Shown here: positions 1-64,000 of the stretch, in pieces
Layout of the letters: every line of letters begins with the position of its first letter
How positions within the stretch are numbered: position 1 is the first letter of the stretch
Assembly (NCBI GenBank): GCA_026983795.1
Contig: JALSTI010000058.1
Location: 10,092 to 74,091 of the forward strand
Reading direction: 5' to 3'
Length of the DNA stretch: 64,000 nucleotides
Source: Melioribacteraceae bacterium
GTDB lineage: Bacteria; Bacteroidota; Ignavibacteria; Ignavibacteriales; Melioribacteraceae
The notes under the pieces: generated by a model
Told to the model about the DNA's origin: nothing
The model's database searches: none
What the model saw: the letters and a program-made list of their open reading frames with translations, nothing else
Program-made: the position numbers and the translations under genes

Positions 1-1653
1 TAATCTTTTGCATTGTAGAAGACATTGAATTATCGGGATTAACCAAAACAGCGGGACTGTCTAACAATCTGCCGGATTCTTTCACCTCAGTAATTCTGTC
101 TCCTAAAATATCTTTAATTTTAGCCATTAAACTTGAAAAGTGTTTTTCATCATCCTTGGATAATTTTTCTTTTTCTTTTATATTTTCGTCAACATCTTCC
201 ATTTTGCTTATTTTCTTAATATCCGCTTGATCAACCGATTTAAATTCAAAATCTTTATATTTTAATAAAGATGTTAGTGCAAATTCGTCTAACGGATCAA
301 ATAAATAGAGCACCTCAATTCCTTTACGCTTAAAAATTTCGAGGTGCGGATCCAGTTCAATTGCAGCGCGGCTATTACCCAGAATAAAATAAATTTCTTT
401 CTGTTTCTTTTTCATTCTAGATATATAATCATCTAAAGATATAAGTTCTTTTTCATCTTTGCATGAGGAAGAATTAAATCTTAACAATTTGGAATACTTT
501 TCTTGATTTGCATAATCCGAATAACCGAGTTTAAATATTTTACCGTGAGCTTCCCAAAATTGTTTATATTTCCCGGGTTCTTTTTCAGCCATTTTGGAAA
601 GGAAAGATAATACCTGTGAAGTTACGCTGTTAGCTATTTTATTAAAGATTATGTCTTCTTGTAACGTTTCCCTGGAAATATTTAACGGTAAATCCTCAGA
701 ATCTACAACGCCTTTTATAAAGCTTAAATATTCGGGTAATAAATCTTTATTTTTATGCTGAATTAAAACACGGCGCACGTATAAATCCAACCCGTAATCT
801 TCTCTGTTTAGTCCCCAAAAATCCAAATTTCTTTTAGGAATGAAAAGCAAAGCGCTAAATTGGATAGGTGCGTCTACCGAACTGTGAATAATATCGAGCG
901 GTTCTTCGGTATCGTAAGTCAGGAATTTGTAAAATTCCACATATTGTTCTTTTTTTATTGAAGATTTCGGTTCCCTCCACAAAGCTTTAATTGTATTTAC
1001 GGTTTCGTTTTCAATTTTAATTGGGAACGAAATAAAACTTGAATGTTTTTTTACAATAGATTCAAGTCTGTATTTTTCGGTATATTCTTTCATATCATCT
1101 TTCAAATGAATTTCGACAATTGTTCCCCTTTTCATTTCTTCTTTCAACGGTTTAACCGTATAACCGCCCATTCCGTCGGATTCCCATTGCATTGGGGGCT
1201 CGTCTTTTAAATAAGACTTGGTTTTCACAACGACTTTTTTTGCAACCATAAAAACCGAATAAAATCCGATACCAAATCTGCCAATTATGTTATTCACATT
1301 TTCTTTGCTTTCGGAAAGTGCTTTTAAAAATTCTTCCGAACCGGATTTTGCTATTGTTCCGAGATTATTAATAAGTTCGTCCCGCGTCATTCCAATACCG
1401 GCATCTTTTACAAAAAGCAAATTTTTATCTTTATCCGCCCAAATATTAATTTCCAAAGGTAAATCTTTATCAACATAATCCGTCCCTTTCGTAGATTCGA
1501 ATTTCAATTTATCCATTGCATCGGATGCGTTGGAAATCAATTCCCTTAAAAATATTTCTTTATGAGTATAAAGCGAATGAACAAGTATATCAAGTAACTT
1601 TTTAGTTTCGGCTTTAAATTGTCTTTTGGTCTCTTTTTCTTTTGTCTCAACCA
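1..1653 (-). CDS. htpG: Molecular chaperone HtpG (Hsp90 family); C-terminal part lies outside the window
   Basis: This gene is absent from the ORF track because it runs off the window edge. My translation from the ATG at 1653-1651 gives MVETKEKETKRQFKAETKKLLDILVHSLYTHKEIFLRELISNASDAMDKLKF...IGRFGIGFYSVFMV, the GHKL ATPase N-terminus of HtpG. A GGAGGAG Shine-Dalgarno lies at 1656-1662. Confidence 0.9.
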
Positions 1654-1786
1654 TATCTCCTCCGTATGTTATTATAAATTCAATCTAATTTAATTTGATG
1701 GAAAAAATTAGTAATAGATTCAAAATTTCCAATACAAAAATATTAATCATTTTTAAAAAAATTCAACAGATTCCTGAAACTGGGAT

Positions 1787-2584
1787 TCACACCATCATCT
1801 TTATTATTACAGCGATAATAAAAGTTGCAAATATTTTTTTTAATTTATAAGCGGAAATTGATTTTATTACCATCGCCCCGAAATTGGAACCGATAATGGA
1901 GCCCAAACCCAATGTTAATCCTGCAATTAAATTTATATATCCCAGTTGCATAGCGGAATTAAAAGAAGATGGATGGAGCATTCCGTAACTAAGGGTTGAA
2001 CTAAACATGGTAATAGAAACTACCAATGTGGAAGTTCCTATAGCTCTTTTAATATTAAGGGAATAGAAATAAGTTAATAACGGCACAATAATAATTCCCG
2101 CGCCCAAACCGCTTACAGCCGGAATAGCGCCAATAACTAATCCGAATAAAAATAAATATTCGGGTTGTATTGATTTAACACGCTTAACTTCATCGTCTTT
2201 CTCAAAAAGAATTTTAAGGGCAACAAGAATTAAGAAAGTTGCTAAAATAATTTTGAGCGCTTGCGAATTTAATGAAATAACAAAGCGAGGAACAATTATA
2301 GCGGAAATAAAACTTCCGGATGCCATCAATAATGATTTTTTAATTTCCACGTTGTGAATTTTGTAATGCTGATAAAAAGCGCTTGCCGAAGAAATACTTC
2401 CGGCAAATAGAGATGTGGCAATAACAATATGAATAAGATATTCCGGAGGGACGCCTATGGCAGGTAATAAAAAAGTTAATGCCGGTACAAATATTAATCC
2501 CCCGCCAATACCTAACAGACTGGAAGCGCTTCCGGTAATAATTCCGATTAAAAGAAACAATAAATATACAATTAATTCATTCAC
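1787..2584 (-). CDS. TauE/SafE (TSUP, DUF81) family anion-export membrane protein
   Basis: The 265-aa ORF is a multi-span hydrophobic protein. It has the duplicated Gly-rich helices of the family: LLGIGGGLIFVPAL in the N-terminal half and VSGLGAGIIIVPLL in the C-terminal half. Confidence 0.8.
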   Translation of the reverse strand: MNELIVYLLFLLIGIITGSASSLLGIGGGLIFVPALTFLLPAIGVPPEYLIHIVIATSLFAGSISSASAFYQHYKIHNVEIKKSLLMASGSFISAIIVPRFVISLNSQALKIILATFLILVALKILFEKDDEVKRVKSIQPEYLFLFGLVIGAIPAVSGLGAGIIIVPLLTYFYSLNIKRAIGTSTLVVSITMFSSTLSYGMLHPSSFNSAMQLGYINLIAGLTLGLGSIIGSNFGAMVIKSISAYKLKKIFATFIIAVIIKMMV

Positions 2585-4217
2585 TCAACGCCAGCAACCG
2601 GTTATATTCTTTCTGATTGTTCAGAATATCCACAGCGGTTATAAATTGTTTATCGTACTTTAATGATTCGGTAATTCTTCCTTTTCTTCCGTTTATTCTT
2701 GCGGCTAATTCTTTTGCAATTTCATTTAGAATTTTAGCGGAATTTCTTTTCATCTCTTCATGTTTTACTTTTTGAAATTTTTCATCCAATATTTTAAGAT
2801 CACTAATCACATTGGAATCATAATTTTTGGTTTTTACTACATCCGTTAATTCCGCCAATATTTTTTCCGCTTTTGACGTAAAGTTTAACTTTTGTTTATC
2901 TAAGTATTTAACAAATTGAGAAAATATTTTTTCCGAATGTATCCCGTTTAAATTTACGTTAGGATGCGTATTATAATAAAAAGAAGCAAACTTAAAAAAC
3001 ATTCCCCTTGCAAGTAAAAATTTAATTTGCTCGGAATCCGTTTCATCCGAAACCAAAGAATCGGGTTTTATACCGCCGTTACTATAAACAATTCTATTAT
3101 GATCGGTACTAAAAGATTTTCTTTTGTCAAGCGAACTATCAACAAAAACTTCATTATTCGAATAATCAATTTTTTGGATACATCTGCCGCTGGGAGTATA
3201 ATATTTAGCGGTTGTAATTTTAAGCGAAGTATTAAATGATAGCGGTACGACAGATTGGACAAGTCCTTTTCCAAACGAATTAGTTCCTACAATCACGCCT
3301 CTATCATGGTCTTGAATTGAACCGGCTAAAATTTCCGAAGCGCTGGCGGACCCTCCGTCGATTAACACCGCAAGCTTTGCGTTACCGGCAACCGGCACTT
3401 CTTTCGAAAAATATTTTTGAATTCTATTAGGGTCTCTTCCGATAACCGAAACAATAAGCTTGCCTTTGCCCAAAAATTTTTCGGCAACATCCACCGCCGC
3501 ATCAAGCAGTCCGCCAGGATTACCGCGCAAATCTAAAATTATAGATTTTACTTTTTTTTCTTTTTCCAAACTTTGCACCGCTTTTTTCATTTCGTAACCT
3601 GCGCTGCGTGTAAAACCGCTAAGTTTTATATAAGCATTATTAGAATTTTTAGGAACAAAACCGTAGTAACTGATATTTTTAATCTCAATTTCTTCACTCA
3701 CCAAATCAAAAATCAAATTATCGTCAACACCTTCGCGTTTTACAGTAACAACAACCTCCGAGCCGGCTGGTTTTTTAAGGTAAGTACCTAATTTATTGTA
3801 ATTATCTTTATTAATTGGAATAGAGTCAACTTTTAATATAACATCGCCTATTCTTATACCTTGGCGCTGTGCCGAATATCCTTCAATCAAATCTACTATT
3901 GTAACCTTACCGTTTTTTATGCCCACCGTTGCACCGATTCCGCCATATTTACCCGTTGTAATCAGATCAATATCCTTCTGTTGATTTTCATCGATATAAA
4001 CGGTGTAAGGGTCGAGCGAAGAAAGCATTCCTCTAATTCCGGCAATCATAAATTCTTTAGGATTGATTTCATCCACATAATTCAAGACCACTTCTTTATA
4101 AACTTTCCCGAAAATGTCTATCGATTTTGATATTTCAAAATAAATATCGCTTGTACGCGTAACAAAACCGAATAAAAATATCGTTAATAGTAATCCTGTA
4201 TATTTAACATATTTCAT
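2577..4217 (-). CDS. S41 family carboxyl-terminal processing peptidase with PDZ domain
   Basis: The 546-aa ORF has an N-terminal signal anchor and a PDZ-like segment (GGIGATVG...IGDVILKVD). The S41 core is present: RGNPGGLL, GGSASASEILAG (Ser nucleophile) and FGKGLVQ (Lys). Confidence 0.85.
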   Translation of the reverse strand: MKYVKYTGLLLTIFLFGFVTRTSDIYFEISKSIDIFGKVYKEVVLNYVDEINPKEFMIAGIRGMLSSLDPYTVYIDENQQKDIDLITTGKYGGIGATVGIKNGKVTIVDLIEGYSAQRQGIRIGDVILKVDSIPINKDNYNKLGTYLKKPAGSEVVVTVKREGVDDNLIFDLVSEEIEIKNISYYGFVPKNSNNAYIKLSGFTRSAGYEMKKAVQSLEKEKKVKSIILDLRGNPGGLLDAAVDVAEKFLGKGKLIVSVIGRDPNRIQKYFSKEVPVAGNAKLAVLIDGGSASASEILAGSIQDHDRGVIVGTNSFGKGLVQSVVPLSFNTSLKITTAKYYTPSGRCIQKIDYSNNEVFVDSSLDKRKSFSTDHNRIVYSNGGIKPDSLVSDETDSEQIKFLLARGMFFKFASFYYNTHPNVNLNGIHSEKIFSQFVKYLDKQKLNFTSKAEKILAELTDVVKTKNYDSNVISDLKILDEKFQKVKHEEMKRNSAKILNEIAKELAARINGRKGRITESLKYDKQFITAVDILNNQKEYNRLLALSE

Positions 4218-4220
4218 TTG

Positions 4221-4844
4221 TTAACTTCCTATATTTTCCAACTTATTTATTTCATTAATTATTTGTTTATGAATTTCTTCAATTGAGTTTAAACCGTTTA
4301 TTATTTTAAAGCGTTTTTCCTTCTCTGCAATTTTCAGATAGCCCATTCTAACATCTTCGTAAAATTTATTTTTCGATATTTCAATTCTATCTAGCTGTTG
4401 CTGAGTTAATTTCCGTTTTCTTTTATTCACCTCTTGCACAGGAATGTCTAGAAAAAAAGTAATATCAGGTTCCGCTCCTTTAATAGCAAAATTCTGAAGC
4501 GGAATAACAAAATCCAAGTCAATTCCCCGCCCATAACCTTGATAAGCTATAGACGAGTCGTGAAACCTGTCTGAAATAACAAAAGTTCCTTTCTCAATTG
4601 ACGGAATTATAATTTGCTTTACCAATTGTACTCTGCTTGCGGTAAACAGCAACAATTCGGTAAGGGGAATCATTTCATTATTATCGCGGTCTAATAACAA
4701 GTCTCTTATTTTTTCGGAAATTTTAGTACCGCCCGGTTCTCTTATAATTTTAACCGCTTTGTTCCGTTTAATTAAGTACTCTTTTAATAATTCTACTTGT
4801 GTGGATTTGCCGCAAAAATCCAATCCTTCGAAAGTTATAAACAT
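4221..4844 (-). CDS. tmk: Thymidylate (dTMP) kinase
   Basis: The 207-aa ORF has the P-loop FITFEGLDFCGKSTQ, the DRF motif (SDRFHDSSIAYQG) and a typical length. Confidence 0.92.
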   Translation of the reverse strand: MFITFEGLDFCGKSTQVELLKEYLIKRNKAVKIIREPGGTKISEKIRDLLLDRDNNEMIPLTELLLFTASRVQLVKQIIIPSIEKGTFVISDRFHDSSIAYQGYGRGIDLDFVIPLQNFAIKGAEPDITFFLDIPVQEVNKRKRKLTQQQLDRIEISKNKFYEDVRMGYLKIAEKEKRFKIINGLNSIEEIHKQIINEINKLENIGS

Positions 4845-4845
4845 G

Positions 4846-5757
4846 TTAATATCTTTTAATTATGTAGTCTAATCTTTTTGGTTTTATATCAACCAATTTT
4901 GTTTTAGGAGGGATTTTAACTTTAGGTTCAATTGCACCGACAGTATCCCTTAAAGCTTGCACAAAATTTACATAAGCTTTAATATCATTCTCATTTAATT
5001 TACTTAAAATTTTAATTCCGCCTCGCAAAACGACTCTAATTTTATTCGGAGTTAATACAAGTTGTTCGTTGGCAGGAACGCCAACGGTTTGAACCGGTAC
5101 ATTTTCTAACGTTTTATCCACAATTTTTTGAACATCAAGCGTAATTTTACATTTATCAACGTTATAATTGATAAAGGGAATTTTCTCTAAGTTAATTACT
5201 TCGGAAACCGAATCATCGAGTCCTTCAAAAACTCTTAATTCCGTTTTAACAAGCGAAATATTTTTTACTTTACTTTTAGGTCCGATAACCACAATGGAAT
5301 CCGGTTCCACTTTTATATTGGAAACCAATCCATAACCGGGTTTAAAATTAAATGTTACAATGGGAATTACTTCTACCTTTTTACTTCTGACTTGTTCAAT
5401 TGTAAAGCTGACCGTTTGAGGCGAAGTTTCTACAATTTGAAGCGTTGAAGAAATCCAAGGATTATTTTCAAGTTCATTACGAATAGAAACGGTTTGATGT
5501 TTTCTTTTTCCTTTGCAATAAATATAAAATTTGGGATTTCGTCCAACTGTATGTTGTGCAAGCTGCCAGCCTTGTCCTTTAATACCCAATGAAACCGTAG
5601 TTGCCGAATAGGAACTAAGCGCATATCCTTCGGGAATGTTTTTAAATTCAATAGGTAATCTTAAATTGATTGTATAATCACCCGAGAACGAAACATATAC
5701 CCAAAGCAGTGTGGAAAAGATAACGATCAGTATTATTGGAATAATTTTCTTTTTCAT
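4846..5757 (-). CDS. YbbR/CdaR-like domain protein (membrane-anchored)
   Basis: The 303-aa ORF has an N-terminal TM helix (IIPIILIVIFSTLLWVYV) followed by repeated beta-rich modules, as in YbbR-domain proteins. No diadenylate cyclase gene is adjacent. The assignment rests on overall pattern only. Confidence 0.55.
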   Translation of the reverse strand: MKKKIIPIILIVIFSTLLWVYVSFSGDYTINLRLPIEFKNIPEGYALSSYSATTVSLGIKGQGWQLAQHTVGRNPKFYIYCKGKRKHQTVSIRNELENNPWISSTLQIVETSPQTVSFTIEQVRSKKVEVIPIVTFNFKPGYGLVSNIKVEPDSIVVIGPKSKVKNISLVKTELRVFEGLDDSVSEVINLEKIPFINYNVDKCKITLDVQKIVDKTLENVPVQTVGVPANEQLVLTPNKIRVVLRGGIKILSKLNENDIKAYVNFVQALRDTVGAIEPKVKIPPKTKLVDIKPKRLDYIIKRY

Positions 5758-5770
5758 ATCTTTTAAATAT

Positions 5771-5796
5771 AAAAAAACTCCACGAGTAGTGGAGTT
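5771..5796 (-). terminator. Rho-independent terminator downstream of the BMC shell gene pair
   Basis: The minus strand reads AACTCCAC-TACTC-GTGGAGTT followed by TTTTTATATTT. That is an 8-bp stem, a 5-nt loop and a T-run, starting 27 nt after the stop at 5823. Confidence 0.8.
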
Positions 5797-5822
5797 CTAA
5801 AATACATTTTGACAAGTAATTT

Positions 5823-6425
5823 TTACCTCATACTTTTAAAGAATTCCAGCAATTGAGATCTGTTAGCTTTAGAAATTTGCCGACCGAAAATTGGGAAATT
5901 CTCAGTTGCCCTGGCTAAACGTCTTAATTGATGAACATTCATCTTTGCTAACTCAGCATCGGATGGAATTCCGGAAGATTCAGAAGTTTCCGTTTCTCTT
6001 TCGCCGGTCGATTCTTCGCTTTCGTCAATTTTTTTACTTTCTTCTTGTATGGATTCAACATGTTTCAGTTGTTCGGAAACTGCGGGTTTACCGGAAATTT
6101 CACTTTTCTTTTTTACTTGAGGTTTCTGCGCCTTGTCTTTTACTGTTTGTGCAACTTTATCAATTACTATTTGATCAATTTGATCGTCCGGTCTTGGTAT
6201 TACATGCGCGGAAACCAATTCTCCTACTCTTTGAGCGGCTGCGGTTCCGGCATCAACAGCGGCTTTTACTGCAGCCACCTCGCCAACAACTTTAACCAGC
6301 ATTAATGCTCCCGTAACCTTTTCCTTGCCAATTAATTGCACTTCTGCAGCTTTTGTCATTGCGTCGGCAGCTTCTATTGCTCCAACCAATCCTTTGGTCT
6401 CTATAAGACCTAGCGCTAAGTTCAT
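5823..6425 (-). CDS. BMC-H (Pfam PF00936-type) microcompartment shell protein with a ~115-aa non-BMC C-terminal extension
   Basis: Residues 1-85 ([37 protein letters not shown]...ELVSAHVIPRP) form a canonical single BMC domain with the D-x-x-x-K edge motif. The remainder is a Lys-rich segment, then an acidic S/E/T-rich linker, then a helical tail (AELAKMNVHQLRRLARATENFPIFGRQISKANRSQLLEFF). Confidence 0.85.
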   Translation of the reverse strand: MNLALGLIETKGLVGAIEAADAMTKAAEVQLIGKEKVTGALMLVKVVGEVAAVKAAVDAGTAAAQRVGELVSAHVIPRPDDQIDQIVIDKVAQTVKDKAQKPQVKKKSEISGKPAVSEQLKHVESIQEESKKIDESEESTGERETETSESSGIPSDAELAKMNVHQLRRLARATENFPIFGRQISKANRSQLLEFFKSMR

Positions 6426-6440
6426 AATAATAGACTAAAA

Positions 6441-6722
6441 TTATTTGCTTCTTTTAGGTAAAATTAATTCCACATCCGAATGAGGTCTTGGAATTACATG
6501 AACCGAAACCAATTCACCGACACGCTGTGCTGCGGCTGCACCGGCATCTGTAGCAGCTTTAACAGCGCCAACATCACCGCGAACCATAACGGTAACATAA
6601 CCGCCGCCAATTGTTTCTTTACCAATTAACTCAACTTTTGCAGCTTTAACCATAGCATCAGCCGCTTCAATTGAACCAACCAAACCTTTGGTTTCAATCA
6701 TTCCTAATGCGTCAAGTGTCAT
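6441..6722 (-). CDS. BMC-H (Pfam PF00936-type) microcompartment shell protein
   Basis: [80 protein letters not shown] is a textbook BMC hexamer domain. The track ORF starts at a TTG at 6734. I prefer the ATG at 6722 because GGGAG lies 5 nt upstream of it. Confidence 0.88.
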
Positions 6723-6755
6723 ATGTGCTCCCAAATTTGGTTTAAATACTTTGTG

Positions 6756-6784
6756 AAAATAGCTTATAAAGATAAAAATGTCAA
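6756..6784 (-). promoter_or_regulatory. Candidate sigma70-type promoter for the BMC shell gene pair
   Basis: The minus strand reads TTGACA, a 17-nt spacer (tttttatctttataagc), then TATTTT. The element ends 33 nt upstream of the ATG at 6722. This is a pattern match only, and the promoter consensus of this lineage is unknown to me. Confidence 0.4.
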
Positions 6785-6802
6785 ATTATAAATTCATTAG
6801 TT

Positions 6803-7231
6803 TTAGTTTTGTTCATTTAAAAAGTCTTCTAAAATTACCGCTGCGGCATATTTATCGATTAATTCTTTATTTTTTCTTTTCTTCTTTGATTTAACCGATT
6901 CTAAAATTTTTTCTTTTGCAATCGCCGAGGAATATCTTTCATCGAATAAAATTACCGGAATATTGGTTTTACTTTCAAATTTCAGCTTAAATTTATCCAC
7001 TAGCTGGGTACTCGTAGATTTTTCCCCGTTTTCTTTAAGCGGGTAACCAAGTATAATTTTTTCAATTTCGTACTCTTCAATTATTTTTAATATCGATTTA
7101 ATTAAATTATTATCGTTTTTTAAAGTAACCAAGGGATACGAAAATATTCCAAGCGGATCGGAAATTGCTATTCCAACCCGTACATGTCCATAATCAATAG
7201 CTAAAATTCTTTTTTTCGGTTTCAGAGTCAT
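6803..7231 (-). CDS. ruvX: Holliday junction resolvase-like / pre-16S rRNA nuclease RuvX (YqgF)
   Basis: YqgF signature ILAIDYGHVRVGIAISD is present, along with ...ILFDERYSSAIAKE. I place the start at the internal ATG 7231 (MTLKPKK...). The longer track ORF (to 7297) would overlap rel by 62 nt. Confidence 0.85.
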   Translation of the reverse strand: MTLKPKKRILAIDYGHVRVGIAISDPLGIFSYPLVTLKNDNNLIKSILKIIEEYEIEKIILGYPLKENGEKSTSTQLVDKFKLKFESKTNIPVILFDERYSSAIAKEKILESVKSKKKRKNKELIDKYAAAVILEDFLNEQN

Positions 7232-7235
7232 TTGA

Positions 7236-9407
7236 TTAATTTGCAGATTCAAATCTTCTTGCGCTAAATATTCCTTTATTTTTGCGCAAACGTTCAAGGA
7301 GTCTATTTAAATGCTCCAAATCTTCCACATAAACGGTTATTTGCCCTTCAAATTGTGAATCGTAAGTATTAATATTAACCGACTTGATATTAGTATCTTT
7401 GAATGTAGTAATGCTATTAGAAATATCCTTTAAAATTCCCGGTTTATCTTCGCCCAAAATAGTAATACCTGCAACAAACAATTTACCGTTGGTATGCGGC
7501 CAATCAACAGGGACCAATCTATCTTCGTTTTTTTCGGCCATTTGAATTAAGTTGGAGCAATTCTTTCTGTGAATTTTAATTCCTTCTCCAATTGTCACAT
7601 ATCCAACAATGGGATCACCGGGAATTGGGTTACAACATTTGGCAAAACTGTAGGAAATTCCTTTGTGCTCCCCTTCTACCAATACACCGCCAGAACCGTC
7701 GCGGGCAATTTTAATAAAATTATCGAATTTCAGTTCGTTTGTTTGGGTTGGTTCGGCAGGCGCAGGAGGATTAAGAATCGATTCCAAATCAACTTTATCT
7801 TGAGCAATAGCCGAATAAAAAGCCGATGTATTTTCGAACTTAAGTTTTCTAATTAATTTTTGAATATCATCTTGATTAAAAGTAAGTTTCAATTTTTTAA
7901 TTTTTTTCTGCCAAATTTGTTTTCCGGCTTCAACAATTCTATCTTCTTCGCGTTTAAGGTATTTTCTGATGTTAGATTTTGCTTTATGTGTTTGAACAAA
8001 CTGTAGCCAGCTTTTATTAGGATGTTGATTTTTAGATGTAATAATTTCAACCCTGTCACCGCTATGCAAAATTGTATTAAGAGGAACAATCTTTCCGTTC
8101 ACTTTAGCGCCGATGCAATGAAAACCAACTCTGCTATGAATTTCGAAAGCAAAATCAACGGGTGTGGAATTTATAGGAAGTCTTTTTAAATCGCCTTTAG
8201 GAGTAAACACATAAATTTCATCTTGATATAAATTAAGTTTAAAACTTGCAATTATTTCTTTTGTTGCTTCGTCTTTTGAAGCTGTTTCAAAAATATCCCT
8301 AATCCAATTGACCCATTCTTCTAAATCTTTATCGCTTGTAACCAAATTTTCTTTGTATTTCCAATGTGCCGCAACACCGCGTTCAGCTATTTCGTGCATT
8401 TTACGTGTTCGTATTTGAATCTCCACCATCCTGCCGTCGGGTCCGATTACCGTATTATGAATTGATTGGTAATTATTCTTTTTGGGAATAGAAATAAAAT
8501 CTTTAAACCTATCAGGAATAGGAGTAAACAATTGATTGATAATACCCAAAACATAAAAACACTCATTATTATCATCATTTTCCAAAATTATTCTAATTGC
8601 AAGTAAATCGTAAATATCTTCCAGAGGCTTATTTTGCTTTATCATTTTTCTGTAAATGCTGTAAAAATGTTTCGGTCGACCACTAATTTCAAATTTCAGA
8701 TCATGTTCTTTCAATCTTTCTGCAATGGGCTGTGTAATTTTTTTAATATACTTTTCGCGTTCTTCCCGTGTTTCGTTTAATTTTTTTGCAATTTGGCTAT
8801 ATGCTTCGGGATTCAAAAATTTGAACGCAAGGTCTTCCATTTCCCATTTTATTCGCGCAAGACCGAACCTGTGGGCAAACGGAGCATAAATTTCAAGCGT
8901 TTCTTTAGCAATTCTTCTTTGCTTATGCGGAGGGACAAATTCCAATGTACGCATATTGTGTAACCGATCAGCAAATTTAACCAATATTACCCTTACATCT
9001 TTAATCATTGACAAAAGCATCTTTCTATAATTTTCAGCTTGAGTAATATTTTGCCCTCTAAATACACCGCCTATTTTTGTAACACCGTCAACAATTTCGG
9101 CCACTTCTTTTCCGAATTCTTGAACAATAAAATCCAAACTGATATCGGTATCTTCCACAACATCGTGCAGCAAAGCACTAACGACCGAAATATCATCCAA
9201 AGGCATTTCTTCGGCAACTATTTTGGCAACTTGAACGGGATGAACAAAATATGGTTCCCCCGAAGCCCGGAAATCGTTCTTGTGTGCTCCGTAGCTTAGT
9301 TGAAAGGCTTTGGTTATTAGGTCTTCATCAACACTAACCAAATTTTTTCTGCACGACTCTAATAACTGCTCTAACAATTGGTTATATTTCGGGTTAAGTA
9401 TTTCCAT
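7236..9407 (-). CDS. rel: Bifunctional (p)ppGpp synthetase/hydrolase, RelA/SpoT family
   Basis: The 723-aa ORF has the HD hydrolase motif (FVHPVQVAKI...LLHDVVEDT) and the synthetase core (YQSIHNTVIGPDGRMVEIQIRT). A TGS domain (IYVFTPKGDLKRLP) and a C-terminal ACT-like domain follow. Confidence 0.93.
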   Translation of the reverse strand: MEILNPKYNQLLEQLLESCRKNLVSVDEDLITKAFQLSYGAHKNDFRASGEPYFVHPVQVAKIVAEEMPLDDISVVSALLHDVVEDTDISLDFIVQEFGKEVAEIVDGVTKIGGVFRGQNITQAENYRKMLLSMIKDVRVILVKFADRLHNMRTLEFVPPHKQRRIAKETLEIYAPFAHRFGLARIKWEMEDLAFKFLNPEAYSQIAKKLNETREEREKYIKKITQPIAERLKEHDLKFEISGRPKHFYSIYRKMIKQNKPLEDIYDLLAIRIILENDDNNECFYVLGIINQLFTPIPDRFKDFISIPKKNNYQSIHNTVIGPDGRMVEIQIRTRKMHEIAERGVAAHWKYKENLVTSDKDLEEWVNWIRDIFETASKDEATKEIIASFKLNLYQDEIYVFTPKGDLKRLPINSTPVDFAFEIHSRVGFHCIGAKVNGKIVPLNTILHSGDRVEIITSKNQHPNKSWLQFVQTHKAKSNIRKYLKREEDRIVEAGKQIWQKKIKKLKLTFNQDDIQKLIRKLKFENTSAFYSAIAQDKVDLESILNPPAPAEPTQTNELKFDNFIKIARDGSGGVLVEGEHKGISYSFAKCCNPIPGDPIVGYVTIGEGIKIHRKNCSNLIQMAEKNEDRLVPVDWPHTNGKLFVAGITILGEDKPGILKDISNSITTFKDTNIKSVNINTYDSQFEGQITVYVEDLEHLNRLLERLRKNKGIFSARRFESAN

Positions 9408-9442
9408 TCCAATAAGTAATTAAACTAATATTTATTATAGTA

Positions 9443-10531
9443 CTATTTAGTTTCAGAAGCAAGAACTTCAAGAATCTCCTCTTTAAGTTTTTTAACTCTC
9501 ACAATTCTTTCTTCAACCTTTTTCAAATTGTAGTCACTTATTTTATTAATACTCAGAATTTGGTTGATTAGTTCCAATGCGTCGGAATAATGTTTTTCAT
9601 CGAATAATAGCATTGCAATTTTATGTTTTAGAATAACCGAGTTAACAGGAAACAGTTTTCCTTCTTTTTTTAACGAAGTTAATATTTTACTATAAATTTT
9701 AACGGCTTTTTGTTTATCAATACCCTCGTATGCTCTTGCAAGTCCCCACATAAAAAATCTGCTGTTTGGATATTTTTTAAGAGCATTCAAACTTAATTTA
9801 ACCGCTTCGCCGTATTTTTTTTGATCGATATAAATCCAAAGCAGCGAATTTACGGCTAAATATTTATTATACGTAAAATGATTAACCGTGCTCCGCAGCA
9901 ATTTAATTCCTTCTTTTCTATTATCTTTAACAAACGGCAACCAGCTTATAGCTTTAAGTTTGGCGCTTTTCCAATATTTGTAAATTCCTATTGCCAAATA
10001 TACTTCATAAAAATTCGAATCTATTTTTGCACATCTTTTATAATATTGAAGCGATTGAAACCCTTCTTTGAAAGCTGATAAATAATTTTGTTTCAATACC
10101 TCAAAGTATGCGCTGTAAGCAAAAGTAAGAGCCAAAAAGTAGTTATTCCAAATATTTGATTCGTTTGAATCTAATAACCTTTCACTTAAATCCATAGCCT
10201 TGTTTAAATAATTATCGATATAATTTACTTTAAGTGAGTCTTGATAATCTGCTGTTTTTGCAATGCTTACAGCTGCCAAATAAATTTTACCAAAAGGCAG
10301 CAAAGGGTAATTTTCGTCCAATTTGTTAAATATTCTATTTGCATCCGAATAATGCTGAGTAATTATGAAATCAATACCTTTTATAATTAAGGAATCAACT
10401 TTAGGATTAGGAAAGTGCTGCGCAAATAGTATACTGTTTGTTAAAATAAGAAAGGTTAATATTTGCTTATAATGTACCAAAGGTTCTGTCTCCCGCATCT
10501 CCCAAACCAGGAAGAATATATCCGTTTTCAT
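9443..10531 (-). CDS. Secreted TPR-like repeat protein, function unknown
   Basis: The 362-aa ORF has a signal-like segment (ILTFLILTNSILFAQ) and helical repeats with TPR character. The start is uncertain: ATG 10531, ATG 10498 and TTG 10480 all overlap the 3' end of upp. Confidence 0.5.
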   Translation of the reverse strand: MKTDIFFLVWEMRETEPLVHYKQILTFLILTNSILFAQHFPNPKVDSLIIKGIDFIITQHYSDANRIFNKLDENYPLLPFGKIYLAAVSIAKTADYQDSLKVNYIDNYLNKAMDLSERLLDSNESNIWNNYFLALTFAYSAYFEVLKQNYLSAFKEGFQSLQYYKRCAKIDSNFYEVYLAIGIYKYWKSAKLKAISWLPFVKDNRKEGIKLLRSTVNHFTYNKYLAVNSLLWIYIDQKKYGEAVKLSLNALKKYPNSRFFMWGLARAYEGIDKQKAVKIYSKILTSLKKEGKLFPVNSVILKHKIAMLLFDEKHYSDALELINQILSINKISDYNLKKVEERIVRVKKLKEEILEVLASETK

Positions 10532-11096
10532 TTAGTTCCCTGTCAAGTACGGCAGTATAAATTTTTACGTCGGGGTGATCCCGTTCCATTTTTCTTACGC
10601 CTTCGGGAGCAGAAATTAAACAAGCAAGCGAACAATCGCGTGCTCCCTTTTGTTTCAAGAACGAAAAAGCAGCAGATGCGCTGCCTCCGGTGGCTAACAT
10701 TGGGTCCAAAACAATTGTTTTAGACGTGTTCAATTCTTTTGGGGTTTTGTAGTAATACGTTCTTGGCTCGAGGGTTTTTTCATTCCTTTCCATCCCTATA
10801 TGACCGACTTTTGCGTTAGGAATCATTTCCACAAAGGAATTCACCATACTAAGTCCCGCACGGAGCACGGGAACGAGTACGATTTGATGCTCCAGTGAAT
10901 GACCTATTGTTTTTTCCAACGGAGTTTCCACTTCACATTCCACCGTTCGAAACTCTTGTTTTGCAATTTCCGAAGCCAAAATGAACGAGATTCTTCTTAA
11001 AGCTAAACGGAATTGGTATTCCTTGGTTCGTTTATCCCGCAAATATGTAACGTCTCTTTTTACTAACGGGTTATTAATAATAATAAGATTTTTCAT
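10467..11096 (-). CDS. upp: Uracil phosphoribosyltransferase
   Basis: The 209-aa ORF has the PRPP-binding loop VLDPMLATGGSA and the C-terminal uracil-binding signature YILPGLGDAGDRTFGT. Confidence 0.93.
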   Translation of the reverse strand: MKNLIIINNPLVKRDVTYLRDKRTKEYQFRLALRRISFILASEIAKQEFRTVECEVETPLEKTIGHSLEHQIVLVPVLRAGLSMVNSFVEMIPNAKVGHIGMERNEKTLEPRTYYYKTPKELNTSKTIVLDPMLATGGSASAAFSFLKQKGARDCSLACLISAPEGVRKMERDHPDVKIYTAVLDRELNENGYILPGLGDAGDRTFGTL

Positions 11097-12466
11097 TTAA
11101 TTTTATCCTTAATTTTTCTTCCTAAAACCGAAAGCAAATTAATAAAAGGTGAACTGGGAGGTGTGTAATTAAAATTTAGTTTATGCAGTACTCTTGCATC
11201 AATTTTTTCGTGTATAAATGCCGAAATTAAATCTGCATATCCGGTTACTTCCCGTCCCCCCAAAAATGAGGCACCTAATATAATTTTCTTTTCCGTATCA
11301 AAAATAATTTTACCGAACACTTTTTTACTATCCGGCATTACAGGCACTATATTATTTGCAAATCCGTAAACAAAATCGGAGTGAATTGAATAATTTCTTG
11401 CTTGCTCAAAATTTAAACCTACCGAGGCATAAACATTCGAGAAAATTTTAACCGCCGTATTTTTAATAACCGGATGAATATGCATGTTCCCGCCTACAGC
11501 GTTTTCCCCTGCAATATGTCCATGTTCGTGCGCTAATGTAGCAATCGGCAAATAATCGAATTTGCCGGTTATTTTATTGGGAACTTCAATATTATCTCCC
11601 GCGGCAAAAATATTGGGATCGGATGTTTTTAGTTTGGTATCTACGCGCAAACCGCCAAAATCACCTGTTTTCAATTTAGTGCTTAAAGCCAAATCATTAT
11701 TCGGTACAAAGCCGGCTGCTACTACTGCCATATCAAAAGTAATAAATCTGCCTTTATATTTAATCCCTTTAAGTCTTTCGGAATTTGTTTGGAACATGGT
11801 GTTTTTGCTGTTTCCTAAAAATTTAACTCCGGTTTTGTTAAGAACGTTCAATATTAAATTCTGAATTTCCGGTTCCGCTCCCGGAAAAGGCAATCCGGCT
11901 AACTCTAAAATGGTCACTTCTTTCCCCAACTTAATAAAAGATTCCGCAGCTTCAAGACCAATGTAACCCGCTCCTAATATCAAAACTTTTTTTACATCAT
12001 TCAAAGACAAATATGATTGAATATCGATTAACTCTTTTACGCTTTTCAAATGGAAAACATTTACAAGGGATACGGAAAGGTTTGGAATTTCTTTCGGTTT
12101 TGAACCTGTAGTTAGAATCAATTTGTCGTAGTTTTCTTCAAATCTTTTTCCGTCAATAATATTAACAATGGTTATTTTTTTATTTTTTCTGTCAATCTTT
12201 TCAACAAAATGTTTAGTATAAACTTCCACTCCTTTTTTTAGAAAGAATGATTTTTCGTCGAAGTAGACAATGTTTTTATAATCGTGAATTATCTTTGAAA
12301 GCACATAAGGCAACTCACAAGTTCCGGTTGAAATAAACTTTCCGGCTTCGTACAATTTGACGGTGGAATTAGGACTAAGCCTTTTAGCTTTTGCGGCGGC
12401 GGCAGGTCCAGCAGCATTTCCTCCAACAATAATTATTTTCTGTCTTCCGGTTTGAGTTTTTAACAT
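11093..12466 (-). CDS. FAD-dependent pyridine nucleotide-disulfide oxidoreductase (CoA-disulfide reductase / NADH oxidase family)
   Basis: The 457-aa ORF has the FAD fold IIIVGGNAAGPAAAAKAKR and a single redox Cys in STGTCELPY. An NAD(P) fold (VLILGAGYIGLEAAE) and AAGDN are also present. It overlaps upp by 4 nt. Confidence 0.75.
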   Translation of the reverse strand: MLKTQTGRQKIIIVGGNAAGPAAAAKAKRLSPNSTVKLYEAGKFISTGTCELPYVLSKIIHDYKNIVYFDEKSFFLKKGVEVYTKHFVEKIDRKNKKITIVNIIDGKRFEENYDKLILTTGSKPKEIPNLSVSLVNVFHLKSVKELIDIQSYLSLNDVKKVLILGAGYIGLEAAESFIKLGKEVTILELAGLPFPGAEPEIQNLILNVLNKTGVKFLGNSKNTMFQTNSERLKGIKYKGRFITFDMAVVAAGFVPNNDLALSTKLKTGDFGGLRVDTKLKTSDPNIFAAGDNIEVPNKITGKFDYLPIATLAHEHGHIAGENAVGGNMHIHPVIKNTAVKIFSNVYASVGLNFEQARNYSIHSDFVYGFANNIVPVMPDSKKVFGKIIFDTEKKIILGASFLGGREVTGYADLISAFIHEKIDARVLHKLNFNYTPPSSPFINLLSVLGRKIKDKIK

Positions 12467-12568
12467 TTCATCCCATTAAAATGATTAAATAATTATTGTA
12501 ATTTAAATATTTTTTTTCTGACTTGGGAGACGGAAACAAATATTAAAAAACGAACCGTTTTACAGTAA

Positions 12569-13882
12569 TTATTTTTCCTTAAGACTGACTGAAATTGGAA
12601 CGCCGAAAAATCCGAAATGTTTTCTTATTATCTTTTCCAAAAATCTTCTATAGTGTTGGGGAATTTCTCCAACATCATTTGCAAAGAAGATAAAAATAGG
12701 ATATTTATCTCCCACCTGAGTAACGTATTTAATTTTAATTTCCCTTCCTCTTTTTGTAGAAGGCGGAGGATTTTTATTTATTTCCGGAAGTAATGTATCA
12801 TTCAAAACCGAAGTTGAAATTTTTTTAGACCTTTCCGATTTAATTTGTTTGGATAGTTCTATTAATTTGGTTATTCTTTTTTTGGTTAACGCAGAAATAA
12901 AAATTATGGGAACATAATCAATAGAACCGAGTTTAGTTCTAATTTTATCTTCATATTCTTTGGCAGTATTTGTTTCCTTACTAATTAAATCCCATTTATT
13001 TACCGCTAAAATAATTCCTTTTCTTCTTCTTACCGCTTCTTGTATAATTCTTTGATCCTGTTTTTCCAAACCCAATTGGGCATCGAGTAAAATAACGGCT
13101 ACATCGCATTCACCGAGCGCTCTATAAGTTCTAACATTAGAATAAAATTCCAAATTTTCTTTAACACGCGCTTTTCTTCTCAATCCGGCAGTATCAACAA
13201 GAATTATTTCTTCCCCGTAATATTTCAGAACGGAGTCCAAACTGTCTCTTGTAGTACCGGGAATGTCCGTAACAATACTTCGTTCCTTACCAAGAAGCGC
13301 ATTGGTTAACGACGATTTACCCACATTAGGTCTGCCTACAATAGAGATTTTCAATTTGTTTTCATTTTCGAGTTCAGATTCACTAAAGGATAAAGTTTCA
13401 ATTAAATCATCCAGAACATCCCCAATATTTCTTCCATTTATGGCGGAAATATCATAAATATTTTTCAGACCCAAGGAAAAGAAGTCGGTTTTTAACGAAG
13501 CATATTTTTCCGTATCCGCTTTATTTACGAGTAAAAAATAAGGCTTATGGGAAGTACGGAGTAAATTTGCCACTTCAATATCAATAGGATTTACGCCAAC
13601 CCTCGCATCGGTTAAAAATAAAATGGCATCGGCTTCTTCCAAAGCAATATGTACCTGTTCCCTAATCGCCGCTTCAAATTGATCGGCAGAATCCGGAACG
13701 TAACCTCCGGTATCCATTAATCTGAACATTTTACCGTTCCATTCAACTTCACCGTAAATTCTATCGCGCGTAACTCCGCTAACATCGTCTACAATTGAAT
13801 TTTTAGATTTGGTTAATCTGTTAAAAAGCGTGGATTTACCGACGTTCGGTCTGCCTATTATAACAACGAGAGGAATTTTCAT
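12569..13882 (-). CDS. der: Ribosome-associated GTPase Der (EngA)
   Basis: The 437-aa ORF has two tandem G domains (GRPNVGKSTLFN and GRPNVGKSSLTN, each with DTGG/DTAG and NKxD). A KH-like C-terminus follows. Confidence 0.94.
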   Translation of the reverse strand: MKIPLVVIIGRPNVGKSTLFNRLTKSKNSIVDDVSGVTRDRIYGEVEWNGKMFRLMDTGGYVPDSADQFEAAIREQVHIALEEADAILFLTDARVGVNPIDIEVANLLRTSHKPYFLLVNKADTEKYASLKTDFFSLGLKNIYDISAINGRNIGDVLDDLIETLSFSESELENENKLKISIVGRPNVGKSSLTNALLGKERSIVTDIPGTTRDSLDSVLKYYGEEIILVDTAGLRRKARVKENLEFYSNVRTYRALGECDVAVILLDAQLGLEKQDQRIIQEAVRRRKGIILAVNKWDLISKETNTAKEYEDKIRTKLGSIDYVPIIFISALTKKRITKLIELSKQIKSERSKKISTSVLNDTLLPEINKNPPPSTKRGREIKIKYVTQVGDKYPIFIFFANDVGEIPQHYRRFLEKIIRKHFGFFGVPISVSLKEK

Positions 13883-13893
13883 ATCACCATCTA

Positions 13894-14760
13894 TTAAAAT
13901 CTGAAACTAATATTCAAGCGAGGATAGTGTTCGACAAAATATCCAATTTTAATTTTCTCGATTGTAACTGACGTTTTTAAATTTTTATTAATTTGATGAG
14001 CCGACCAAGCGGATTCCAGTGCCGAAACAAAATGATTTACGACAATTCCGATAACAGCCCATTTGGCAACGTCGTAAAAATCGTTAGCTTTACCGCGTTG
14101 TTTGGAATAATAAATAAATTCATTAGTAAGCGGATCGCCGAAAACATAAGGTTTGGTTTCATCATCGCCAAATTCATCCCAACCAACGTTAAACTGCGAA
14201 TACTTTCCAATCATTTCGAAATATTGCTGTTCCCCAAAGCGCGCTAAGCGGTGGGAATACCAACTACCGATATCTCCTTCCAATCTATTCAGTTCGTTCC
14301 AATTTACATTACCGTTATTATCAAAAACCCCGTATTGCGAAGGATCTATATTCGGATTAATTTTATCGGCATTAGCCAGCGTCCACCTAGCGTATCTTTT
14401 AACATCCCAATGTTGATTTGCATAATTTTCAAAAAACGCAGTTTGATCATCACCTTTTTTATCGTAAATCAATCCTACCGTAATTGCGGCGGCTTCAACG
14501 CCAAGATAAACGGCAGTTTTTAGATATTGTTTATTGTAGAAACTTCCCGCCCCCGGAATTGCAAAAGATAAAACTCCCGCAAGAAGCGGCGATTTTCTGT
14601 TTCCCTTTGATATATTTGCATTTTGACCGGAATTTATATTATTAATATTTTGAATATTAATTTTTGAATCCATTAATAAATTTCCGGAATAGACCAATTT
14701 GCTTTTTTGAGCAAATACCGCTGAGCTGAGCAGCAGTAGAAAATAGAGTTTAGTTTTCAT
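13894..14760 (-). CDS. Secreted / outer-membrane-associated protein of unknown function
   Basis: The 288-aa ORF has a signal peptide (LLLLSSAVFAQ). One hydrophobic segment (SPLLAGVLSFAIPGAGSFYNKQYLK) is reminiscent of DUF5683-type proteins. The C-terminus ends in an aromatic residue (LNISFRF). Confidence 0.55.
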   Translation of the reverse strand: MKTKLYFLLLLSSAVFAQKSKLVYSGNLLMDSKINIQNINNINSGQNANISKGNRKSPLLAGVLSFAIPGAGSFYNKQYLKTAVYLGVEAAAITVGLIYDKKGDDQTAFFENYANQHWDVKRYARWTLANADKINPNIDPSQYGVFDNNGNVNWNELNRLEGDIGSWYSHRLARFGEQQYFEMIGKYSQFNVGWDEFGDDETKPYVFGDPLTNEFIYYSKQRGKANDFYDVAKWAVIGIVVNHFVSALESAWSAHQINKNLKTSVTIEKIKIGYFVEHYPRLNISFRF

Positions 14761-14766
14761 AATTTT

Positions 14767-17700
14767 TTATATGTTAAAATCAAATAAAATTCCGCCGTAA
14801 AATTGCCATTCTTTCCCGTAAGTTACCGTTTCGTTAAAAACGTTCCTCGTAAATTTATCGAAGGCATATGAAGCATTAAAGAACAAGCTTGTCGGGAATA
14901 AATAAAACGAATTCATTTTTATTCTAATTTCCGCTCCGGCTCCTTTTTTAAATTCTTTTGCTTCGGGGAAAGGACCGCTCCAAGCATTACCAATATCGGC
15001 ATAAACCGATAAAAATATTTTATCCAAGTAAATATGTCCAATTCTTGTATCAATATGCGTTAACAGAGGGAATCTGTAAGTTAGGTTAAACCAACCAATT
15101 TCATTTCCACTAACAGCGTAAAAGGGATATGATTTCATACCGACTAACCCGCCTAAATAAAAATCGAAAAAATCCGGAACGGTTGGACCGAGAATAGACC
15201 CCGCTCTAATTCTTGCCGTTAATGTATGTCCTTTAATAATTGATAAATGTTCTTCCCAATTTAATTCAACGCGGTGAAAATTAAAATTTTTAAATATCGG
15301 AACCAGAATTCCATTATCAACCTTATATTCGCTATCAGGATTATATTTATTAAACTCGTAGTTATATTTGAATTCAAAAGCTCTTCCTACAGGATTAATA
15401 TCGGAATCAACATTCGGAATAAAACTTTTATGTGAAAATTTCACCTCAAGATTTCTTCCGATAAAATATTCATCGCTTGTACTTGGGTACAATTGAGTTG
15501 TATTGGGAAAAATAAAACTTCCCAACGCTGCCGTATAATCGCTAAAACTGAATTTCAATTGAAGTTCGTTTTTTTTCGAAAATATTTTTTGTTTTGCGGA
15601 CAGGTCGACTTCAAACAAATTATAAGTAACATCCGTTTTAACAACGCTTTCATATTTAGGCGGATTGGTAGTTCTATCAACTCCGAAGAAAATATCTACA
15701 TCCGCTTTTCTGCTTACGCTAAACAGGTCTAAAGACAGTTCCGGTTTAATTCCCAAATCGTATAGTAAAGGAAGTTTGTTGCGGTAAATAAAATTCAAAA
15801 ATAAATCCCGCTCGCCCCTTGTATTTATAGAACCCCCGGCAAACAAACTGTATCTGTTTAACATATCGGTAGAACCGACATATAATCCCGGTTTGATTTT
15901 ATCTATAGTGGAGTTAGATGTATTATAATTATCATAGCGTATAAAAGGTAAAAAAGTCATTCTTGTAAAAAATCCGCCGTATTTTTCGGCTTTATAATCG
16001 GGCAGTTTTGTATCGTCAAAATTTCTAAGTTTCTTAAAATACGAATCACTAAAATCATTTAATCTTTTACCTTCGGTTGAATAGACAGGATCCCAAACGT
16101 ATCTTGCTTTGTTTGAAACCGTTTGTTGATCCTTCTTTTTCAATAAAAATATTTTGTAACCCGTGGATTTATATCCGGCATAAACAATATCGCCGTTAGA
16201 ATTAACGGAAGGCATAAAAGCACCACCAAGCACGTTAGTCTTTTGAATTCTAGTATTAGTTTCCGGGTCTACCTTTACAATATTGAATATGGAATATCTA
16301 TCGGTTGTAAAATACAAAAATCCGTCGGCGCCGAATGTAGGATTCCGTTCATCTACATCTTGCGAATCAGCAATAAATTTAAAGTTACTTCCGTCGGAAT
16401 CAACACGCGCTATATCTCTGCTGTCTCTGTTCGAGTATCCAAAGACAATATATTTATCGCCGGGTGAAAATTTAGGATTATAAACTTGTTCGCCGTGTTC
16501 AAAAAATGTTAGCTTTTTAAAGTTCTTCCCGTTAATATTAATTATACCAATATTCGAGGTTCCGTCTTTTTGAAAAACGAACACAATTTGTTTACCGTTA
16601 TGCGAAATTGAAGGATTATTTGCACGTAATCCGAATGTTATCCGTGTTTCTTCATCGTTTGCAATATTGTATTTATACACATCGTGAATTTTTCGCCAGT
16701 GCGGGTTATCAGTACTCAGCTTTGAGTATATTATAAATTTGTCATCCGGAGTTAAACTTAACGAAGAGCGTATTCCCTCTTTAATAAGTTTCTCCTTCCC
16801 ATTTGCAATATCGTATTGGTAGATGGATGATTGTGAAAAATAATCTGCATTTTTGTTTGAGACGTAATAAATTTTTGTTCCGTCATTAGAAAAAACCGGA
16901 TAAAAATTACCGAACCCAACACCGGCAATTTCATTACCGACAATCAAGTTTTTTCTGAGGAGCCGGGTTTGCTGCCTGTATTTCTTTTTTAGCAAGTCTG
17001 TCCATTCTTTATAAATTTCATTACCGCTTTTACCCAGAACATCTTTGAATGCCGCATCAATAGTGAAATTAGTAAGTTTTGACAATTTTTTGGTAATTTC
17101 CCTAAGTTTAATTTGACCGTACTTTTGAGCTATATAACGCGTTAATGCAAAACCGGAATTGTAAACCGATTCATTACCGAGACTTGTTTTTCCAAAAACA
17201 CCCATTTGATTCCAGGTTAAAAAGTTATTCTCAAGCGCATAACTTCTTAAAATCATATCACGATGCGTATCCCAATAATCATATTTAAATTCCGGTCTCA
17301 TATATTGGGCAGTTCCTTCTGCAAACCAAGCAGGAACATTAATTGTAGCTAAAGGATATGAAACAATAACATTCGGAAATCCGTAAAGAATATCGGGTCT
17401 TCTTTTATCTTCATAGTTTAAAAACTGAAGATAAAATGCGGGAATTGATCTATTAAGTTTCATTGCCGATTGAATTTGCACCATGTGAGTAAACTCGTGA
17501 GAAATCACATTCCGTAACCAATTGTGAGTTCCTCTTAAATCAAAGTCCAATGCCGACGCCCAAATTTCAATTTTATTATCAAAAAAATAAGTTGCGCCGT
17601 TAGAGTAATCGTCGATATCCTTTATTACAAAATGCACAATATCCGGTTTATAATTATACAATGAGGTTATCGGTTCCCAAACTTCGTCGGCAATTTTCAG

Positions 17701-17859
17701 AACGGTTTTTGCCGTCCGCTCTGCGCCTTCATGATAATGGACGTAAAAATGTTTGCCTTTAATAGTATACCAATTAAAGTCCGGCTCATATTCGTTAAAT
17801 TGAGCAAAGATTAAATTTTGCGCAATCAGCAAAAAAGCAATAGAAATTATTTTTTTCAT
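14767..17859 (-). CDS. Large envelope protein: N-terminal HExxH (MA-clan-like) domain, TolB/PD40-type beta-propeller repeats and a C-terminal Omp85/surface-antigen-like beta-barrel
   Basis: The 1030-aa ORF has a signal peptide and HEFTH at aa 121-125 (nt 17485-17499). The middle shows PD40-like repeats (FSNDGTKIYYVSN, LTPDDKFIIYS, ISHNGKQIVFVF, FSPGDKYIVFGY). The C-terminal third has alternating beta-strand character and ends in an aromatic-rich terminus (WQFYGGILFDFNI). Confidence 0.65.
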   Translation of the reverse strand: MKKIISIAFLLIAQNLIFAQFNEYEPDFNWYTIKGKHFYVHYHEGAERTAKTVLKIADEVWEPITSLYNYKPDIVHFVIKDIDDYSNGATYFFDNKIEIWASALDFDLRGTHNWLRNVISHEFTHMVQIQSAMKLNRSIPAFYLQFLNYEDKRRPDILYGFPNVIVSYPLATINVPAWFAEGTAQYMRPEFKYDYWDTHRDMILRSYALENNFLTWNQMGVFGKTSLGNESVYNSGFALTRYIAQKYGQIKLREITKKLSKLTNFTIDAAFKDVLGKSGNEIYKEWTDLLKKKYRQQTRLLRKNLIVGNEIAGVGFGNFYPVFSNDGTKIYYVSNKNADYFSQSSIYQYDIANGKEKLIKEGIRSSLSLTPDDKFIIYSKLSTDNPHWRKIHDVYKYNIANDEETRITFGLRANNPSISHNGKQIVFVFQKDGTSNIGIININGKNFKKLTFFEHGEQVYNPKFSPGDKYIVFGYSNRDSRDIARVDSDGSNFKFIADSQDVDERNPTFGADGFLYFTTDRYSIFNIVKVDPETNTRIQKTNVLGGAFMPSVNSNGDIVYAGYKSTGYKIFLLKKKDQQTVSNKARYVWDPVYSTEGKRLNDFSDSYFKKLRNFDDTKLPDYKAEKYGGFFTRMTFLPFIRYDNYNTSNSTIDKIKPGLYVGSTDMLNRYSLFAGGSINTRGERDLFLNFIYRNKLPLLYDLGIKPELSLDLFSVSRKADVDIFFGVDRTTNPPKYESVVKTDVTYNLFEVDLSAKQKIFSKKNELQLKFSFSDYTAALGSFIFPNTTQLYPSTSDEYFIGRNLEVKFSHKSFIPNVDSDINPVGRAFEFKYNYEFNKYNPDSEYKVDNGILVPIFKNFNFHRVELNWEEHLSIIKGHTLTARIRAGSILGPTVPDFFDFYLGGLVGMKSYPFYAVSGNEIGWFNLTYRFPLLTHIDTRIGHIYLDKIFLSVYADIGNAWSGPFPEAKEFKKGAGAEIRIKMNSFYLFPTSLFFNASYAFDKFTRNVFNETVTYGKEWQFYGGILFDFNI

Positions 17860-17896
17860 CAGATATTTTAAACTTTAACTTAAAATCTGCCGTTTT

Positions 17897-20878
17897 TTAT
17901 TTAACGACTGCTATTTTAATAATCTTGTAATCGGATTTATTTAATCCTTTGGCTTCCACCCGCGCCAAATAAGCACCGCTTTGGATATTAGACACATCCC
18001 AAGCTATTTCGTTTTCGAATCCTCCGGTTGCGTTGAATTTTAATTCGTCTATAAAATCACCGGCTAAATCGAAAATTTTTATATCTATCAAAGCGTCTTC
18101 CGAAACGTATGTTCTTATAAAAGTTTGGTTTCCATAAACCGGATTGGGCCAATTATAAGTTCTGTTCTTCGGAAAGAATTCTTTTGTAATATTAACTGTT
18201 TGATGATTATCGACAAATGAGTTGTTAAATCCGTTTCCATACTCCGTTCCTGACACAATTTTTAAAGGGTAATCCAATTCCCAGTTAATCAAATAATTTT
18301 CATCGGTTAAAACGCTTAAAATACCTTTGCCAGAAGAGGATTTTGAAATTCCGGCGGATGTTATTTTAGAGCCGGCAGAAAGCGGAAACGGATAGATATT
18401 TTGCGCCGTTTGCGATGATACAAGATTTATTTGTCCGTCTCCGGAAAAATTTATCAACTCGGTTTTCCCGTCGCTGTCAATATCAATTCCTAACGGTGTT
18501 CCACTAAAACTATTTTCGTTAATTAATTTTACGGGAAAATTTAAAGCTGAACTGCCAACCAAATTATAAGCCATAATTTTATCTCTTCCGTTAAAGACGA
18601 TATAATTTTCACCGTCATTAAAAAGGTTTGCCAACGTAAATGTATTAACGGAATCATGAATAACAAACCGGTTTATAACTTTACCTTTTTTAATTACACT
18701 AAACTTCTTCCCGCCGGAAAGCACAACGGCGATATACTCGTTATTTTTGTTTTTACTTAAAATAATTTTATCTATTTTCTCTTGAAACTCAGTTTGTAAA
18801 TTTTCCGAAGTATTTAATATAAAATCCGAGGCACCAATAAAATAAGTTCCGTCAATTGCAATATGTTTAACCGGTTTTCCGGAAATAAAATCATTTGTTT
18901 GTAAAAGTGAAACCGAATTGGAATTCAAATTATATGAATACTTATTTAACTTTCCCGTTTCACTGCCGGCATAAAAAGTTAAACTGTCCGCCGATTCCGA
19001 AATTATAACCGGAATGCCCGAAAGATTTTCGGCTGTTAAAAAATTTGTTGTTAGGACGGCGGTGTCTGAAAACGAAACCACATTTATTTTCTTACCGGTA
19101 AATCCTACTAATACATCATTGCTTTGCAAATTTGCAATTGCAGGTGTAACATTGCTGAAACTATCTATACTTGCAGTTTTTTGCAAGGCTTTGTTAAACA
19201 TCATTAAATTTAAATTATCAAGAATAAAGGTATTGCCATTGGAATTATATAAATATGATTTACTTGTTTTAGGTTGACCGGATAAATCCAGTTTACCTGA
19301 ATTCATCAAATTAATATTTGACGACCCGAAACTTAAGGAGAAAGACATTTTATTTGAAATATCCGAAAATCCGGTAAGATTAACCAAACTGTTGGACCCG
19401 TTATGTGCTTTGGAACTAGGCTTGGAATTAGGAGTAAGAGCATTTTCATAAAACTCAGACGGATTGGATGCATACCAAAAATCTTCTTGCGTACCTTCAC
19501 CTTCCGAAACATCACCAAGAAAATTGGTAAACTTTTCGCCAATATCGTTTATACCGTCGGCTTCAACAACCTCAACGCCTCTGTGGTCCGGATCGGCATT
19601 AATTTTATTAAGCGATAATTTTTCTTTTATCACGTTGTTATCTATGTGCCAAATAACAATTCCGCTTCCCGGCAAAGCCCAATCATATTCATCAACATCT
19701 ACAACTACACCGCTGATTGCATCGACGTTAAAATATATAAAATCATCTTCGTCTTTCGAAAATGATTTTGTTAAGGTTTCCCCGTTAACTTTATACGTAA
19801 TATTTGCTCCGTTTTTATTTACGTCGCGGTTTCTATTTTCAATTAAAAAATACTCATCCGAATTAATAGGGACTTTTATTACGGTTGTATCCTGGAAAGA
19901 AGCGCTTAATCTTGTAGCAATATCAATTAAATTTTGGTTAGATTTAACAACTACAGGAGTTTCCCAACCCAAGAAAATTTTTTCCCATGCAGAAGGTTCG
20001 GGTGGGAACAATCCTCCGAAGGCAAAAATAGCCTGACCGTCCATTAATCCAAAACGACTGATAGCGCTTGACCCGTCTGATGTATTGAACAAATCCGGCA
20101 ATCCCAAATAACTGCCGATGCTGGAAACTATTAATCCGTTAATTGTTAGTTGAAACAGTACAGTTCCGCCGATGCCCGAAATTTCTCTGGATTCGGTTTC
20201 GGGAAGTATCAGACTGTTTTTAATAAAATAATTTCCGGAATTTACGGGAAAGCCCTTAAAGTTTTGTCCGTAAAGATTTTTCAACAAACTATTACTTAAA
20301 AAGATGGAAGGTAAATCTTTTTCGCTTCCGGTGGAACCAGGAGTAATAACATCACCGCCGGTACCTGCATGAAAAATCACAAACAAATCATAATTACTGA
20401 AATTAACTCCGTTAAAAATGGAATCTGCTTTTTGCCATACTTCCTTTGAAAAATCGGCAAGATTTAAGAAATTTTCATCCTTAGGAGGGAAATAGTCCCT
20501 CATTACTTTATCAACCGTAATAACTTTAGGATAAACATCAAAACTTAATTCAACATTTCCGCCGGAGACCTTATGATAATAATTTTTTGCAAATTCCAAA
20601 TGTTCCTTAAAATAACCGGCATTGTGCGGTAAAGGGTCTAAAATAGTAGTGCCGTAATCTTTTGAATATAAAGTTCCGAACTTGCCGGTACCTGCAGTCA
20701 AATCAAAATCGTCCGGTTGGAATTCCACCATAACTGCAAAAATCCTCACCGTATCGGTTGAATTGGCAGTTAAATTTTTAATGGAATTGGAGGGCATAAG
20801 TTTAGGAATAAAAGATTGGGCAGATAAACTGCCCAAACTAAAAATCAGCAAAAAGAGGATTAATTTTTTCATTTTCAA
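17897..20878 (-). CDS. T9SS-secreted M6 (immune inhibitor A)-like protein with a degenerate zinc site
   Basis: The 993-aa ORF has a signal peptide and M6-like landmarks (VIFHAGTGGD, LGLPDLF, GLMDG, PSAWEKIFLGW, GIVIWHID, VEVVEADG). SSIGS replaces HExxH. A type-A T9SS CTD lies at the end (NWPNPVYGNQTFIRTY...YLARVEAKG...KIAVVK). The start is TTG 20878 or ATG 20872. Confidence 0.7.
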   Translation of the reverse strand: MKMKKLILFLLIFSLGSLSAQSFIPKLMPSNSIKNLTANSTDTVRIFAVMVEFQPDDFDLTAGTGKFGTLYSKDYGTTILDPLPHNAGYFKEHLEFAKNYYHKVSGGNVELSFDVYPKVITVDKVMRDYFPPKDENFLNLADFSKEVWQKADSIFNGVNFSNYDLFVIFHAGTGGDVITPGSTGSEKDLPSIFLSNSLLKNLYGQNFKGFPVNSGNYFIKNSLILPETESREISGIGGTVLFQLTINGLIVSSIGSYLGLPDLFNTSDGSSAISRFGLMDGQAIFAFGGLFPPEPSAWEKIFLGWETPVVVKSNQNLIDIATRLSASFQDTTVIKVPINSDEYFLIENRNRDVNKNGANITYKVNGETLTKSFSKDEDDFIYFNVDAISGVVVDVDEYDWALPGSGIVIWHIDNNVIKEKLSLNKINADPDHRGVEVVEADGINDIGEKFTNFLGDVSEGEGTQEDFWYASNPSEFYENALTPNSKPSSKAHNGSNSLVNLTGFSDISNKMSFSLSFGSSNINLMNSGKLDLSGQPKTSKSYLYNSNGNTFILDNLNLMMFNKALQKTASIDSFSNVTPAIANLQSNDVLVGFTGKKINVVSFSDTAVLTTNFLTAENLSGIPVIISESADSLTFYAGSETGKLNKYSYNLNSNSVSLLQTNDFISGKPVKHIAIDGTYFIGASDFILNTSENLQTEFQEKIDKIILSKNKNNEYIAVVLSGGKKFSVIKKGKVINRFVIHDSVNTFTLANLFNDGENYIVFNGRDKIMAYNLVGSSALNFPVKLINENSFSGTPLGIDIDSDGKTELINFSGDGQINLVSSQTAQNIYPFPLSAGSKITSAGISKSSSGKGILSVLTDENYLINWELDYPLKIVSGTEYGNGFNNSFVDNHQTVNITKEFFPKNRTYNWPNPVYGNQTFIRTYVSEDALIDIKIFDLAGDFIDELKFNATGGFENEIAWDVSNIQSGAYLARVEAKGLNKSDYKIIKIAVVK

Positions 20879-22081
20879 CTAAATTCCTCTGGGAAATCCA
20901 TGATGTTTTTTAACGGGGTTGTTTCCCCAGCCAATAAGGATTGTAAATCTCATTGTGTCAGACAATGGATGATTTTCACCGTTCTTAAAAACATCCGTTG
21001 TTATATAACTAAAATCGAATCCGTATAAATCGTATCTAATTCCCGCACCGAGGGTTACAAATTTTCTGTTTCCGAAAGAAGGATCTTCGTAAAAGAATCC
21101 GGTTCGTACGGCAAATTTAAAATCATCGCCGCCATACCAGTATTCCAATCCCATTGACGTTACTACATCACGTATCTCTTCATTAAACGAATTATCAAAC
21201 CAGGAAGTAAAAATAGCTTTGTAAAATTTATCTCTATGACCTGCGCTATCGGCTTTACCAACCAATAATTTACTAAAATCTATTGTGTAAGTAAGAGAAT
21301 TAAAATCATCTTCAAAAAGTCTAAACGCAAATCCCAATCTGAAATTGGTAGGAATCGGGTCGGCTTGCGCTTGATCGATGTAATAAATAGCCGGACCGAT
21401 ATTACTTAAATTAGCGCCAATACTAAGACGATTACTAAAATCGCCGATTAAAGGAAGCGTTAATTTTGCCGGTCTCCACATTGCTGCAATATCAAAACTA
21501 ACCGATGTAGCCACGCCCGATCCTTGTTCTCCGGCTGTTGGCTTGTCGGATAGTCTGCTATGTATTAATCTGAAATTCAATCCCAGACCCCAATCCTCGC
21601 TAAGCTTGGTTGCATAACCGAGAGTTAAAGCAGCGTCAAAAGATCTAAAAGTACCAATTGGTTCTGGACTATCTTCACCGGTACGTATAAATTCACCGAA
21701 GTTCATATAGGTTATACTCGCAGAAATGCTACCGTCCAAATCTTCAATATATTGGCGGTAAGTAAGATAGTCGTAAAAAAGATCGTTTAACCCGAATTGC
21801 GGCAACCAATTACTGTGCGTAATACTTACTTCGGAGCCGTCCAGAAATGCCAGACCAGCAGGGTTCCAAAATATTGCAGCTGAATTATCTGCAAGTCCCC
21901 CGCCCGATTCTCCAATACCGCCCGATCGTGAATCCGGCGCTAATAGCAAAAATGGCACGGCTGCTTCGCCTTGAGCATTTATCTTTATCTGGGTACTCAG
22001 CATCATCGTTAATATCAGCATAAGAAAGCCAAAACGTTTCATTGTTATTCCTCCATTTATATGGTTATTTTTATTTCTCAT
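20879..22081 (-). CDS. porV: Type IX secretion system outer-membrane channel/shuttle protein PorV (LptO)
   Basis: The 400-aa ORF has the PorV N-terminal signature AAVPFLLLAPDSRSGGIGESGGGLADNSAAIFWNPAGLAFL and a beta-barrel character. It lies immediately downstream of porU. Confidence 0.85.
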   Translation of the reverse strand: MRNKNNHINGGITMKRFGFLMLILTMMLSTQIKINAQGEAAVPFLLLAPDSRSGGIGESGGGLADNSAAIFWNPAGLAFLDGSEVSITHSNWLPQFGLNDLFYDYLTYRQYIEDLDGSISASITYMNFGEFIRTGEDSPEPIGTFRSFDAALTLGYATKLSEDWGLGLNFRLIHSRLSDKPTAGEQGSGVATSVSFDIAAMWRPAKLTLPLIGDFSNRLSIGANLSNIGPAIYYIDQAQADPIPTNFRLGFAFRLFEDDFNSLTYTIDFSKLLVGKADSAGHRDKFYKAIFTSWFDNSFNEEIRDVVTSMGLEYWYGGDDFKFAVRTGFFYEDPSFGNRKFVTLGAGIRYDLYGFDFSYITTDVFKNGENHPLSDTMRFTILIGWGNNPVKKHHGFPRGI

Positions 22082-22099
22082 TATTATAAAAATTTAATT

Positions 22100-25000
22100 T
22101 TACCTAATTACAGCTAATTTTCCAAGAACATTTTTACTGTAACTGCCGTCAACGGAATTAACGATTAATTTATACAAATAGGTTCCGTTGGAAATCATCG
22201 TTCCGTCCTCATCCTTACCATCCCAATTTATTTTAACAAACCGGTCCGTAACGTTAAATTTGCTTATTATTTTTATCAATCTTCCGCTAATTGTATAAAC
22301 TTTTATTTCAACATTTAACGGTTTATCAAGATTTTGTTGAAATGTAAAATAAGTATTAGTTTTAAACGGATTAGGATAATTGAAAACATCTTTAATCACT
22401 AAATCGTTGGAATTAACAACAGTAAAACGACTTTCGGAAATTGATACATTGTTAAATACATCCCAAGCTTTAATTTTAATTTTGTAATCTCCGGGGTCCA
22501 TTCCCGTAAATTTATAATTTATTACTCCGGATTTACCGAACGAATCTACATCGCCGATAAAAAAATTAGTCAAATCAATCGGGTTTTCATCATCATCATT
22601 TATTATGGCTTCAAGCTTATGACCAACACCCAGACCGGTTGTGTTAATTCCGGTTTCATCTTGTATTTTAACCAACAGCGTAAAATCGGGATTCACCAAA
22701 TACGAATCGGCATTATTGAAATTGTCATAATAAATCTTAATATCCGGACCTTTTCCGTCGTTCGAAATAGTAGAATCGGTTCCGCCGACAATTATATTTT
22801 TAGTAAACCCAACGCCATCGGTGTTATCGTTGTAAACATACGATACTATTTTACCGTTTTTATTTCCGTACGATATATCTTTTGGAACCACGAATCCGGT
22901 AGAAAATTTTCCGTTGTTTACTTTTGTTCTTCCTCTAAAAATCACGCCTCCGTGAACAACCATATTGTAATTTATATCTTTCAAATAAATTTGTTTATCC
23001 GAATCAAATACGGTTATAATAGATTCGCCGTTAAAATCATTTGGTGTTCCGTCAAGATTTTTAACCTCTCCGGTAATTACAACGTTTCCCAATGCTTTTA
23101 TTTGAATATTAGTAGTGATGCTTGTATGATTAACAGAATCGATATCTGCAGGTAACACGGGCTGATTTAATCTTAATGCAGGGTCGCAGAACAAATGAAA
23201 TTTTTCATCGTTTTCGCCGGTTCTGTTTTGTTTCATTTGATAAAACGCCGTTCCAATCGGATAAGGTAAGCCTTGCGAATCTTTTGGTCCGAGAAGTTTT
23301 CTATAAAACACACCATTCAGAGCGGCATTTTCTTGCGAATATACAGGTCGAACAGCGCTTAAAGCTCCTATCATACCATAATTATTCAGGACTAACATTT
23401 CCTCAACGCCGCTTTGGTTTTCGGGGTCGTCAAATTTCCCGAAATCGCACGTAGCTGCGGTTAAAAAAAAGTAATCTTTATTTCTCAATTGGGGAATCGA
23501 AGTCTCGCGAACAAACACCTGCTCGTGCGCCCAAAGTTCCGGACTTCCGTGACCGATATAGTTTAATATTAAAGTTCCGTTATTAATTGCATTTATTATT
23601 GCTTTATTAACTTCCGGCTTTCTTCTTCCCAAACCGGTTATAACAGTAGGATAATTAGAAAGATAAATTTTATTCTGATCAAAAAACGGAGGAATATTGT
23701 TTTTAGATAATCTTTCGGATTGGTCGGTATGCAACGAGCCGTCGTCTCGCTTAGACGTTAAACCATCGTCGGCAACTAAAGTTATTGTATTTCTCCAAAG
23801 TCCTTTTTCAGAATTTTTTTCGTAAAAAATTATCTTGTTAACAACGCTTTCTGCTTCTTCAAGCGATGAAACCGGCAATCTTCCAATAGCAATATCGGCA
23901 GAGTTATCATCTCCTATTAAACGCGAATAATAATCATCCATGGCATAAGATATTATCTCATTCATCGATTGTAAAGTTTGAAAAGTAGGTACAAAATTTT
24001 TATTCTTACCCAGCAAGTTGTAATAATCGAAATCTCCGTCGCCAAAGAACAAAACAAATTGCGGTTTTACTTGCCAATTATTTAGCGCATCTTGCAAAAA
24101 ATTTCTTATTGCGGTTGGGTCTAACATTCCGGAAGAATATTCGTTAAAAATTTCATCAACATAAACTACAACCGAAGATAATTTGTGAGGAGCTTCATTC
24201 TGTCTGTATTCTTTCAAACGTTCGGCTTGATCTTTAAATTTTTCGTTAGTCACAATTATGTATTTTGCGCCGGGATCTATACCGTGAATATTGGAGTTTT
24301 TCATTTTTTTAAAATTCTCGGGCTTTTTAAATTTTGATGTTTCAACTGCATAATATTTTGATATTTTCCCGCTTTGTTCGTTAACTTGAAAAGTAATTTG
24401 CGGACCGTTAACGGTTAAGCCGGAAATTAATTTAACATTAGAATAATCGGAAACGTCAAATACTTGTACATTGCTGCTTGGGAACCCGCTTAATTTGTAT
24501 TGTGTGTTCCCGCCAACCGGATTTGAAAAGAATAATAAATTTCCCGCCACTGCATACAAAGACGAATAATATTCAATTTCATAAAAATCCAAATATCCTT
24601 TTGCAGAACTTGAAGTGGGATTGAAAGTAAATTTTAAAACACTTCTGTCATCCGGCAAAGCGCCTGAATATGAAGCATGGGCAAACAATATTTTGCCTAT
24701 TGTATAATCGGGTTGAACCCGCGGTCCCGATACGTTTTGCGAACTAATAAGTTTTCCGTTTTCGTAAAGACTAATATTACTTATTTTTTTGGAAGCGTTA
24801 ATAAATTGGTAAGAAACTTTTAAGAGAGAATCCGCAACATAATTTTTCACTTCGTTTACATAAGACCTTGACTTGGAAGAAAGAGAAAATTCATCACCAA
24901 CGTCAATTAAACCGGATCTTATTAAATTCCGTTTATCTTCATCTAAAAATTTAAATGCTTTGGTAATGGTCTGTATTTTAGGATTCGGGTCATTGTTAGA

Positions 25001-26068
25001 TGTTTTAAGCTGCATTCTTTTCCCGGGGTTTCCGCCGGAGGTTATCCAATAATAATTAGCTTTGGAGTACCAATTTTTATTCCTAACTATTTTACTTTTT
25101 GAGGAATTAAAAAACCAAAAGTCAACGCCTCGTCCGTAAAAAAGGATGTAATCATCAGCATCAAATTTTCCGTCTTCTTCTCCCCGGATGTAAATTGCAT
25201 TTTCCACTAAACCATCAGGCCGCTGTGCGGTAACTTTCCAGGGCAAAATGTATCCGCCGTTATTATAAATTTTAATGGTTCGCGGGTCTACGGTTTCGGG
25301 ATCAATTCCAAGTTTGGGCAGCATATCCCTTGTAATTTTATAAATTCCTTCTTCGGGTGCTTCGAACGTATACCAAGTACCGTTAGCTAAAACCGAATTT
25401 ATTCCCCCTTTTTGCAATGTGCTTTTTTTAGTTCCCCAATTTCTTGCCACGTTATAGTTAATAATAACATTCTTAAGTAAATCGTCATTTATTAAACTCC
25501 GGTTGTTTGCAGTGTTACCGAAATTAACTCTAAAAATTATTTTAGTAAAAACTTTAATTGTATTATCGTTAGGTAAAAACCGGATGGGATGAATTAATAT
25601 CTTTTGCACTTTAAGTTCTCTTACCAAACCGAAATCACCGAATGTGACCAAGTCGGGATTTGTAAAATTACTGTAATCGTTGCCGGGTTCATAATTTTCA
25701 ACGGCAAGTCCGTTTTCTTTTATTAAATCTGGTTTAGGAAGCAGCTTACCTTTCAAGGTTTTAAATTCGGAGCCGATTATTTGGATTGTATTTCCGAATT
25801 CACCCGGCACACCAACATTAACAACAGAAACAAGAATTCCGGGTTCACCTATTTTTACCGAAGGATCCGTTTGGGCGTTATCAATGCTAATACGAATAAA
25901 TTTACCGGAAGTAAGTTTTACGACCGAACTTTGAATATTTACAGGAGAATATTGCAGAACAACTGACGAGCTGCTGGAAGAAATGATTTTTATATTTCCG
26001 CCGGCAAAGACAGCCGAATACAAAAAAAGGGAAATAATCAATATAGATATTCTGCTTTTTACGTACAT
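22100..26068 (-). CDS. porU: Type IX secretion system sortase PorU (C25 gingipain-like peptidase)
   Basis: The 1322-aa ORF has C25 catalytic-region motifs NYIGHGSPELWAHE (His) and FLTAATCDFGKFD (Cys). Its C-terminus resembles a T9SS CTD (FNYPNPFKTNTYFTF...). The classic porU-porV adjacency is present. Confidence 0.85.
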   Translation of the reverse strand: MYVKSRISILIISLFLYSAVFAGGNIKIISSSSSSVVLQYSPVNIQSSVVKLTSGKFIRISIDNAQTDPSVKIGEPGILVSVVNVGVPGEFGNTIQIIGSEFKTLKGKLLPKPDLIKENGLAVENYEPGNDYSNFTNPDLVTFGDFGLVRELKVQKILIHPIRFLPNDNTIKVFTKIIFRVNFGNTANNRSLINDDLLKNVIINYNVARNWGTKKSTLQKGGINSVLANGTWYTFEAPEEGIYKITRDMLPKLGIDPETVDPRTIKIYNNGGYILPWKVTAQRPDGLVENAIYIRGEEDGKFDADDYILFYGRGVDFWFFNSSKSKIVRNKNWYSKANYYWITSGGNPGKRMQLKTSNNDPNPKIQTITKAFKFLDEDKRNLIRSGLIDVGDEFSLSSKSRSYVNEVKNYVADSLLKVSYQFINASKKISNISLYENGKLISSQNVSGPRVQPDYTIGKILFAHASYSGALPDDRSVLKFTFNPTSSSAKGYLDFYEIEYYSSLYAVAGNLLFFSNPVGGNTQYKLSGFPSSNVQVFDVSDYSNVKLISGLTVNGPQITFQVNEQSGKISKYYAVETSKFKKPENFKKMKNSNIHGIDPGAKYIIVTNEKFKDQAERLKEYRQNEAPHKLSSVVVYVDEIFNEYSSGMLDPTAIRNFLQDALNNWQVKPQFVLFFGDGDFDYYNLLGKNKNFVPTFQTLQSMNEIISYAMDDYYSRLIGDDNSADIAIGRLPVSSLEEAESVVNKIIFYEKNSEKGLWRNTITLVADDGLTSKRDDGSLHTDQSERLSKNNIPPFFDQNKIYLSNYPTVITGLGRRKPEVNKAIINAINNGTLILNYIGHGSPELWAHEQVFVRETSIPQLRNKDYFFLTAATCDFGKFDDPENQSGVEEMLVLNNYGMIGALSAVRPVYSQENAALNGVFYRKLLGPKDSQGLPYPIGTAFYQMKQNRTGENDEKFHLFCDPALRLNQPVLPADIDSVNHTSITTNIQIKALGNVVITGEVKNLDGTPNDFNGESIITVFDSDKQIYLKDINYNMVVHGGVIFRGRTKVNNGKFSTGFVVPKDISYGNKNGKIVSYVYNDNTDGVGFTKNIIVGGTDSTISNDGKGPDIKIYYDNFNNADSYLVNPDFTLLVKIQDETGINTTGLGVGHKLEAIINDDDENPIDLTNFFIGDVDSFGKSGVINYKFTGMDPGDYKIKIKAWDVFNNVSISESRFTVVNSNDLVIKDVFNYPNPFKTNTYFTFQQNLDKPLNVEIKVYTISGRLIKIISKFNVTDRFVKINWDGKDEDGTMISNGTYLYKLIVNSVDGSYSKNVLGKLAVIR

Positions 26069-26250
26069 TTTTAGTAATTAACCGTATTTAGTATTGATTC
26101 GCTAAATTAAAACTTAGCTTGAAAATGTAGCAGAATTACCTATAAATACCTTCCCTTAAAAATTTGTGACTTTAAAATAGGGAACTTATACCTACTTTGT
26201 CAAGTCAATTAATCTTCTTCAACAAATTTTGGTAGATGTTTTAAATGTTC

Positions 26251-26292
26251 AAAAAAAACGGGAATTACGACAAAAACCGGAATAAATTCCGT
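26251..26292 (-). terminator. Possible Rho-independent terminator after the nth / HD-domain genes
   Basis: The minus strand reads ACGGAATT, an 18-nt loop, AATTCCCGT (one bulge), then TTTTTTTT. The large loop and the ~95-nt distance from the stop make this tentative. Confidence 0.35.
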
Positions 26293-26385
26293 GTTTAAAA
26301 TTTGTTGTTTTTATTATTATCGGCAAAACTACTTTAAAGTTAAATAGCCCGTTAAATTCCTGTATGCAAAAAGTTAAAATATGAT

Positions 26386-26940
26386 TTACAGACCTAAAAC
26401 ATCTTTCTGCGTTTTCATTGCATCAATACAAAATTGGATATGATCTTCCAAAGGAATATTCAGCTCTTCGGCACCTTTAATAATATCTTCGCGACTCACA
26501 GCGCGGGAGAATCCTTTATCTTTCATTTTCTTTTTTACGGACTTTACTTTTACTTCATCAATAGATTTATTTGGTCTTACAAGCGTAACAGCTGTTATAA
26601 ATCCTGCTAACTCGTCACATGCAAAAAGCACTTTAGCCAACTTGGTTTCGCGGGGAACGCCGGTATAATCGGCATGAGAAAGAATAGCTGTTATAAATTC
26701 CTCGTCGAATCCTTTTTCTCTTAAAATTTCGGCGCCTTTGTACGGATGTTGATCGGCAGAAGGATATTTTTCATAATCGAAATCATGCAGCAGCGCCACA
26801 TTCCCCCAATATTCTTCGTCTTCATTAAATTTTTTTGCATACGCACGTACGCAAGCTTCAACGGCAAATGCGTGTTTCAACAAGCTTTCGCTTTTGGTAT
26901 ATTCTTTCAATAAATTCAAACAGTAATTTCTATCTTTCAT
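26386..26940 (-). CDS. HD-domain metal-dependent phosphohydrolase
   Basis: The 184-aa ORF has the H...HD signature (KHAFAVE...ALLHDFDY) and a later HADY. The substrate is unknown. Confidence 0.7.
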   Translation of the reverse strand: MKDRNYCLNLLKEYTKSESLLKHAFAVEACVRAYAKKFNEDEEYWGNVALLHDFDYEKYPSADQHPYKGAEILREKGFDEEFITAILSHADYTGVPRETKLAKVLFACDELAGFITAVTLVRPNKSIDEVKVKSVKKKMKDKGFSRAVSREDIIKGAEELNIPLEDHIQFCIDAMKTQKDVLGL

Positions 26941-26967
26941 TTTTTCCTCATAAACTAATTTGTGATT

Positions 26968-27621
26968 TTAATTTTTTTTTGAATTAAAACCGGGACAAAA
27001 ATTTGCTATCTTGCAAATATCACATTTCGGTCTGCGGGCAATACAAACTTTTCTGCCATGGGCAGCTAACAAATGAGAAGAAGCGACCCAATCTTTTTCA
27101 GGTATTAATTCTTTCAATTTTTGTTCTATTTTTTTAGGGTCTTTTGTTTTCACAAAACCCATTAAATTAGACAGTCTGATTACATGAGTATCAACGGCAA
27201 TTGCGGGAATTCCAAAAGCATTTCCGGCAACGACAGATGCGGTTTTTCGTCCAACGCCCGGAAGTTTTGTTAGCTGTTCAAAATCCGGAGGGACTTTAGA
27301 ATTATAGTTTTCCACTAATGCCCGGCAGCAATTTTTTATGCTTTTTGCCTTTTGCTTGTAAAATCCGGTAGAGTAAATATCTCTTTCCAATTCTTCTTGA
27401 TCAACATTAACATAATCCTCGGGTTTTTTATATTTTTTGAAAAGGTCCTTTGTAACAATATTTACACGCGCATCGGTACATTGAGCCGAAAGTATAGTTG
27501 CAATTAAAAGTTGGAAAGGAGTAGAAAAATTTAATGCCGGTTTTACATCAGGATATTCTTTTTTAAGAATGCTCAAAATTTTTCCGGCTCTTGTTTTCTC
27601 TTCAGTCGAATTATTTGTCAT
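26968..27621 (-). CDS. nth: Endonuclease III (DNA glycosylase/AP lyase)
   Basis: The 217-aa ORF has the HhH-GPD motif LTKLPGVGRKTASVV...AVDTHV. The 4Fe-4S ligand pattern C-x6-C-x2-C-x5-C is present (CIARRPKCDICKIANFC). Confidence 0.92.
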   Translation of the reverse strand: MTNNSTEEKTRAGKILSILKKEYPDVKPALNFSTPFQLLIATILSAQCTDARVNIVTKDLFKKYKKPEDYVNVDQEELERDIYSTGFYKQKAKSIKNCCRALVENYNSKVPPDFEQLTKLPGVGRKTASVVAGNAFGIPAIAVDTHVIRLSNLMGFVKTKDPKKIEQKLKELIPEKDWVASSHLLAAHGRKVCIARRPKCDICKIANFCPGFNSKKN

Positions 27622-27733
27622 AATTTCATTATTTTAATTGTAATAAAAATGTTTCAAAATTTATGAAAAATTTAACTATCGTGAAACGAATTTAAGACTT
27701 TCCAATCAAGTTTCAAATCTGTAAATTAATTTT

Positions 27734-28576
27734 ATGAAAATTAAATTGATTACCGTTTTTGTCGTTCTGGTTTCTTCCGTCGTATTTTCCCAGTCGGCAA
27801 AACTATTAAATACCTTTGGAAAGTTCGAAAACGGATTTTCTATTTCAATTAGCATGAACGGTTATATTTATATAACCGATTCCTATGCAAATGAATTATT
27901 CAAATACGATTCGTTGGGAACAATGCTGAAATATATAGGCGGTTACGGCTGGGATGATTCACAATTTGACGACCCCGTTGATGTTTATGCTACCACACTT
28001 AATGTTTATGTAGCCGATAAAAATAATAACCGTATACAAATTTTCGATAAGGATTTAAATTTTTTATCGGCATTTACTACAAAGAATAATGAAAACAGCA
28101 ATCTTCAATTTGCGTATCCCACCGCATGCGGCGTTTCGGGACAAGGTGATTTGTTTATTTTGGATTCCGATAACAACCGGATTTTAAAATATAATTTAAC
28201 AGGCGAATTTCTTCAAGAGATCGGCGGAGTTGATGCCGGGGATTATTCAATAGAAAATCCTAAAAGTTTTGCAATTTCCAAACACGGAAATGTTTATGTG
28301 CTTGAGGAGAACAAAATAATTTTATTCGATCAATACGGTAACGGATTGCAAAAAATTAATTTGAAAACGCCGGTTGAAAATATTAATATTAGCTTAAATT
28401 ATTTAATATTGATTTTTAATAAAAAAATTCGATTACTTAATCTTATCGATAATTTACCGGCTGGAGAAATAAGTTTACAAAAAATTCCGGCTATTAGCGA
28501 TGCGGCAATTTACGGACAAAAGCTCTACGTGCTTTCGCCTCAAAATTTATTAGTTTATAAGTTTGAAATTGAATAG
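27734..28576 (+). CDS. Secreted NHL-repeat beta-propeller protein
   Basis: The 280-aa ORF has a signal peptide. NHL-type blades recur (VYVADKNNNRIQIFD, LFILDSDNNRILKYN, VYVLEENKIILFD). Confidence 0.7.
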   Translation: MKIKLITVFVVLVSSVVFSQSAKLLNTFGKFENGFSISISMNGYIYITDSYANELFKYDSLGTMLKYIGGYGWDDSQFDDPVDVYATTLNVYVADKNNNRIQIFDKDLNFLSAFTTKNNENSNLQFAYPTACGVSGQGDLFILDSDNNRILKYNLTGEFLQEIGGVDAGDYSIENPKSFAISKHGNVYVLEENKIILFDQYGNGLQKINLKTPVENINISLNYLILIFNKKIRLLNLIDNLPAGEISLQKIPAISDAAIYGQKLYVLSPQNLLVYKFEIE

Positions 28577-28590
28577 AAATCAGAGAAACA

Positions 28591-29058
28591 GTGTCGATTA
28601 AAATCAGATTATTATTATTTGGAATTGTGCTTATTTGGACTTTGGGTATATTTATTGAATTTATTATTCCGCTTAACAGTAAATTTATTTTAATTATACC
28701 TTGGCTCCATCAATTGTATTCGTTAGTTTGTCATCAAGAACCTCAAAAGTTAATTACAATAGCCCATAAGCACACGCTTACTTGCGCCAGATGTTCCGGG
28801 ATATACGTAGGCGGCTTAATTTCCTCTTTCATTTTAATTTTTGTGAATATCAAAAATCCATTAAAATTAAAATATTTGATATTTGCTGTTATTCCAATGT
28901 TATTTGATGTATTCTTGTATTCAGCCGGTTTATATTCTTATTCAAAAATAATTGCATTTATTACCGGTTTGCTTTTAGGTTCAACGGGATTTTTATATAT
29001 TCACGAGGGCATTTTAAACTTCATTAACGAATCGAAATTAAAAGGAAAAATCATTTGA
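28591..29058 (+). CDS. DUF2085-like integral membrane protein
   Basis: The 155-aa ORF starts with GTG and has 4-5 TM segments. The Cys/His pattern CHQEP...CARCSGIY is typical of DUF2085. Confidence 0.6.
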   Translation: MSIKIRLLLFGIVLIWTLGIFIEFIIPLNSKFILIIPWLHQLYSLVCHQEPQKLITIAHKHTLTCARCSGIYVGGLISSFILIFVNIKNPLKLKYLIFAVIPMLFDVFLYSAGLYSYSKIIAFITGLLLGSTGFLYIHEGILNFINESKLKGKII

Positions 29059-29561
29059 AAAAATATTTACCGGCTTTGGTAGCAGGATTTGGCGCGGGAG
29101 TTTTAGTAGTTGTTCCCGTTATAAAAAGTTTTTCATGCTGTTTAATAATTCCGTCTGCCGCAGTAATAGCCTTAATTTTGAATCAAAAAGCAAGCGGTTC
29201 CAGCGCCAAAATAGACACAAGCCAAGCTTTACTCTTCGGACTTACAACAGGTTTGTTTGCGGCTTTATTCGGAACTTTTTTTGAATTATTTATAACATTT
29301 ATAACCAAAAGCAATGATTTGATTTATGCTTACAACGATTTGGTAGATCTGGTTAATAAATTTCCCGTAACTAACGATATTAAACAAGAAGTTATCGATT
29401 TAAGTCAGAATGTGGTAACTTCTATTAAAACCACCGGTTTTTCTGCTCTTTATTCAATTGCAATTTTCGTAAATAATATTATAGTAGATCCTATTTTTGG
29501 AATGATTGGCGGTTTAATTGGTGCCAAGTTTATTAACAGCAGAATTGATCAATCCACATAG
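29055..29561 (+). CDS. Integral membrane protein, unknown function
   Basis: The 168-aa ORF starts with TTG and overlaps the upstream stop by 4 nt. It has about 4 hydrophobic helices and a Gly-rich last helix (FGMIGGLIGAKF). Confidence 0.55.
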   Translation: MKKYLPALVAGFGAGVLVVVPVIKSFSCCLIIPSAAVIALILNQKASGSSAKIDTSQALLFGLTTGLFAALFGTFFELFITFITKSNDLIYAYNDLVDLVNKFPVTNDIKQEVIDLSQNVVTSIKTTGFSALYSIAIFVNNIIVDPIFGMIGGLIGAKFINSRIDQST

Positions 29562-29567
29562 ATTATT

Positions 29568-29867
29568 ATGATTATCGCAATAATTTTTATTCTGCATTCT
29601 GTCTTTCTTCTTTATATTTTCTACATAAAATGGAAAAGTGAATCATTTTCGTCGGGAATTGTTAATGCAATTTTGGTAATTATTCTTTTTGCCGTGGGCT
29701 GGACAATTTCCACTTCATTAACCAAACTAATAATTCCCCAGGAAGGGTTCGGCAAAGAATTGAATCAAGATTCAATTTCTCTTATTTTGTTAACCGTTGT
29801 AGAAACTGTTTTCTATAAATTTTATTATTGGAAAGCTCCTATTGAAGACGAAAAGGAAATACAATAA
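29568..29867 (+). CDS. Small integral membrane protein, unknown function
   Basis: The 99-aa ORF has three hydrophobic helices. Its 3' end overlaps the convergent tonB-like gene by 29 nt. Confidence 0.5.
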   Translation: MIIAIIFILHSVFLLYIFYIKWKSESFSSGIVNAILVIILFAVGWTISTSLTKLIIPQEGFGKELNQDSISLILLTVVETVFYKFYYWKAPIEDEKEIQ

Positions 29868-30564
29868 CGGCCGACTGTACTGCTTTCTTTTTACTACCGG
29901 GAAGGGGTTCAAATCTCCACTGGCGCAGCGAATTAATTGCCGCCAATTCTAATCTTGTATCGGCTTTTATTAACGGAATTATTCGTCCAACTGTTCCGTC
30001 GGGCAAAATTGTAAATTTCAATTTTACATCAACTTCTTTAGAAACTCCTTCAGGATACTTAGGAAGTTCATACGAATAAATTTTTCTTTTTCCCTTTCCG
30101 CCAAAATCAATTTCGAATCCAAAATTTCCTTCCCCTGCCCCGCTTACATCTTTACCCTTACTTTTAGTATTTTTATTTTTCGCAAGCGGTTTAACCTTTT
30201 GCTCTTCCGGTTTCTTTTTAATTTTTTTCTTCGGTTTGGCGGCTATAATTTTATTTGATTCATCGCTGTTTTTAACTTTAGGAATTTCAACTTTTTTTAA
30301 TGTTCTTTTTAAATTAGTTTTAACTTTTTCTTTTTTAACAATCTTTTTATCCTTAACAATATCGTTGCTTTTTGGTCCCGGTGAGCTAAGTTTACCCACT
30401 GTTCCAAAACCGATTGTTACATAATCATTTTCTTCCGGTTCAATTGTAAAACTGAAAAAAAAGAAAATAAGGGCAAGAATTAAATGTATACCGAAAGAAA
30501 GTAAATAAGATTCAATATTTTTTTTGTTTATCTTCACCTTAAAAGGGTTCTTTTTCCGTTTCAA
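29839..30564 (-). CDS. tonB: TonB family energy-transducer protein
   Basis: The 241-aa ORF has an N-terminal TM anchor and a Lys/Pro-rich spacer. The TonB C-terminal domain is present (YPEGVSKEVDVKLKFTILPDGTV...AAINSLRQWRFEP). It follows exbB-exbD. Confidence 0.8.
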   Translation of the reverse strand: MKRKKNPFKVKINKKNIESYLLSFGIHLILALIFFFFSFTIEPEENDYVTIGFGTVGKLSSPGPKSNDIVKDKKIVKKEKVKTNLKRTLKKVEIPKVKNSDESNKIIAAKPKKKIKKKPEEQKVKPLAKNKNTKSKGKDVSGAGEGNFGFEIDFGGKGKRKIYSYELPKYPEGVSKEVDVKLKFTILPDGTVGRIIPLIKADTRLELAAINSLRQWRFEPLPGSKKKAVQSAVIVFPFRLQ

Positions 30565-30943
30565 TTGTGAATTTATCTATCCCAACGCTTTTTGCGGCGT
30601 CAATTACTTGAATAACCAAATCTATTTGAACTTTTTTATCCGCTCTAATTATTAAATTTTTATCGACGGAATTTTTCTTTAATGCGTCCAATTCGCCGGG
30701 CAGCACGGAAATATCTACAGGTTTGGAACCGAGATAAATTTTTGATTCGGGAGTTATTGAAACTACCAGTTTTGTCGGCAAGGTTTGCTCGTTCATTTTG
30801 GAAGCGGGCAATTTTACTTTTACTCCCGTGTGCACAACAAATTGAGAAGTTAACAAAAAGAAAATTAAAAGCAGAAGAACTATATCCGTTAAGGATGAGT
30901 AACTAAATATTGTAAGCGGTTTTCTGGACATTTCAAATTTCAT
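30539..30943 (-). CDS. exbD: ExbD/TolR biopolymer transport protein
   Basis: The 134-aa ORF has a single TM helix (LTDIVLLLLIFFLLT) and the ExbD periplasmic fold pattern (IIRADKKV...VIQVIDAAK). Confidence 0.88.
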   Translation of the reverse strand: MKFEMSRKPLTIFSYSSLTDIVLLLLIFFLLTSQFVVHTGVKVKLPASKMNEQTLPTKLVVSITPESKIYLGSKPVDISVLPGELDALKKNSVDKNLIIRADKKVQIDLVIQVIDAAKSVGIDKFTIETEKEPF

Positions 30944-30952
30944 AATAATCCC

Positions 30953-31612
30953 CTATAACTCAATTTCCAAATCTTCTTCTTCAATTCTCGATTCGCCGCC
31001 CGAAATTTCATCCAGGATATCAACCACATCGTTCGAAACGACTTCCATATCTAACACGAGCTTATTTATTTTTGAAACAAAATAATTATAGAAAGTATAA
31101 GCTACAATACCTACCGCAAGACCGAATGCCGTTGTAATAAGCGCTTCCCATATTCCTCCGGCCAAATCGTTAGGATTTGCCGCTCCTTGTAAATCTTGTA
31201 TTTTCATAAATGCCGCAATCATTCCCGTAACCGTACCTAAAAAACCGAGCAACGGCGCAACACCGGCAATAGTTGCAAGAACGGCAAGTCCTTTTTCCAA
31301 TTTGCTTACTTCCTGCCTGCCGGCATTTTCAATAGCTTCTTTAACTCTTTCCCTTCCCAGGTGATATTTCTTCAATCCTTTTTTAATTATGTTTGCCGTA
31401 GGAGAACTTTCTTCTATGCAATAACTGATTGCGCCGGAAATATCGTTTCTTTTTACCATTCCCCTAATTTTAACCAGAAACGCAGGCACGTTCATTTTCG
31501 ATTTCCGGATTACTCTGTATCTGTCAATTATAATTGCCAGAGCAATTAACGATGCTATTAAAATAAAAAGCATCAACCAGCCGCCTTTAATAAGTATTTC
31601 CAATAAATTCAT
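30953..31612 (-). CDS. exbB: MotA/TolQ/ExbB proton-channel protein
   Basis: The 219-aa ORF has three TM helices and the conserved ...LATIAGVAPLLGFLGTVTGMI... segment. Confidence 0.9.
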   Translation of the reverse strand: MNLLEILIKGGWLMLFILIASLIALAIIIDRYRVIRKSKMNVPAFLVKIRGMVKRNDISGAISYCIEESSPTANIIKKGLKKYHLGRERVKEAIENAGRQEVSKLEKGLAVLATIAGVAPLLGFLGTVTGMIAAFMKIQDLQGAANPNDLAGGIWEALITTAFGLAVGIVAYTFYNYFVSKINKLVLDMEVVSNDVVDILDEISGGESRIEEEDLEIEL

Positions 31613-31625
31613 GTTTTACCTTTTA

Positions 31626-33281
31626 TTAATTTCCCAGAACCAGTTTTTTAATTTTTTTGGCTTCGGTTAAAGATTTAATATTTACCAAACGTACTCTGTG
31701 CCAGGTTCCCTTGCCTTTAACCACAGCCGATTTAACAGATGCCGTATATCCTTTTTTATTAAATTTATCAGCAATGCTTTTGGCTTTATCCAAATTTCTC
31801 CAGGATGATACCTGTAATGCATAATCTTTTCCGTTAAAATATATTAAATCTTCTACTTCCACTTCTCCGTTAATCTTTTTTACGTTTGCCGGAGTTTTAT
31901 CATTATTTTCCACCGTTACTTTTTCCTCCGGTGTTTTAACTGCCGTTTTATTTTTTTGCAAATCAACAACTTTTTTTTCCGTTACTTTCTCAACGGGTTT
32001 GGCAGCTGCGTTATTGCCGTTTGATTTTCCGGAGAAACTCTTCGACGTATTAGACATTCCGGATTGATTAATTGTTGCAGTTTCGCCTCCGGGTAATTTA
32101 ACCGTGTTAACGTTATTACCGGCAAAAAAGAAATAATAAACTCCTAAAATTAAAAGTAAAATAAAAGAGGATAATGATATCCAAAACGTTAAGTTATTTT
32201 TTTTAGCTTTTGCTTCAAGATTATCAGCGGTATTGTTGGTTACATCGTCGTTTTTGGTCCCGCTTTTTTCTTCCTCCGGATTGATAGTCTCTTCTGCCGG
32301 TTTATTGTTATCATCCTCACCGGTAAATTCTGTTTCCGGCTGTTTACCGGGTAATTCATCGATTAAATCATTTCCGGAATTATTCGATTCCTCATCATTT
32401 TCGCTCTCGTCACCACCGGTAACATTTTGAGTTTCAGGATTTTCGAATGGTAAAATATCTTCTATACTTTCTTCCTCGTCAATTATATTTTCGGCACTTG
32501 ATACCCGGTCACTCAAATCGGATTCAACTTCGTCAAGCAAATCGGGAGGTTCCGGTTCTTCTAATGCAATTTGGTGCTGCTCTTCAAGATACTCGTCAAC
32601 CGCTACTTTTTTTTCATCCAACACAATCTTCCCTATTTCATCATCTTCATTATAAAACGATGTTGCACGGTAGTCGTCATCGTCAGACCCTTTCCCGTTT
32701 AGATCGGTTTCAGCACTGTTTTCTTCAATTCCAGTTTTATTTACATCGACAGGCTTTTCGCCAGGTTCTTTTTTTGCTTGCCTGCTTAAAAAGTCATCCC
32801 ATAAATCGAAGTCCTCAAGTTTCTCAGAATTTGCCAGCATTTGAGTAATTCTTTCCTGGATTGATTTTTGAATATATAAATCGGAAATATTTTCGTCGTT
32901 GTTTTTTCCGGTAGAATTATTAACCGGAATTACCGGTTTTCCCGCGGAAAGGCTGAAGGAATCATAACTTAATTCTTTGCTGAATTTACTGCGTTCGGTC
33001 ACGTCGATGGTAAGAAAAAGCGAAAGTTTGTCACCGGTTTCAGATTGATAATCGGGCGAAAAAATAATTTGGCTTCCCTCATTTTCAGCGGCGGATTTTG
33101 AGTTCTTTTGTTTTGCTTTTTTCTTAAGTTGAAAAACTCCCAATCCCGGTATTTTAAGAGCTTCATCATAATTTAAAATTTCCGTAACTCTATTAATAAA
33201 AATTTTAAACGCCAATTCTTTTTGGGAACGCGAAACTCCGAGACTATCGGCTATTTTAATAATTAGATTTTGATTATTCAT
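31626..33281 (-). CDS. Bitopic protein: N-terminal HU/IHF-like fold, long acidic disordered region, one TM helix, C-terminal SPOR domain
   Basis: The 551-aa ORF has an N-terminus (LIIKIADSLGVSRSQKELAFKIFINRVTEIL...IPGLGVFQLKK) with an HU-type pattern. About 250 aa of D/E-rich low complexity follow, then a TM helix (LTFWISLSSFILLLILGVYYFFFAG). The SPOR-like end reads YALQVSSWRNLDKAKSIADKFNKKGY...WHRVRL. Confidence 0.7.
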   Translation of the reverse strand: MNNQNLIIKIADSLGVSRSQKELAFKIFINRVTEILNYDEALKIPGLGVFQLKKKAKQKNSKSAAENEGSQIIFSPDYQSETGDKLSLFLTIDVTERSKFSKELSYDSFSLSAGKPVIPVNNSTGKNNDENISDLYIQKSIQERITQMLANSEKLEDFDLWDDFLSRQAKKEPGEKPVDVNKTGIEENSAETDLNGKGSDDDDYRATSFYNEDDEIGKIVLDEKKVAVDEYLEEQHQIALEEPEPPDLLDEVESDLSDRVSSAENIIDEEESIEDILPFENPETQNVTGGDESENDEESNNSGNDLIDELPGKQPETEFTGEDDNNKPAEETINPEEEKSGTKNDDVTNNTADNLEAKAKKNNLTFWISLSSFILLLILGVYYFFFAGNNVNTVKLPGGETATINQSGMSNTSKSFSGKSNGNNAAAKPVEKVTEKKVVDLQKNKTAVKTPEEKVTVENNDKTPANVKKINGEVEVEDLIYFNGKDYALQVSSWRNLDKAKSIADKFNKKGYTASVKSAVVKGKGTWHRVRLVNIKSLTEAKKIKKLVLGN

Positions 33282-33322
33282 AATGATGAATCCTTTTAAT
33301 AAAAAATTAAATTAATTAAGAT

Positions 33323-34918
33323 TTACCATCTATATTCAATTCCGAAGGAAAGATCGAATGTTTTACTTCTGTAGCCTTCATAAAAATAGTTTTTTCTATT
33401 AATTAAATTTTCGAGCGAAAGCGTCGCTTTCAAATTATTTGCCAATTTATAACCCAGATAAGCGGAAATATTAATATAATCCGGCAATCGATTTTTATTC
33501 TCTTCATCCGTATACAAACCCGTTAAATATTTTAGCTTCATTTTCAAATCGATTTTGCTTGTGAAGGAATAAAGATAATTTAAAGTAATATCAAATTCGG
33601 GATAATAAGGAACCCGCTTGCCTTCACCGTTTGTTAAATTTTGATATTTTAAGAAGCCGTAAAATTTTCCGCCCAGTGTTTTATGAAAAAGCAAATCGAC
33701 GTTCACGAAATAATTATCAACACCATCAGCGCCAAACAAAGCAAGGTTGCCGGAATTTACTTTCCTTACAAAATAAGGCAAGTTATCTATTCTCGAATAT
33801 CCCGCACCTATACCTATTTCAAAATATTCATAATAACCGTATTTCAACTCCGCTTTAATATTATTTTTATATTTTACAAACATGTTATCGGTATTTTGTA
33901 ATTCATAAAATCTGTTTTGTTTAAGAAAATTTCCGATTGTTAAAAACTTTGAATGCGGATTAAAAAGCGCAAACAAGGAAATATTTTTCGTTAATTTCAT
34001 TAACAAAGAAGCTTTGACCGAAAGGAAATTATTTTCCGCGCCCGAGGAATAAAATATTCCGCCCGCAACAATTGCATTTTTTGTTATTTGAGTTTTAACT
34101 CCGGCATTCAAATCAATATAGTTTTTATTAAATTTATTTGAATTATTCTTATTTAAGTTTTGATTTATTAAATTAAATTTTGCTTCAAAAGTAAAAGGAT
34201 AAACGGGAATATTAGTAAATGCGGAAAACGATAACGAGTTTTCTGTTAAATTATTTTCCTTTAATTTAAGGTAATTGTCATTGAATTTCAATCCATAATT
34301 TATATTTGTAAAATAATTAAATAAACTCACCGAAAAATTGCCCGTATTTGTTTTTCTAAGAAAAGAAGGATTACCTGAACCATATAATTTATATGAATCC
34401 GTTTTATAATTTCCGTCAACGGCAATTCCCAAACCGGGTAAAAAACTGGAATTGTGATCTATAAAATATTTAGCTCCCAATGTTAATTTGAGATAATTAT
34501 AACCTCCGCCGGTAACAAATTCCCTTTCCTTTTTTCCGGTTATTTGTGAGTTTAGTAAAATTCCTCCCAGCGTTTTACCGAAATAAAATTCCCCTTCCGG
34601 CAGAGTTACCGAACCGATTCTACCGCGAATTAATCCATAGTTTTCAACCTTGTAATTAATCAGCTTTAAATTACCGGAATAAATTTTTGTAAAAGATGCC
34701 GGATTAAAATCATTTTGAGTATAAGTGGGCAGAAAAAATTTTTTGGATAAAGGCGTAATTAATCCGGGTAATTTTTTCTTTGCCGCCGGAATACTGATTT
34801 TCCTCACTCCGGTAATTACAAATTCCGGAAGTTCAATGTTTTGATTTTCATTTCCCTCTTGCGCAAAGAGAAACGTTGAGAATAAAATCAATGCAATTAT
34901 TATCTTTTTCATTATCAC
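33323..34918 (-). CDS. Outer-membrane beta-barrel protein, unknown function
   Basis: The 531-aa ORF has a signal peptide (LFSTFLFAQ) and an alternating beta-strand pattern throughout. The terminal OMP signature is LSFGIEYRW. Confidence 0.65.
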   Translation of the reverse strand: MIMKKIIIALILFSTFLFAQEGNENQNIELPEFVITGVRKISIPAAKKKLPGLITPLSKKFFLPTYTQNDFNPASFTKIYSGNLKLINYKVENYGLIRGRIGSVTLPEGEFYFGKTLGGILLNSQITGKKEREFVTGGGYNYLKLTLGAKYFIDHNSSFLPGLGIAVDGNYKTDSYKLYGSGNPSFLRKTNTGNFSVSLFNYFTNINYGLKFNDNYLKLKENNLTENSLSFSAFTNIPVYPFTFEAKFNLINQNLNKNNSNKFNKNYIDLNAGVKTQITKNAIVAGGIFYSSGAENNFLSVKASLLMKLTKNISLFALFNPHSKFLTIGNFLKQNRFYELQNTDNMFVKYKNNIKAELKYGYYEYFEIGIGAGYSRIDNLPYFVRKVNSGNLALFGADGVDNYFVNVDLLFHKTLGGKFYGFLKYQNLTNGEGKRVPYYPEFDITLNYLYSFTSKIDLKMKLKYLTGLYTDEENKNRLPDYINISAYLGYKLANNLKATLSLENLINRKNYFYEGYRSKTFDLSFGIEYRW

Positions 34919-37896
34919 AATTCTTTTAATTTTTTCCTTGCTTCTTTTGCATAATCGTCAGTTTTATGTTTTCTGATAACCGCCGAAAACATTTCTTTTG
35001 CATTTTTTTTATCGTTTAGTTTCACATAACAATCGCCGAGCTTAAGCAGCGATTTGGTATACCATTCGTCGAAAGCGGAATAAACTGATCTAACTCTTAC
35101 AAGTGCAGTTATTGCATCTTCCAATTTGTTTTGTTCGAATAAAGTTACGCCGTAGTAATATTGTGCTTTTGCCCCGATGTCGTCTTTTCTTCTTTCCGCA
35201 ACGTCTCTAAAAGTACTTTCAGCTTGCTCGTAATTGGATTTTACAAGATAAAAAATCCCGATTTCTATTTTTGCTTTATCGCCGAATATTGATCCGGGAT
35301 ATTTGGTAGTTATAAAAAGAAAGGTGGCAAACGCATTCTGATAATCTCCGGCAGCAATTTGCGCTTCACCTTTTTGATAATAAACTTCCGATATTCCTTC
35401 CTTATCACTAAGTTCGTTTAACTTTGAATCGTATAAATCGATTTCTTTCCGGTATTCTTTTTTGCTGTTGTAAATTTTACCCGCTTCCAGTAAAGCGGAA
35501 ATGGATATTTCCGAATTATATTCGCCGTTTATTACGTTTGTAAAATATTCCAAAGCGCTATCCAAGTTGCCGAGGTTTGCCTCGCTTTTTCCCAACCAAT
35601 AATTTGCATTCAATCTCAACTTGCTCCCGGGAAATTCTATCAGAAATTCCTTATAATATTTTATTGCCTTTTTATAATCGCCAACGCTATAATATAAATC
35701 TCCCTTCTTGAAAAAGATGGTTTCGTTATATGCCGAATTGGGATGTTCCCTTAAAAAGGTATCGATAAAATTATTAGCATCGTCAATCTTGTCGGAAGCC
35801 TCGTAAGAATAAAGAATTCCGTTTATCGCATCGTAAACATATTTTGTATCGGGATATTCCTCTATTATTTTTTTATACTGATTAACGGCTTTATCGTATT
35901 CTCCTAAATTGAAATACGAATCGCCAATTGAATATGTTACAATAGGTAATAAAGTTGAGCCCGGATATTTTTCAATTACCGACTGGTAATCATTTATTGC
36001 TTCATTAAATAAACCTTGTTGAAAGTTAATCCATCCTATTAAGTATTGCGATTCATCAGCATATTTGGAATTTGGAAATTTATTTTGCAGTTGAGAAAAT
36101 ATTTCAATAGCATTAGTGTTTTTGCCCGATTGAAACAAAGCTTGACCGTATTGGTAATAAGCCTTATCGCTATTAGCCAAAGCGCCGTCCGAAAAAATTA
36201 ATTCCTTATAAACATTCCCCGCTTTATCAAAATCCTTTACGCCAAAGTAACTCTCCGCCAATCTTTTTTTAGCGTCCAAATAATATTTATTAATCCTGTA
36301 TTTTGTTAAGAAAAGTCGAAAATAATAAGAAGCATTTGAAAAATCTTTAAGATTAAAGTAAGAATATGCCTTACCGTAAATACTTTCCTTTTGTAACAAA
36401 CCGGTAGAATTGGGAATTTTATTATAATGAGTTAATGCGCTTTTATAGTCGCCAAGAATGAAATAACTCTCGGCGGTATAGAATTCCTTCTTAGCTTTTT
36501 CCATGTTATTCAAAATAAATTGGGCTTTATTTAAAGCATGAAGCGCCGCTTTATAATTTTTAAGATAAAATTCCGAAATTCCCAATCCCAAGTTTGCCTG
36601 GTCTTTTAGTTCCGCAGGAATATTAAAAATATCATTTACTTTGTTGTATAAATCTTTTGCTTCCGTAAACTTTTTCTTTTTTAAATTGATTTCACCTAGT
36701 AGAATATATGCTTTTGCGCGCGTAACCGGATCTGATGAGGAAAGAGAATTTAAAATTGTTTTTTCAGATGCAAGTAAATTTTGATTATTGTAATCTAAAA
36801 TAGCTAAACTTAATTTTGCTTTAGCAGCCAATGGATGCTTTGGATATTTTTTCAAAAAGGCGTTTAATATTTCCTTAGCTTTTTCGGTCTTTCCGGCATA
36901 TCTTTTACATTCTGCGCTCCAGAAAAATGAACTGACCGATAACGAATCGGTTTTTAGTTTAGCAATATTATGAAATAGTTTGTATGCGTCTTCAAATTTA
37001 TTTTGCTGAAAATAAACCCATGCCAATCCATACGAAATTTCGGTGCGGAATTTGAAACTTATATTTTTTGCAAGCAGCCTGCTGTATGTTTTCTTGGATT
37101 TATCATACTCATTTACTTTATAATAACAATTAGCCAACATATAAAGCGCTTCGTTTTGTTTATCTTCAGGCAACCGGTTAATTAAAGGGTCGGTTAATTC
37201 CAGAATTGCATTTTCGTATTCGCCTGTATTGAAATAGCTAATCCCTATTCTTAGTTGGGCGTAAGGAGATAATTTACTTTCTTTATAATACCCCAACAAA
37301 TTATCATATTCATTAACGGCGTTTTTGAAATCACGCTTTCTTTCGTAAATATTTGCCAACTTATAAATACTGAAATCTATAAAATCATTATTTCTTTTGG
37401 AATTAATTGCTTTTTTAAGATAGTAGATTGCTTCTTCAAGTTTATTTTCATAAGAATATGCCGCTCCAATTAAGTAGAAAGCCGAACCTTCAAATTCGCT
37501 GTGGGGATATTCTTCCAATAAATATAAAAGTTTTTTACGTGCCGTTACATATTCCGATAAATCGAAATACACCGCTCCAAGTCTGAACAGAGCCAACGGA
37601 CGGATTGAAGAATAAACATGTTTATTTATGAACCGGGAAAACAGGTTTATAGCTCCGTCATATTGTTTTAATGCAAGCAAACATTCAGCCGCAAAATATT
37701 CCGATGCCGAATATACTTCATCATCCAAATCGTCAATTTTACCCACCGAAATGAATTGTTCGTACGCTTTCGAATAATCTGCGCCGGTAAAAGAACTAAC
37801 GGCGGCAAAAAAGAGATTGATATCTTTTCCTTGCGCAAAAGTTGAGACCTGAATTAGAAAAATCAGAAAAAATATTTTCAGCAAGTAATTTTTCAA
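34915..37896 (-). CDS. Giant periplasmic tetratricopeptide-repeat protein (YbgF/CpoB-like repeats)
   Basis: The 993-aa ORF has a signal peptide and more than 20 TPR-like units (recurring Y..A......G.Y..A...F..........A periodicity). It overlaps both neighbours by 4 nt. Confidence 0.75.
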   Translation of the reverse strand: MKNYLLKIFFLIFLIQVSTFAQGKDINLFFAAVSSFTGADYSKAYEQFISVGKIDDLDDEVYSASEYFAAECLLALKQYDGAINLFSRFINKHVYSSIRPLALFRLGAVYFDLSEYVTARKKLLYLLEEYPHSEFEGSAFYLIGAAYSYENKLEEAIYYLKKAINSKRNNDFIDFSIYKLANIYERKRDFKNAVNEYDNLLGYYKESKLSPYAQLRIGISYFNTGEYENAILELTDPLINRLPEDKQNEALYMLANCYYKVNEYDKSKKTYSRLLAKNISFKFRTEISYGLAWVYFQQNKFEDAYKLFHNIAKLKTDSLSVSSFFWSAECKRYAGKTEKAKEILNAFLKKYPKHPLAAKAKLSLAILDYNNQNLLASEKTILNSLSSSDPVTRAKAYILLGEINLKKKKFTEAKDLYNKVNDIFNIPAELKDQANLGLGISEFYLKNYKAALHALNKAQFILNNMEKAKKEFYTAESYFILGDYKSALTHYNKIPNSTGLLQKESIYGKAYSYFNLKDFSNASYYFRLFLTKYRINKYYLDAKKRLAESYFGVKDFDKAGNVYKELIFSDGALANSDKAYYQYGQALFQSGKNTNAIEIFSQLQNKFPNSKYADESQYLIGWINFQQGLFNEAINDYQSVIEKYPGSTLLPIVTYSIGDSYFNLGEYDKAVNQYKKIIEEYPDTKYVYDAINGILYSYEASDKIDDANNFIDTFLREHPNSAYNETIFFKKGDLYYSVGDYKKAIKYYKEFLIEFPGSKLRLNANYWLGKSEANLGNLDSALEYFTNVINGEYNSEISISALLEAGKIYNSKKEYRKEIDLYDSKLNELSDKEGISEVYYQKGEAQIAAGDYQNAFATFLFITTKYPGSIFGDKAKIEIGIFYLVKSNYEQAESTFRDVAERRKDDIGAKAQYYYGVTLFEQNKLEDAITALVRVRSVYSAFDEWYTKSLLKLGDCYVKLNDKKNAKEMFSAVIRKHKTDDYAKEARKKLKEL

Positions 37897-38690
37897 AAGC
37901 TTAATTGATAAATTAGTAATAAAATAAACACGCTTAACAATCCGGAAGTTATGTTAACCAGATCGTTATTAAACCACTTTTTCCCTTTGACTAGAAATGT
38001 TTTTTCACCGCAGTGAATTTTTTTTTCCGTTGTTAATCCGCAAATTTTACATTTATATTTAGCTTGAACGGCTGCGCCTAAAAAACTATCGGCAACACTT
38101 CCTGAAAATCCCACTAAAGTAATTAATATTAGCAAAGAAAGATTTCCGACCCAAAAAGCGCTTGATAACACAACAATAACGGAACCAATAAAAGCCGCAA
38201 CAAATCCGGTGAGGGACACACCACCCGATTCACCTTGCACACACGTTCTTAAAGTTAGAATATTATACGTTTTTCTTTTCTTCATTGTTCCTATTTCCGT
38301 AGCCCAAGTATCCGAAGCCATGGCAGCTAAATAAACAACATACGATAAATACCAAACAGCGGATTTTGTGCAATAATCTAAAAATATAAACACCACTGCA
38401 ATACCGCCGTTTGAAAGAACTTGAATATAATTTCTGCTACCGGGTTTTTCCAATAACCCGGATATTTCCAATTTAGTATCCGTTTTTTTTATTGACAACA
38501 TGCTGGCCGGAATAAAAAATGTTAACACCGGAACGCTCCATTTAAGCAACCCGAATCCGAATATTATAACAGCAAGTAAAAAAGTCGCAACGGCTCCGTC
38601 AAAAGTCAAAAATTTCAATTTATATGAAAAGAACGCAACCGCTAACGCTAAAACAGCGCCTGTTAATACATTTAATAGCAATATTTGCAT
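37893..38690 (-). CDS. DUF92 (TMEM19/VTE6-like) integral membrane protein
   Basis: The 265-aa multi-span protein has GESGGVSLTG and GSVADSFLGAAVQ motifs typical of DUF92. A short Cys/His cluster (CKIC...HC) precedes the last helix. Confidence 0.6.
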   Translation of the reverse strand: MQILLLNVLTGAVLALAVAFFSYKLKFLTFDGAVATFLLAVIIFGFGLLKWSVPVLTFFIPASMLSIKKTDTKLEISGLLEKPGSRNYIQVLSNGGIAVVFIFLDYCTKSAVWYLSYVVYLAAMASDTWATEIGTMKKRKTYNILTLRTCVQGESGGVSLTGFVAAFIGSVIVVLSSAFWVGNLSLLILITLVGFSGSVADSFLGAAVQAKYKCKICGLTTEKKIHCGEKTFLVKGKKWFNNDLVNITSGLLSVFILLLIYQLSF

Positions 38691-38891
38691 CTAACAAAGT
38701 TAAAAAACGGTAACTTATATGATATTATAATATACACAATTACTTAGATAAGTTAAAACAAAATATTTAGTTATCAATATAACTTTTTATATTACAATAT
38801 GTTACCCAAAACAAAATCTGTAAAAAATGCAGTTGATAAGTATTATTTCATAAGTGTTTGACGTTTTTTTGGTTAGATTAGATTATTGAAG

Positions 38892-38919
38892 AAATAAAAA
38901 AGCCCTCAAATTGAGGGCT
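38892..38919 (-). terminator. Rho-independent terminator
   Basis: The minus strand reads AGCCCTCA-ATT-TGAGGGCT followed by TTTTTATTTC. It starts 21 nt after the stop of the 257-aa TPR gene. Confidence 0.8.
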
Positions 38920-38939
38920 TATTTTAAATGAGATAAAAC

Positions 38940-39713
38940 TTAATTCATATATTTCATTTCGTGTTTGCTTCTATCTTTATAAAGTTTGTCTTTTGCAGCT
39001 ATTGCAAAGTTTTGTTTTGCATGGGTTTTATCCTTCATTCCTTTATATGCTAAACCTTTATAAAAATAGGGAGCGCCTTTGGGAACTCTTGATTTCCGGG
39101 GTCTGTATTTAATTGCGTTATTGGCAGCTTTAAGAGCTTCTTCGTATTTACCCAATGTTATATAAACGTCGGCAAGTTCCAAATAAGCCGCATCATAATT
39201 ATAATTTTCAATAGCTTTTGTCAAATATTCAACAGCCTTTTTGTAATTTCCGTTTTTTGATTCCTTAACACCCAGTTTGGTATAAGCCAATCCCATAAAT
39301 TTTTTGGCTTTTTCTTTATATTTTTTCTTTTTTGTTTTTTCACCGAATTTCTTAAAATTTTCAGCGGCTTTTAAGTATTCGCCCATTGCATAATAAGTTG
39401 TTCCCAATCCATTATATGCGGGTACAAAATCGGGATCCAATTTTATACACTCGGTAAAATCGGCTTCGGCTTCTTTAAATTTACGAAGTTTTTTATATGC
39501 CAAACCCTCTTGATATAAAATAGGGGCATCGCGTTCAATAGCCAGTGCTTTTTTATAGCTTTCAATTGCACCGTTATAATTACCCGATTTATATTGTTTA
39601 TTGCCTTGGTTATATAATTTAGCGGCTTCAGGATTCATTTGAGCTTTTTGAGCAAATAATACCGCAGACGATAGTAGAAGAACCGAGAAGAAGAATACAG
39701 ATATTTTTTTCAT
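38940..39713 (-). CDS. Secreted tetratricopeptide-repeat protein
   Basis: The 257-aa ORF has a signal peptide (LLLSSAVLFAQ) and about 6 TPR units (e.g. YNGAIESYKKALAI, AEADFTECIKLDPDF). Confidence 0.7.
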   Translation of the reverse strand: MKKISVFFFSVLLLSSAVLFAQKAQMNPEAAKLYNQGNKQYKSGNYNGAIESYKKALAIERDAPILYQEGLAYKKLRKFKEAEADFTECIKLDPDFVPAYNGLGTTYYAMGEYLKAAENFKKFGEKTKKKKYKEKAKKFMGLAYTKLGVKESKNGNYKKAVEYLTKAIENYNYDAAYLELADVYITLGKYEEALKAANNAIKYRPRKSRVPKGAPYFYKGLAYKGMKDKTHAKQNFAIAAKDKLYKDRSKHEMKYMN

Positions 39714-39742
39714 TCTTATGTCCTTTATGTTTATTGTAAATT

Positions 39743-39826
39743 GTGCGGAAGACGGGACTTGAACCCGTACGCCCTTGCGGGCACTACCCCCTCAAAGTAG
39801 CGTGTATACCAATTTCACCACTTCCG
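39743..39826 (-). tRNA. tRNA-Leu (anticodon GAG), class II with a long variable arm; CCA not encoded
   Basis: I folded the 84-nt cloverleaf by hand. Acceptor stem GCGGAAG/CTTCCGC and D stem GTG/CAC. Anticodon stem CTACT/GGTAG with loop TTGAGGG. The variable arm is 15 nt and the T arm is ACGGG-TTCAAGT-CCCGT. The discriminator is A. Confidence 0.9.
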
Positions 39827-40008
39827 CAAATCGAACTTCAAAAATAATTCTATTGTCTAAAAAAATCAACTGTTTTGTTCGAATTTGCGTTTGTTGAGGT
39901 ATCTTCAGTTTTTTTACAATGAAGATTATAATAAGTTTCACAAAAATTCAAGACTATTTTTTAGTATAAAAGATTTGTTTTTATTTTAACCGGTTCTATT
40001 TCAATTCA

Positions 40009-40500
40009 TTATTTTCTGTTTTTCATTAAACGTTTTCTTCTGTTTAAAAAGAAATCTCTTATCTCTTTCCTGAACTTAAATTCAAATACAACAAGCTTGG
40101 CAATTTGCTTTGGACTAAGAATATCGGTAAGACTATTAATAAAGTTTACTTTATTGTCGACCAATTTTTTGTCTAATAGGTTAATCTTTCTTACCATTTT
40201 TTTATAATAATTATCACTTTGTTTTTCTCCCGTTTCAAAATTGTTTAACAATTCCAACAATAAACTATCCTTTTTGTCGGCTAATTGCTTTTGTTCGTCC
40301 AGATGCTTTTTTCTTCTGGTAAAAAATCTAACAGACGTATTTTCATCAAGGTTTAAGGTTTCCAACAATTTAATTTTTTCCAATTCCATAAACCGTTCCA
40401 TTCCCCTTTTACCGTGCATAAATTGCCGCGGCATTTGTTGGGCATTTAGTAATCCTATTGTCAAAAGAAAAAACGGGAAAGCAAATAATTTAATTTTCAT
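40009..40500 (-). CDS. Periplasmic helical protein, possibly Spy/CpxP-like (last gene of the ECF sigma operon)
   Basis: The 163-aa ORF has a signal peptide and a highly charged helical sequence with LT/NxxQ-like segments (LNLDENTSVRF, LSPKQIAKL). The family call is tentative. Confidence 0.45.
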   Translation of the reverse strand: MKIKLFAFPFFLLTIGLLNAQQMPRQFMHGKRGMERFMELEKIKLLETLNLDENTSVRFFTRRKKHLDEQKQLADKKDSLLLELLNNFETGEKQSDNYYKKMVRKINLLDKKLVDNKVNFINSLTDILSPKQIAKLVVFEFKFRKEIRDFFLNRRKRLMKNRK

Positions 40501-40503
40501 TTT

Positions 40504-41130
40504 TTACCTTAATATTTTTGTTGAACTAATTGATTTGTACATCGATTTAAATTCATCCTCGCTCAGTTTATCCATAATTTGAAATAAGTCGGTATTATCT
40601 AAATTGATTGCGGAAGCTTGCAGATTTATATCGTTTATCGATGATATTTGATCAGTATATAGTTGTGTTAATAAATTCTTTGTCTTAAAATCATTTTCCA
40701 AATCGTAGGTAAGTAATTTGCCGGCAAGAGATTCATTGAGCGTACTATCCGGGTAAAGCATAGTTTCAATTTCGTTAACCGTAATAAAGTTTACTTTATT
40801 ATCTTGTTTATTAAACTTATTAATTAATAAAATTGAAGTAATTAATATTGCTAAAATTAAAGTTATAGCATAGGCGGTTTGGGGTTTTAGTTTACTTTTC
40901 GAAGGTTCTTCCAACCGGTTTCTGACTTTGGGGATTAAATTTATAAAGTAAGATTCATCAAAAATATTTTCGTTTTCTAATTCGAGACATTTTAATTTTC
41001 CGGTAATTTTTTCATATTCTTTTCTTAAATTTTCCGATTTTTCAATTTCATTTAAAAATTGTTCGCTTTCAGTCTTGTTCATTAGACCGGATAAATATTT
41101 CAATATTTTATCTTTATTTTTCATCATCAA
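40504..41130 (-). CDS. Putative anti-sigma factor (single-pass membrane protein)
   Basis: The 208-aa ORF overlaps the sigma gene by 17 nt. It has a cytoplasmic N-terminal helical part and one TM helix (AYAITLILAILITSILLI). The call rests on position and topology only. Confidence 0.5.
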   Translation of the reverse strand: MMMKNKDKILKYLSGLMNKTESEQFLNEIEKSENLRKEYEKITGKLKCLELENENIFDESYFINLIPKVRNRLEEPSKSKLKPQTAYAITLILAILITSILLINKFNKQDNKVNFITVNEIETMLYPDSTLNESLAGKLLTYDLENDFKTKNLLTQLYTDQISSINDINLQASAINLDNTDLFQIMDKLSEDEFKSMYKSISSTKILR

Positions 41131-41662
41131 TATTCTTTAGTACTTTTTTTAACGCCAAATGATAACTTGCTTTTAAGCTTCCGATGCTCTTACCGGTAAT
41201 TTTTGCTATTTCATCAAACGACAATTGATCGAATCTTCTGAATATAAAAACTTCCCGCTGCCGCGGAGGAAGTTTTTTTAACACATTATTAAGCTCTTCC
41301 AACTTCTCTTTATCTTCAATATTTTTTACAATATCAATTTTATAGTTTAAATTTTTAAATTCATCTTTATCCAGCGAAAAAATTTTTTTCAATTTTTTCT
41401 TTTTTATATAATTTATACTTCTGGTGGATGTAATCCTGAATATCCATGTATATAGACCGGAATCGAACTTAAATGTATTTAATTTTTTGTAAAGAACAAT
41501 TAAAACCTCTTGAGTAATTTCGTCGGCATCCATATGGTTACCCAGCATTCTTCTTGCATGCCAGTATATTTTTTTCTTATACCTGTTTACAAGTTCGTTA
41601 AAAGCAGATTCGTCTCCTTTTAAAAAATCCTTAACAAGTATGAAATCATTTTTTTCTGTCAT
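41114..41662 (-). CDS. ECF-type RNA polymerase sigma-70 family factor
   Basis: The 182-aa ORF has region 2 (FNELVNRYKKKIYWHARRMLGNHMDADEITQEVLI) and the region 4 HTH (LSFDEIAKITGKSIGSLKASYHLALKKV). Confidence 0.85.
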   Translation of the reverse strand: MTEKNDFILVKDFLKGDESAFNELVNRYKKKIYWHARRMLGNHMDADEITQEVLIVLYKKLNTFKFDSGLYTWIFRITSTRSINYIKKKKLKKIFSLDKDEFKNLNYKIDIVKNIEDKEKLEELNNVLKKLPPRQREVFIFRRFDQLSFDEIAKITGKSIGSLKASYHLALKKVLKNIDDEK

Positions 41663-41801
41663 ATAATAAATATCGTTTCAAGTTATTTGACAAATAAAGC
41701 GCGTTTCAGGTTTAATTCTCAATACGGTTAAACCTTTTGGAAAAACAGCTTGTCAAAAAAACAAAACTAAAACATTCTTGCAATAAAAGAGGAGTAAAAT
41801 C

Positions 41802-42314
41802 ATGAAAAAGATCTCAATTTTAGTCGCTGCTATTTTAATTAGTTTTCTCAGCTCCGGTTTAGTAAAGGCTCAAATGGGAATGGGTAAAATGCATCCCGGT
41901 TTTAACAGGGCACAATTCATCAAACAATTAAATTTAAGCGATAACCAATTACAACAATTCAACAAGTATCAATTCGATTCGCAAAACGAAGCTATCGATT
42001 TAAGAGCGCAAATTCAGAAAAAAAGATTAAAAATTAAAAACATGATGCAAACCGGCGATATCAATAGTAAAGAGTTATTGAATTTAACCAATCAAATTAG
42101 CGACATTCAAGCAAAATTGAAAGAATCCAAAGTTAGAACTTGGTTAAATATTTATAAAATATTAAATAAGGAACAACAAAAGCTTTGGGTACAGCATTTC
42201 AGAATGATGGGAAACAAAATGAGAGAAGGTTTCAGAAACCATTTTATGGGAAAAAAAGGTTTTAATGGGATGAGAAAATTCAGAAATTTTCCGCCGATGC
42301 CCGACGGTGATTAA
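41802..42314 (+). CDS. Periplasmic Spy/CpxP-like (LTxxQ-type) protein
   Basis: The 170-aa ORF has a strong SD (AGAGGAG) and a signal peptide. It has LNLSDNQLQQF and LNKEQQKLW motifs and Met/Gly-rich termini. It is divergent from the ECF sigma operon. Confidence 0.55.
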   Translation: MKKISILVAAILISFLSSGLVKAQMGMGKMHPGFNRAQFIKQLNLSDNQLQQFNKYQFDSQNEAIDLRAQIQKKRLKIKNMMQTGDINSKELLNLTNQISDIQAKLKESKVRTWLNIYKILNKEQQKLWVQHFRMMGNKMREGFRNHFMGKKGFNGMRKFRNFPPMPDGD

Positions 42315-42332
42315 TAATCAGTTGAATTAAAA

Positions 42333-42358
42333 GGAGAGATTATTCAGATAGTCTCTCC
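42333..42358. terminator. Bidirectional hairpin terminator between convergent genes
   Basis: GGAGAGA, a 12-nt loop, then TCTCTCC. The hairpin is followed by GCTTTATTT on the plus strand and TTTTAATT on the minus strand. Confidence 0.55.
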
Positions 42359-42361
42359 GCT

Positions 42362-43168
42362 TTATTTCGATTTTAATTTTTCTATTGCTTTCATATATCG
42401 TAAATAACCTTTAGGCAAACTGTTTCTTCTTTGCCTTATTTTCATTTCGGCTACGCGGTCGGTTCTAAACGGTTCGCCGTCTTTATCTACAAAAAAATTA
42501 GTAATTAACGCAAATATTTCGTCGTAACTTTTTATGTTCATAAATTCCATATCGTAAAGTTGATCAAAAAAATAAATTAATTCGGATTGCGAACCTTTCC
42601 AAACAATTTTTTTCTGTTTTTCCTTTAATTCTCTTATACTTGTTACATTTTCTTCTGTTGATTCTTTACGGATTTCACTTTTGGGTTTTATCTCGTCCAT
42701 TTTCAACTCGGTGTTTTTTGAATTAATTTTATTTTTATTTACGCTGTCATTCACGTTCGTTGTATTTTCCGGTTTTTTCATAGTCGTTTTTTCACGTTTT
42801 TCTTTATATAAATTTATTTCGGCATCAATTATTCTAATTAGTTTTCTATATTCTACAACTTCTTTTCTAATTTCCCTTCTCAAGATTTCCTCTCCGGGAA
42901 ACCGTGTTTCGTTTACGCTGGCGTTAAAATAGCTCAGTTTTTTCTTCAAAAATTCTTTTAGTTCGGGACAATTATCTTCAATAAACAAATTATCCGCAGC
43001 ATATTTTCTTAATGCCAAAAATTTTCTTCTAGAAAAACATTGTATCACCCGGTTTATTTCAATTTTTACATTATACAAATAACTTATTTTTTCTTCGGGT
43101 GTTTTTAATAAATCAACAGAAAATCTTATTTTGTATAAATTAAATGCGCCGAATTTAAATTGTCCCAT
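42362..43168 (-). CDS. Hypothetical protein with an RteC-like C-terminal region
   Basis: The 268-aa cytoplasmic protein has a C-terminus (VWKGSQSELIYFFDQLYD...EIFALITNFF...FRTDRVAEMKIRQRR) that resembles, from memory, the RteC regulator family of Bacteroides conjugative elements. This is a low-certainty call. Confidence 0.35.
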   Translation of the reverse strand: MGQFKFGAFNLYKIRFSVDLLKTPEEKISYLYNVKIEINRVIQCFSRRKFLALRKYAADNLFIEDNCPELKEFLKKKLSYFNASVNETRFPGEEILRREIRKEVVEYRKLIRIIDAEINLYKEKREKTTMKKPENTTNVNDSVNKNKINSKNTELKMDEIKPKSEIRKESTEENVTSIRELKEKQKKIVWKGSQSELIYFFDQLYDMEFMNIKSYDEIFALITNFFVDKDGEPFRTDRVAEMKIRQRRNSLPKGYLRYMKAIEKLKSK

Positions 43169-43282
43169 TCCTTCCCGACTTAATTATCCGTTACTTAAAT
43201 CAAAAAATTGAAGAACAGAATATCCCAATTCAATTATCGCAATTATTTTTTCTATCTTTAGTGATATTTATAAAGGACGGGT

Positions 43283-43308
43283 AAAAAAAATCCCGCCAAA
43301 AGCGGGAT
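43283..43308 (-). terminator. Rho-independent terminator
   Basis: The minus strand reads ATCCCGC-TTTTG-GCGGGAT followed by TTTTTTTTAC. It lies downstream of the T9SS cargo gene ending at 43352. Confidence 0.8.
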
Positions 43309-43351
43309 TTAAGAACGGAGCGGTAAATTTATTTTAATGTTTTCTGATAAT

Positions 43352-44353
43352 TTATTTCAAAAGTAACATTTTTCGTGTTTGGACGAAAGATCCGGCTCTT
43401 AATTGATAATAATAAACTCCGCTGGAAAGACTATTTGCATCAAAATTTACCGTGTAATTTCCAGCTTGCTGTTTAGTGTTTACCAAACCGGCAACTTCAT
43501 TTCCCAATACATCATAAACTTTTAATTGAACTAAATAACTATTGGAACCTTTGGGAATGGAATAGCTTATTGAAGTAGTGGGATTAAAAGGATTGGGATA
43601 GTTCTGTTCCAAATTAAATTTTGAAGGTAAAGACTCGCCTTTTGAATTATTGCTTGTAATCAAGCTTTTACCACCCACAATTTTAGAAAAATGCGATAAA
43701 TAAACGCAAAGTTTATTTGGGTTGCCGGGAACAATTTCCCACGTTAGTCCGTCTGTGTAAAAGTCGCCGCCTAAAAAGTAAGCAAACCCAACCGCACTCG
43801 GATCGATGCCTAATTGTTTCAGAAAATCCAAAAATTGCTGCGTCATGGGAATGCATAGTTTGGCTTTTTTGTCGTTTTTGAAATAATAAAATTCATCCGG
43901 ATTATGAACTCCGGATTTAGAACCCACGACTTCAATGCCCAGGAAAAGGAAGAACGGGTTATTTCCGCCGCTCGGATCTACAAATCTATCTGAATTATTG
44001 CAATCCAATTGTTCTAAATTTATATTCAACATAACATCTTCGTCCAAAGCTCCTTCTTCAATTCCCAGCTCAGTACCAATTAAAGCATCGTATAAAACCT
44101 GCCAATTAGAAAGATAATCTGGTAACCCGAAAGGTGTCATCTTAAAGGATTCTCCTTCGTTAAACGAACCGCTTGCAGCTACAACCGGTTGATTTAAGCA
44201 AGGTGATTTAACAGTGAATTTATAATGAATCAGATGCTTGGTTGTAACGGAATTCGGATTTTTACCGTTAGATTTTGGTGAAGCAAACGCCGAACCCACT
44301 ATAAATATAAACCCCAGTAAAAGTAAATATTTTTTTTTCATCTTGACTCCCAT
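43352..44353 (-). CDS. Secreted protein of unknown function with a type-A T9SS C-terminal sorting domain
   Basis: The 333-aa ORF has a signal peptide. The C-terminal ~85 aa read NYPNPFNPTTSISYSIP...VYDVLGNEVAGLVN...SSGVYYYQLRAGSFVQTRKMLLLK. Confidence 0.75.
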   Translation of the reverse strand: MGVKMKKKYLLLLGFIFIVGSAFASPKSNGKNPNSVTTKHLIHYKFTVKSPCLNQPVVAASGSFNEGESFKMTPFGLPDYLSNWQVLYDALIGTELGIEEGALDEDVMLNINLEQLDCNNSDRFVDPSGGNNPFFLFLGIEVVGSKSGVHNPDEFYYFKNDKKAKLCIPMTQQFLDFLKQLGIDPSAVGFAYFLGGDFYTDGLTWEIVPGNPNKLCVYLSHFSKIVGGKSLITSNNSKGESLPSKFNLEQNYPNPFNPTTSISYSIPKGSNSYLVQLKVYDVLGNEVAGLVNTKQQAGNYTVNFDANSLSSGVYYYQLRAGSFVQTRKMLLLK

Positions 44354-44655
44354 TTTTTGAAAACAGTATTTGTTTATTTGTAAAGAAAATATCAGGATAA
44401 TTAAACTTTTAACAAAGAATTTCCGGGATGAGCTATCAAATTAAAAGCTGAATTATATTAATTATAAATTATAAAAATTTTTCAAAATTTCAACTAAAAT
44501 TTCGATCAAATACAAAATTTTTTATTCAATAAAGACATTTTTTTAAAATCGACTTAAAGATTTCGCTTAAATATCTAATTATTTTACTTTATAATTTACG
44601 AAGTGATAATTTTCCGGAAAGTACCACCGGATTTAAGGAATTGAAATTTTGGAAT

Positions 44656-45369
44656 TTACAAATCGCCTTGAATTGGTCTTAATACTATTTCTTCCGGAAC
44701 GGCGGAGCTATTCATATTATAAATCAAATAAATCAGTTTTGCAATATCTCCGGGTAACATCATTCTATCGCCGGATTTTTTTAACATATCCCGCGGCCAA
44801 ATTCCGGTTTTTGTTGCGCCTGGTAAAACATTAACAATTTTAACGTTATATTCTCTAATTTCTTCCCGCAACACTTTCATGTAAGCTAACAATCCCGCTT
44901 TAGCAGCGGAATAAACACTGCTGCGTACAAAAACTTTTTCTGCCGCAACAGATAATATGTTAATTATTGTACCTTCTTTTCTTCTTCTCATTCCTTTTAA
45001 TACCAGTTGCGAAATATTTATTGGAGCAATTAAGTTTGTTCGTACAACTTTTTCAACCGTATTGGAATTATCTTTGGAAGCGAGCGAAAACGAAGTTATA
45101 CCGGCGTTGTTAATTAAACATTCAATACGGTAGTGCTTTGATATTTCAGAATATTTTGCTTTTGATCCAGTAAAATCGGTAACGTCCAGTTTATGCGGAA
45201 TAAAATACTTGCCTTGTTTTCCTAATTCTTTTTTAATTTCATTCAACAAATTTAATCTACGGGCAGAGCCTAAAACATAAACGTTATTTTTTGCAAATTC
45301 AGCAACCAAAGCTTTTCCGATTCCGGAACTTGCACCGGTAATCCAAACAATATTATTTTTTTTTCTCAT
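44656..45369 (-). CDS. Classical short-chain dehydrogenase/reductase; candidate sepiapterin-reductase-like enzyme by context
   Basis: The 237-aa ORF has TGASSGIGKA, NNAG and YSAAKAG motifs. Its start overlaps the folE stop by 1 nt (TAATG). Confidence 0.75.
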   Translation of the reverse strand: MRKKNNIVWITGASSGIGKALVAEFAKNNVYVLGSARRLNLLNEIKKELGKQGKYFIPHKLDVTDFTGSKAKYSEISKHYRIECLINNAGITSFSLASKDNSNTVEKVVRTNLIAPINISQLVLKGMRRRKEGTIINILSVAAEKVFVRSSVYSAAKAGLLAYMKVLREEIREYNVKIVNVLPGATKTGIWPRDMLKKSGDRMMLPGDIAKLIYLIYNMNSSAVPEEIVLRPIQGDL

Positions 45370-45935
45370 TAAATTCTTTTATGTGAAATTAAATCGAGGA
45401 ATTCGCTTCTGGTTCTTTCATCTTCTTTAAATACGCCATGAACTGCGCTAGTAATTGAATATGAATTTTGTTTCTCAACGCCGCGCATCATCATACACAT
45501 GTGATAACCTTCTGCTACAACAGCAACACCGGTAGGATTAAGGTATTTGTCAATTGTATCGGCAATTTGCTGGGTCATTCTTTCTTGAATTTGAAGCCGG
45601 CGCGCAAACACGTCAACAATTCTAGGTATCTTGCTTAATCCTACAACTTTACCGTTAGGAATATAAGCTACATGAACTTTGCCGTAAAAAGGGATTAAAT
45701 GATGCTCGCACAGACTGTAAAAATCGATATCTTTAACGATTACCATTTCATCATATTTTTCGTCAAAAATTGCCCCGTTTAGAATTTTATCTATATTTTT
45801 ATGATAACCTTGTGTTAAAAATTCGTATGCTTTTGCAACGCGTTTGGGAGTTTTAACCAAACCTTGCCTTTCGGGATTTTCTCCCATTTCTACTAAAATC
45901 GATTCAACATTTTTTTGAACTATATTTAAATTCAT
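45369..45935 (-). CDS. folE: GTP cyclohydrolase I (FolE type 1)
   Basis: The 188-aa ORF has the signature [18 protein letters not shown] and ...[15 protein letters not shown]. Confidence 0.93.
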
Positions 45936-45940
45936 TTAAT

Positions 45941-46354
45941 TTATCCTTTATATTCAAAATAATTATTTTCCGTTTCGTATAATTTTACGGAATAAAGTTT
46001 ACCGGTTGGAATTTTATCTGCTATTTGATTCCAAAAAGCAACGGCAATATTTTCTGCAGTGGGAATTACCCCTTGCATAAAATCAACATCAAAATTAAGA
46101 TGTTTATGATCTACTTTTTCAATTATGTATTTACGTATTATCCATTTCAACATCTTCGTGTCAATTACATAACCCGTATCGGGATCAATCTCCCCGGCAA
46201 CAGTTACTTCAAGGATGTAATTATGTCCGTGACCGTGCGGATTATTACATTTACCGAAAATCTCATTATTTTTCTCATCGGACCAACTTTCATTGTGCAA
46301 CCGGTGGGAAGCGCTGAAAGTTTCCCTTCTTGTAACAAGCATCATTCTACTCAA
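45941..46354 (-). CDS. 6-pyruvoyl-tetrahydropterin synthase (PTPS-II-like; QueD superfamily)
   Basis: The 137-aa ORF has FSASHRL...FGKCNNPHGHGHNY...VTVAGEIDPDTGYV...DHKHLN...TAENIAVAFW...LYSVKLYETENNYFEYKG. From memory this tracks animal PTPS far better than E. coli QueD. Confidence 0.85.
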   Translation of the reverse strand: MSRMMLVTRRETFSASHRLHNESWSDEKNNEIFGKCNNPHGHGHNYILEVTVAGEIDPDTGYVIDTKMLKWIIRKYIIEKVDHKHLNFDVDFMQGVIPTAENIAVAFWNQIADKIPTGKLYSVKLYETENNYFEYKG

Positions 46355-46809
46355 CCTTTTAATACTTTCAAAACTTCGTCAACATGTCCCTTTACCTTAA
46401 CTTTAGGAAATATCTTCATGATGCGTCCTTTCTCGTCAATAACAATGGTGGTTCTTTCCACGCCCATATATTTTCTTCCGTACATACTTTTCTCTTTCCA
46501 AACGCCGTATCTTTCCAGAACTTTTTTGCTTTCGTCGCTAAGTAAAAGGAACGGTAAATTATATTTTCCGATAAACTTTTTATGCCTGTCTGGCGAATCG
46601 GGGCTAACGCCAATAATAACTGCATCCGATTTCTCAAAATCGGGAAATGCATCGCGAAAATCACATGCTTCTTTTGTACAACCGGGTGTCATATCTTTCG
46701 GATAAAAATAAAGTACCACTTTGTTACCGAGGAAATCTTTAAGCGAATACATTTTACCGGTCACGTCGGGCAACGTGAACGCAGGAGCCTTTTTACCTTC
46801 TTCTAACAA
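46351..46809 (-). CDS. bcp: Thioredoxin-dependent peroxiredoxin Bcp
   Basis: The 152-aa ORF starts with TTG, 4 nt after a GGAGG SD. The active site is YFYPKDMTPGCTKEACDFRD. Confidence 0.9.
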   Translation of the reverse strand: MLEEGKKAPAFTLPDVTGKMYSLKDFLGNKVVLYFYPKDMTPGCTKEACDFRDAFPDFEKSDAVIIGVSPDSPDRHKKFIGKYNLPFLLLSDESKKVLERYGVWKEKSMYGRKYMGVERTTIVIDEKGRIMKIFPKVKVKGHVDEVLKVLKG

Positions 46810-46886
46810 GCTGCCTCCAAATTGTTATTTTAAATTTTAGTTATTTGACATATTAAACGGTTTAGAGAAGAAAGCGGATTTTGAAA

Positions 46887-47087
46887 TTAATCCAGTTTTC
46901 TTCCTAATCTTACAGTAACTTGAAATTCGACTTCTGCTTCGGATACAATTCTTCCGCGTTGCTCAACAACTTCGAACCACGATACGCGCTTTTCTTTATT
47001 TGCCTCAAGAACAACGGATTTAACAGCGTCGGATATACTATTGTTAGATATTCCAACACGATCTATAATTTCATACGTTTTTGACAT
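46887..47087 (-). CDS. Dodecin-family small flavin-binding protein
   Basis: The 66-aa ORF has the pattern ...VGISNNSISDAVKSVVLEANKEKRVSWFEVVEQRGRI...FQVTVRLG. Both the pattern and the size match dodecins. Confidence 0.7.
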   Translation of the reverse strand: MSKTYEIIDRVGISNNSISDAVKSVVLEANKEKRVSWFEVVEQRGRIVSEAEVEFQVTVRLGRKLD

Positions 47088-47264
47088 GTTTACTCCTGTT
47101 AAAAGATTATTGGTTTAGTGATATTTAAATTTAACAGAATAAAATTTAACAAAAAACTTTTTTATAAAATTTTAATTCTCTTATCCGGCTCTATATCCAA
47201 AATAATTTTTTGATTCTTCTTAATAGATTGTTTAGATTTATATAAAAAATAAAAGGCTATAAAA

Positions 47265-47735
47265 TTGGACAAAAATATAGCTCACGAAAAATTTAAGTCC
47301 TTTTTAAAAAAAGGAAAACATCGCGTAACTTCGGAGCGGTTTGAAGTATTAGATTTTGCATTGGATTTCAAAGGGCACTTTGGAGCCGATGATCTTTACA
47401 TTTTAATGAAAAATAAAAAATCCAATATCTCAAGAGCTACCGTTTATAATACATTGGAACTGCTTGCACAATGTGATTTATTAGCCAAAAGAAATTTCGG
47501 CGATGGTAAAACAAGATACGAATCGAGTTTTAACAGAAAAAATCACGATCATTTAATCTGTATTAATTGCGGCGAGATAAAGGAATTTACTAATCCGAGA
47601 GTTCAGGAAATTGTGAATGAAATTTGCGACGAATTAGGATTCGAAATTTCCGGTTATTCTTTTAATATTTTCGGAAAATGTAAAGATCCCGAAAATTGCA
47701 AATATTTTAAACATAATAAACCCTCTAAAAAATAA
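47265..47735 (+). CDS. Fur-family metalloregulator (Fur/PerR/Zur not distinguishable)
   Basis: The 156-aa ORF starts with TTG. It has a winged-helix N-terminus (ISRATVYNTLELL) and a metal site (HDHLICINCGEIKEF). Confidence 0.8.
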   Translation: MDKNIAHEKFKSFLKKGKHRVTSERFEVLDFALDFKGHFGADDLYILMKNKKSNISRATVYNTLELLAQCDLLAKRNFGDGKTRYESSFNRKNHDHLICINCGEIKEFTNPRVQEIVNEICDELGFEISGYSFNIFGKCKDPENCKYFKHNKPSKK

Positions 47736-47755
47736 ACATTACCGAAAGTTGACTT

Positions 47756-48475
47756 ATGGCAAAAAAATTTATTCAAAAGTATCCATTGGTTTGGAAAAAG
47801 GACGATTTATTCATTAAGATTTATTGTTCAATACCAAATATTGCAACGGGAATAATATTAACGACAAATAACTCTACTTTTATTATCGATCCGGGCGACG
47901 GTATATTAAGAGATTTAAACAGGGATAAATCAGCCGAAGAAATCTTAAAAATTTCCGATATTTTTATCAGTCACGGTCATCATGATCATGTTGGCGGAGT
48001 ATGGTCTCTTTTAACCTACCTTTCCGTAATGCGGAAAAAAACGGCGCTAAACATTTTTTATCCCGAAGGATGTGTGGAAATTGAAAGTATATACAATGCG
48101 TTTCAAAAAGTATATTCGCATGAATTAACATATAAAATCAATTTACATCCGATTAATAGCAGCCGGACTTTTACCAGGAAATCTGTAAAAGTCAAACCGT
48201 TCAAAGTTAACCACAGGGAGTTTGCAGAGAATAATAAAACGGTGGAAGTTCCGTCAATTGGATTTAAATTTACTTATAACAATAAATCCATTTGTTACGG
48301 TGGCGACACTGCTTACAGCGAGAACTTAGTTAAAATGGCAAAGGGTTCCGATTTGGCTATAATTGAAGCGGGAGCTGAAAATGCAGAATTTACAGATCTG
48401 CATATGACGCGGGATCAAGCAAAAGCAATTGGGAATACGGCAAAAAAATATTTTTTGGTTCACGTTCCGGAATAA
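47756..48475 (+). CDS. MBL-fold metallo-hydrolase
   Basis: The 239-aa ORF has the HxHxDH motif (ISHGHHDHVGG), a later GGDTAY, and H at LVHVP. Confidence 0.75.
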   Translation: MAKKFIQKYPLVWKKDDLFIKIYCSIPNIATGIILTTNNSTFIIDPGDGILRDLNRDKSAEEILKISDIFISHGHHDHVGGVWSLLTYLSVMRKKTALNIFYPEGCVEIESIYNAFQKVYSHELTYKINLHPINSSRTFTRKSVKVKPFKVNHREFAENNKTVEVPSIGFKFTYNNKSICYGGDTAYSENLVKMAKGSDLAIIEAGAENAEFTDLHMTRDQAKAIGNTAKKYFLVHVPE

Positions 48476-49762
48476 TTATTTTGACGCGGATAAATTACCG
48501 CCGTAAGAAGTTGAATCAAATTTAATAGTTTCTAACCGGTTAAATAAACTATCTTTCAGAGCAATAAATTTATTCATATTTTCTTTTTTTACAGGCCGGC
48601 TAGGCGGAAAATTTTGTGTGAGATAATTTACCAATCTTCCATTTTTCCAGAACCGGAAATCCAAATGAGGTCCCGTGGCTAAACCTGTCCGTCCTACATA
48701 TCCTATTACTTGCCCTTGATGAACTTTTACTCCCGGTTTAATTCCCTTTCCGTAACGGGAAAGGTGAAGATATCCGGAAGAGTAAACACTGTTATGCTTG
48801 ATTTTAACAAATCTTCCCGCTTGACCCTTATACTTGGCTTGAACTACAATACCGTCGCCAACGGCTTGAACCGGCGTTCCGACAGCCGCGGCGTAATCAA
48901 TTCCCAAATGCGGACGGTAAATTCTAAGTATGGGATGAAATCTATGATATGAAAACCTTGAACTGATTCTTCTGTATTTTAACGGCGCTTTTAAGAATGC
49001 CTTCTGTAAACTATTGCCCGATTCATCAAAATATTCTTTTTTACCGTCTTCGGAAAACCGGAAAGCAAAATATTTATTTTTAATATGATCGAACTCTGCT
49101 GCTAATATATCACCTACTCCAACAAAATTATTGCCTACGAATTTTCTTTCATAAATAACTTTGAAACGGTCGCCTTTTTGAATAGTGTAAAAATCAATTT
49201 GCCAGGCAAACACATCGGCAAGTTTTATTGCCAATGCCGGACTTAATTTTTGTTGACTGAGCGTTAAATAAAGAGAAGAATTTATTACGCCGCTATCCTC
49301 ATTGGTTTTAACAATAACTTTTTTACTGCCTGCAGTAATATCAAGCGAATCGCCCAAATAAAATTTTACGAAATCAACGGGATTTTTCTCATAAATTAAA
49401 TATTCTATTGTTTGCATCGAATCGGGTTTTAAATAAACCAAATATTTTTTGTTAGCTTGAATTTTTCTTACATCGAATATTTTTTTAGACCGTGCGGCAA
49501 TCTCATCAATTTTTTTATAAGGAACATTATAAGACAAAAGAATATCGGCAAGCGTTTCGTTCTTTTTTACTTTAGCTTCTATCCTTTTCAACGAATCCGT
49601 ATTCAAACCGTATTCGTCAATATTATTTTTAACCGGTTGGGAGTTGTTTTTAGATTCTTGTATTTGGTTATCGGAACTGCATCCGAAATAAACCGGTAAG
49701 CTAAGCAGCAATAAAATTAAAATACATGGTATCCGCAGCAAAGTAACATTTTTAATATTCAA
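48476..49762 (-). CDS. M23 family (LytM-type) peptidoglycan metalloendopeptidase
   Basis: The 428-aa ORF starts with TTG and has a lipoprotein-like signal (YFGCS). An OapA/LysM-like segment (ETLADILLSYNV) is present. The catalytic motifs are HLGIDYAAAVGTPV and GRTGLATGPHLDFR. Confidence 0.85.
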   Translation of the reverse strand: MNIKNVTLLRIPCILILLLLSLPVYFGCSSDNQIQESKNNSQPVKNNIDEYGLNTDSLKRIEAKVKKNETLADILLSYNVPYKKIDEIAARSKKIFDVRKIQANKKYLVYLKPDSMQTIEYLIYEKNPVDFVKFYLGDSLDITAGSKKVIVKTNEDSGVINSSLYLTLSQQKLSPALAIKLADVFAWQIDFYTIQKGDRFKVIYERKFVGNNFVGVGDILAAEFDHIKNKYFAFRFSEDGKKEYFDESGNSLQKAFLKAPLKYRRISSRFSYHRFHPILRIYRPHLGIDYAAAVGTPVQAVGDGIVVQAKYKGQAGRFVKIKHNSVYSSGYLHLSRYGKGIKPGVKVHQGQVIGYVGRTGLATGPHLDFRFWKNGRLVNYLTQNFPPSRPVKKENMNKFIALKDSLFNRLETIKFDSTSYGGNLSASK

Positions 49763-49766
49763 CTTT

Positions 49767-49794
49767 TAATTTCTAATTTCTAATTTCTAATTTC
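49767..49794. repeat. Perfect tandem heptamer (TAATTTC)x4
   Basis: I read this directly from the sequence. It lies between the moxR stop (49795) and the TTG start of the M23 peptidase gene (49762). Confidence 0.9.
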
Positions 49795-50787
49795 TTAAAC
49801 TGTTAATTTATTTATTATATCAACACTAGTTATTCCGTCGGCTTCTGCATTAAAGCTAGGAATAATTCTATGCCTTAAAACGGGAATCAAAGAACTTTTT
49901 ACGTCGTCAATATTGGGCGTAAAGCGACCATCCATAATTGCTTTTGTTTTTGCCGATAAAATCAGATATTGCGAGGCTCTTGGTCCCGCGCCCCAATTCA
50001 CCCAATCCTTTATGAAACCAAGTCCACCGTTATCAACCGGACGTGTGGATTTAACAATTTTAACTGCATATTCAATCACATTTTCAGCCACAGGAACTCT
50101 TCTAACCAAGTTTTGAAACTCGATAAGTTTATCCGCATCAATAATTTTTTCTAATTTACCGGCAGCATCCGCAGTAGTTGTACGTATAATTTCTATTTCC
50201 TCTTCGTACGAGGGATAATCGAGCCAGAGATTAAACATAAATCTGTCCAATTGAGCTTCGGGTAACGGATAAGTGCCTTCTTGTTCAATAGGATTTTGAG
50301 TGGCAAGCACAAAAAACGGTTCCTTAAGCATAAACGATTCGCCTGCGGCAGTTACATTATGTTCTTGCATCGCTTCCAAAAGCGCTGACTGCGTTTTAGG
50401 CGGAGTTCTGTTAATTTCATCGGCAAGAACGATATTGGCAAAGATAGGACCTTTTATAAATCTAAACGATCTTTTTTTACTTATTTGGTCTTCTTCTATT
50501 ATTTCGGTTCCCGTAATATCGCTCGGCATTAAATCGGGTGTGAACTGAATTCTGCTGAACGAAAGGTCTAAAACTTCGGCAAGAGTTTTAATCAGTAAAG
50601 TTTTGGCAAGACCCGGAACGCCCACAAGCAAACAATGCCCGCGCGCAAGCAGACTTATAAGTAAATTATCAATAATTTCATTTTGCCCGATAATTACTTT
50701 AGCAATTTCTTTTTTAACGCTTGAAATTAGATGAGTTAGTTCTTCAACTAACTTAACATCATCTGGATTTTGAATTTGATCAGTCAA
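49795..50787 (-). CDS. MoxR-like AAA+ ATPase
   Basis: The 330-aa ORF has Walker A (LLVGVPGLAKT), Walker B and sensor (ADEINRTPPKTQSALLEAMQE), and FFVLATQNPIEQEGTYPLPEAQLDRF. Confidence 0.9.
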   Translation of the reverse strand: MTDQIQNPDDVKLVEELTHLISSVKKEIAKVIIGQNEIIDNLLISLLARGHCLLVGVPGLAKTLLIKTLAEVLDLSFSRIQFTPDLMPSDITGTEIIEEDQISKKRSFRFIKGPIFANIVLADEINRTPPKTQSALLEAMQEHNVTAAGESFMLKEPFFVLATQNPIEQEGTYPLPEAQLDRFMFNLWLDYPSYEEEIEIIRTTTADAAGKLEKIIDADKLIEFQNLVRRVPVAENVIEYAVKIVKSTRPVDNGGLGFIKDWVNWGAGPRASQYLILSAKTKAIMDGRFTPNIDDVKSSLIPVLRHRIIPSFNAEADGITSVDIINKLTV

Positions 50788-50796
50788 TAATATTTC

Positions 50797-52065
50797 CTAA
50801 GCTCTAATTTCCCAATAAATTTTATTTTTTAATTCGCTAATCCAATTTTTAAACAGTTTTTCTTTCTTTTTAAATTCGGCAAGTTTTTTAATTTCGTCGT
50901 AATCCGTTTTCAAAGAAGGTTTATGAGCCGGAATATGTTTTAACAATTTTACAATATGAAAACCGTATTCATTTTGAGTTAAATTTAATCTTTTGGGAAA
51001 ACTAATTTCGCCGACTTTCAATTTGTAAATTAAATCCAACAGAGGTTTGTCCAACTGCCCGGCTTCAAAGGTTCCTAACAAACCGCCGAGCGGAGCCGTT
51101 TGTTTATCGTCGCTATATTTTTTAGCATAATATTCGAATGTATTTTTTCCGGCAAGGATGCTATCCCGCAAATCCGTTAAAAGCTCAATAGCTTTAAGAT
51201 CCGCTTCGGAATCCGTTTTAGGTTTGATTAAAATATGTCTAACGTGAATTGCTTCGCCCCTTCTTTCCAAAAGTTGAATAATATGATAACCAACCGGCGA
51301 TTCCACAACGCCCGATATTTCGTTTTTCTTAAGCGCAAAAGCAGCAGCTTCAAATTCGGGATAAAAAACTCCCCGTTTCACAAATCCCAAGTCGCCGCCT
51401 TCTATTGCGCTGCCGGGATCGTCAGAATACTTTTTAGCCAATTTGGCAAAGTCAGCGCCATTTTTTAACGAATCCAATAAAGCTTCGGCAAATTTTTTAG
51501 CTTTCTTCTTCAATCTTTCGCTGGATTTTGGATTAATGAAAATATGGGCGATGGTAAATTTCTCGGGAATTTCTCCTAATGAATCTTTCTTCTCTTCGAA
51601 AAATTTTTCTACTTCATGGCGGGAAATATCGACTTTGCCGAATTTTTTAGCTTTTAATTTATCGGACATTAAATTTTTCTTCGTATCGTCTCTTAATTCC
51701 CTTTTAATTTTTTCAATGCTCATTCCGTATGCTTTTTCCAACTTATCTTTCGATCCATACTGTTGGATGTAATAGTTAATAAGATTTTCAATTTGCGCTT
51801 GAACTTCATCATCGGTAACCTCAATTGAATCTAATTCTGCTTCCGTATAAACCAACTTATCTTCAACTAATTTATTAAGAATTTGTTTTCTTAATTTTTT
51901 ATCGGGTTTTATTCCTCTTTGAGCTGCAAACAATTCGGTTTGAAAATCCAATTCCGATTTCAAAATTATTTCATCTCCAACTACGGCTATTATTTTATCC
52001 AATACTTCTTGCGCAAATAAAATTTGGCCGGTTAACAAAAATATTATAAATAGAATTTTTTTCAT
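50797..52065 (-). CDS. SurA-like periplasmic chaperone / parvulin peptidyl-prolyl isomerase
   Basis: The 422-aa ORF has a signal peptide and a SurA_N-like start (DKIIAVVGDEIILKSEL). Two parvulin modules are present (GGDLGFVKRGVFYPEFE...GYHIIQL and a second ending YGFHIVKL). Confidence 0.8.
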   Translation of the reverse strand: MKKILFIIFLLTGQILFAQEVLDKIIAVVGDEIILKSELDFQTELFAAQRGIKPDKKLRKQILNKLVEDKLVYTEAELDSIEVTDDEVQAQIENLINYYIQQYGSKDKLEKAYGMSIEKIKRELRDDTKKNLMSDKLKAKKFGKVDISRHEVEKFFEEKKDSLGEIPEKFTIAHIFINPKSSERLKKKAKKFAEALLDSLKNGADFAKLAKKYSDDPGSAIEGGDLGFVKRGVFYPEFEAAAFALKKNEISGVVESPVGYHIIQLLERRGEAIHVRHILIKPKTDSEADLKAIELLTDLRDSILAGKNTFEYYAKKYSDDKQTAPLGGLLGTFEAGQLDKPLLDLIYKLKVGEISFPKRLNLTQNEYGFHIVKLLKHIPAHKPSLKTDYDEIKKLAEFKKKEKLFKNWISELKNKIYWEIRA

Positions 52066-52067
52066 TA

Positions 52068-52874
52068 TTAATCTCTTGTTATGTGAACTTGAAATTCTTC
52101 GTAAAGTTTAGATATGTAATTTTTAATAATTTGTTTTGTACGAATAATCTTTAATCTCTCTTCAACTTGATCTGTTATATACGTTAGTTTAGGCACGTCG
52201 CCTTTATTAAATTTATTAATTAATTGAACAACGGTAAAGTTTCCCGGTTCCGTTTCTATTACCAAACTAATTGTATTTTTTCTTAATTGTTCTACAATTC
52301 TCAATAAACTTTTCGGTTGAATTTCATTTTTATAGACCAATTTTTTTTCGGAATGACCGGAAACGGATTTAAACTCCGATAAATGTTTTAGATTATCCTT
52401 CCAACCGGAAGATAATAATAACTGCCTGAATTTAATTGCTTCGTTTTCGTCTCCAAAGTTTATAACATTCAATACGTAAGCGTCAAACGGTAATGAAAAT
52501 TCATCTTTGTGATTATAATAATATTTCCTTAAGTCAGTGGGAGTAATAACTATATTACTATCTTTTACAACTTTTTGCAACAAAAACGCAGAAGCAAGCT
52601 CTTTTTTGGATTGGGTAACAATGTTGTTGTAAAGCGAATCTTTTGTAATTTTACTTTTTACTGACTTTTGATACAACACTTCGGTTTGAATCCATTGTCT
52701 AATAAATTCCTCTTTAAATTTATTCTGAAATCTTTCAGAACCGAGAGCCGTTTCCAATTCCCTTTCCGTTAAAACTTCATTACCAACCCTTGCTATTTCT
52801 TTAGATACAGGCGCTTTTTCCTTACATGAAACAATAATCAAAGAAAAAACAAATATAATTAATTTACGATGCAT
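52068..52874 (-). CDS. Lipoprotein with a SurA-N/PpiD-like chaperone domain (no clear PPIase core)
   Basis: The 268-aa ORF has a lipobox-like signal (LIIVSC). It begins IARVGNEVLTERELE..., like SurA_N domains. No parvulin signature is visible. Confidence 0.5.
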   Translation of the reverse strand: MHRKLIIFVFSLIIVSCKEKAPVSKEIARVGNEVLTERELETALGSERFQNKFKEEFIRQWIQTEVLYQKSVKSKITKDSLYNNIVTQSKKELASAFLLQKVVKDSNIVITPTDLRKYYYNHKDEFSLPFDAYVLNVINFGDENEAIKFRQLLLSSGWKDNLKHLSEFKSVSGHSEKKLVYKNEIQPKSLLRIVEQLRKNTISLVIETEPGNFTVVQLINKFNKGDVPKLTYITDQVEERLKIIRTKQIIKNYISKLYEEFQVHITRD

Positions 52875-54852
52875 CCTTTTTGTATGCTAATTTTAATTTG
52901 TCGTAATAATAAATAGGATTATAAATCCCTTTTAGTCTTGTTATATATTCGTTTTCCAACCGTTTACTTTCTTCTTCTTGAAATGCGCTGGAAACTTCCG
53001 CTTTTGCTTCTTCAAACGTTTTAAGGCGTTCGGAAATCTTTTTATTCAGTTTAACAATAGACCAACCGCCGGAATGTTTAAAAGGTTTGGAAAATTCGCC
53101 GGGAACTTCAAGAGCGGCAGCTTGTTTCGATAATTCGCTTCTTGTAACTTCCATTACCGGGAAATGCCCGGCTTTCTTTTTGAAACCTTTCCTTTCGGTG
53201 TATTTGGCGGCAAGAGAATCGAAATTTGCGCCGTTTTTCAATTCTTTATAATATTTATTTATCAATGAATCGCTTCTGCTATATATTTCGCTCAGGTCAA
53301 CTTTTTCGGGCATAACATATTGTTTTTTATGCGCTAAATAATAATTGTAAACCCCGGCACTGTCTACTTTTAATTTATTCCAAACTTCCTCTTGTTGTAA
53401 TTTAAAAATATAAAGACCTTCTTTATAATCCTTCATCAACTTTGCAAAGACAGGATCTTCGGATTCCAAACTTTCAACTTTTTTCTCAATTAGCAGCTGT
53501 CCCGCATATTTGTTAATAGCGTTTAATAAATTTTGTTTCGTAATTATTTTATTAGTGTAAACTTTATCGCCTTTAATAAATTTAAATAAGCTGTCACATA
53601 TCACATTATTATTTCCCGCGTAAGAAAATATCACGTAATCTTTTACTAAATTACTGAAAGTGTGATTATAATAATCTTTAAATTTAGCGGAATCAGCCGC
53701 ATCGACAATTTTATCAACCGATGAATTATTAACCGCGTAATTAAATTTAGTTTTTAACGTATCAACCAAATGTTTATAATCCGATTGATACCTTGCTCTT
53801 TTATAAAGTTTTTTTAAACTTTCTTTATCTTTTTCAAAAGTAGGATAAGGTTCAATATCGGTTAATTTTATCAAGTGATAGCCGAATTTAGTTCTAACAA
53901 TACCGGAGACCTCTCCTTTTTTAAGATTAAAAGCAGCTTCGTCAAAGGGTCGTACCATTCTTCTTCTACCGAAGAAACCTAAATCGCCGCCTCTTTTAGC
54001 GCTGCCCGGGTCTTCCGAATATTCTTTTGCAAGTTCGGCAAAATCAGCGCCGTTATTCAATTTCTTTTGAATTTCTTTTATTTTAGCTAAAGCCTCGTCA
54101 GGTTTGCGGTTTTTATCTTTGCTTTTAAAACTAATCATTATATGGCTAACTCTTATTCGCGGTTTTCTTTTTCTTCTTTCGGTAACTTTAATAATATGAA
54201 AGCCGTATCTGGTTTGAACAACATGGGGATAAACCGAACCAACTTTTGTATTGTAAGCCGCGTCTACAAATTCGGGGGGCAATTCGCCTGCTGTAAAATA
54301 ATATAAGTCTCCGCCTTTAGATTTTGAATAGTTATCATCCGAATATTTTTTAACAAGGTCTTCAAATTTTTCGCCCTTTTTAATTTTATTCAACACCATT
54401 TCAGCTTCTTTGCGCGCCTGTTCTTTGGAGACCGTATCGGCCTTAATCATTATATGTTTCGCTCTGAGTTCTTCCTTTCTGCGTTGGTATAAAACTTTTA
54501 TGCCTTTATCAACCAGTTCTTTTTCGAGATAATAAGAAACGCCAATTTTTTTCCGGTAGTCATTAAGTTCATTGGTTATAGATGTATCTTTATCGAAGCC
54601 TCTAACTTTGGCATCGCGAAGTTTCATTTTAAAGTTTACAAGAAGATCTAAAAATTTTTTATAATCGGAAAGCGAATCTTTTTCTGCTTTTTCCAAACTG
54701 CCAACATTTTTAGCGTACTCTTTTTCAAATTCTCCCATAGTAATATTAGAGTCGTCATATTTGGCTACAATTATTTTTGAGTGTTCGGGGGTACAAGAAT
54801 AAAATAAAGATAGAACAACAACCGAAACGATTAAACTCAAACGAACTTTCAT
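52864..54852 (-). CDS. PpiD-like periplasmic chaperone with two parvulin PPIase domains
   Basis: The 662-aa ORF has a lipoprotein-like signal (LFYSC). The two parvulin modules are HIMIKAD...GGDLYYFTAGELPPEF...YGFHIIKV and HIMISFK...GGDLGFFGRRRMVRPFD...FGYHLIKL. Confidence 0.8.
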   Translation of the reverse strand: MKVRLSLIVSVVVLSLFYSCTPEHSKIIVAKYDDSNITMGEFEKEYAKNVGSLEKAEKDSLSDYKKFLDLLVNFKMKLRDAKVRGFDKDTSITNELNDYRKKIGVSYYLEKELVDKGIKVLYQRRKEELRAKHIMIKADTVSKEQARKEAEMVLNKIKKGEKFEDLVKKYSDDNYSKSKGGDLYYFTAGELPPEFVDAAYNTKVGSVYPHVVQTRYGFHIIKVTERRKRKPRIRVSHIMISFKSKDKNRKPDEALAKIKEIQKKLNNGADFAELAKEYSEDPGSAKRGGDLGFFGRRRMVRPFDEAAFNLKKGEVSGIVRTKFGYHLIKLTDIEPYPTFEKDKESLKKLYKRARYQSDYKHLVDTLKTKFNYAVNNSSVDKIVDAADSAKFKDYYNHTFSNLVKDYVIFSYAGNNNVICDSLFKFIKGDKVYTNKIITKQNLLNAINKYAGQLLIEKKVESLESEDPVFAKLMKDYKEGLYIFKLQQEEVWNKLKVDSAGVYNYYLAHKKQYVMPEKVDLSEIYSRSDSLINKYYKELKNGANFDSLAAKYTERKGFKKKAGHFPVMEVTRSELSKQAAALEVPGEFSKPFKHSGGWSIVKLNKKISERLKTFEEAKAEVSSAFQEEESKRLENEYITRLKGIYNPIYYYDKLKLAYKKDAS

Positions 54853-55003
54853 TAATTAACCTCCTAATTCATTAAAACTTAACTTCGAAGTTTACCGATA
54901 GATACAGTTAAAATCAAGGTTTGAAATAAGCAGGAGTTTTATTAAGAATAATTTAAAGTAATTACAAGTTAAAATAATTTTAGTATAAGGAAATAAACCC
55001 AAG

Positions 55004-55939
55004 TTATTTTTTTTCAACGGGATATGTATTCCTTTCCCAAAAATATCCGTTAACAAATCCTTGAATTCTTTTATTATTTTCGGCTAACTGAAGGCGTTTT
55101 TCGGCAATGCATGCAAATTTTTTATCAATCTCAATACCCACATATTTTCTGTGCAATTTTTTTGATACAACAGCAGTTGTACCCGAGCCTAAAAACGGAT
55201 CAAAAACTATATCGTTTTTGTTACTGCTGGCTAAAATTATTTTAGCAATCAATTTCTCTGGTTTTTGAGTCGGGTGTTCGGTATTTTCGGGCATCGACCA
55301 AAACGGAACGGAAATATCGGTCCAAATGTTGGAAGGATGAGTTAGTCTGTATTTACCGTTATTTTGTTTTACCCAATCTTTCGGTTCCCCGTTATCTTTA
55401 TACGGTGCAAGAACCTTTCTTTTTAATTTCACGTCATTCGTATTAAATGTATAAGTTTTACTAACGGTACAAAACCAAATATCTTCGGAGTTATTTTTCC
55501 AATTATATCTTGCGCCTCTACCTTTATCCCTTTCCCAGGTAATTCTGTTCCTAACCTTAAAATATTTACTCAGCACCAGATGAACCGAAGTTGAAGAATG
55601 CCAATCGCTGCAAAAATAAACCGAAGCGGTCGGTTTTAATATTTTTATAAGCTTTTTTAGAAAACTATCCACCCAGTCTGCATATTTATCAATAGATTTT
55701 TTATTAAATATTAAACTATTAAAATATTTAGTCATATTATACGGCGGATCGATAATTAAAAGGTCAACAAATTTTTCGGGAAGAAAATTAAGAACGTCGA
55801 AAAGATTTTGGTTTATTATTTTATTAAGTATTTCCGGCGGTTTTACATTATGGGATAAGGTTAATAAATTTTTCTCGAATTTCCTTTTTTCTTCTTCGGT
55901 TAAACGAACAGTTTTATTTCTGGTTGTATTATTTTTCAT
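55004..55939 (-). CDS. Beta-class DNA methyltransferase (N6-adenine or N4-cytosine), no partner endonuclease
   Basis: The 311-aa ORF has motif IV (IIDPPYN) at aa 62-68 and AdoMet motif I (DPFLGSGTT) near the C-terminus. This order is typical of PF01555 beta-class enzymes. Confidence 0.85.
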   Translation of the reverse strand: MKNNTTRNKTVRLTEEEKRKFEKNLLTLSHNVKPPEILNKIINQNLFDVLNFLPEKFVDLLIIDPPYNMTKYFNSLIFNKKSIDKYADWVDSFLKKLIKILKPTASVYFCSDWHSSTSVHLVLSKYFKVRNRITWERDKGRGARYNWKNNSEDIWFCTVSKTYTFNTNDVKLKRKVLAPYKDNGEPKDWVKQNNGKYRLTHPSNIWTDISVPFWSMPENTEHPTQKPEKLIAKIILASSNKNDIVFDPFLGSGTTAVVSKKLHRKYVGIEIDKKFACIAEKRLQLAENNKRIQGFVNGYFWERNTYPVEKK

Positions 55940-55978
55940 TGACTATTTTAATAACGGTATAAAATTGATATGAACAAA

Positions 55979-58030
55979 TCACTTAACTTTCGAACCCGGT
56001 TCAGCATCTTTATTTGCTTCAACAATTTTTAATACTCCATTTTTGTCTTCGGAAGCTAAAATCATTCCTTTCGATTCCAAACCGAACAATTTAGCAGGTT
56101 TCAAATTTGCAACAACTATAATTTTTTTACCGGGCAAATTTTCGGGCAAATAAAATTTTGCTATTCCGGCAATAACCTGCCTTGTTTCCGTTCCCAAATC
56201 AATTTTCAGTTTTAATAACTTTTCGCTTTTTGAAACTTTTTCGGCTTCAATAATTTTTGCAACTCGTAAATCAATTTTTGAAAACTCATCGTAAGTTATT
56301 TCTTTTGTTCCATCCTGCCCGGCTGTGTTTTCAATATTTGATAATTTGTTTATTTGTTTGTCTATTATTTTATCATCAATCTTGGTAAATAGTATTTCCG
56401 GTTTATTCAAATCATGACCGGGTTTCAAATTAACTTTTCCGGCATCAAACCAGTTTACCGGTTTTGCGTTAAGCATGTTAAATATTTTTTTTGATGAAAA
56501 AGGAATTACGGGCATAAATATTTCGGCAAGTGTAAAAACCGTTTGCAGACTAATATTAATTGTAGTTCCACATTTACCTTTATCACTTTTTACCGTTTTC
56601 CATGGTTCGGAATCGTTAAAATATTTATTAGCCGCTCTTGCCAAGTTCATCATTTCCAAAGTTGCATCTTTAAGTTTAAATTTTTCAATTAAATCCGAAA
56701 CATTATACGGGATGCCTTCAACTAAATTTAACATCTCTTGATCAATTTTACTCAACTTTCCAATTTCCGGAACCTCGCCGTCAAAATATTTATGGGCAAA
56801 AGTAAAAGTTCGATTAATAAAATTTCCGAGTATATCGGCAAGTTCGTTATTATTACGCGCTTGAAATTCTTTCCAGTAAAAATCGGTGTCTTTGTTTTCC
56901 GGTAAGTTACTAGCTAATGTATATCTAAGCGGATCGGCAGGAAATAGTTTAAGGAAATCTACAACATCAATTCCCCATCCTCTTGATTTGGAAAATTTTT
57001 TCCCTTCAAAATTCAAGAATTCGTTAGCCGGTACATTTTGCGGATAAACATATTTCGAATCGTTACCGTCATTCCAGGCTTTTAGCATTGCAGGGAAAAT
57101 GATAGTATGAAAAACAATATTATCTTTACCGATAAATGCGATATATTTTGTTTCCGGATCTTGCCAATAGTCTTTCCAAAGTTCGGGTTTATTCAATTGT
57201 TCGGAAAGTTTTTTGGTTGCGGAAATATATCCCAGCACTGCTTCGAACCAGACATAAAGCACTTTTCCATCGCTGTTGGGAAGCGGAACTTTTACTCCCC
57301 AATCCAAATCGCGTGTAACCGCTCTGTCTTTTAACCCGTCTTTAAACCAGCTTCTGCATTGCTGAACAACATTATCTTTCCAATTATATTTTTTATTATG
57401 TTCCTCAACATATTTTTCAAGCCACGGTTGAAATTCACCCAGCGGGAAATACCAATGCGATGTTTCTTTAAGCACAGGCGTGCTGCCGGAAACTTTACTT
57501 TTCGGATTAATTAATTCCGTCGGCTCGTAAAGTGCGCCGCAATTTTCGCATTCGTCGCTTCTTGCTTCTTCATATCCGCACTTGGGACAAGTCCCTTCAA
57601 CATAGCGGTCCGGCAAAAACATTTTGGCTTTTTCGTCATAAAATTGAAGAGTCTTTTTCTCTTTAAGGATTCCTTGATCATAAAAACTTTTGAAAAACTC
57701 CTGCGCTGTTTCATGGTGAATGGGAAGACTTGTTCTGGAATAAATATCAAAATCCATCCCGAAATCTTCGAAAGCTTTTTTATTTATATTATGGAATCTG
57801 TCTATTACTTCTTTCGGAGAAATTTTTTCTTTGTCGGCTGTAATGGTAATAGGCACGCCGTGTTCATCGGAACCGCATACGTAAATGATATCGTCTCCTT
57901 TTAATCTTTTGTATCTAACATAAATATCCGCGGGCAAATATGCGCCGCTTAAATGCCCCAAATGAATAGGACCATTTGCGTAAGGTAATGCTGAAGTTAC
58001 GAGTACTTTTTCTTTTTTCAATATTTTCAC
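55979..58030 (-). CDS. metG: Methionine-tRNA ligase with C-terminal tRNA-binding (EMAP/Trbp111-like) domain
   Basis: The 683-aa ORF starts with GTG. It has the HIGH-type motif PIHLGHL, the zinc knuckles CPKCGY...CENCG and the KMSKS-type motif KFSKS. The C-terminal domain reads DLRVAKIIEAEKV...KLKIDLG. Confidence 0.94.
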   Translation of the reverse strand: MKILKKEKVLVTSALPYANGPIHLGHLSGAYLPADIYVRYKRLKGDDIIYVCGSDEHGVPITITADKEKISPKEVIDRFHNINKKAFEDFGMDFDIYSRTSLPIHHETAQEFFKSFYDQGILKEKKTLQFYDEKAKMFLPDRYVEGTCPKCGYEEARSDECENCGALYEPTELINPKSKVSGSTPVLKETSHWYFPLGEFQPWLEKYVEEHNKKYNWKDNVVQQCRSWFKDGLKDRAVTRDLDWGVKVPLPNSDGKVLYVWFEAVLGYISATKKLSEQLNKPELWKDYWQDPETKYIAFIGKDNIVFHTIIFPAMLKAWNDGNDSKYVYPQNVPANEFLNFEGKKFSKSRGWGIDVVDFLKLFPADPLRYTLASNLPENKDTDFYWKEFQARNNNELADILGNFINRTFTFAHKYFDGEVPEIGKLSKIDQEMLNLVEGIPYNVSDLIEKFKLKDATLEMMNLARAANKYFNDSEPWKTVKSDKGKCGTTINISLQTVFTLAEIFMPVIPFSSKKIFNMLNAKPVNWFDAGKVNLKPGHDLNKPEILFTKIDDKIIDKQINKLSNIENTAGQDGTKEITYDEFSKIDLRVAKIIEAEKVSKSEKLLKLKIDLGTETRQVIAGIAKFYLPENLPGKKIIVVANLKPAKLFGLESKGMILASEDKNGVLKIVEANKDAEPGSKVK

Positions 58031-58164
58031 CGGAAATTAAATTTTAGAAAAATTAAATATAGTAATATCCTTATCATTTCGCGAAAAATTATTATCGTTT
58101 ATAAAAGTCGGGATAATTATATATTTAAAGATTAATATAGAAAATGGTATAGTAATGTTACAAA

Positions 58165-59463
58165 TTAATTCAAATTTATTTTATTTGAGCTCATAACCGG
58201 TAAATGATTACGGTGTTTTACAACTATGTAATAACTGCCCGGCGTAACATTTAGCGAAATAGTTTTTGTTGTATCGTCATTCCTAATCAAATTTCCATCA
58301 TTACGCAAGAGTACGCTTTTTGAAGTTAGAGCGCTTCCGTTTGCCGATTGCCTAAGTTGGATTAAAACCCAGTCAACAACATCGTTAGGAATACTTTCCA
58401 CATTTCTTACATTTTCCGGATAAGGAGAAGTTAAAGGGATAACACCGCTAAGATTTGCATTCATTAAATTAGTAGAAGGGTTATAAGGACCTTCTAAAAA
58501 TATTTTTAAGGACAGAAGTACGGGTAAAGAAGTAATTTTGGTAACAGGTTCGTTATTAGCAATTTGCAATGCGGCATGAACTATGTTCCAACTTTGAAGA
58601 TTTATTTCATCCAATGTTTGATTACCCACATCCCAGCTCAAACTATCCTCATTAATAAATTGGGAAAGTTTCAGGTTATCAACATCGCTTCCAATCAATA
58701 CTTCAGGATGATAAGAAAAAAATATTACGTTTCCCGCACCATAATTAAATTTAATTACAGTCGGATCATTTTCTCCTATTCGCGCCGCGGGAACAGTTCC
58801 TTTGGGAGCGACGGCAGTCGCCCAAATTTCATAGTTATCGGGAATAGAAGAGAAGTTAGTAAAAACAGGACCCCCGTAATAAAAAAACCGCGTTGTATCC
58901 GGTAATCCGATTAAATTCATTGTTGGATTGGAAGTATTTATATTTGCAATTTGAAAGCTCGCCGTATCGCCGTTATTCCAAGGTGTCCAACCGAAGGGAC
59001 CTTTAGCATAACCTTTTAAAAGATTCAAATTATAATCATACGGGAAATAGTCACTTTCATTATAATAGGTTCCGCCGCCGCCGGTAGCGGTTTGAGCCCA
59101 ATCCGTTGTGTCCGAAGCCCAATACGCACCGGCACAAAAGCCCACATAATTACCACCGCTGCTAATAAAATTTCTTATATTATTTTCTCCGGCGGGAGTT
59201 ACCGCTATTTCCCGGTTTAATGCCCAGCCGCCCGGAGAAATTAGAGCTTTATATCTTCTATTAGTTCCGCTTCCAAGCTCACCGTTATTAATATCATTAT
59301 GATCAATAACTTTATAAGACCAGTTATAATTAAAGAAAAGCGCTTTTAAGGCTGTAACTTCTTCTTCCCAAACTCCGTCATCTTCATAACTCGGATCGTA
59401 CAGGGCAAAATCCGCAACGTAATTCTGCGAAAATGCAAGTCTGCAAAATAAAATTAAAAACAA
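58165..59463 (-). CDS. Secreted protein: class-I glutamine-amidotransferase-like (BPL_N-type) fold plus an unrecognised ~115-aa C-terminal module
   Basis: The 432-aa ORF has a central ALISPGGW...GGNYVGFCAGAYWA resembling GATase1-like/BPL_N domains. The last 116 aa are paralogous to the C-terminus of the upstream S8 peptidase. The first canonical start is TTG 59463, which leaves a signal peptide without its basic n-region. Confidence 0.55.
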   Translation of the reverse strand: MFLILFCRLAFSQNYVADFALYDPSYEDDGVWEEEVTALKALFFNYNWSYKVIDHNDINNGELGSGTNRRYKALISPGGWALNREIAVTPAGENNIRNFISSGGNYVGFCAGAYWASDTTDWAQTATGGGGTYYNESDYFPYDYNLNLLKGYAKGPFGWTPWNNGDTASFQIANINTSNPTMNLIGLPDTTRFFYYGGPVFTNFSSIPDNYEIWATAVAPKGTVPAARIGENDPTVIKFNYGAGNVIFFSYHPEVLIGSDVDNLKLSQFINEDSLSWDVGNQTLDEINLQSWNIVHAALQIANNEPVTKITSLPVLLSLKIFLEGPYNPSTNLMNANLSGVIPLTSPYPENVRNVESIPNDVVDWVLIQLRQSANGSALTSKSVLLRNDGNLIRNDDTTKTISLNVTPGSYYIVVKHRNHLPVMSSNKINLN

Positions 59464-59483
59464 AATAATGTTATGTCGTTTAA

Positions 59484-61391
59484 TTAGTTTAATTGTTTCG
59501 CTCCACCTGTTCCGTAAAACTTATCGCTCCCTGTTGTAAAATCGTACAAAGTTGAAGTTGAAGTATTGAGCGCAATTTTATTTGCACTCATAATTGTCAA
59601 ATGATTTCTGTGTTTTACTACAATATAATAATTTCCGGACGTAGCATCCAATTTAATTTCTGTTGTTAATCCGTCGTCGTCAACAATTCTACCGTCCTTC
59701 CGCAGTAATGCGCTGCGCGAAGCCACAGCCGTACCGTTCGGCGTAGTTCTAAGTTCAACCAAAACCCAGTCAACAATGCCGGCAGGCATACTGCTAATGG
59801 TTTTTTTATTTTCGGGATACGGTGAAGTTAAAGGAATTTTGGTATTCAAATCGGTATTCATCTCGCCCAAGGAAGCATTGTAAGCGCCTTCAAGATAAAT
59901 TTTTACTTGCACCAAAACCGATGGAATTTGATTCATAGCAGCAAGCGCGTCAATAGTTCCCCAACCGTATAAATTATCCGGAGCAGCGGAATGGTCTGCC
60001 GTATTACGTAAAATTGTTCTGATTTGAATTGGCGTTAGTGAATAATCTTTTTCAAGCATAAGAGCGGGAACGCCGGCTGCAAGAGGGCATGAAGCCGATG
60101 TACCGCTGAAACTTCTGTAACTTGTATTCGAACTGTTTGAAGCCGCATAAGTACCGTCTCCCATTGCCATTAAATCAGGTTTAATTCTACCGTCAAAAGT
60201 AGGTCCAACGCTGCTGAAACTTGCTCTAACTTTGCTTGAATTAACCGCTCCAATTGCAACCACGCTGTCACCGTCCGCCGGAGCATTTAAGGTGTTGTGA
60301 GAAGAATTATACCCGTTATTGCCAGCCGAGTTAAAGACAACGATCCCTTTTTTAACCGATAGATCGGCAGCAATAGTGATAGTTGCCGTATTCCCGTCCA
60401 TGTCCTGATAAGTATACGAAGGATAACCCGTATCGAAAGTCAGATAACCGAGCGAAGTTGAAAAAACATCGGCTCCAATACTATCCGCCCATTCAGAAGC
60501 TGCAACCCAATTATCTTCCTCGACCGGAGTTTCCGAAGCTGTGTTTTCAGTTTTTGCCAATAAATAATCGGCGCCGAAAGCCGTGCCAATTATTTGTCCT
60601 TCTTTAAATCCTCCGATAAGTGATAAAGTACTTGTGCCGTGGGACCCTTCGCCTTGGCCTGATCCGTTTTCTACATCCGGATCGTTATTGACAAAATCCC
60701 ACGCTGCAATAATGTTTATATTTTTCAGAGCTTCATGATTCAAATGATCAAACCCGGCATCCATTAAACAAATTAAAATTCCTTTACCCGAATAACCTTG
60801 ATCGTGAACCGCTACTGTATTAATAACTTGGTTCTGAGTTAAGGAACTTCCATAGTTATAAGTGTGAGCGGCTGTTGAAGTTAATGCCGAAATTTGTCCG
60901 GTATTCTGCTTTTTAACAGGTTGCGGTATTTTTCTTTTTTTGTATTTTTTTACTTCGGTAATTTTTTTTATAATCCTTAAGTTTTCCAATTTATTCAAAT
61001 CAGATTTTGTAACGTAACAACTGACCGCGTTCAACCATTTTGATTTATGTTTAATTTTTATACCCAGTTTTCTTAATTTTTTAACATAGTCAGAATTAAC
61101 AGGTATATCCGTAAAATCAATAAGATGGTTTTGGGGCAGGACTTTAGCTCTTCTCTTTAACGACCGTTCCGAAACAACCGAATTTGGTTGATTAAAATAC
61201 TTTTCTAAATTTTTCCCTTTATTATTAAAATACACCCAAACTAAAACTTTTTCATTAATTTGAATTTTTTGAAGTTTATTAATTAGATTTTGAGATAATT
61301 TTATATTCGAATTTTGCGGAAAAATGGTAACACAACTAAATAAAAATAAGATGATGAATGTATTAAGTTTTTTCACAAGTTTCCTTTCCAA
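59484..61391 (-). CDS. Secreted S8 (subtilisin-family) serine peptidase with the same unrecognised C-terminal module
   Basis: The 635-aa ORF has a signal peptide and an inhibitor-I9-like propeptide region. The catalytic triad motifs are CLMDAGFD (Asp), SHGTSTLS (His) and SGTSASCPLAAG (Ser). Confidence 0.88.
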   Translation of the reverse strand: MERKLVKKLNTFIILFLFSCVTIFPQNSNIKLSQNLINKLQKIQINEKVLVWVYFNNKGKNLEKYFNQPNSVVSERSLKRRAKVLPQNHLIDFTDIPVNSDYVKKLRKLGIKIKHKSKWLNAVSCYVTKSDLNKLENLRIIKKITEVKKYKKRKIPQPVKKQNTGQISALTSTAAHTYNYGSSLTQNQVINTVAVHDQGYSGKGILICLMDAGFDHLNHEALKNINIIAAWDFVNNDPDVENGSGQGEGSHGTSTLSLIGGFKEGQIIGTAFGADYLLAKTENTASETPVEEDNWVAASEWADSIGADVFSTSLGYLTFDTGYPSYTYQDMDGNTATITIAADLSVKKGIVVFNSAGNNGYNSSHNTLNAPADGDSVVAIGAVNSSKVRASFSSVGPTFDGRIKPDLMAMGDGTYAASNSSNTSYRSFSGTSASCPLAAGVPALMLEKDYSLTPIQIRTILRNTADHSAAPDNLYGWGTIDALAAMNQIPSVLVQVKIYLEGAYNASLGEMNTDLNTKIPLTSPYPENKKTISSMPAGIVDWVLVELRTTPNGTAVASRSALLRKDGRIVDDDGLTTEIKLDATSGNYYIVVKHRNHLTIMSANKIALNTSTSTLYDFTTGSDKFYGTGGAKQLN

Positions 61392-61433
61392 TTATAATTA
61401 AAAATTTATTTTATGTTTTCTCCAAACAACATA

Positions 61434-61451
61434 TTGTGATACATATCACAA
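61434..61451. promoter_or_regulatory. CRP/FNR-type operator-like palindrome TTGTGATA-CA-TATCACAA
   Basis: The 8-bp perfect inverted arms contain TGTGA-N6-TCACA. The centre lies about 51 nt upstream of the S8 peptidase start codon. Confidence 0.5.
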
Positions 61452-61604
61452 ATTATTTGTTGTTAAAGTCTTGAAGAATTACAAATATAATAATAATTGC
61501 CGGAGTGTGAATAGTAAAAGTTTATTTTTCATTTTGTACTATTATTTTCAACGCATATATAAGACATAATTTATGTTTTATAAATGATTGATAATTTTTT
61601 ATAT

Positions 61605-61641
61605 AAAATAGTGGCACGAACTTAATCACAGTTGTGCCACT
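61605..61641 (-). terminator. Possible Rho-independent terminator after the FG-GAP/T9SS gene
   Basis: The minus strand reads AGTGGCAC, a 16-nt loop, GTGCCACT, then ATTTTATAT. The stem is good but the loop is large and the T-run is short. Confidence 0.45.
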
Positions 61642-61678
61642 CTTATCTGAAAGATTTTACTTATTGCGATACCCGGAA

Positions 61679-64000
61679 TTACTTTAGAAGCAACATTTTC
61701 TTTGTTTGGATAAAATTATCACTAAACAAAGTATAGAAATAAATTCCGGAGGTTAAATTCTTTGCATCAAAGTTAGCGTTGTAGTTTCCGGGACTCATTC
61801 TTTTATTTACCAAAGTCGCAACTTCTTCTCCCAATACATTGAATACCTTTAAGACAACATGCGCATTTCGCGGAACTGTAAATTTAATATTTGTTGAAGG
61901 ATTAAATGGATTGGGATAATTTTGATTTAGATCAAATGCAGTCGGCATTATACTTAATTCACGTGATATTGATGTTTCAATACTGCCAACTAAAAGTAAT
62001 AAATTATTTGTGCTGTTAACTTGATCCGACGCTACAATATCAACAACACCATCTTCATTAATATCTTCGGCAGCAATTCCATATACACGCACTGCTCGAT
62101 TTGTGATATCTTTTATACTTTCAAAAGAACCATCCGAGTTCAAAGCTAAACGCAGCGGGAAAATACCTGCCGATCCACTACCGAAAATAATATCAAGATC
62201 ATCATCTTTATCAACATCCACAAGTTTAAGCACATCGGTACTTTCCTCAAGAACTGCTATAGTTGAATCGGAGAAATTGGCTTGGCCATTATTTAATAAG
62301 ACCGCTATATCCCTCTTGGCACTTCCCACGCTTGTACCTTTATCAAATCCAACTATAATATCCAATGTATTGTTACCATCCCAATCACCAATATCGAGCG
62401 CTGAACTTTTTTGACCGGTAACGAGGGTAGAACGTGAAAATACTTCAGCTCCATTATTTAAATATAAAACGACGGTGTTGTTAGTATCCAAAGTTGTAAC
62501 AACAATATCCAAATCTCCGTCATTATCCATATCCCCAATTTTAATCTTTTGAGGTTCATTTAGATTGGGATCTACAACCTTTGGGGTGAACAGACCCGAA
62601 CCATTATTCATATACCATAGAATTTTGTTTTCTCCATAGGCACACACTGCAATGTCAAGGTTGTTATCAGAATTAATATCCGAAACATCACAACCCAATG
62701 GATTATTTAGGCTTTCATCAACAACAAATCGCTTCCAACCCGGACCGTTTTTCTTATACCAAAAGAGACTGCTGTCTTCGTAAGCAGTTGCAATCACATC
62801 AGTAAACCCATCATCATCAAGGTCTCCAAGCGCTAAATCCGCAGGGAAAGAAATGTTGTCATCAATTCGATTTTCAATAAATGAAGTTTTACCCCGATTT
62901 TCATACCATACGATCTCATCTTCTTCGGTTTTCACGCCATTATCACCGGCAGTTACAACTATATCCAAATCACCGTCGTTGTCAATGTCTGTAATTTGAG
63001 TAAATCTAACAGCTTCAATTTCACTATACAAATAATGCCGATAAAGGTTCCCTCCTATATTTTCGAACCAAGATAAATCACCATCAACATTACCGTTTTC
63101 CGGAAAGACAATATCCATGTCTCCATCTCCGTCAATATCTCCTACAGACATTTGACCTGGTCCCCGGTTATCCCAATTAAGTTCAAGAAATTCTTTTCTA
63201 AATACCATATTAGATTCTTGGTAAAGTATAGACAGATAATCATCACCTACATTTTGTCTAATCACATCGTTTAATCCGTTTCCATCAAAATCGGCAACAA
63301 CAATATCGCCCCCTAAATCAATCCCATCTATATCAATAAGTACTGAATTAAAATTATTTGAACCATCAAGAAAATATAATCCACCAAACCCGACACCGCT
63401 AAACGTTAATATATCTTTAACACCGTCATTATTTAAATCAGCTATCGCTAGTCCGTTAGCAACATTTGAGTATTGCCCATTATTGACGAATAACGTTTTA
63501 ACAGAATCAAATAAACCGCTTCCATTATTATATAAAATTTTAAAACCGTTTAATCCTCCCCCTCCAAAAACTATGTCAACATCGCCATCGTTATCAATAT
63601 CATCAACTTCAACTAAAGTTACTTGAATTACCGTATCGGTAATCTCTTGTTTACTAAAATTAAGGTTTCCATCATTCCAATATATACTTACAGTAGGTCT
63701 GTTGAACCCCACGGACACTATATCAATATTACCATCTTTATTAAAGTCAGCAATCGCAGATTGATCGGTTCTAATGCTGTCTTCTATTAAAATTTTATTG
63801 TAATTGCCATTATTCTGTTTTTGAAATAATGTTAAAGCACCGGAATTAATACTAACATACCTATCCGATACAACGTAGTCTAAATCACCATCATTATCGA
63901 AATCACCCAAATCAATATCTACAGGGAAGTTTAAATCTTCAAATAAAGTGTGTTTAGGGTATTGCCCGGTTCCATCATTTTCCAACCATTCTACGGAAGA
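61679..64000 (-). CDS. FG-GAP/VCBS-repeat (integrin-alpha-like propeller) protein with a type-A T9SS C-terminal sorting domain; N-terminus outside the window
   Basis: More than 10 repeats of the DxDxDGDxD Ca-binding loop are present (GDFDNDGDLDYV, DIDNDGDVDIV, DIDGDGDMDIV ...). The CTD reads NYPNPFNPSTNIKFTVP...SGIYFYTLFSDNFIQTKKMLLLK. The reading frame stays open upstream of the track's TTG at 63985 (..SVEWLENDGTG..), so the gene continues past 64000. Confidence 0.85.
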   Translation of the reverse strand, partial: SSVEWLENDGTGQYPKHTLFEDLNFPVDIDLGDFDNDGDLDYVVSDRYVSINSGALTLFQKQNNGNYNKILIEDSIRTDQSAIADFNKDGNIDIVSVGFNRPTVSIYWNDGNLNFSKQEITDTVIQVTLVEVDDIDNDGDVDIVFGGGGLNGFKILYNNGSGLFDSVKTLFVNNGQYSNVANGLAIADLNNDGVKDILTFSGVGFGGLYFLDGSNNFNSVLIDIDGIDLGGDIVVADFDGNGLNDVIRQNVGDDYLSILYQESNMVFRKEFLELNWDNRGPGQMSVGDIDGDGDMDIVFPENGNVDGDLSWFENIGGNLYRHYLYSEIEAVRFTQITDIDNDGDLDIVVTAGDNGVKTEEDEIVWYENRGKTSFIENRIDDNISFPADLALGDLDDDGFTDVIATAYEDSSLFWYKKNGPGWKRFVVDESLNNPLGCDVSDINSDNNLDIAVCAYGENKILWYMNNGSGLFTPKVVDPNLNEPQKIKIGDMDNDGDLDIVVTTLDTNNTVVLYLNNGAEVFSRSTLVTGQKSSALDIGDWDGNNTLDIIVGFDKGTSVGSAKRDIAVLLNNGQANFSDSTIAVLEESTDVLKLVDVDKDDDLDIIFGSGSAGIFPLRLALNSDGSFESIKDITNRAVRVYGIAAEDINEDGVVDIVASDQVNSTNNLLLLVGSIETSISRELSIMPTAFDLNQNYPNPFNPSTNIKFTVPRNAHVVLKVFNVLGEEVATLVNKRMSPGNYNANFDAKNLTSGIYFYTLFSDNFIQTKKMLLLK

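Follow-up and report, generated by a model that had tools for sequence, protein, structure and literature searches.

We found that one of two adjacent BMC-H genes in the window (the whole 64-kb stretch of DNA that was analysed) encodes a shell protein of three parts: a complete BMC domain, a linker that is probably disordered, and a basic C-terminal head that is nearly invariant among relatives and is predicted to form a compact 48-aa domain of four short helices. The architecture may serve to tether a compartment. The protein is the catalogued FRAG1 extended BMC-H paralogue of Ignavibacteria, and the gene pair is exactly as described for FRAG1, one standard BMC-H followed by one extended BMC-H. 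FRAG1 was defined from 57 loci and is "most prominent in Ignavibacteria" (Sutter et al. 2021, Nat Commun 12:3809, PMC8217296, Supplementary Data 2). It denotes fragmented loci with shell proteins only; a BMC-P triplet and, in many cases, a PduS/PduT pair lie elsewhere in the same genome, and hidden Markov models for encapsulation peptides gave zero matches in FRAG genomes (PMC8217296, Supplementary Data 2). The catalogue entry reports neither cargo nor function (PMC8217296), and our literature search found neither a later paper on FRAG1 nor an experimental observation of any FRAG1 compartment. Because the protein class had already been catalogued, with the analogy to EutK included, the basic finding is not new; the domain boundaries given below are new in this analysis.

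The first-pass annotation of the window had described a 200-aa shell protein in which aa ~86-200 lie outside the BMC domain and comprise a Lys-rich stretch, an acidic linker and a terminal module. Its translation was exact, and the three segments that it quoted are present verbatim. Pfam BMC (PF00936) aligned to aa 4-79 with an E-value of 4.5e-26 and 91.1 bits, above the gathering score (24.5-bit cut-off), and covered profile positions 1-75 of 75, indicating a single, complete BMC domain. In the full-length AlphaFold2 (AF2) model, which rests on 78 homologues, aa 1-80 had pLDDT >90, the order of secondary structure in this N-terminal part agreed with the BMC fold, and a helix followed at aa 82-92. 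We take this helix to be still part of the BMC fold; the true extension therefore begins at aa ~93, not at aa 86. The three-part anatomy stands with its start moved accordingly; positions 5823-6170 encode aa 86-200 and the stop codon.

Almost all of aa 93-148 had pLDDT <50 in the full-length model, and we read this segment as disordered. By contrast, block-mean pLDDT over the last ~50 aa was 84-95, with helices at aa 156-161, 164-173, 182-186 and 189-199. An AF2 model of the tail alone, a check that had been suggested in the first-pass annotation, gave the same four helices with a mean pLDDT of 85.9. Net charge was +2 for aa 86-104, -5 for aa 105-152 and +5 for aa 153-200, counted with our own boundaries rather than the Lys-rich (aa 96-114) and acidic (aa 123-151) segments of the earlier annotation. 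The Pfam match, the pLDDT pattern and the charges bear out the proposed succession of BMC domain, disordered linker and small folded head. The positions of all features are given in Table 1.

Table 1. Features of the BMC-H gene pair and its surroundings, with positions in the window
Feature	Position	Strand	Basis and details
Extended BMC-H paralogue gene	5823..6425	(-)	200 aa + stop; ORF list and sequence
BMC (PF00936) domain including its C-terminal helix, aa 1-92	6150..6425	(-)	Pfam, AF2
Linker, aa 93-152, polyampholyte, Lys-rich then Glu/Ser/Thr-rich, predicted disordered	5970..6149	(-)	pLDDT, alignments
Conserved basic head, aa 153-200 (IPSDAELAKMNVHQLRRLARATENFPIFGRQISKANRSQLLEFFKSMR), predicted HeH/Rho_N-like fold	5826..5969	(-)	AF2, alignments, weak profile and fold matches
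Canonical BMC-H partner gene	6441..6722	(-)	93 aa from ATG at 6722; the mechanical ORF reaches TTG at 6734
Promoter-like site TTGACA-17-TATTTT, between ruvX and the BMC-H pair	6756..6784	(-)	Consensus scan only, 10/12 matches; not evidence of function
Intrinsic-terminator-like hairpin and T-run	5774..5798	(-)	Scan: 10-bp stem, 5-nt loop; consensus match only; sequence also read directly

The extended gene lies 15 nt downstream of the canonical BMC-H gene. The partner protein matched Pfam BMC with an E-value of 4e-30, has relatives of 93-94 aa, and exceeded the NCBIfam EutM equivalog cut-off (139.5 versus 133 bits). Standard BMC-H proteins carry the edge motifs KAAN and PRPH (PMC8217296). Read from the sequence, these motifs are KAAK and PRPH in the partner. 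The extended protein lacks both standard motifs and has KAAE in place of KAAN and PRPD in place of PRPH. This difference between the short and the long protein matches the distinction drawn in the catalogue between standard and extended members. Two antisense open reading frames, at 5891-6295 (+) and 6045-6305 (+), were treated as by-products of the coding strand, whose minus-strand frame is strongly conserved at the protein level.

We then compared the extended protein with its relatives. Searching with the full-length protein gave well over a hundred clusters, and the best 120 matches were homologues of 188-237 aa aligned at 99-100% coverage, except for one local alignment at 45%. The named sources of these matches were Ignavibacteria, Melioribacteraceae, Melioribacter roseus, a Bacteroidota bacterium and bacterium BMS3Abin04. 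Both the BMC domain and the final ~48 aa were highly conserved when 26 and 78 sequences were aligned, whereas the linker between them had zero conserved columns; this contrast between head and linker far exceeds chance. Among the 78 full-length homologues (52-63% identity), the head has 14 invariant positions and another 7 that are nearly invariant, counted from P154 onward. The conserved positions in this set include V164, L167, R168, A171, R172, P178, I179, G181 and R182, and further I184, S185, A187, N188, L192 and F196; P154 and the N163/H165-type positions are only nearly invariant. The basic residues R168, R172, R182, K186 and R189 are invariant or nearly so. Conservation of the tail in orthologues, a point on which the first-pass annotation had made its reading depend, was clearly observed. 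Across the family, the linker is 49-321 aa long (median, 69) and hypervariable in sequence, with a composition of 19.6% E, 16.1% K and 9.6% S. The family medians of net charge are -5 for the distal half of the linker, which is acidic, and +3 for the head, which is basic. Of 259 family members, 105 carry a short amphipathic motif, [ST]TIxRL[RK]xEALG, in the linker; the window protein and its closest relatives lack it.

The distribution of the head was examined with a head-only profile against 1.84 billion cluster representatives, which yielded 641 matches at E <= 1e-3 and 290 at E <= 1e-10. The head was nearly invariant in >250 sequence clusters, and in all 150 of the matches listed it formed the extreme C-terminus. 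A BMC domain was found by phmmer in 110 of the 149 newly returned head-bearing representatives; the others looked like N-terminally truncated fragments or proteins whose BMC domain is degenerate, with P0202, an apparent chimera, as the one exception. Among the head-profile representatives examined, the head was never fused to a recognisable non-BMC domain. It is therefore, as far as seen, no mobile domain common to other protein families. The head is more constrained than the BMC domain: one clade retains the tail and the synteny with a BMC domain that has decayed. Both the absence of non-BMC fusions and this stronger constraint are new in this analysis. A degenerate DNA pattern for PI[KHR]GR[EQD]IS[KR]A gave 266 confirmed loci among 185,579 species genomes, and the best 80 of these 266 all came from named Ignavibacteria-type lineages or from entries labelled unclassified Bacteroidetes or bacterium.

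Next, we asked which fold the head may adopt. The first-pass annotation had likened it to the Rho_N/SAP/LEM-type helix-extended-helix (HeH) motif. In per-sequence Pfam scans, Rho_N was matched by 11 of 39 members (best E, 0.0093) and by 22 of 105 members in a separate and more divergent set (best E, 0.0018). It was the family matched by most members in both scans, followed by SAP (3), Fan1_SAP (2) and Ish1 (1). All of these matches were below the gathering score, and in the five that were inspected only helix 1 was aligned (L-x-x-[LM]-N-V-H-x-L-R-x-L-A-R; profile positions 1-17). For Rho_N (PF07498), the threshold of 24.9 bits was not reached, the inspected case covering positions 1-17 of 43; for SAP (PF02037; threshold, 23.9 bits), the best match had 16 bits, with E-values of 0.0055-0.12 over positions 2-17 of 37. 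Pfam gave zero matches with the window tail alone. A Foldseek search of the tail model against PDB returned E. coli Rho (9ff7_A) with a TM(query) of 0.57 and an rmsd of 2.4 A over 45 columns (E, 4.9). Against BFVD, the matches at ranks 1, 3, 8, 9, 10, 18, 20 and 47 were annotated "Rho termination factor N-terminal domain," and a SAP-domain protein stood at rank 42; the listed matches had probabilities up to 0.94 and TM(query) up to 0.69, all with E >=0.3.

With hhalign, the tail profile aligned to 66 gammaproteobacterial Rho N-termini (extracted from 80 loci, a set too narrow for a good Rho_N profile) over 14 columns of helix 1 (P, 0.044); against the single E. coli Rho 1-61 it aligned to nothing. 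PDB-sequence profile searches with the alignments A2 and A4 gave chance-level matches only, with the SIZ1 SAP domain (2rnn) at E-values of 1.3-1.4; a fumarase match in such a search was rejected as chance, arising through the string "ENFPI.GR." A word-index search with the tail alone produced zero candidates, a tblastn search of 50,697 phage records with the tail produced one chance match (E, 6), and NCBIfam holds no model of the tail. The PHROGs matches were weak only: phrog_31569, of unknown function, in 19 of 39 members and endonuclease VII in 12 of 39. In the predicted geometry of the head, the helices at aa 164-173 and 189-199 are separated by a loop (aa 174-181) and a short helix (aa 182-186). 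The weak fold and profile signals all point to HeH. These results suggest that an HeH-type fold, an assignment new in this analysis, is the best supported one and is probably correct. Membership in Rho_N or SAP is unproven, because no match reaches significance, so the earlier suggestion is supported as a fold assignment and not as a family assignment.

The genomic context of the pair was also analysed. The two genes are the only BMC genes within the 64-kb window, with no third, and BMC-P was found neither in the window nor within 8 kb at any of the 80 relatives' loci. On one strand, the gene order is upp-relA/spoT-ruvX-BMC-H-BMC-H-ext-ybbR-tmk-ctpB. This order recurs on Melioribacter contigs and on a 1.1-Mb JGI contig, and it is kept in ~70 of the 80 species loci, the exceptions being mostly short contigs. 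It was found also in very divergent members, including one that encodes a 453-residue protein and the clade with the degenerate BMC domain. A canonical BMC-H gene always preceded the extended one. At seven loci with Pfam-annotated neighbours, the flanking genes were housekeeping or unrelated genes. The promoter-like site and the terminator-like hairpin, which begins 24 nt past the stop codon of the extended gene, bracket the BMC-H pair inside this conserved housekeeping block, an arrangement that would fit a constitutive structural role. This deeply conserved housekeeping synteny is new in this analysis.

Our preferred, still tentative reading, which draws on the analogy to other extended shell proteins, is that the protein tethers the compartment from its outer face and so anchors or positions it, with the head binding a polyanionic partner, most plausibly nucleoid DNA. 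The BMC domain would enter shell facets as a specialised hexamer beside the canonical BMC-H, and each hexamer would project six disordered polyampholyte linkers of 50-320 residues into the cytosol. Non-permuted BMC-H proteins have their C-terminus on the concave side, which faces the cytosol, and from this we infer that the linkers project outward. This topology is taken from other BMC-H proteins. Each linker tip would carry a small, basic HeH-like (Rho_N/SAP-type) head that binds a polyanionic partner in the cytoplasm; nucleoid DNA is the most plausible candidate and RNA a less likely one. Such binding would anchor and distribute the compartments, as EutK and PduK do for Eut and Pdu compartments. 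Nucleic-acid binding by the head is here a hypothesis, drawn from the predicted fold and from analogy. A bolder version, which we regard as doubtful, is that the phylum constitutively encodes a microcompartment with a nucleoid anchor of its own: six HeH DNA-binding heads per hexamer, on long entropic tethers, would let the compartment hitch-hike on the chromosome and so be positioned and inherited without a ParA/McdAB-type system. EutK, PduK and the FRAG1 family would then form a general class of organelle-positioning adaptors that arose independently, with different heads.

The conservation of the head also admits a different partner. HeH domains also mediate protein contacts, as in LEM-BAF, so an HeH fold by itself is no proof of DNA binding. 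In the loop and second helix, the segment NFPIKGRxISKANR is conserved far beyond what typical SAP or Rho_N domains show, which hints at a specific partner and not at generic DNA. Furthermore, the surface-type residues N163, H165, R168, R172, K186, N188 and R189 and the FPIxGR loop are invariant or nearly so throughout the lineage, a pattern seen more often at specific protein interfaces than in non-specific DNA binding; a specific protein partner therefore stays a strong rival. The head could be a docking module on the shell exterior, used in the manner of LEM-like HeH domains, that recruits one cytosolic protein such as a ParA/McdA-type ATPase, a cytoskeletal element or an enzyme. For EutK, an association with ParB has been proposed (PMC12487888). 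However, no candidate partner gene was found within 8 kb beyond the housekeeping block, with a search set that included BMC-P and did not include ParA, and the head is net basic, with nucleic-acid-associated Rho_N/SAP proteins as its best fold matches. We rate recruitment of a protein partner as rather unlikely, though it deserves serious weight.

Two further explanations place the ligand within the compartment or do without one. If the extension faced the lumen, it could be a shell-borne cargo scaffold, a reversed form of encapsulation replacing the peptides that are missing from FRAG genomes. CsoS2 and CcmM, long disordered scaffolds that organise carboxysome cargo, offer a precedent. The amphipathic motif seen in part of the family's linkers would suit such a role, as would the restriction of FRAG1 loci to shell proteins (PMC8217296). 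Against this, non-permuted BMC-H proteins carry the C-terminus on their concave, outward face, as stated for PduK (PMC9132943), the head is predicted to be a folded four-helix domain and not a single amphipathic helix, and the window protein and its closest relatives are among the members without the motif. We consider a luminal scaffold quite improbable. A similarly low probability is assigned to self-association, in which the basic head would bind the acidic distal linkers of neighbouring subunits or shells and produce clustering, condensates or control of shell assembly without an external ligand. The opposite charges of distal linker and head across the family, together with the polyampholytic, E- and K-rich linker composition, speak for it. 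Yet with charges spread from -78 to +17 and 39% of linkers lacking a net negative charge, there is no conserved acidic target; moreover, electrostatic contacts alone do not need the precise residue conservation of the head.

The extended BMC-H bears on two questions, the positioning of metabolosomes and the role of FRAG1 compartments. For the positioning and inheritance of metabolosome-type compartments, recent genetics implicates PduK and EutK without giving a mechanism. The family, with its BMC domain, disordered tether and near-invariant 48-residue head, is a clean minimal test case, and the head can be expressed by itself for assays of DNA, RNA or protein binding. Any ligand found for it would be the first functional handle on FRAG1, and the modular design of tether and head may interest engineers of shell surfaces.

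The FRAG1 catalogue of Sutter et al. (2021) is silent on the fold and limits of the ordered domain, on its conservation and synteny, and on its function; all of these are supplied here, the fold as a prediction and the function as a proposal. The proposed link between the FRAG1 extended BMC-H and the positioning genetics of PduK and EutK, which rests on analogy, is also new in this analysis. The head resembles the HeH families Rho_N, SAP and LEM, which give its best fold matches and its commonest weak Pfam matches, in its size (~45 aa), in the helix 1 pattern L-x-x-[LM]-x-V-x-x-L-R-x-L-A, in an extended Gly-containing loop and in a second helix that opens with basic residues. It differs from them in a longer loop with the extra short helix at aa 182-186, in the NFPIKGRxISKANR signature, which is confined to the head family, and in its position at the C-terminus of a shell protein. 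An encapsulation peptide is a single amphipathic helix of ~15-20 aa joined by a flexible linker to a cargo enzyme (PMC8217296). The first-pass annotation had allowed for a tail of that type; this reading was rejected, since the head is predicted to be a compact four-helix domain and is carried by a shell protein instead of a cargo enzyme.

EutK is alike in having a BMC-H domain followed by a positively charged, small helical C-terminal domain that is a proposed nucleic-acid binder, and its deletion mislocalises compartments (PMC12487888). In Salmonella, deletion of eutK leaves Eut compartments static and polar, and the positively charged tail was proposed to bind nucleotides in a ParB-like manner (PMC12487888). 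However, the NCBIfam EutK model (NF012010) covers only positions 1-105 of 166, with 79 bits against a cut-off of 218, and no EutK chain appeared in the PDB profile or Foldseek match lists of the head. Homology of the tail to EutK was therefore rejected, as the model aligns with the BMC part only. The tail of EutK is a helix-turn-helix domain on a short linker, whereas the head here is probably HeH-like and follows a 50-320-aa linker predicted to be disordered. Likewise, PduK is a minor BMC-H paralogue whose C-terminus extends flexibly from the outer face, and the subcellular distribution of compartments depends on this protein (PMC9132943). Its C-terminus lies on the outward concave face, as in other non-permuted BMC-H proteins, and its loss in Salmonella leaves well-formed compartments stuck at the poles (PMC9132943). 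By contrast, descriptions of the PduK extension call it flexible or disordered, give it no known function and mention no folded terminal head (PMC12487888, PMC9132943), and no sequence similarity of PduK to the tail with the head was detected. The first-pass annotation had set a scaffold or nucleoid- or RNA-associated role against that of a metabolic organelle. This contrast is unsupported, since EutK and PduK, functionally analogous extended shell proteins, belong to the two best-studied metabolosomes, which are ordinary ones, and FRAG1 genomes also encode the BMC-P triplet (PMC8217296). A parallel in concept is the positioning of carboxysomes by McdA and McdB, which links a BMC shell to the nucleoid and distributes the organelles. 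In that system the adaptor, McdB, is a separate protein acting together with a ParA-type ATPase, whereas here no linked ATPase gene was seen and the putative adaptor is fused to the shell protein itself.

The head, the conserved basic C-terminal domain of the extended BMC-H family, seems to be under stronger constraint than the shell (BMC) domain, because one clade retains the former together with its gene neighborhood. In this clade (family members P0208, P0195, P0214, and P0217), the extended paralogue has a degenerate BMC domain. No BMC match was obtained for these proteins by phmmer, and the Pfam BMC match was no more than "weak". The head is intact in the clade, and the ruvX-BMC-H-ext-ybbR synteny is kept.

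Besides the head, 105 of the 259 family members carry a second short conserved motif, [ST]-T-I-x-R-L-[RK]-x-E-A-L-G; examples are P0129, P0160, P0176, and P0208, all from outside the window. Its place is in the linker, 20-35 aa N-terminal to the head, and a variant form, L-x-x-L-R-x-E-A-x-x-E-L, also occurs. Among the family members compared, neither the window protein nor its closest relatives carry this motif. It may be a helix of amphipathic character that either packs against the head or engages a partner.

The upp-relA/spoT-ruvX-[BMC-H pair]-ybbR-tmk-ctpB block lies on one strand and is co-linear in ~70 of the 80 species represented by the related loci. The shell-gene pair is fixed amid nucleotide, stringent-response, and RNA-processing genes. 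For the canonical BMC-H gene of the pair, the true start is probably ATG 6722, giving a product of 93 aa, consistent with the orthologues of 93-94 aa. This product exceeds the NCBIfam EutM "equivalog" cut-off, and no eut genes were found near the gene; an EutM label from automatic annotation would be misleading. The two antisense ORFs inside the extended BMC-H gene are probably artefacts of its low-complexity coding strand.

Elsewhere in the window, several large secreted proteins share a similar beta-rich C-terminal segment, e.g., "...NYPNPFNPTT...GVYFY...KMLLLK". By eye, the segment looks like a type-IX-secretion sorting domain, which would fit the Ignavibacteria/Bacteroidota placement.

Coordinates of the features in the window and in related loci (L-numbers)
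Feature	Position	Strand	Remark
upp-relA/spoT-ruvX-[BMC-H pair]-ybbR-tmk-ctpB block	4221-9407	-	window
Canonical BMC-H gene	6441-6734	-	mechanical ORF, 97 aa from TTG 6734
Antisense ORF, 134 aa	5891-6295	+	wholly within extended BMC-H gene
Antisense ORF, 86 aa	6045-6305	+	wholly within extended BMC-H gene
Large secreted proteins	17897-26068, 43352-44353, 61679-63985	-	shared C-terminal segment
P0208	L164 10001-10804; L165 10001-10804		degenerate BMC domain
DeoC-family aldolase gene (PF01791)	L001 19997-20597; L002 20169-20597		Melioribacter

In Melioribacter, the BMC-H pair is followed, ~9.4 kb further downstream, by a DeoC-family aldolase gene. This proximity could be a coincidence; DeoC-family aldolases (PF01791) are the signature enzyme family of the sugar-phosphate SPU microcompartments.
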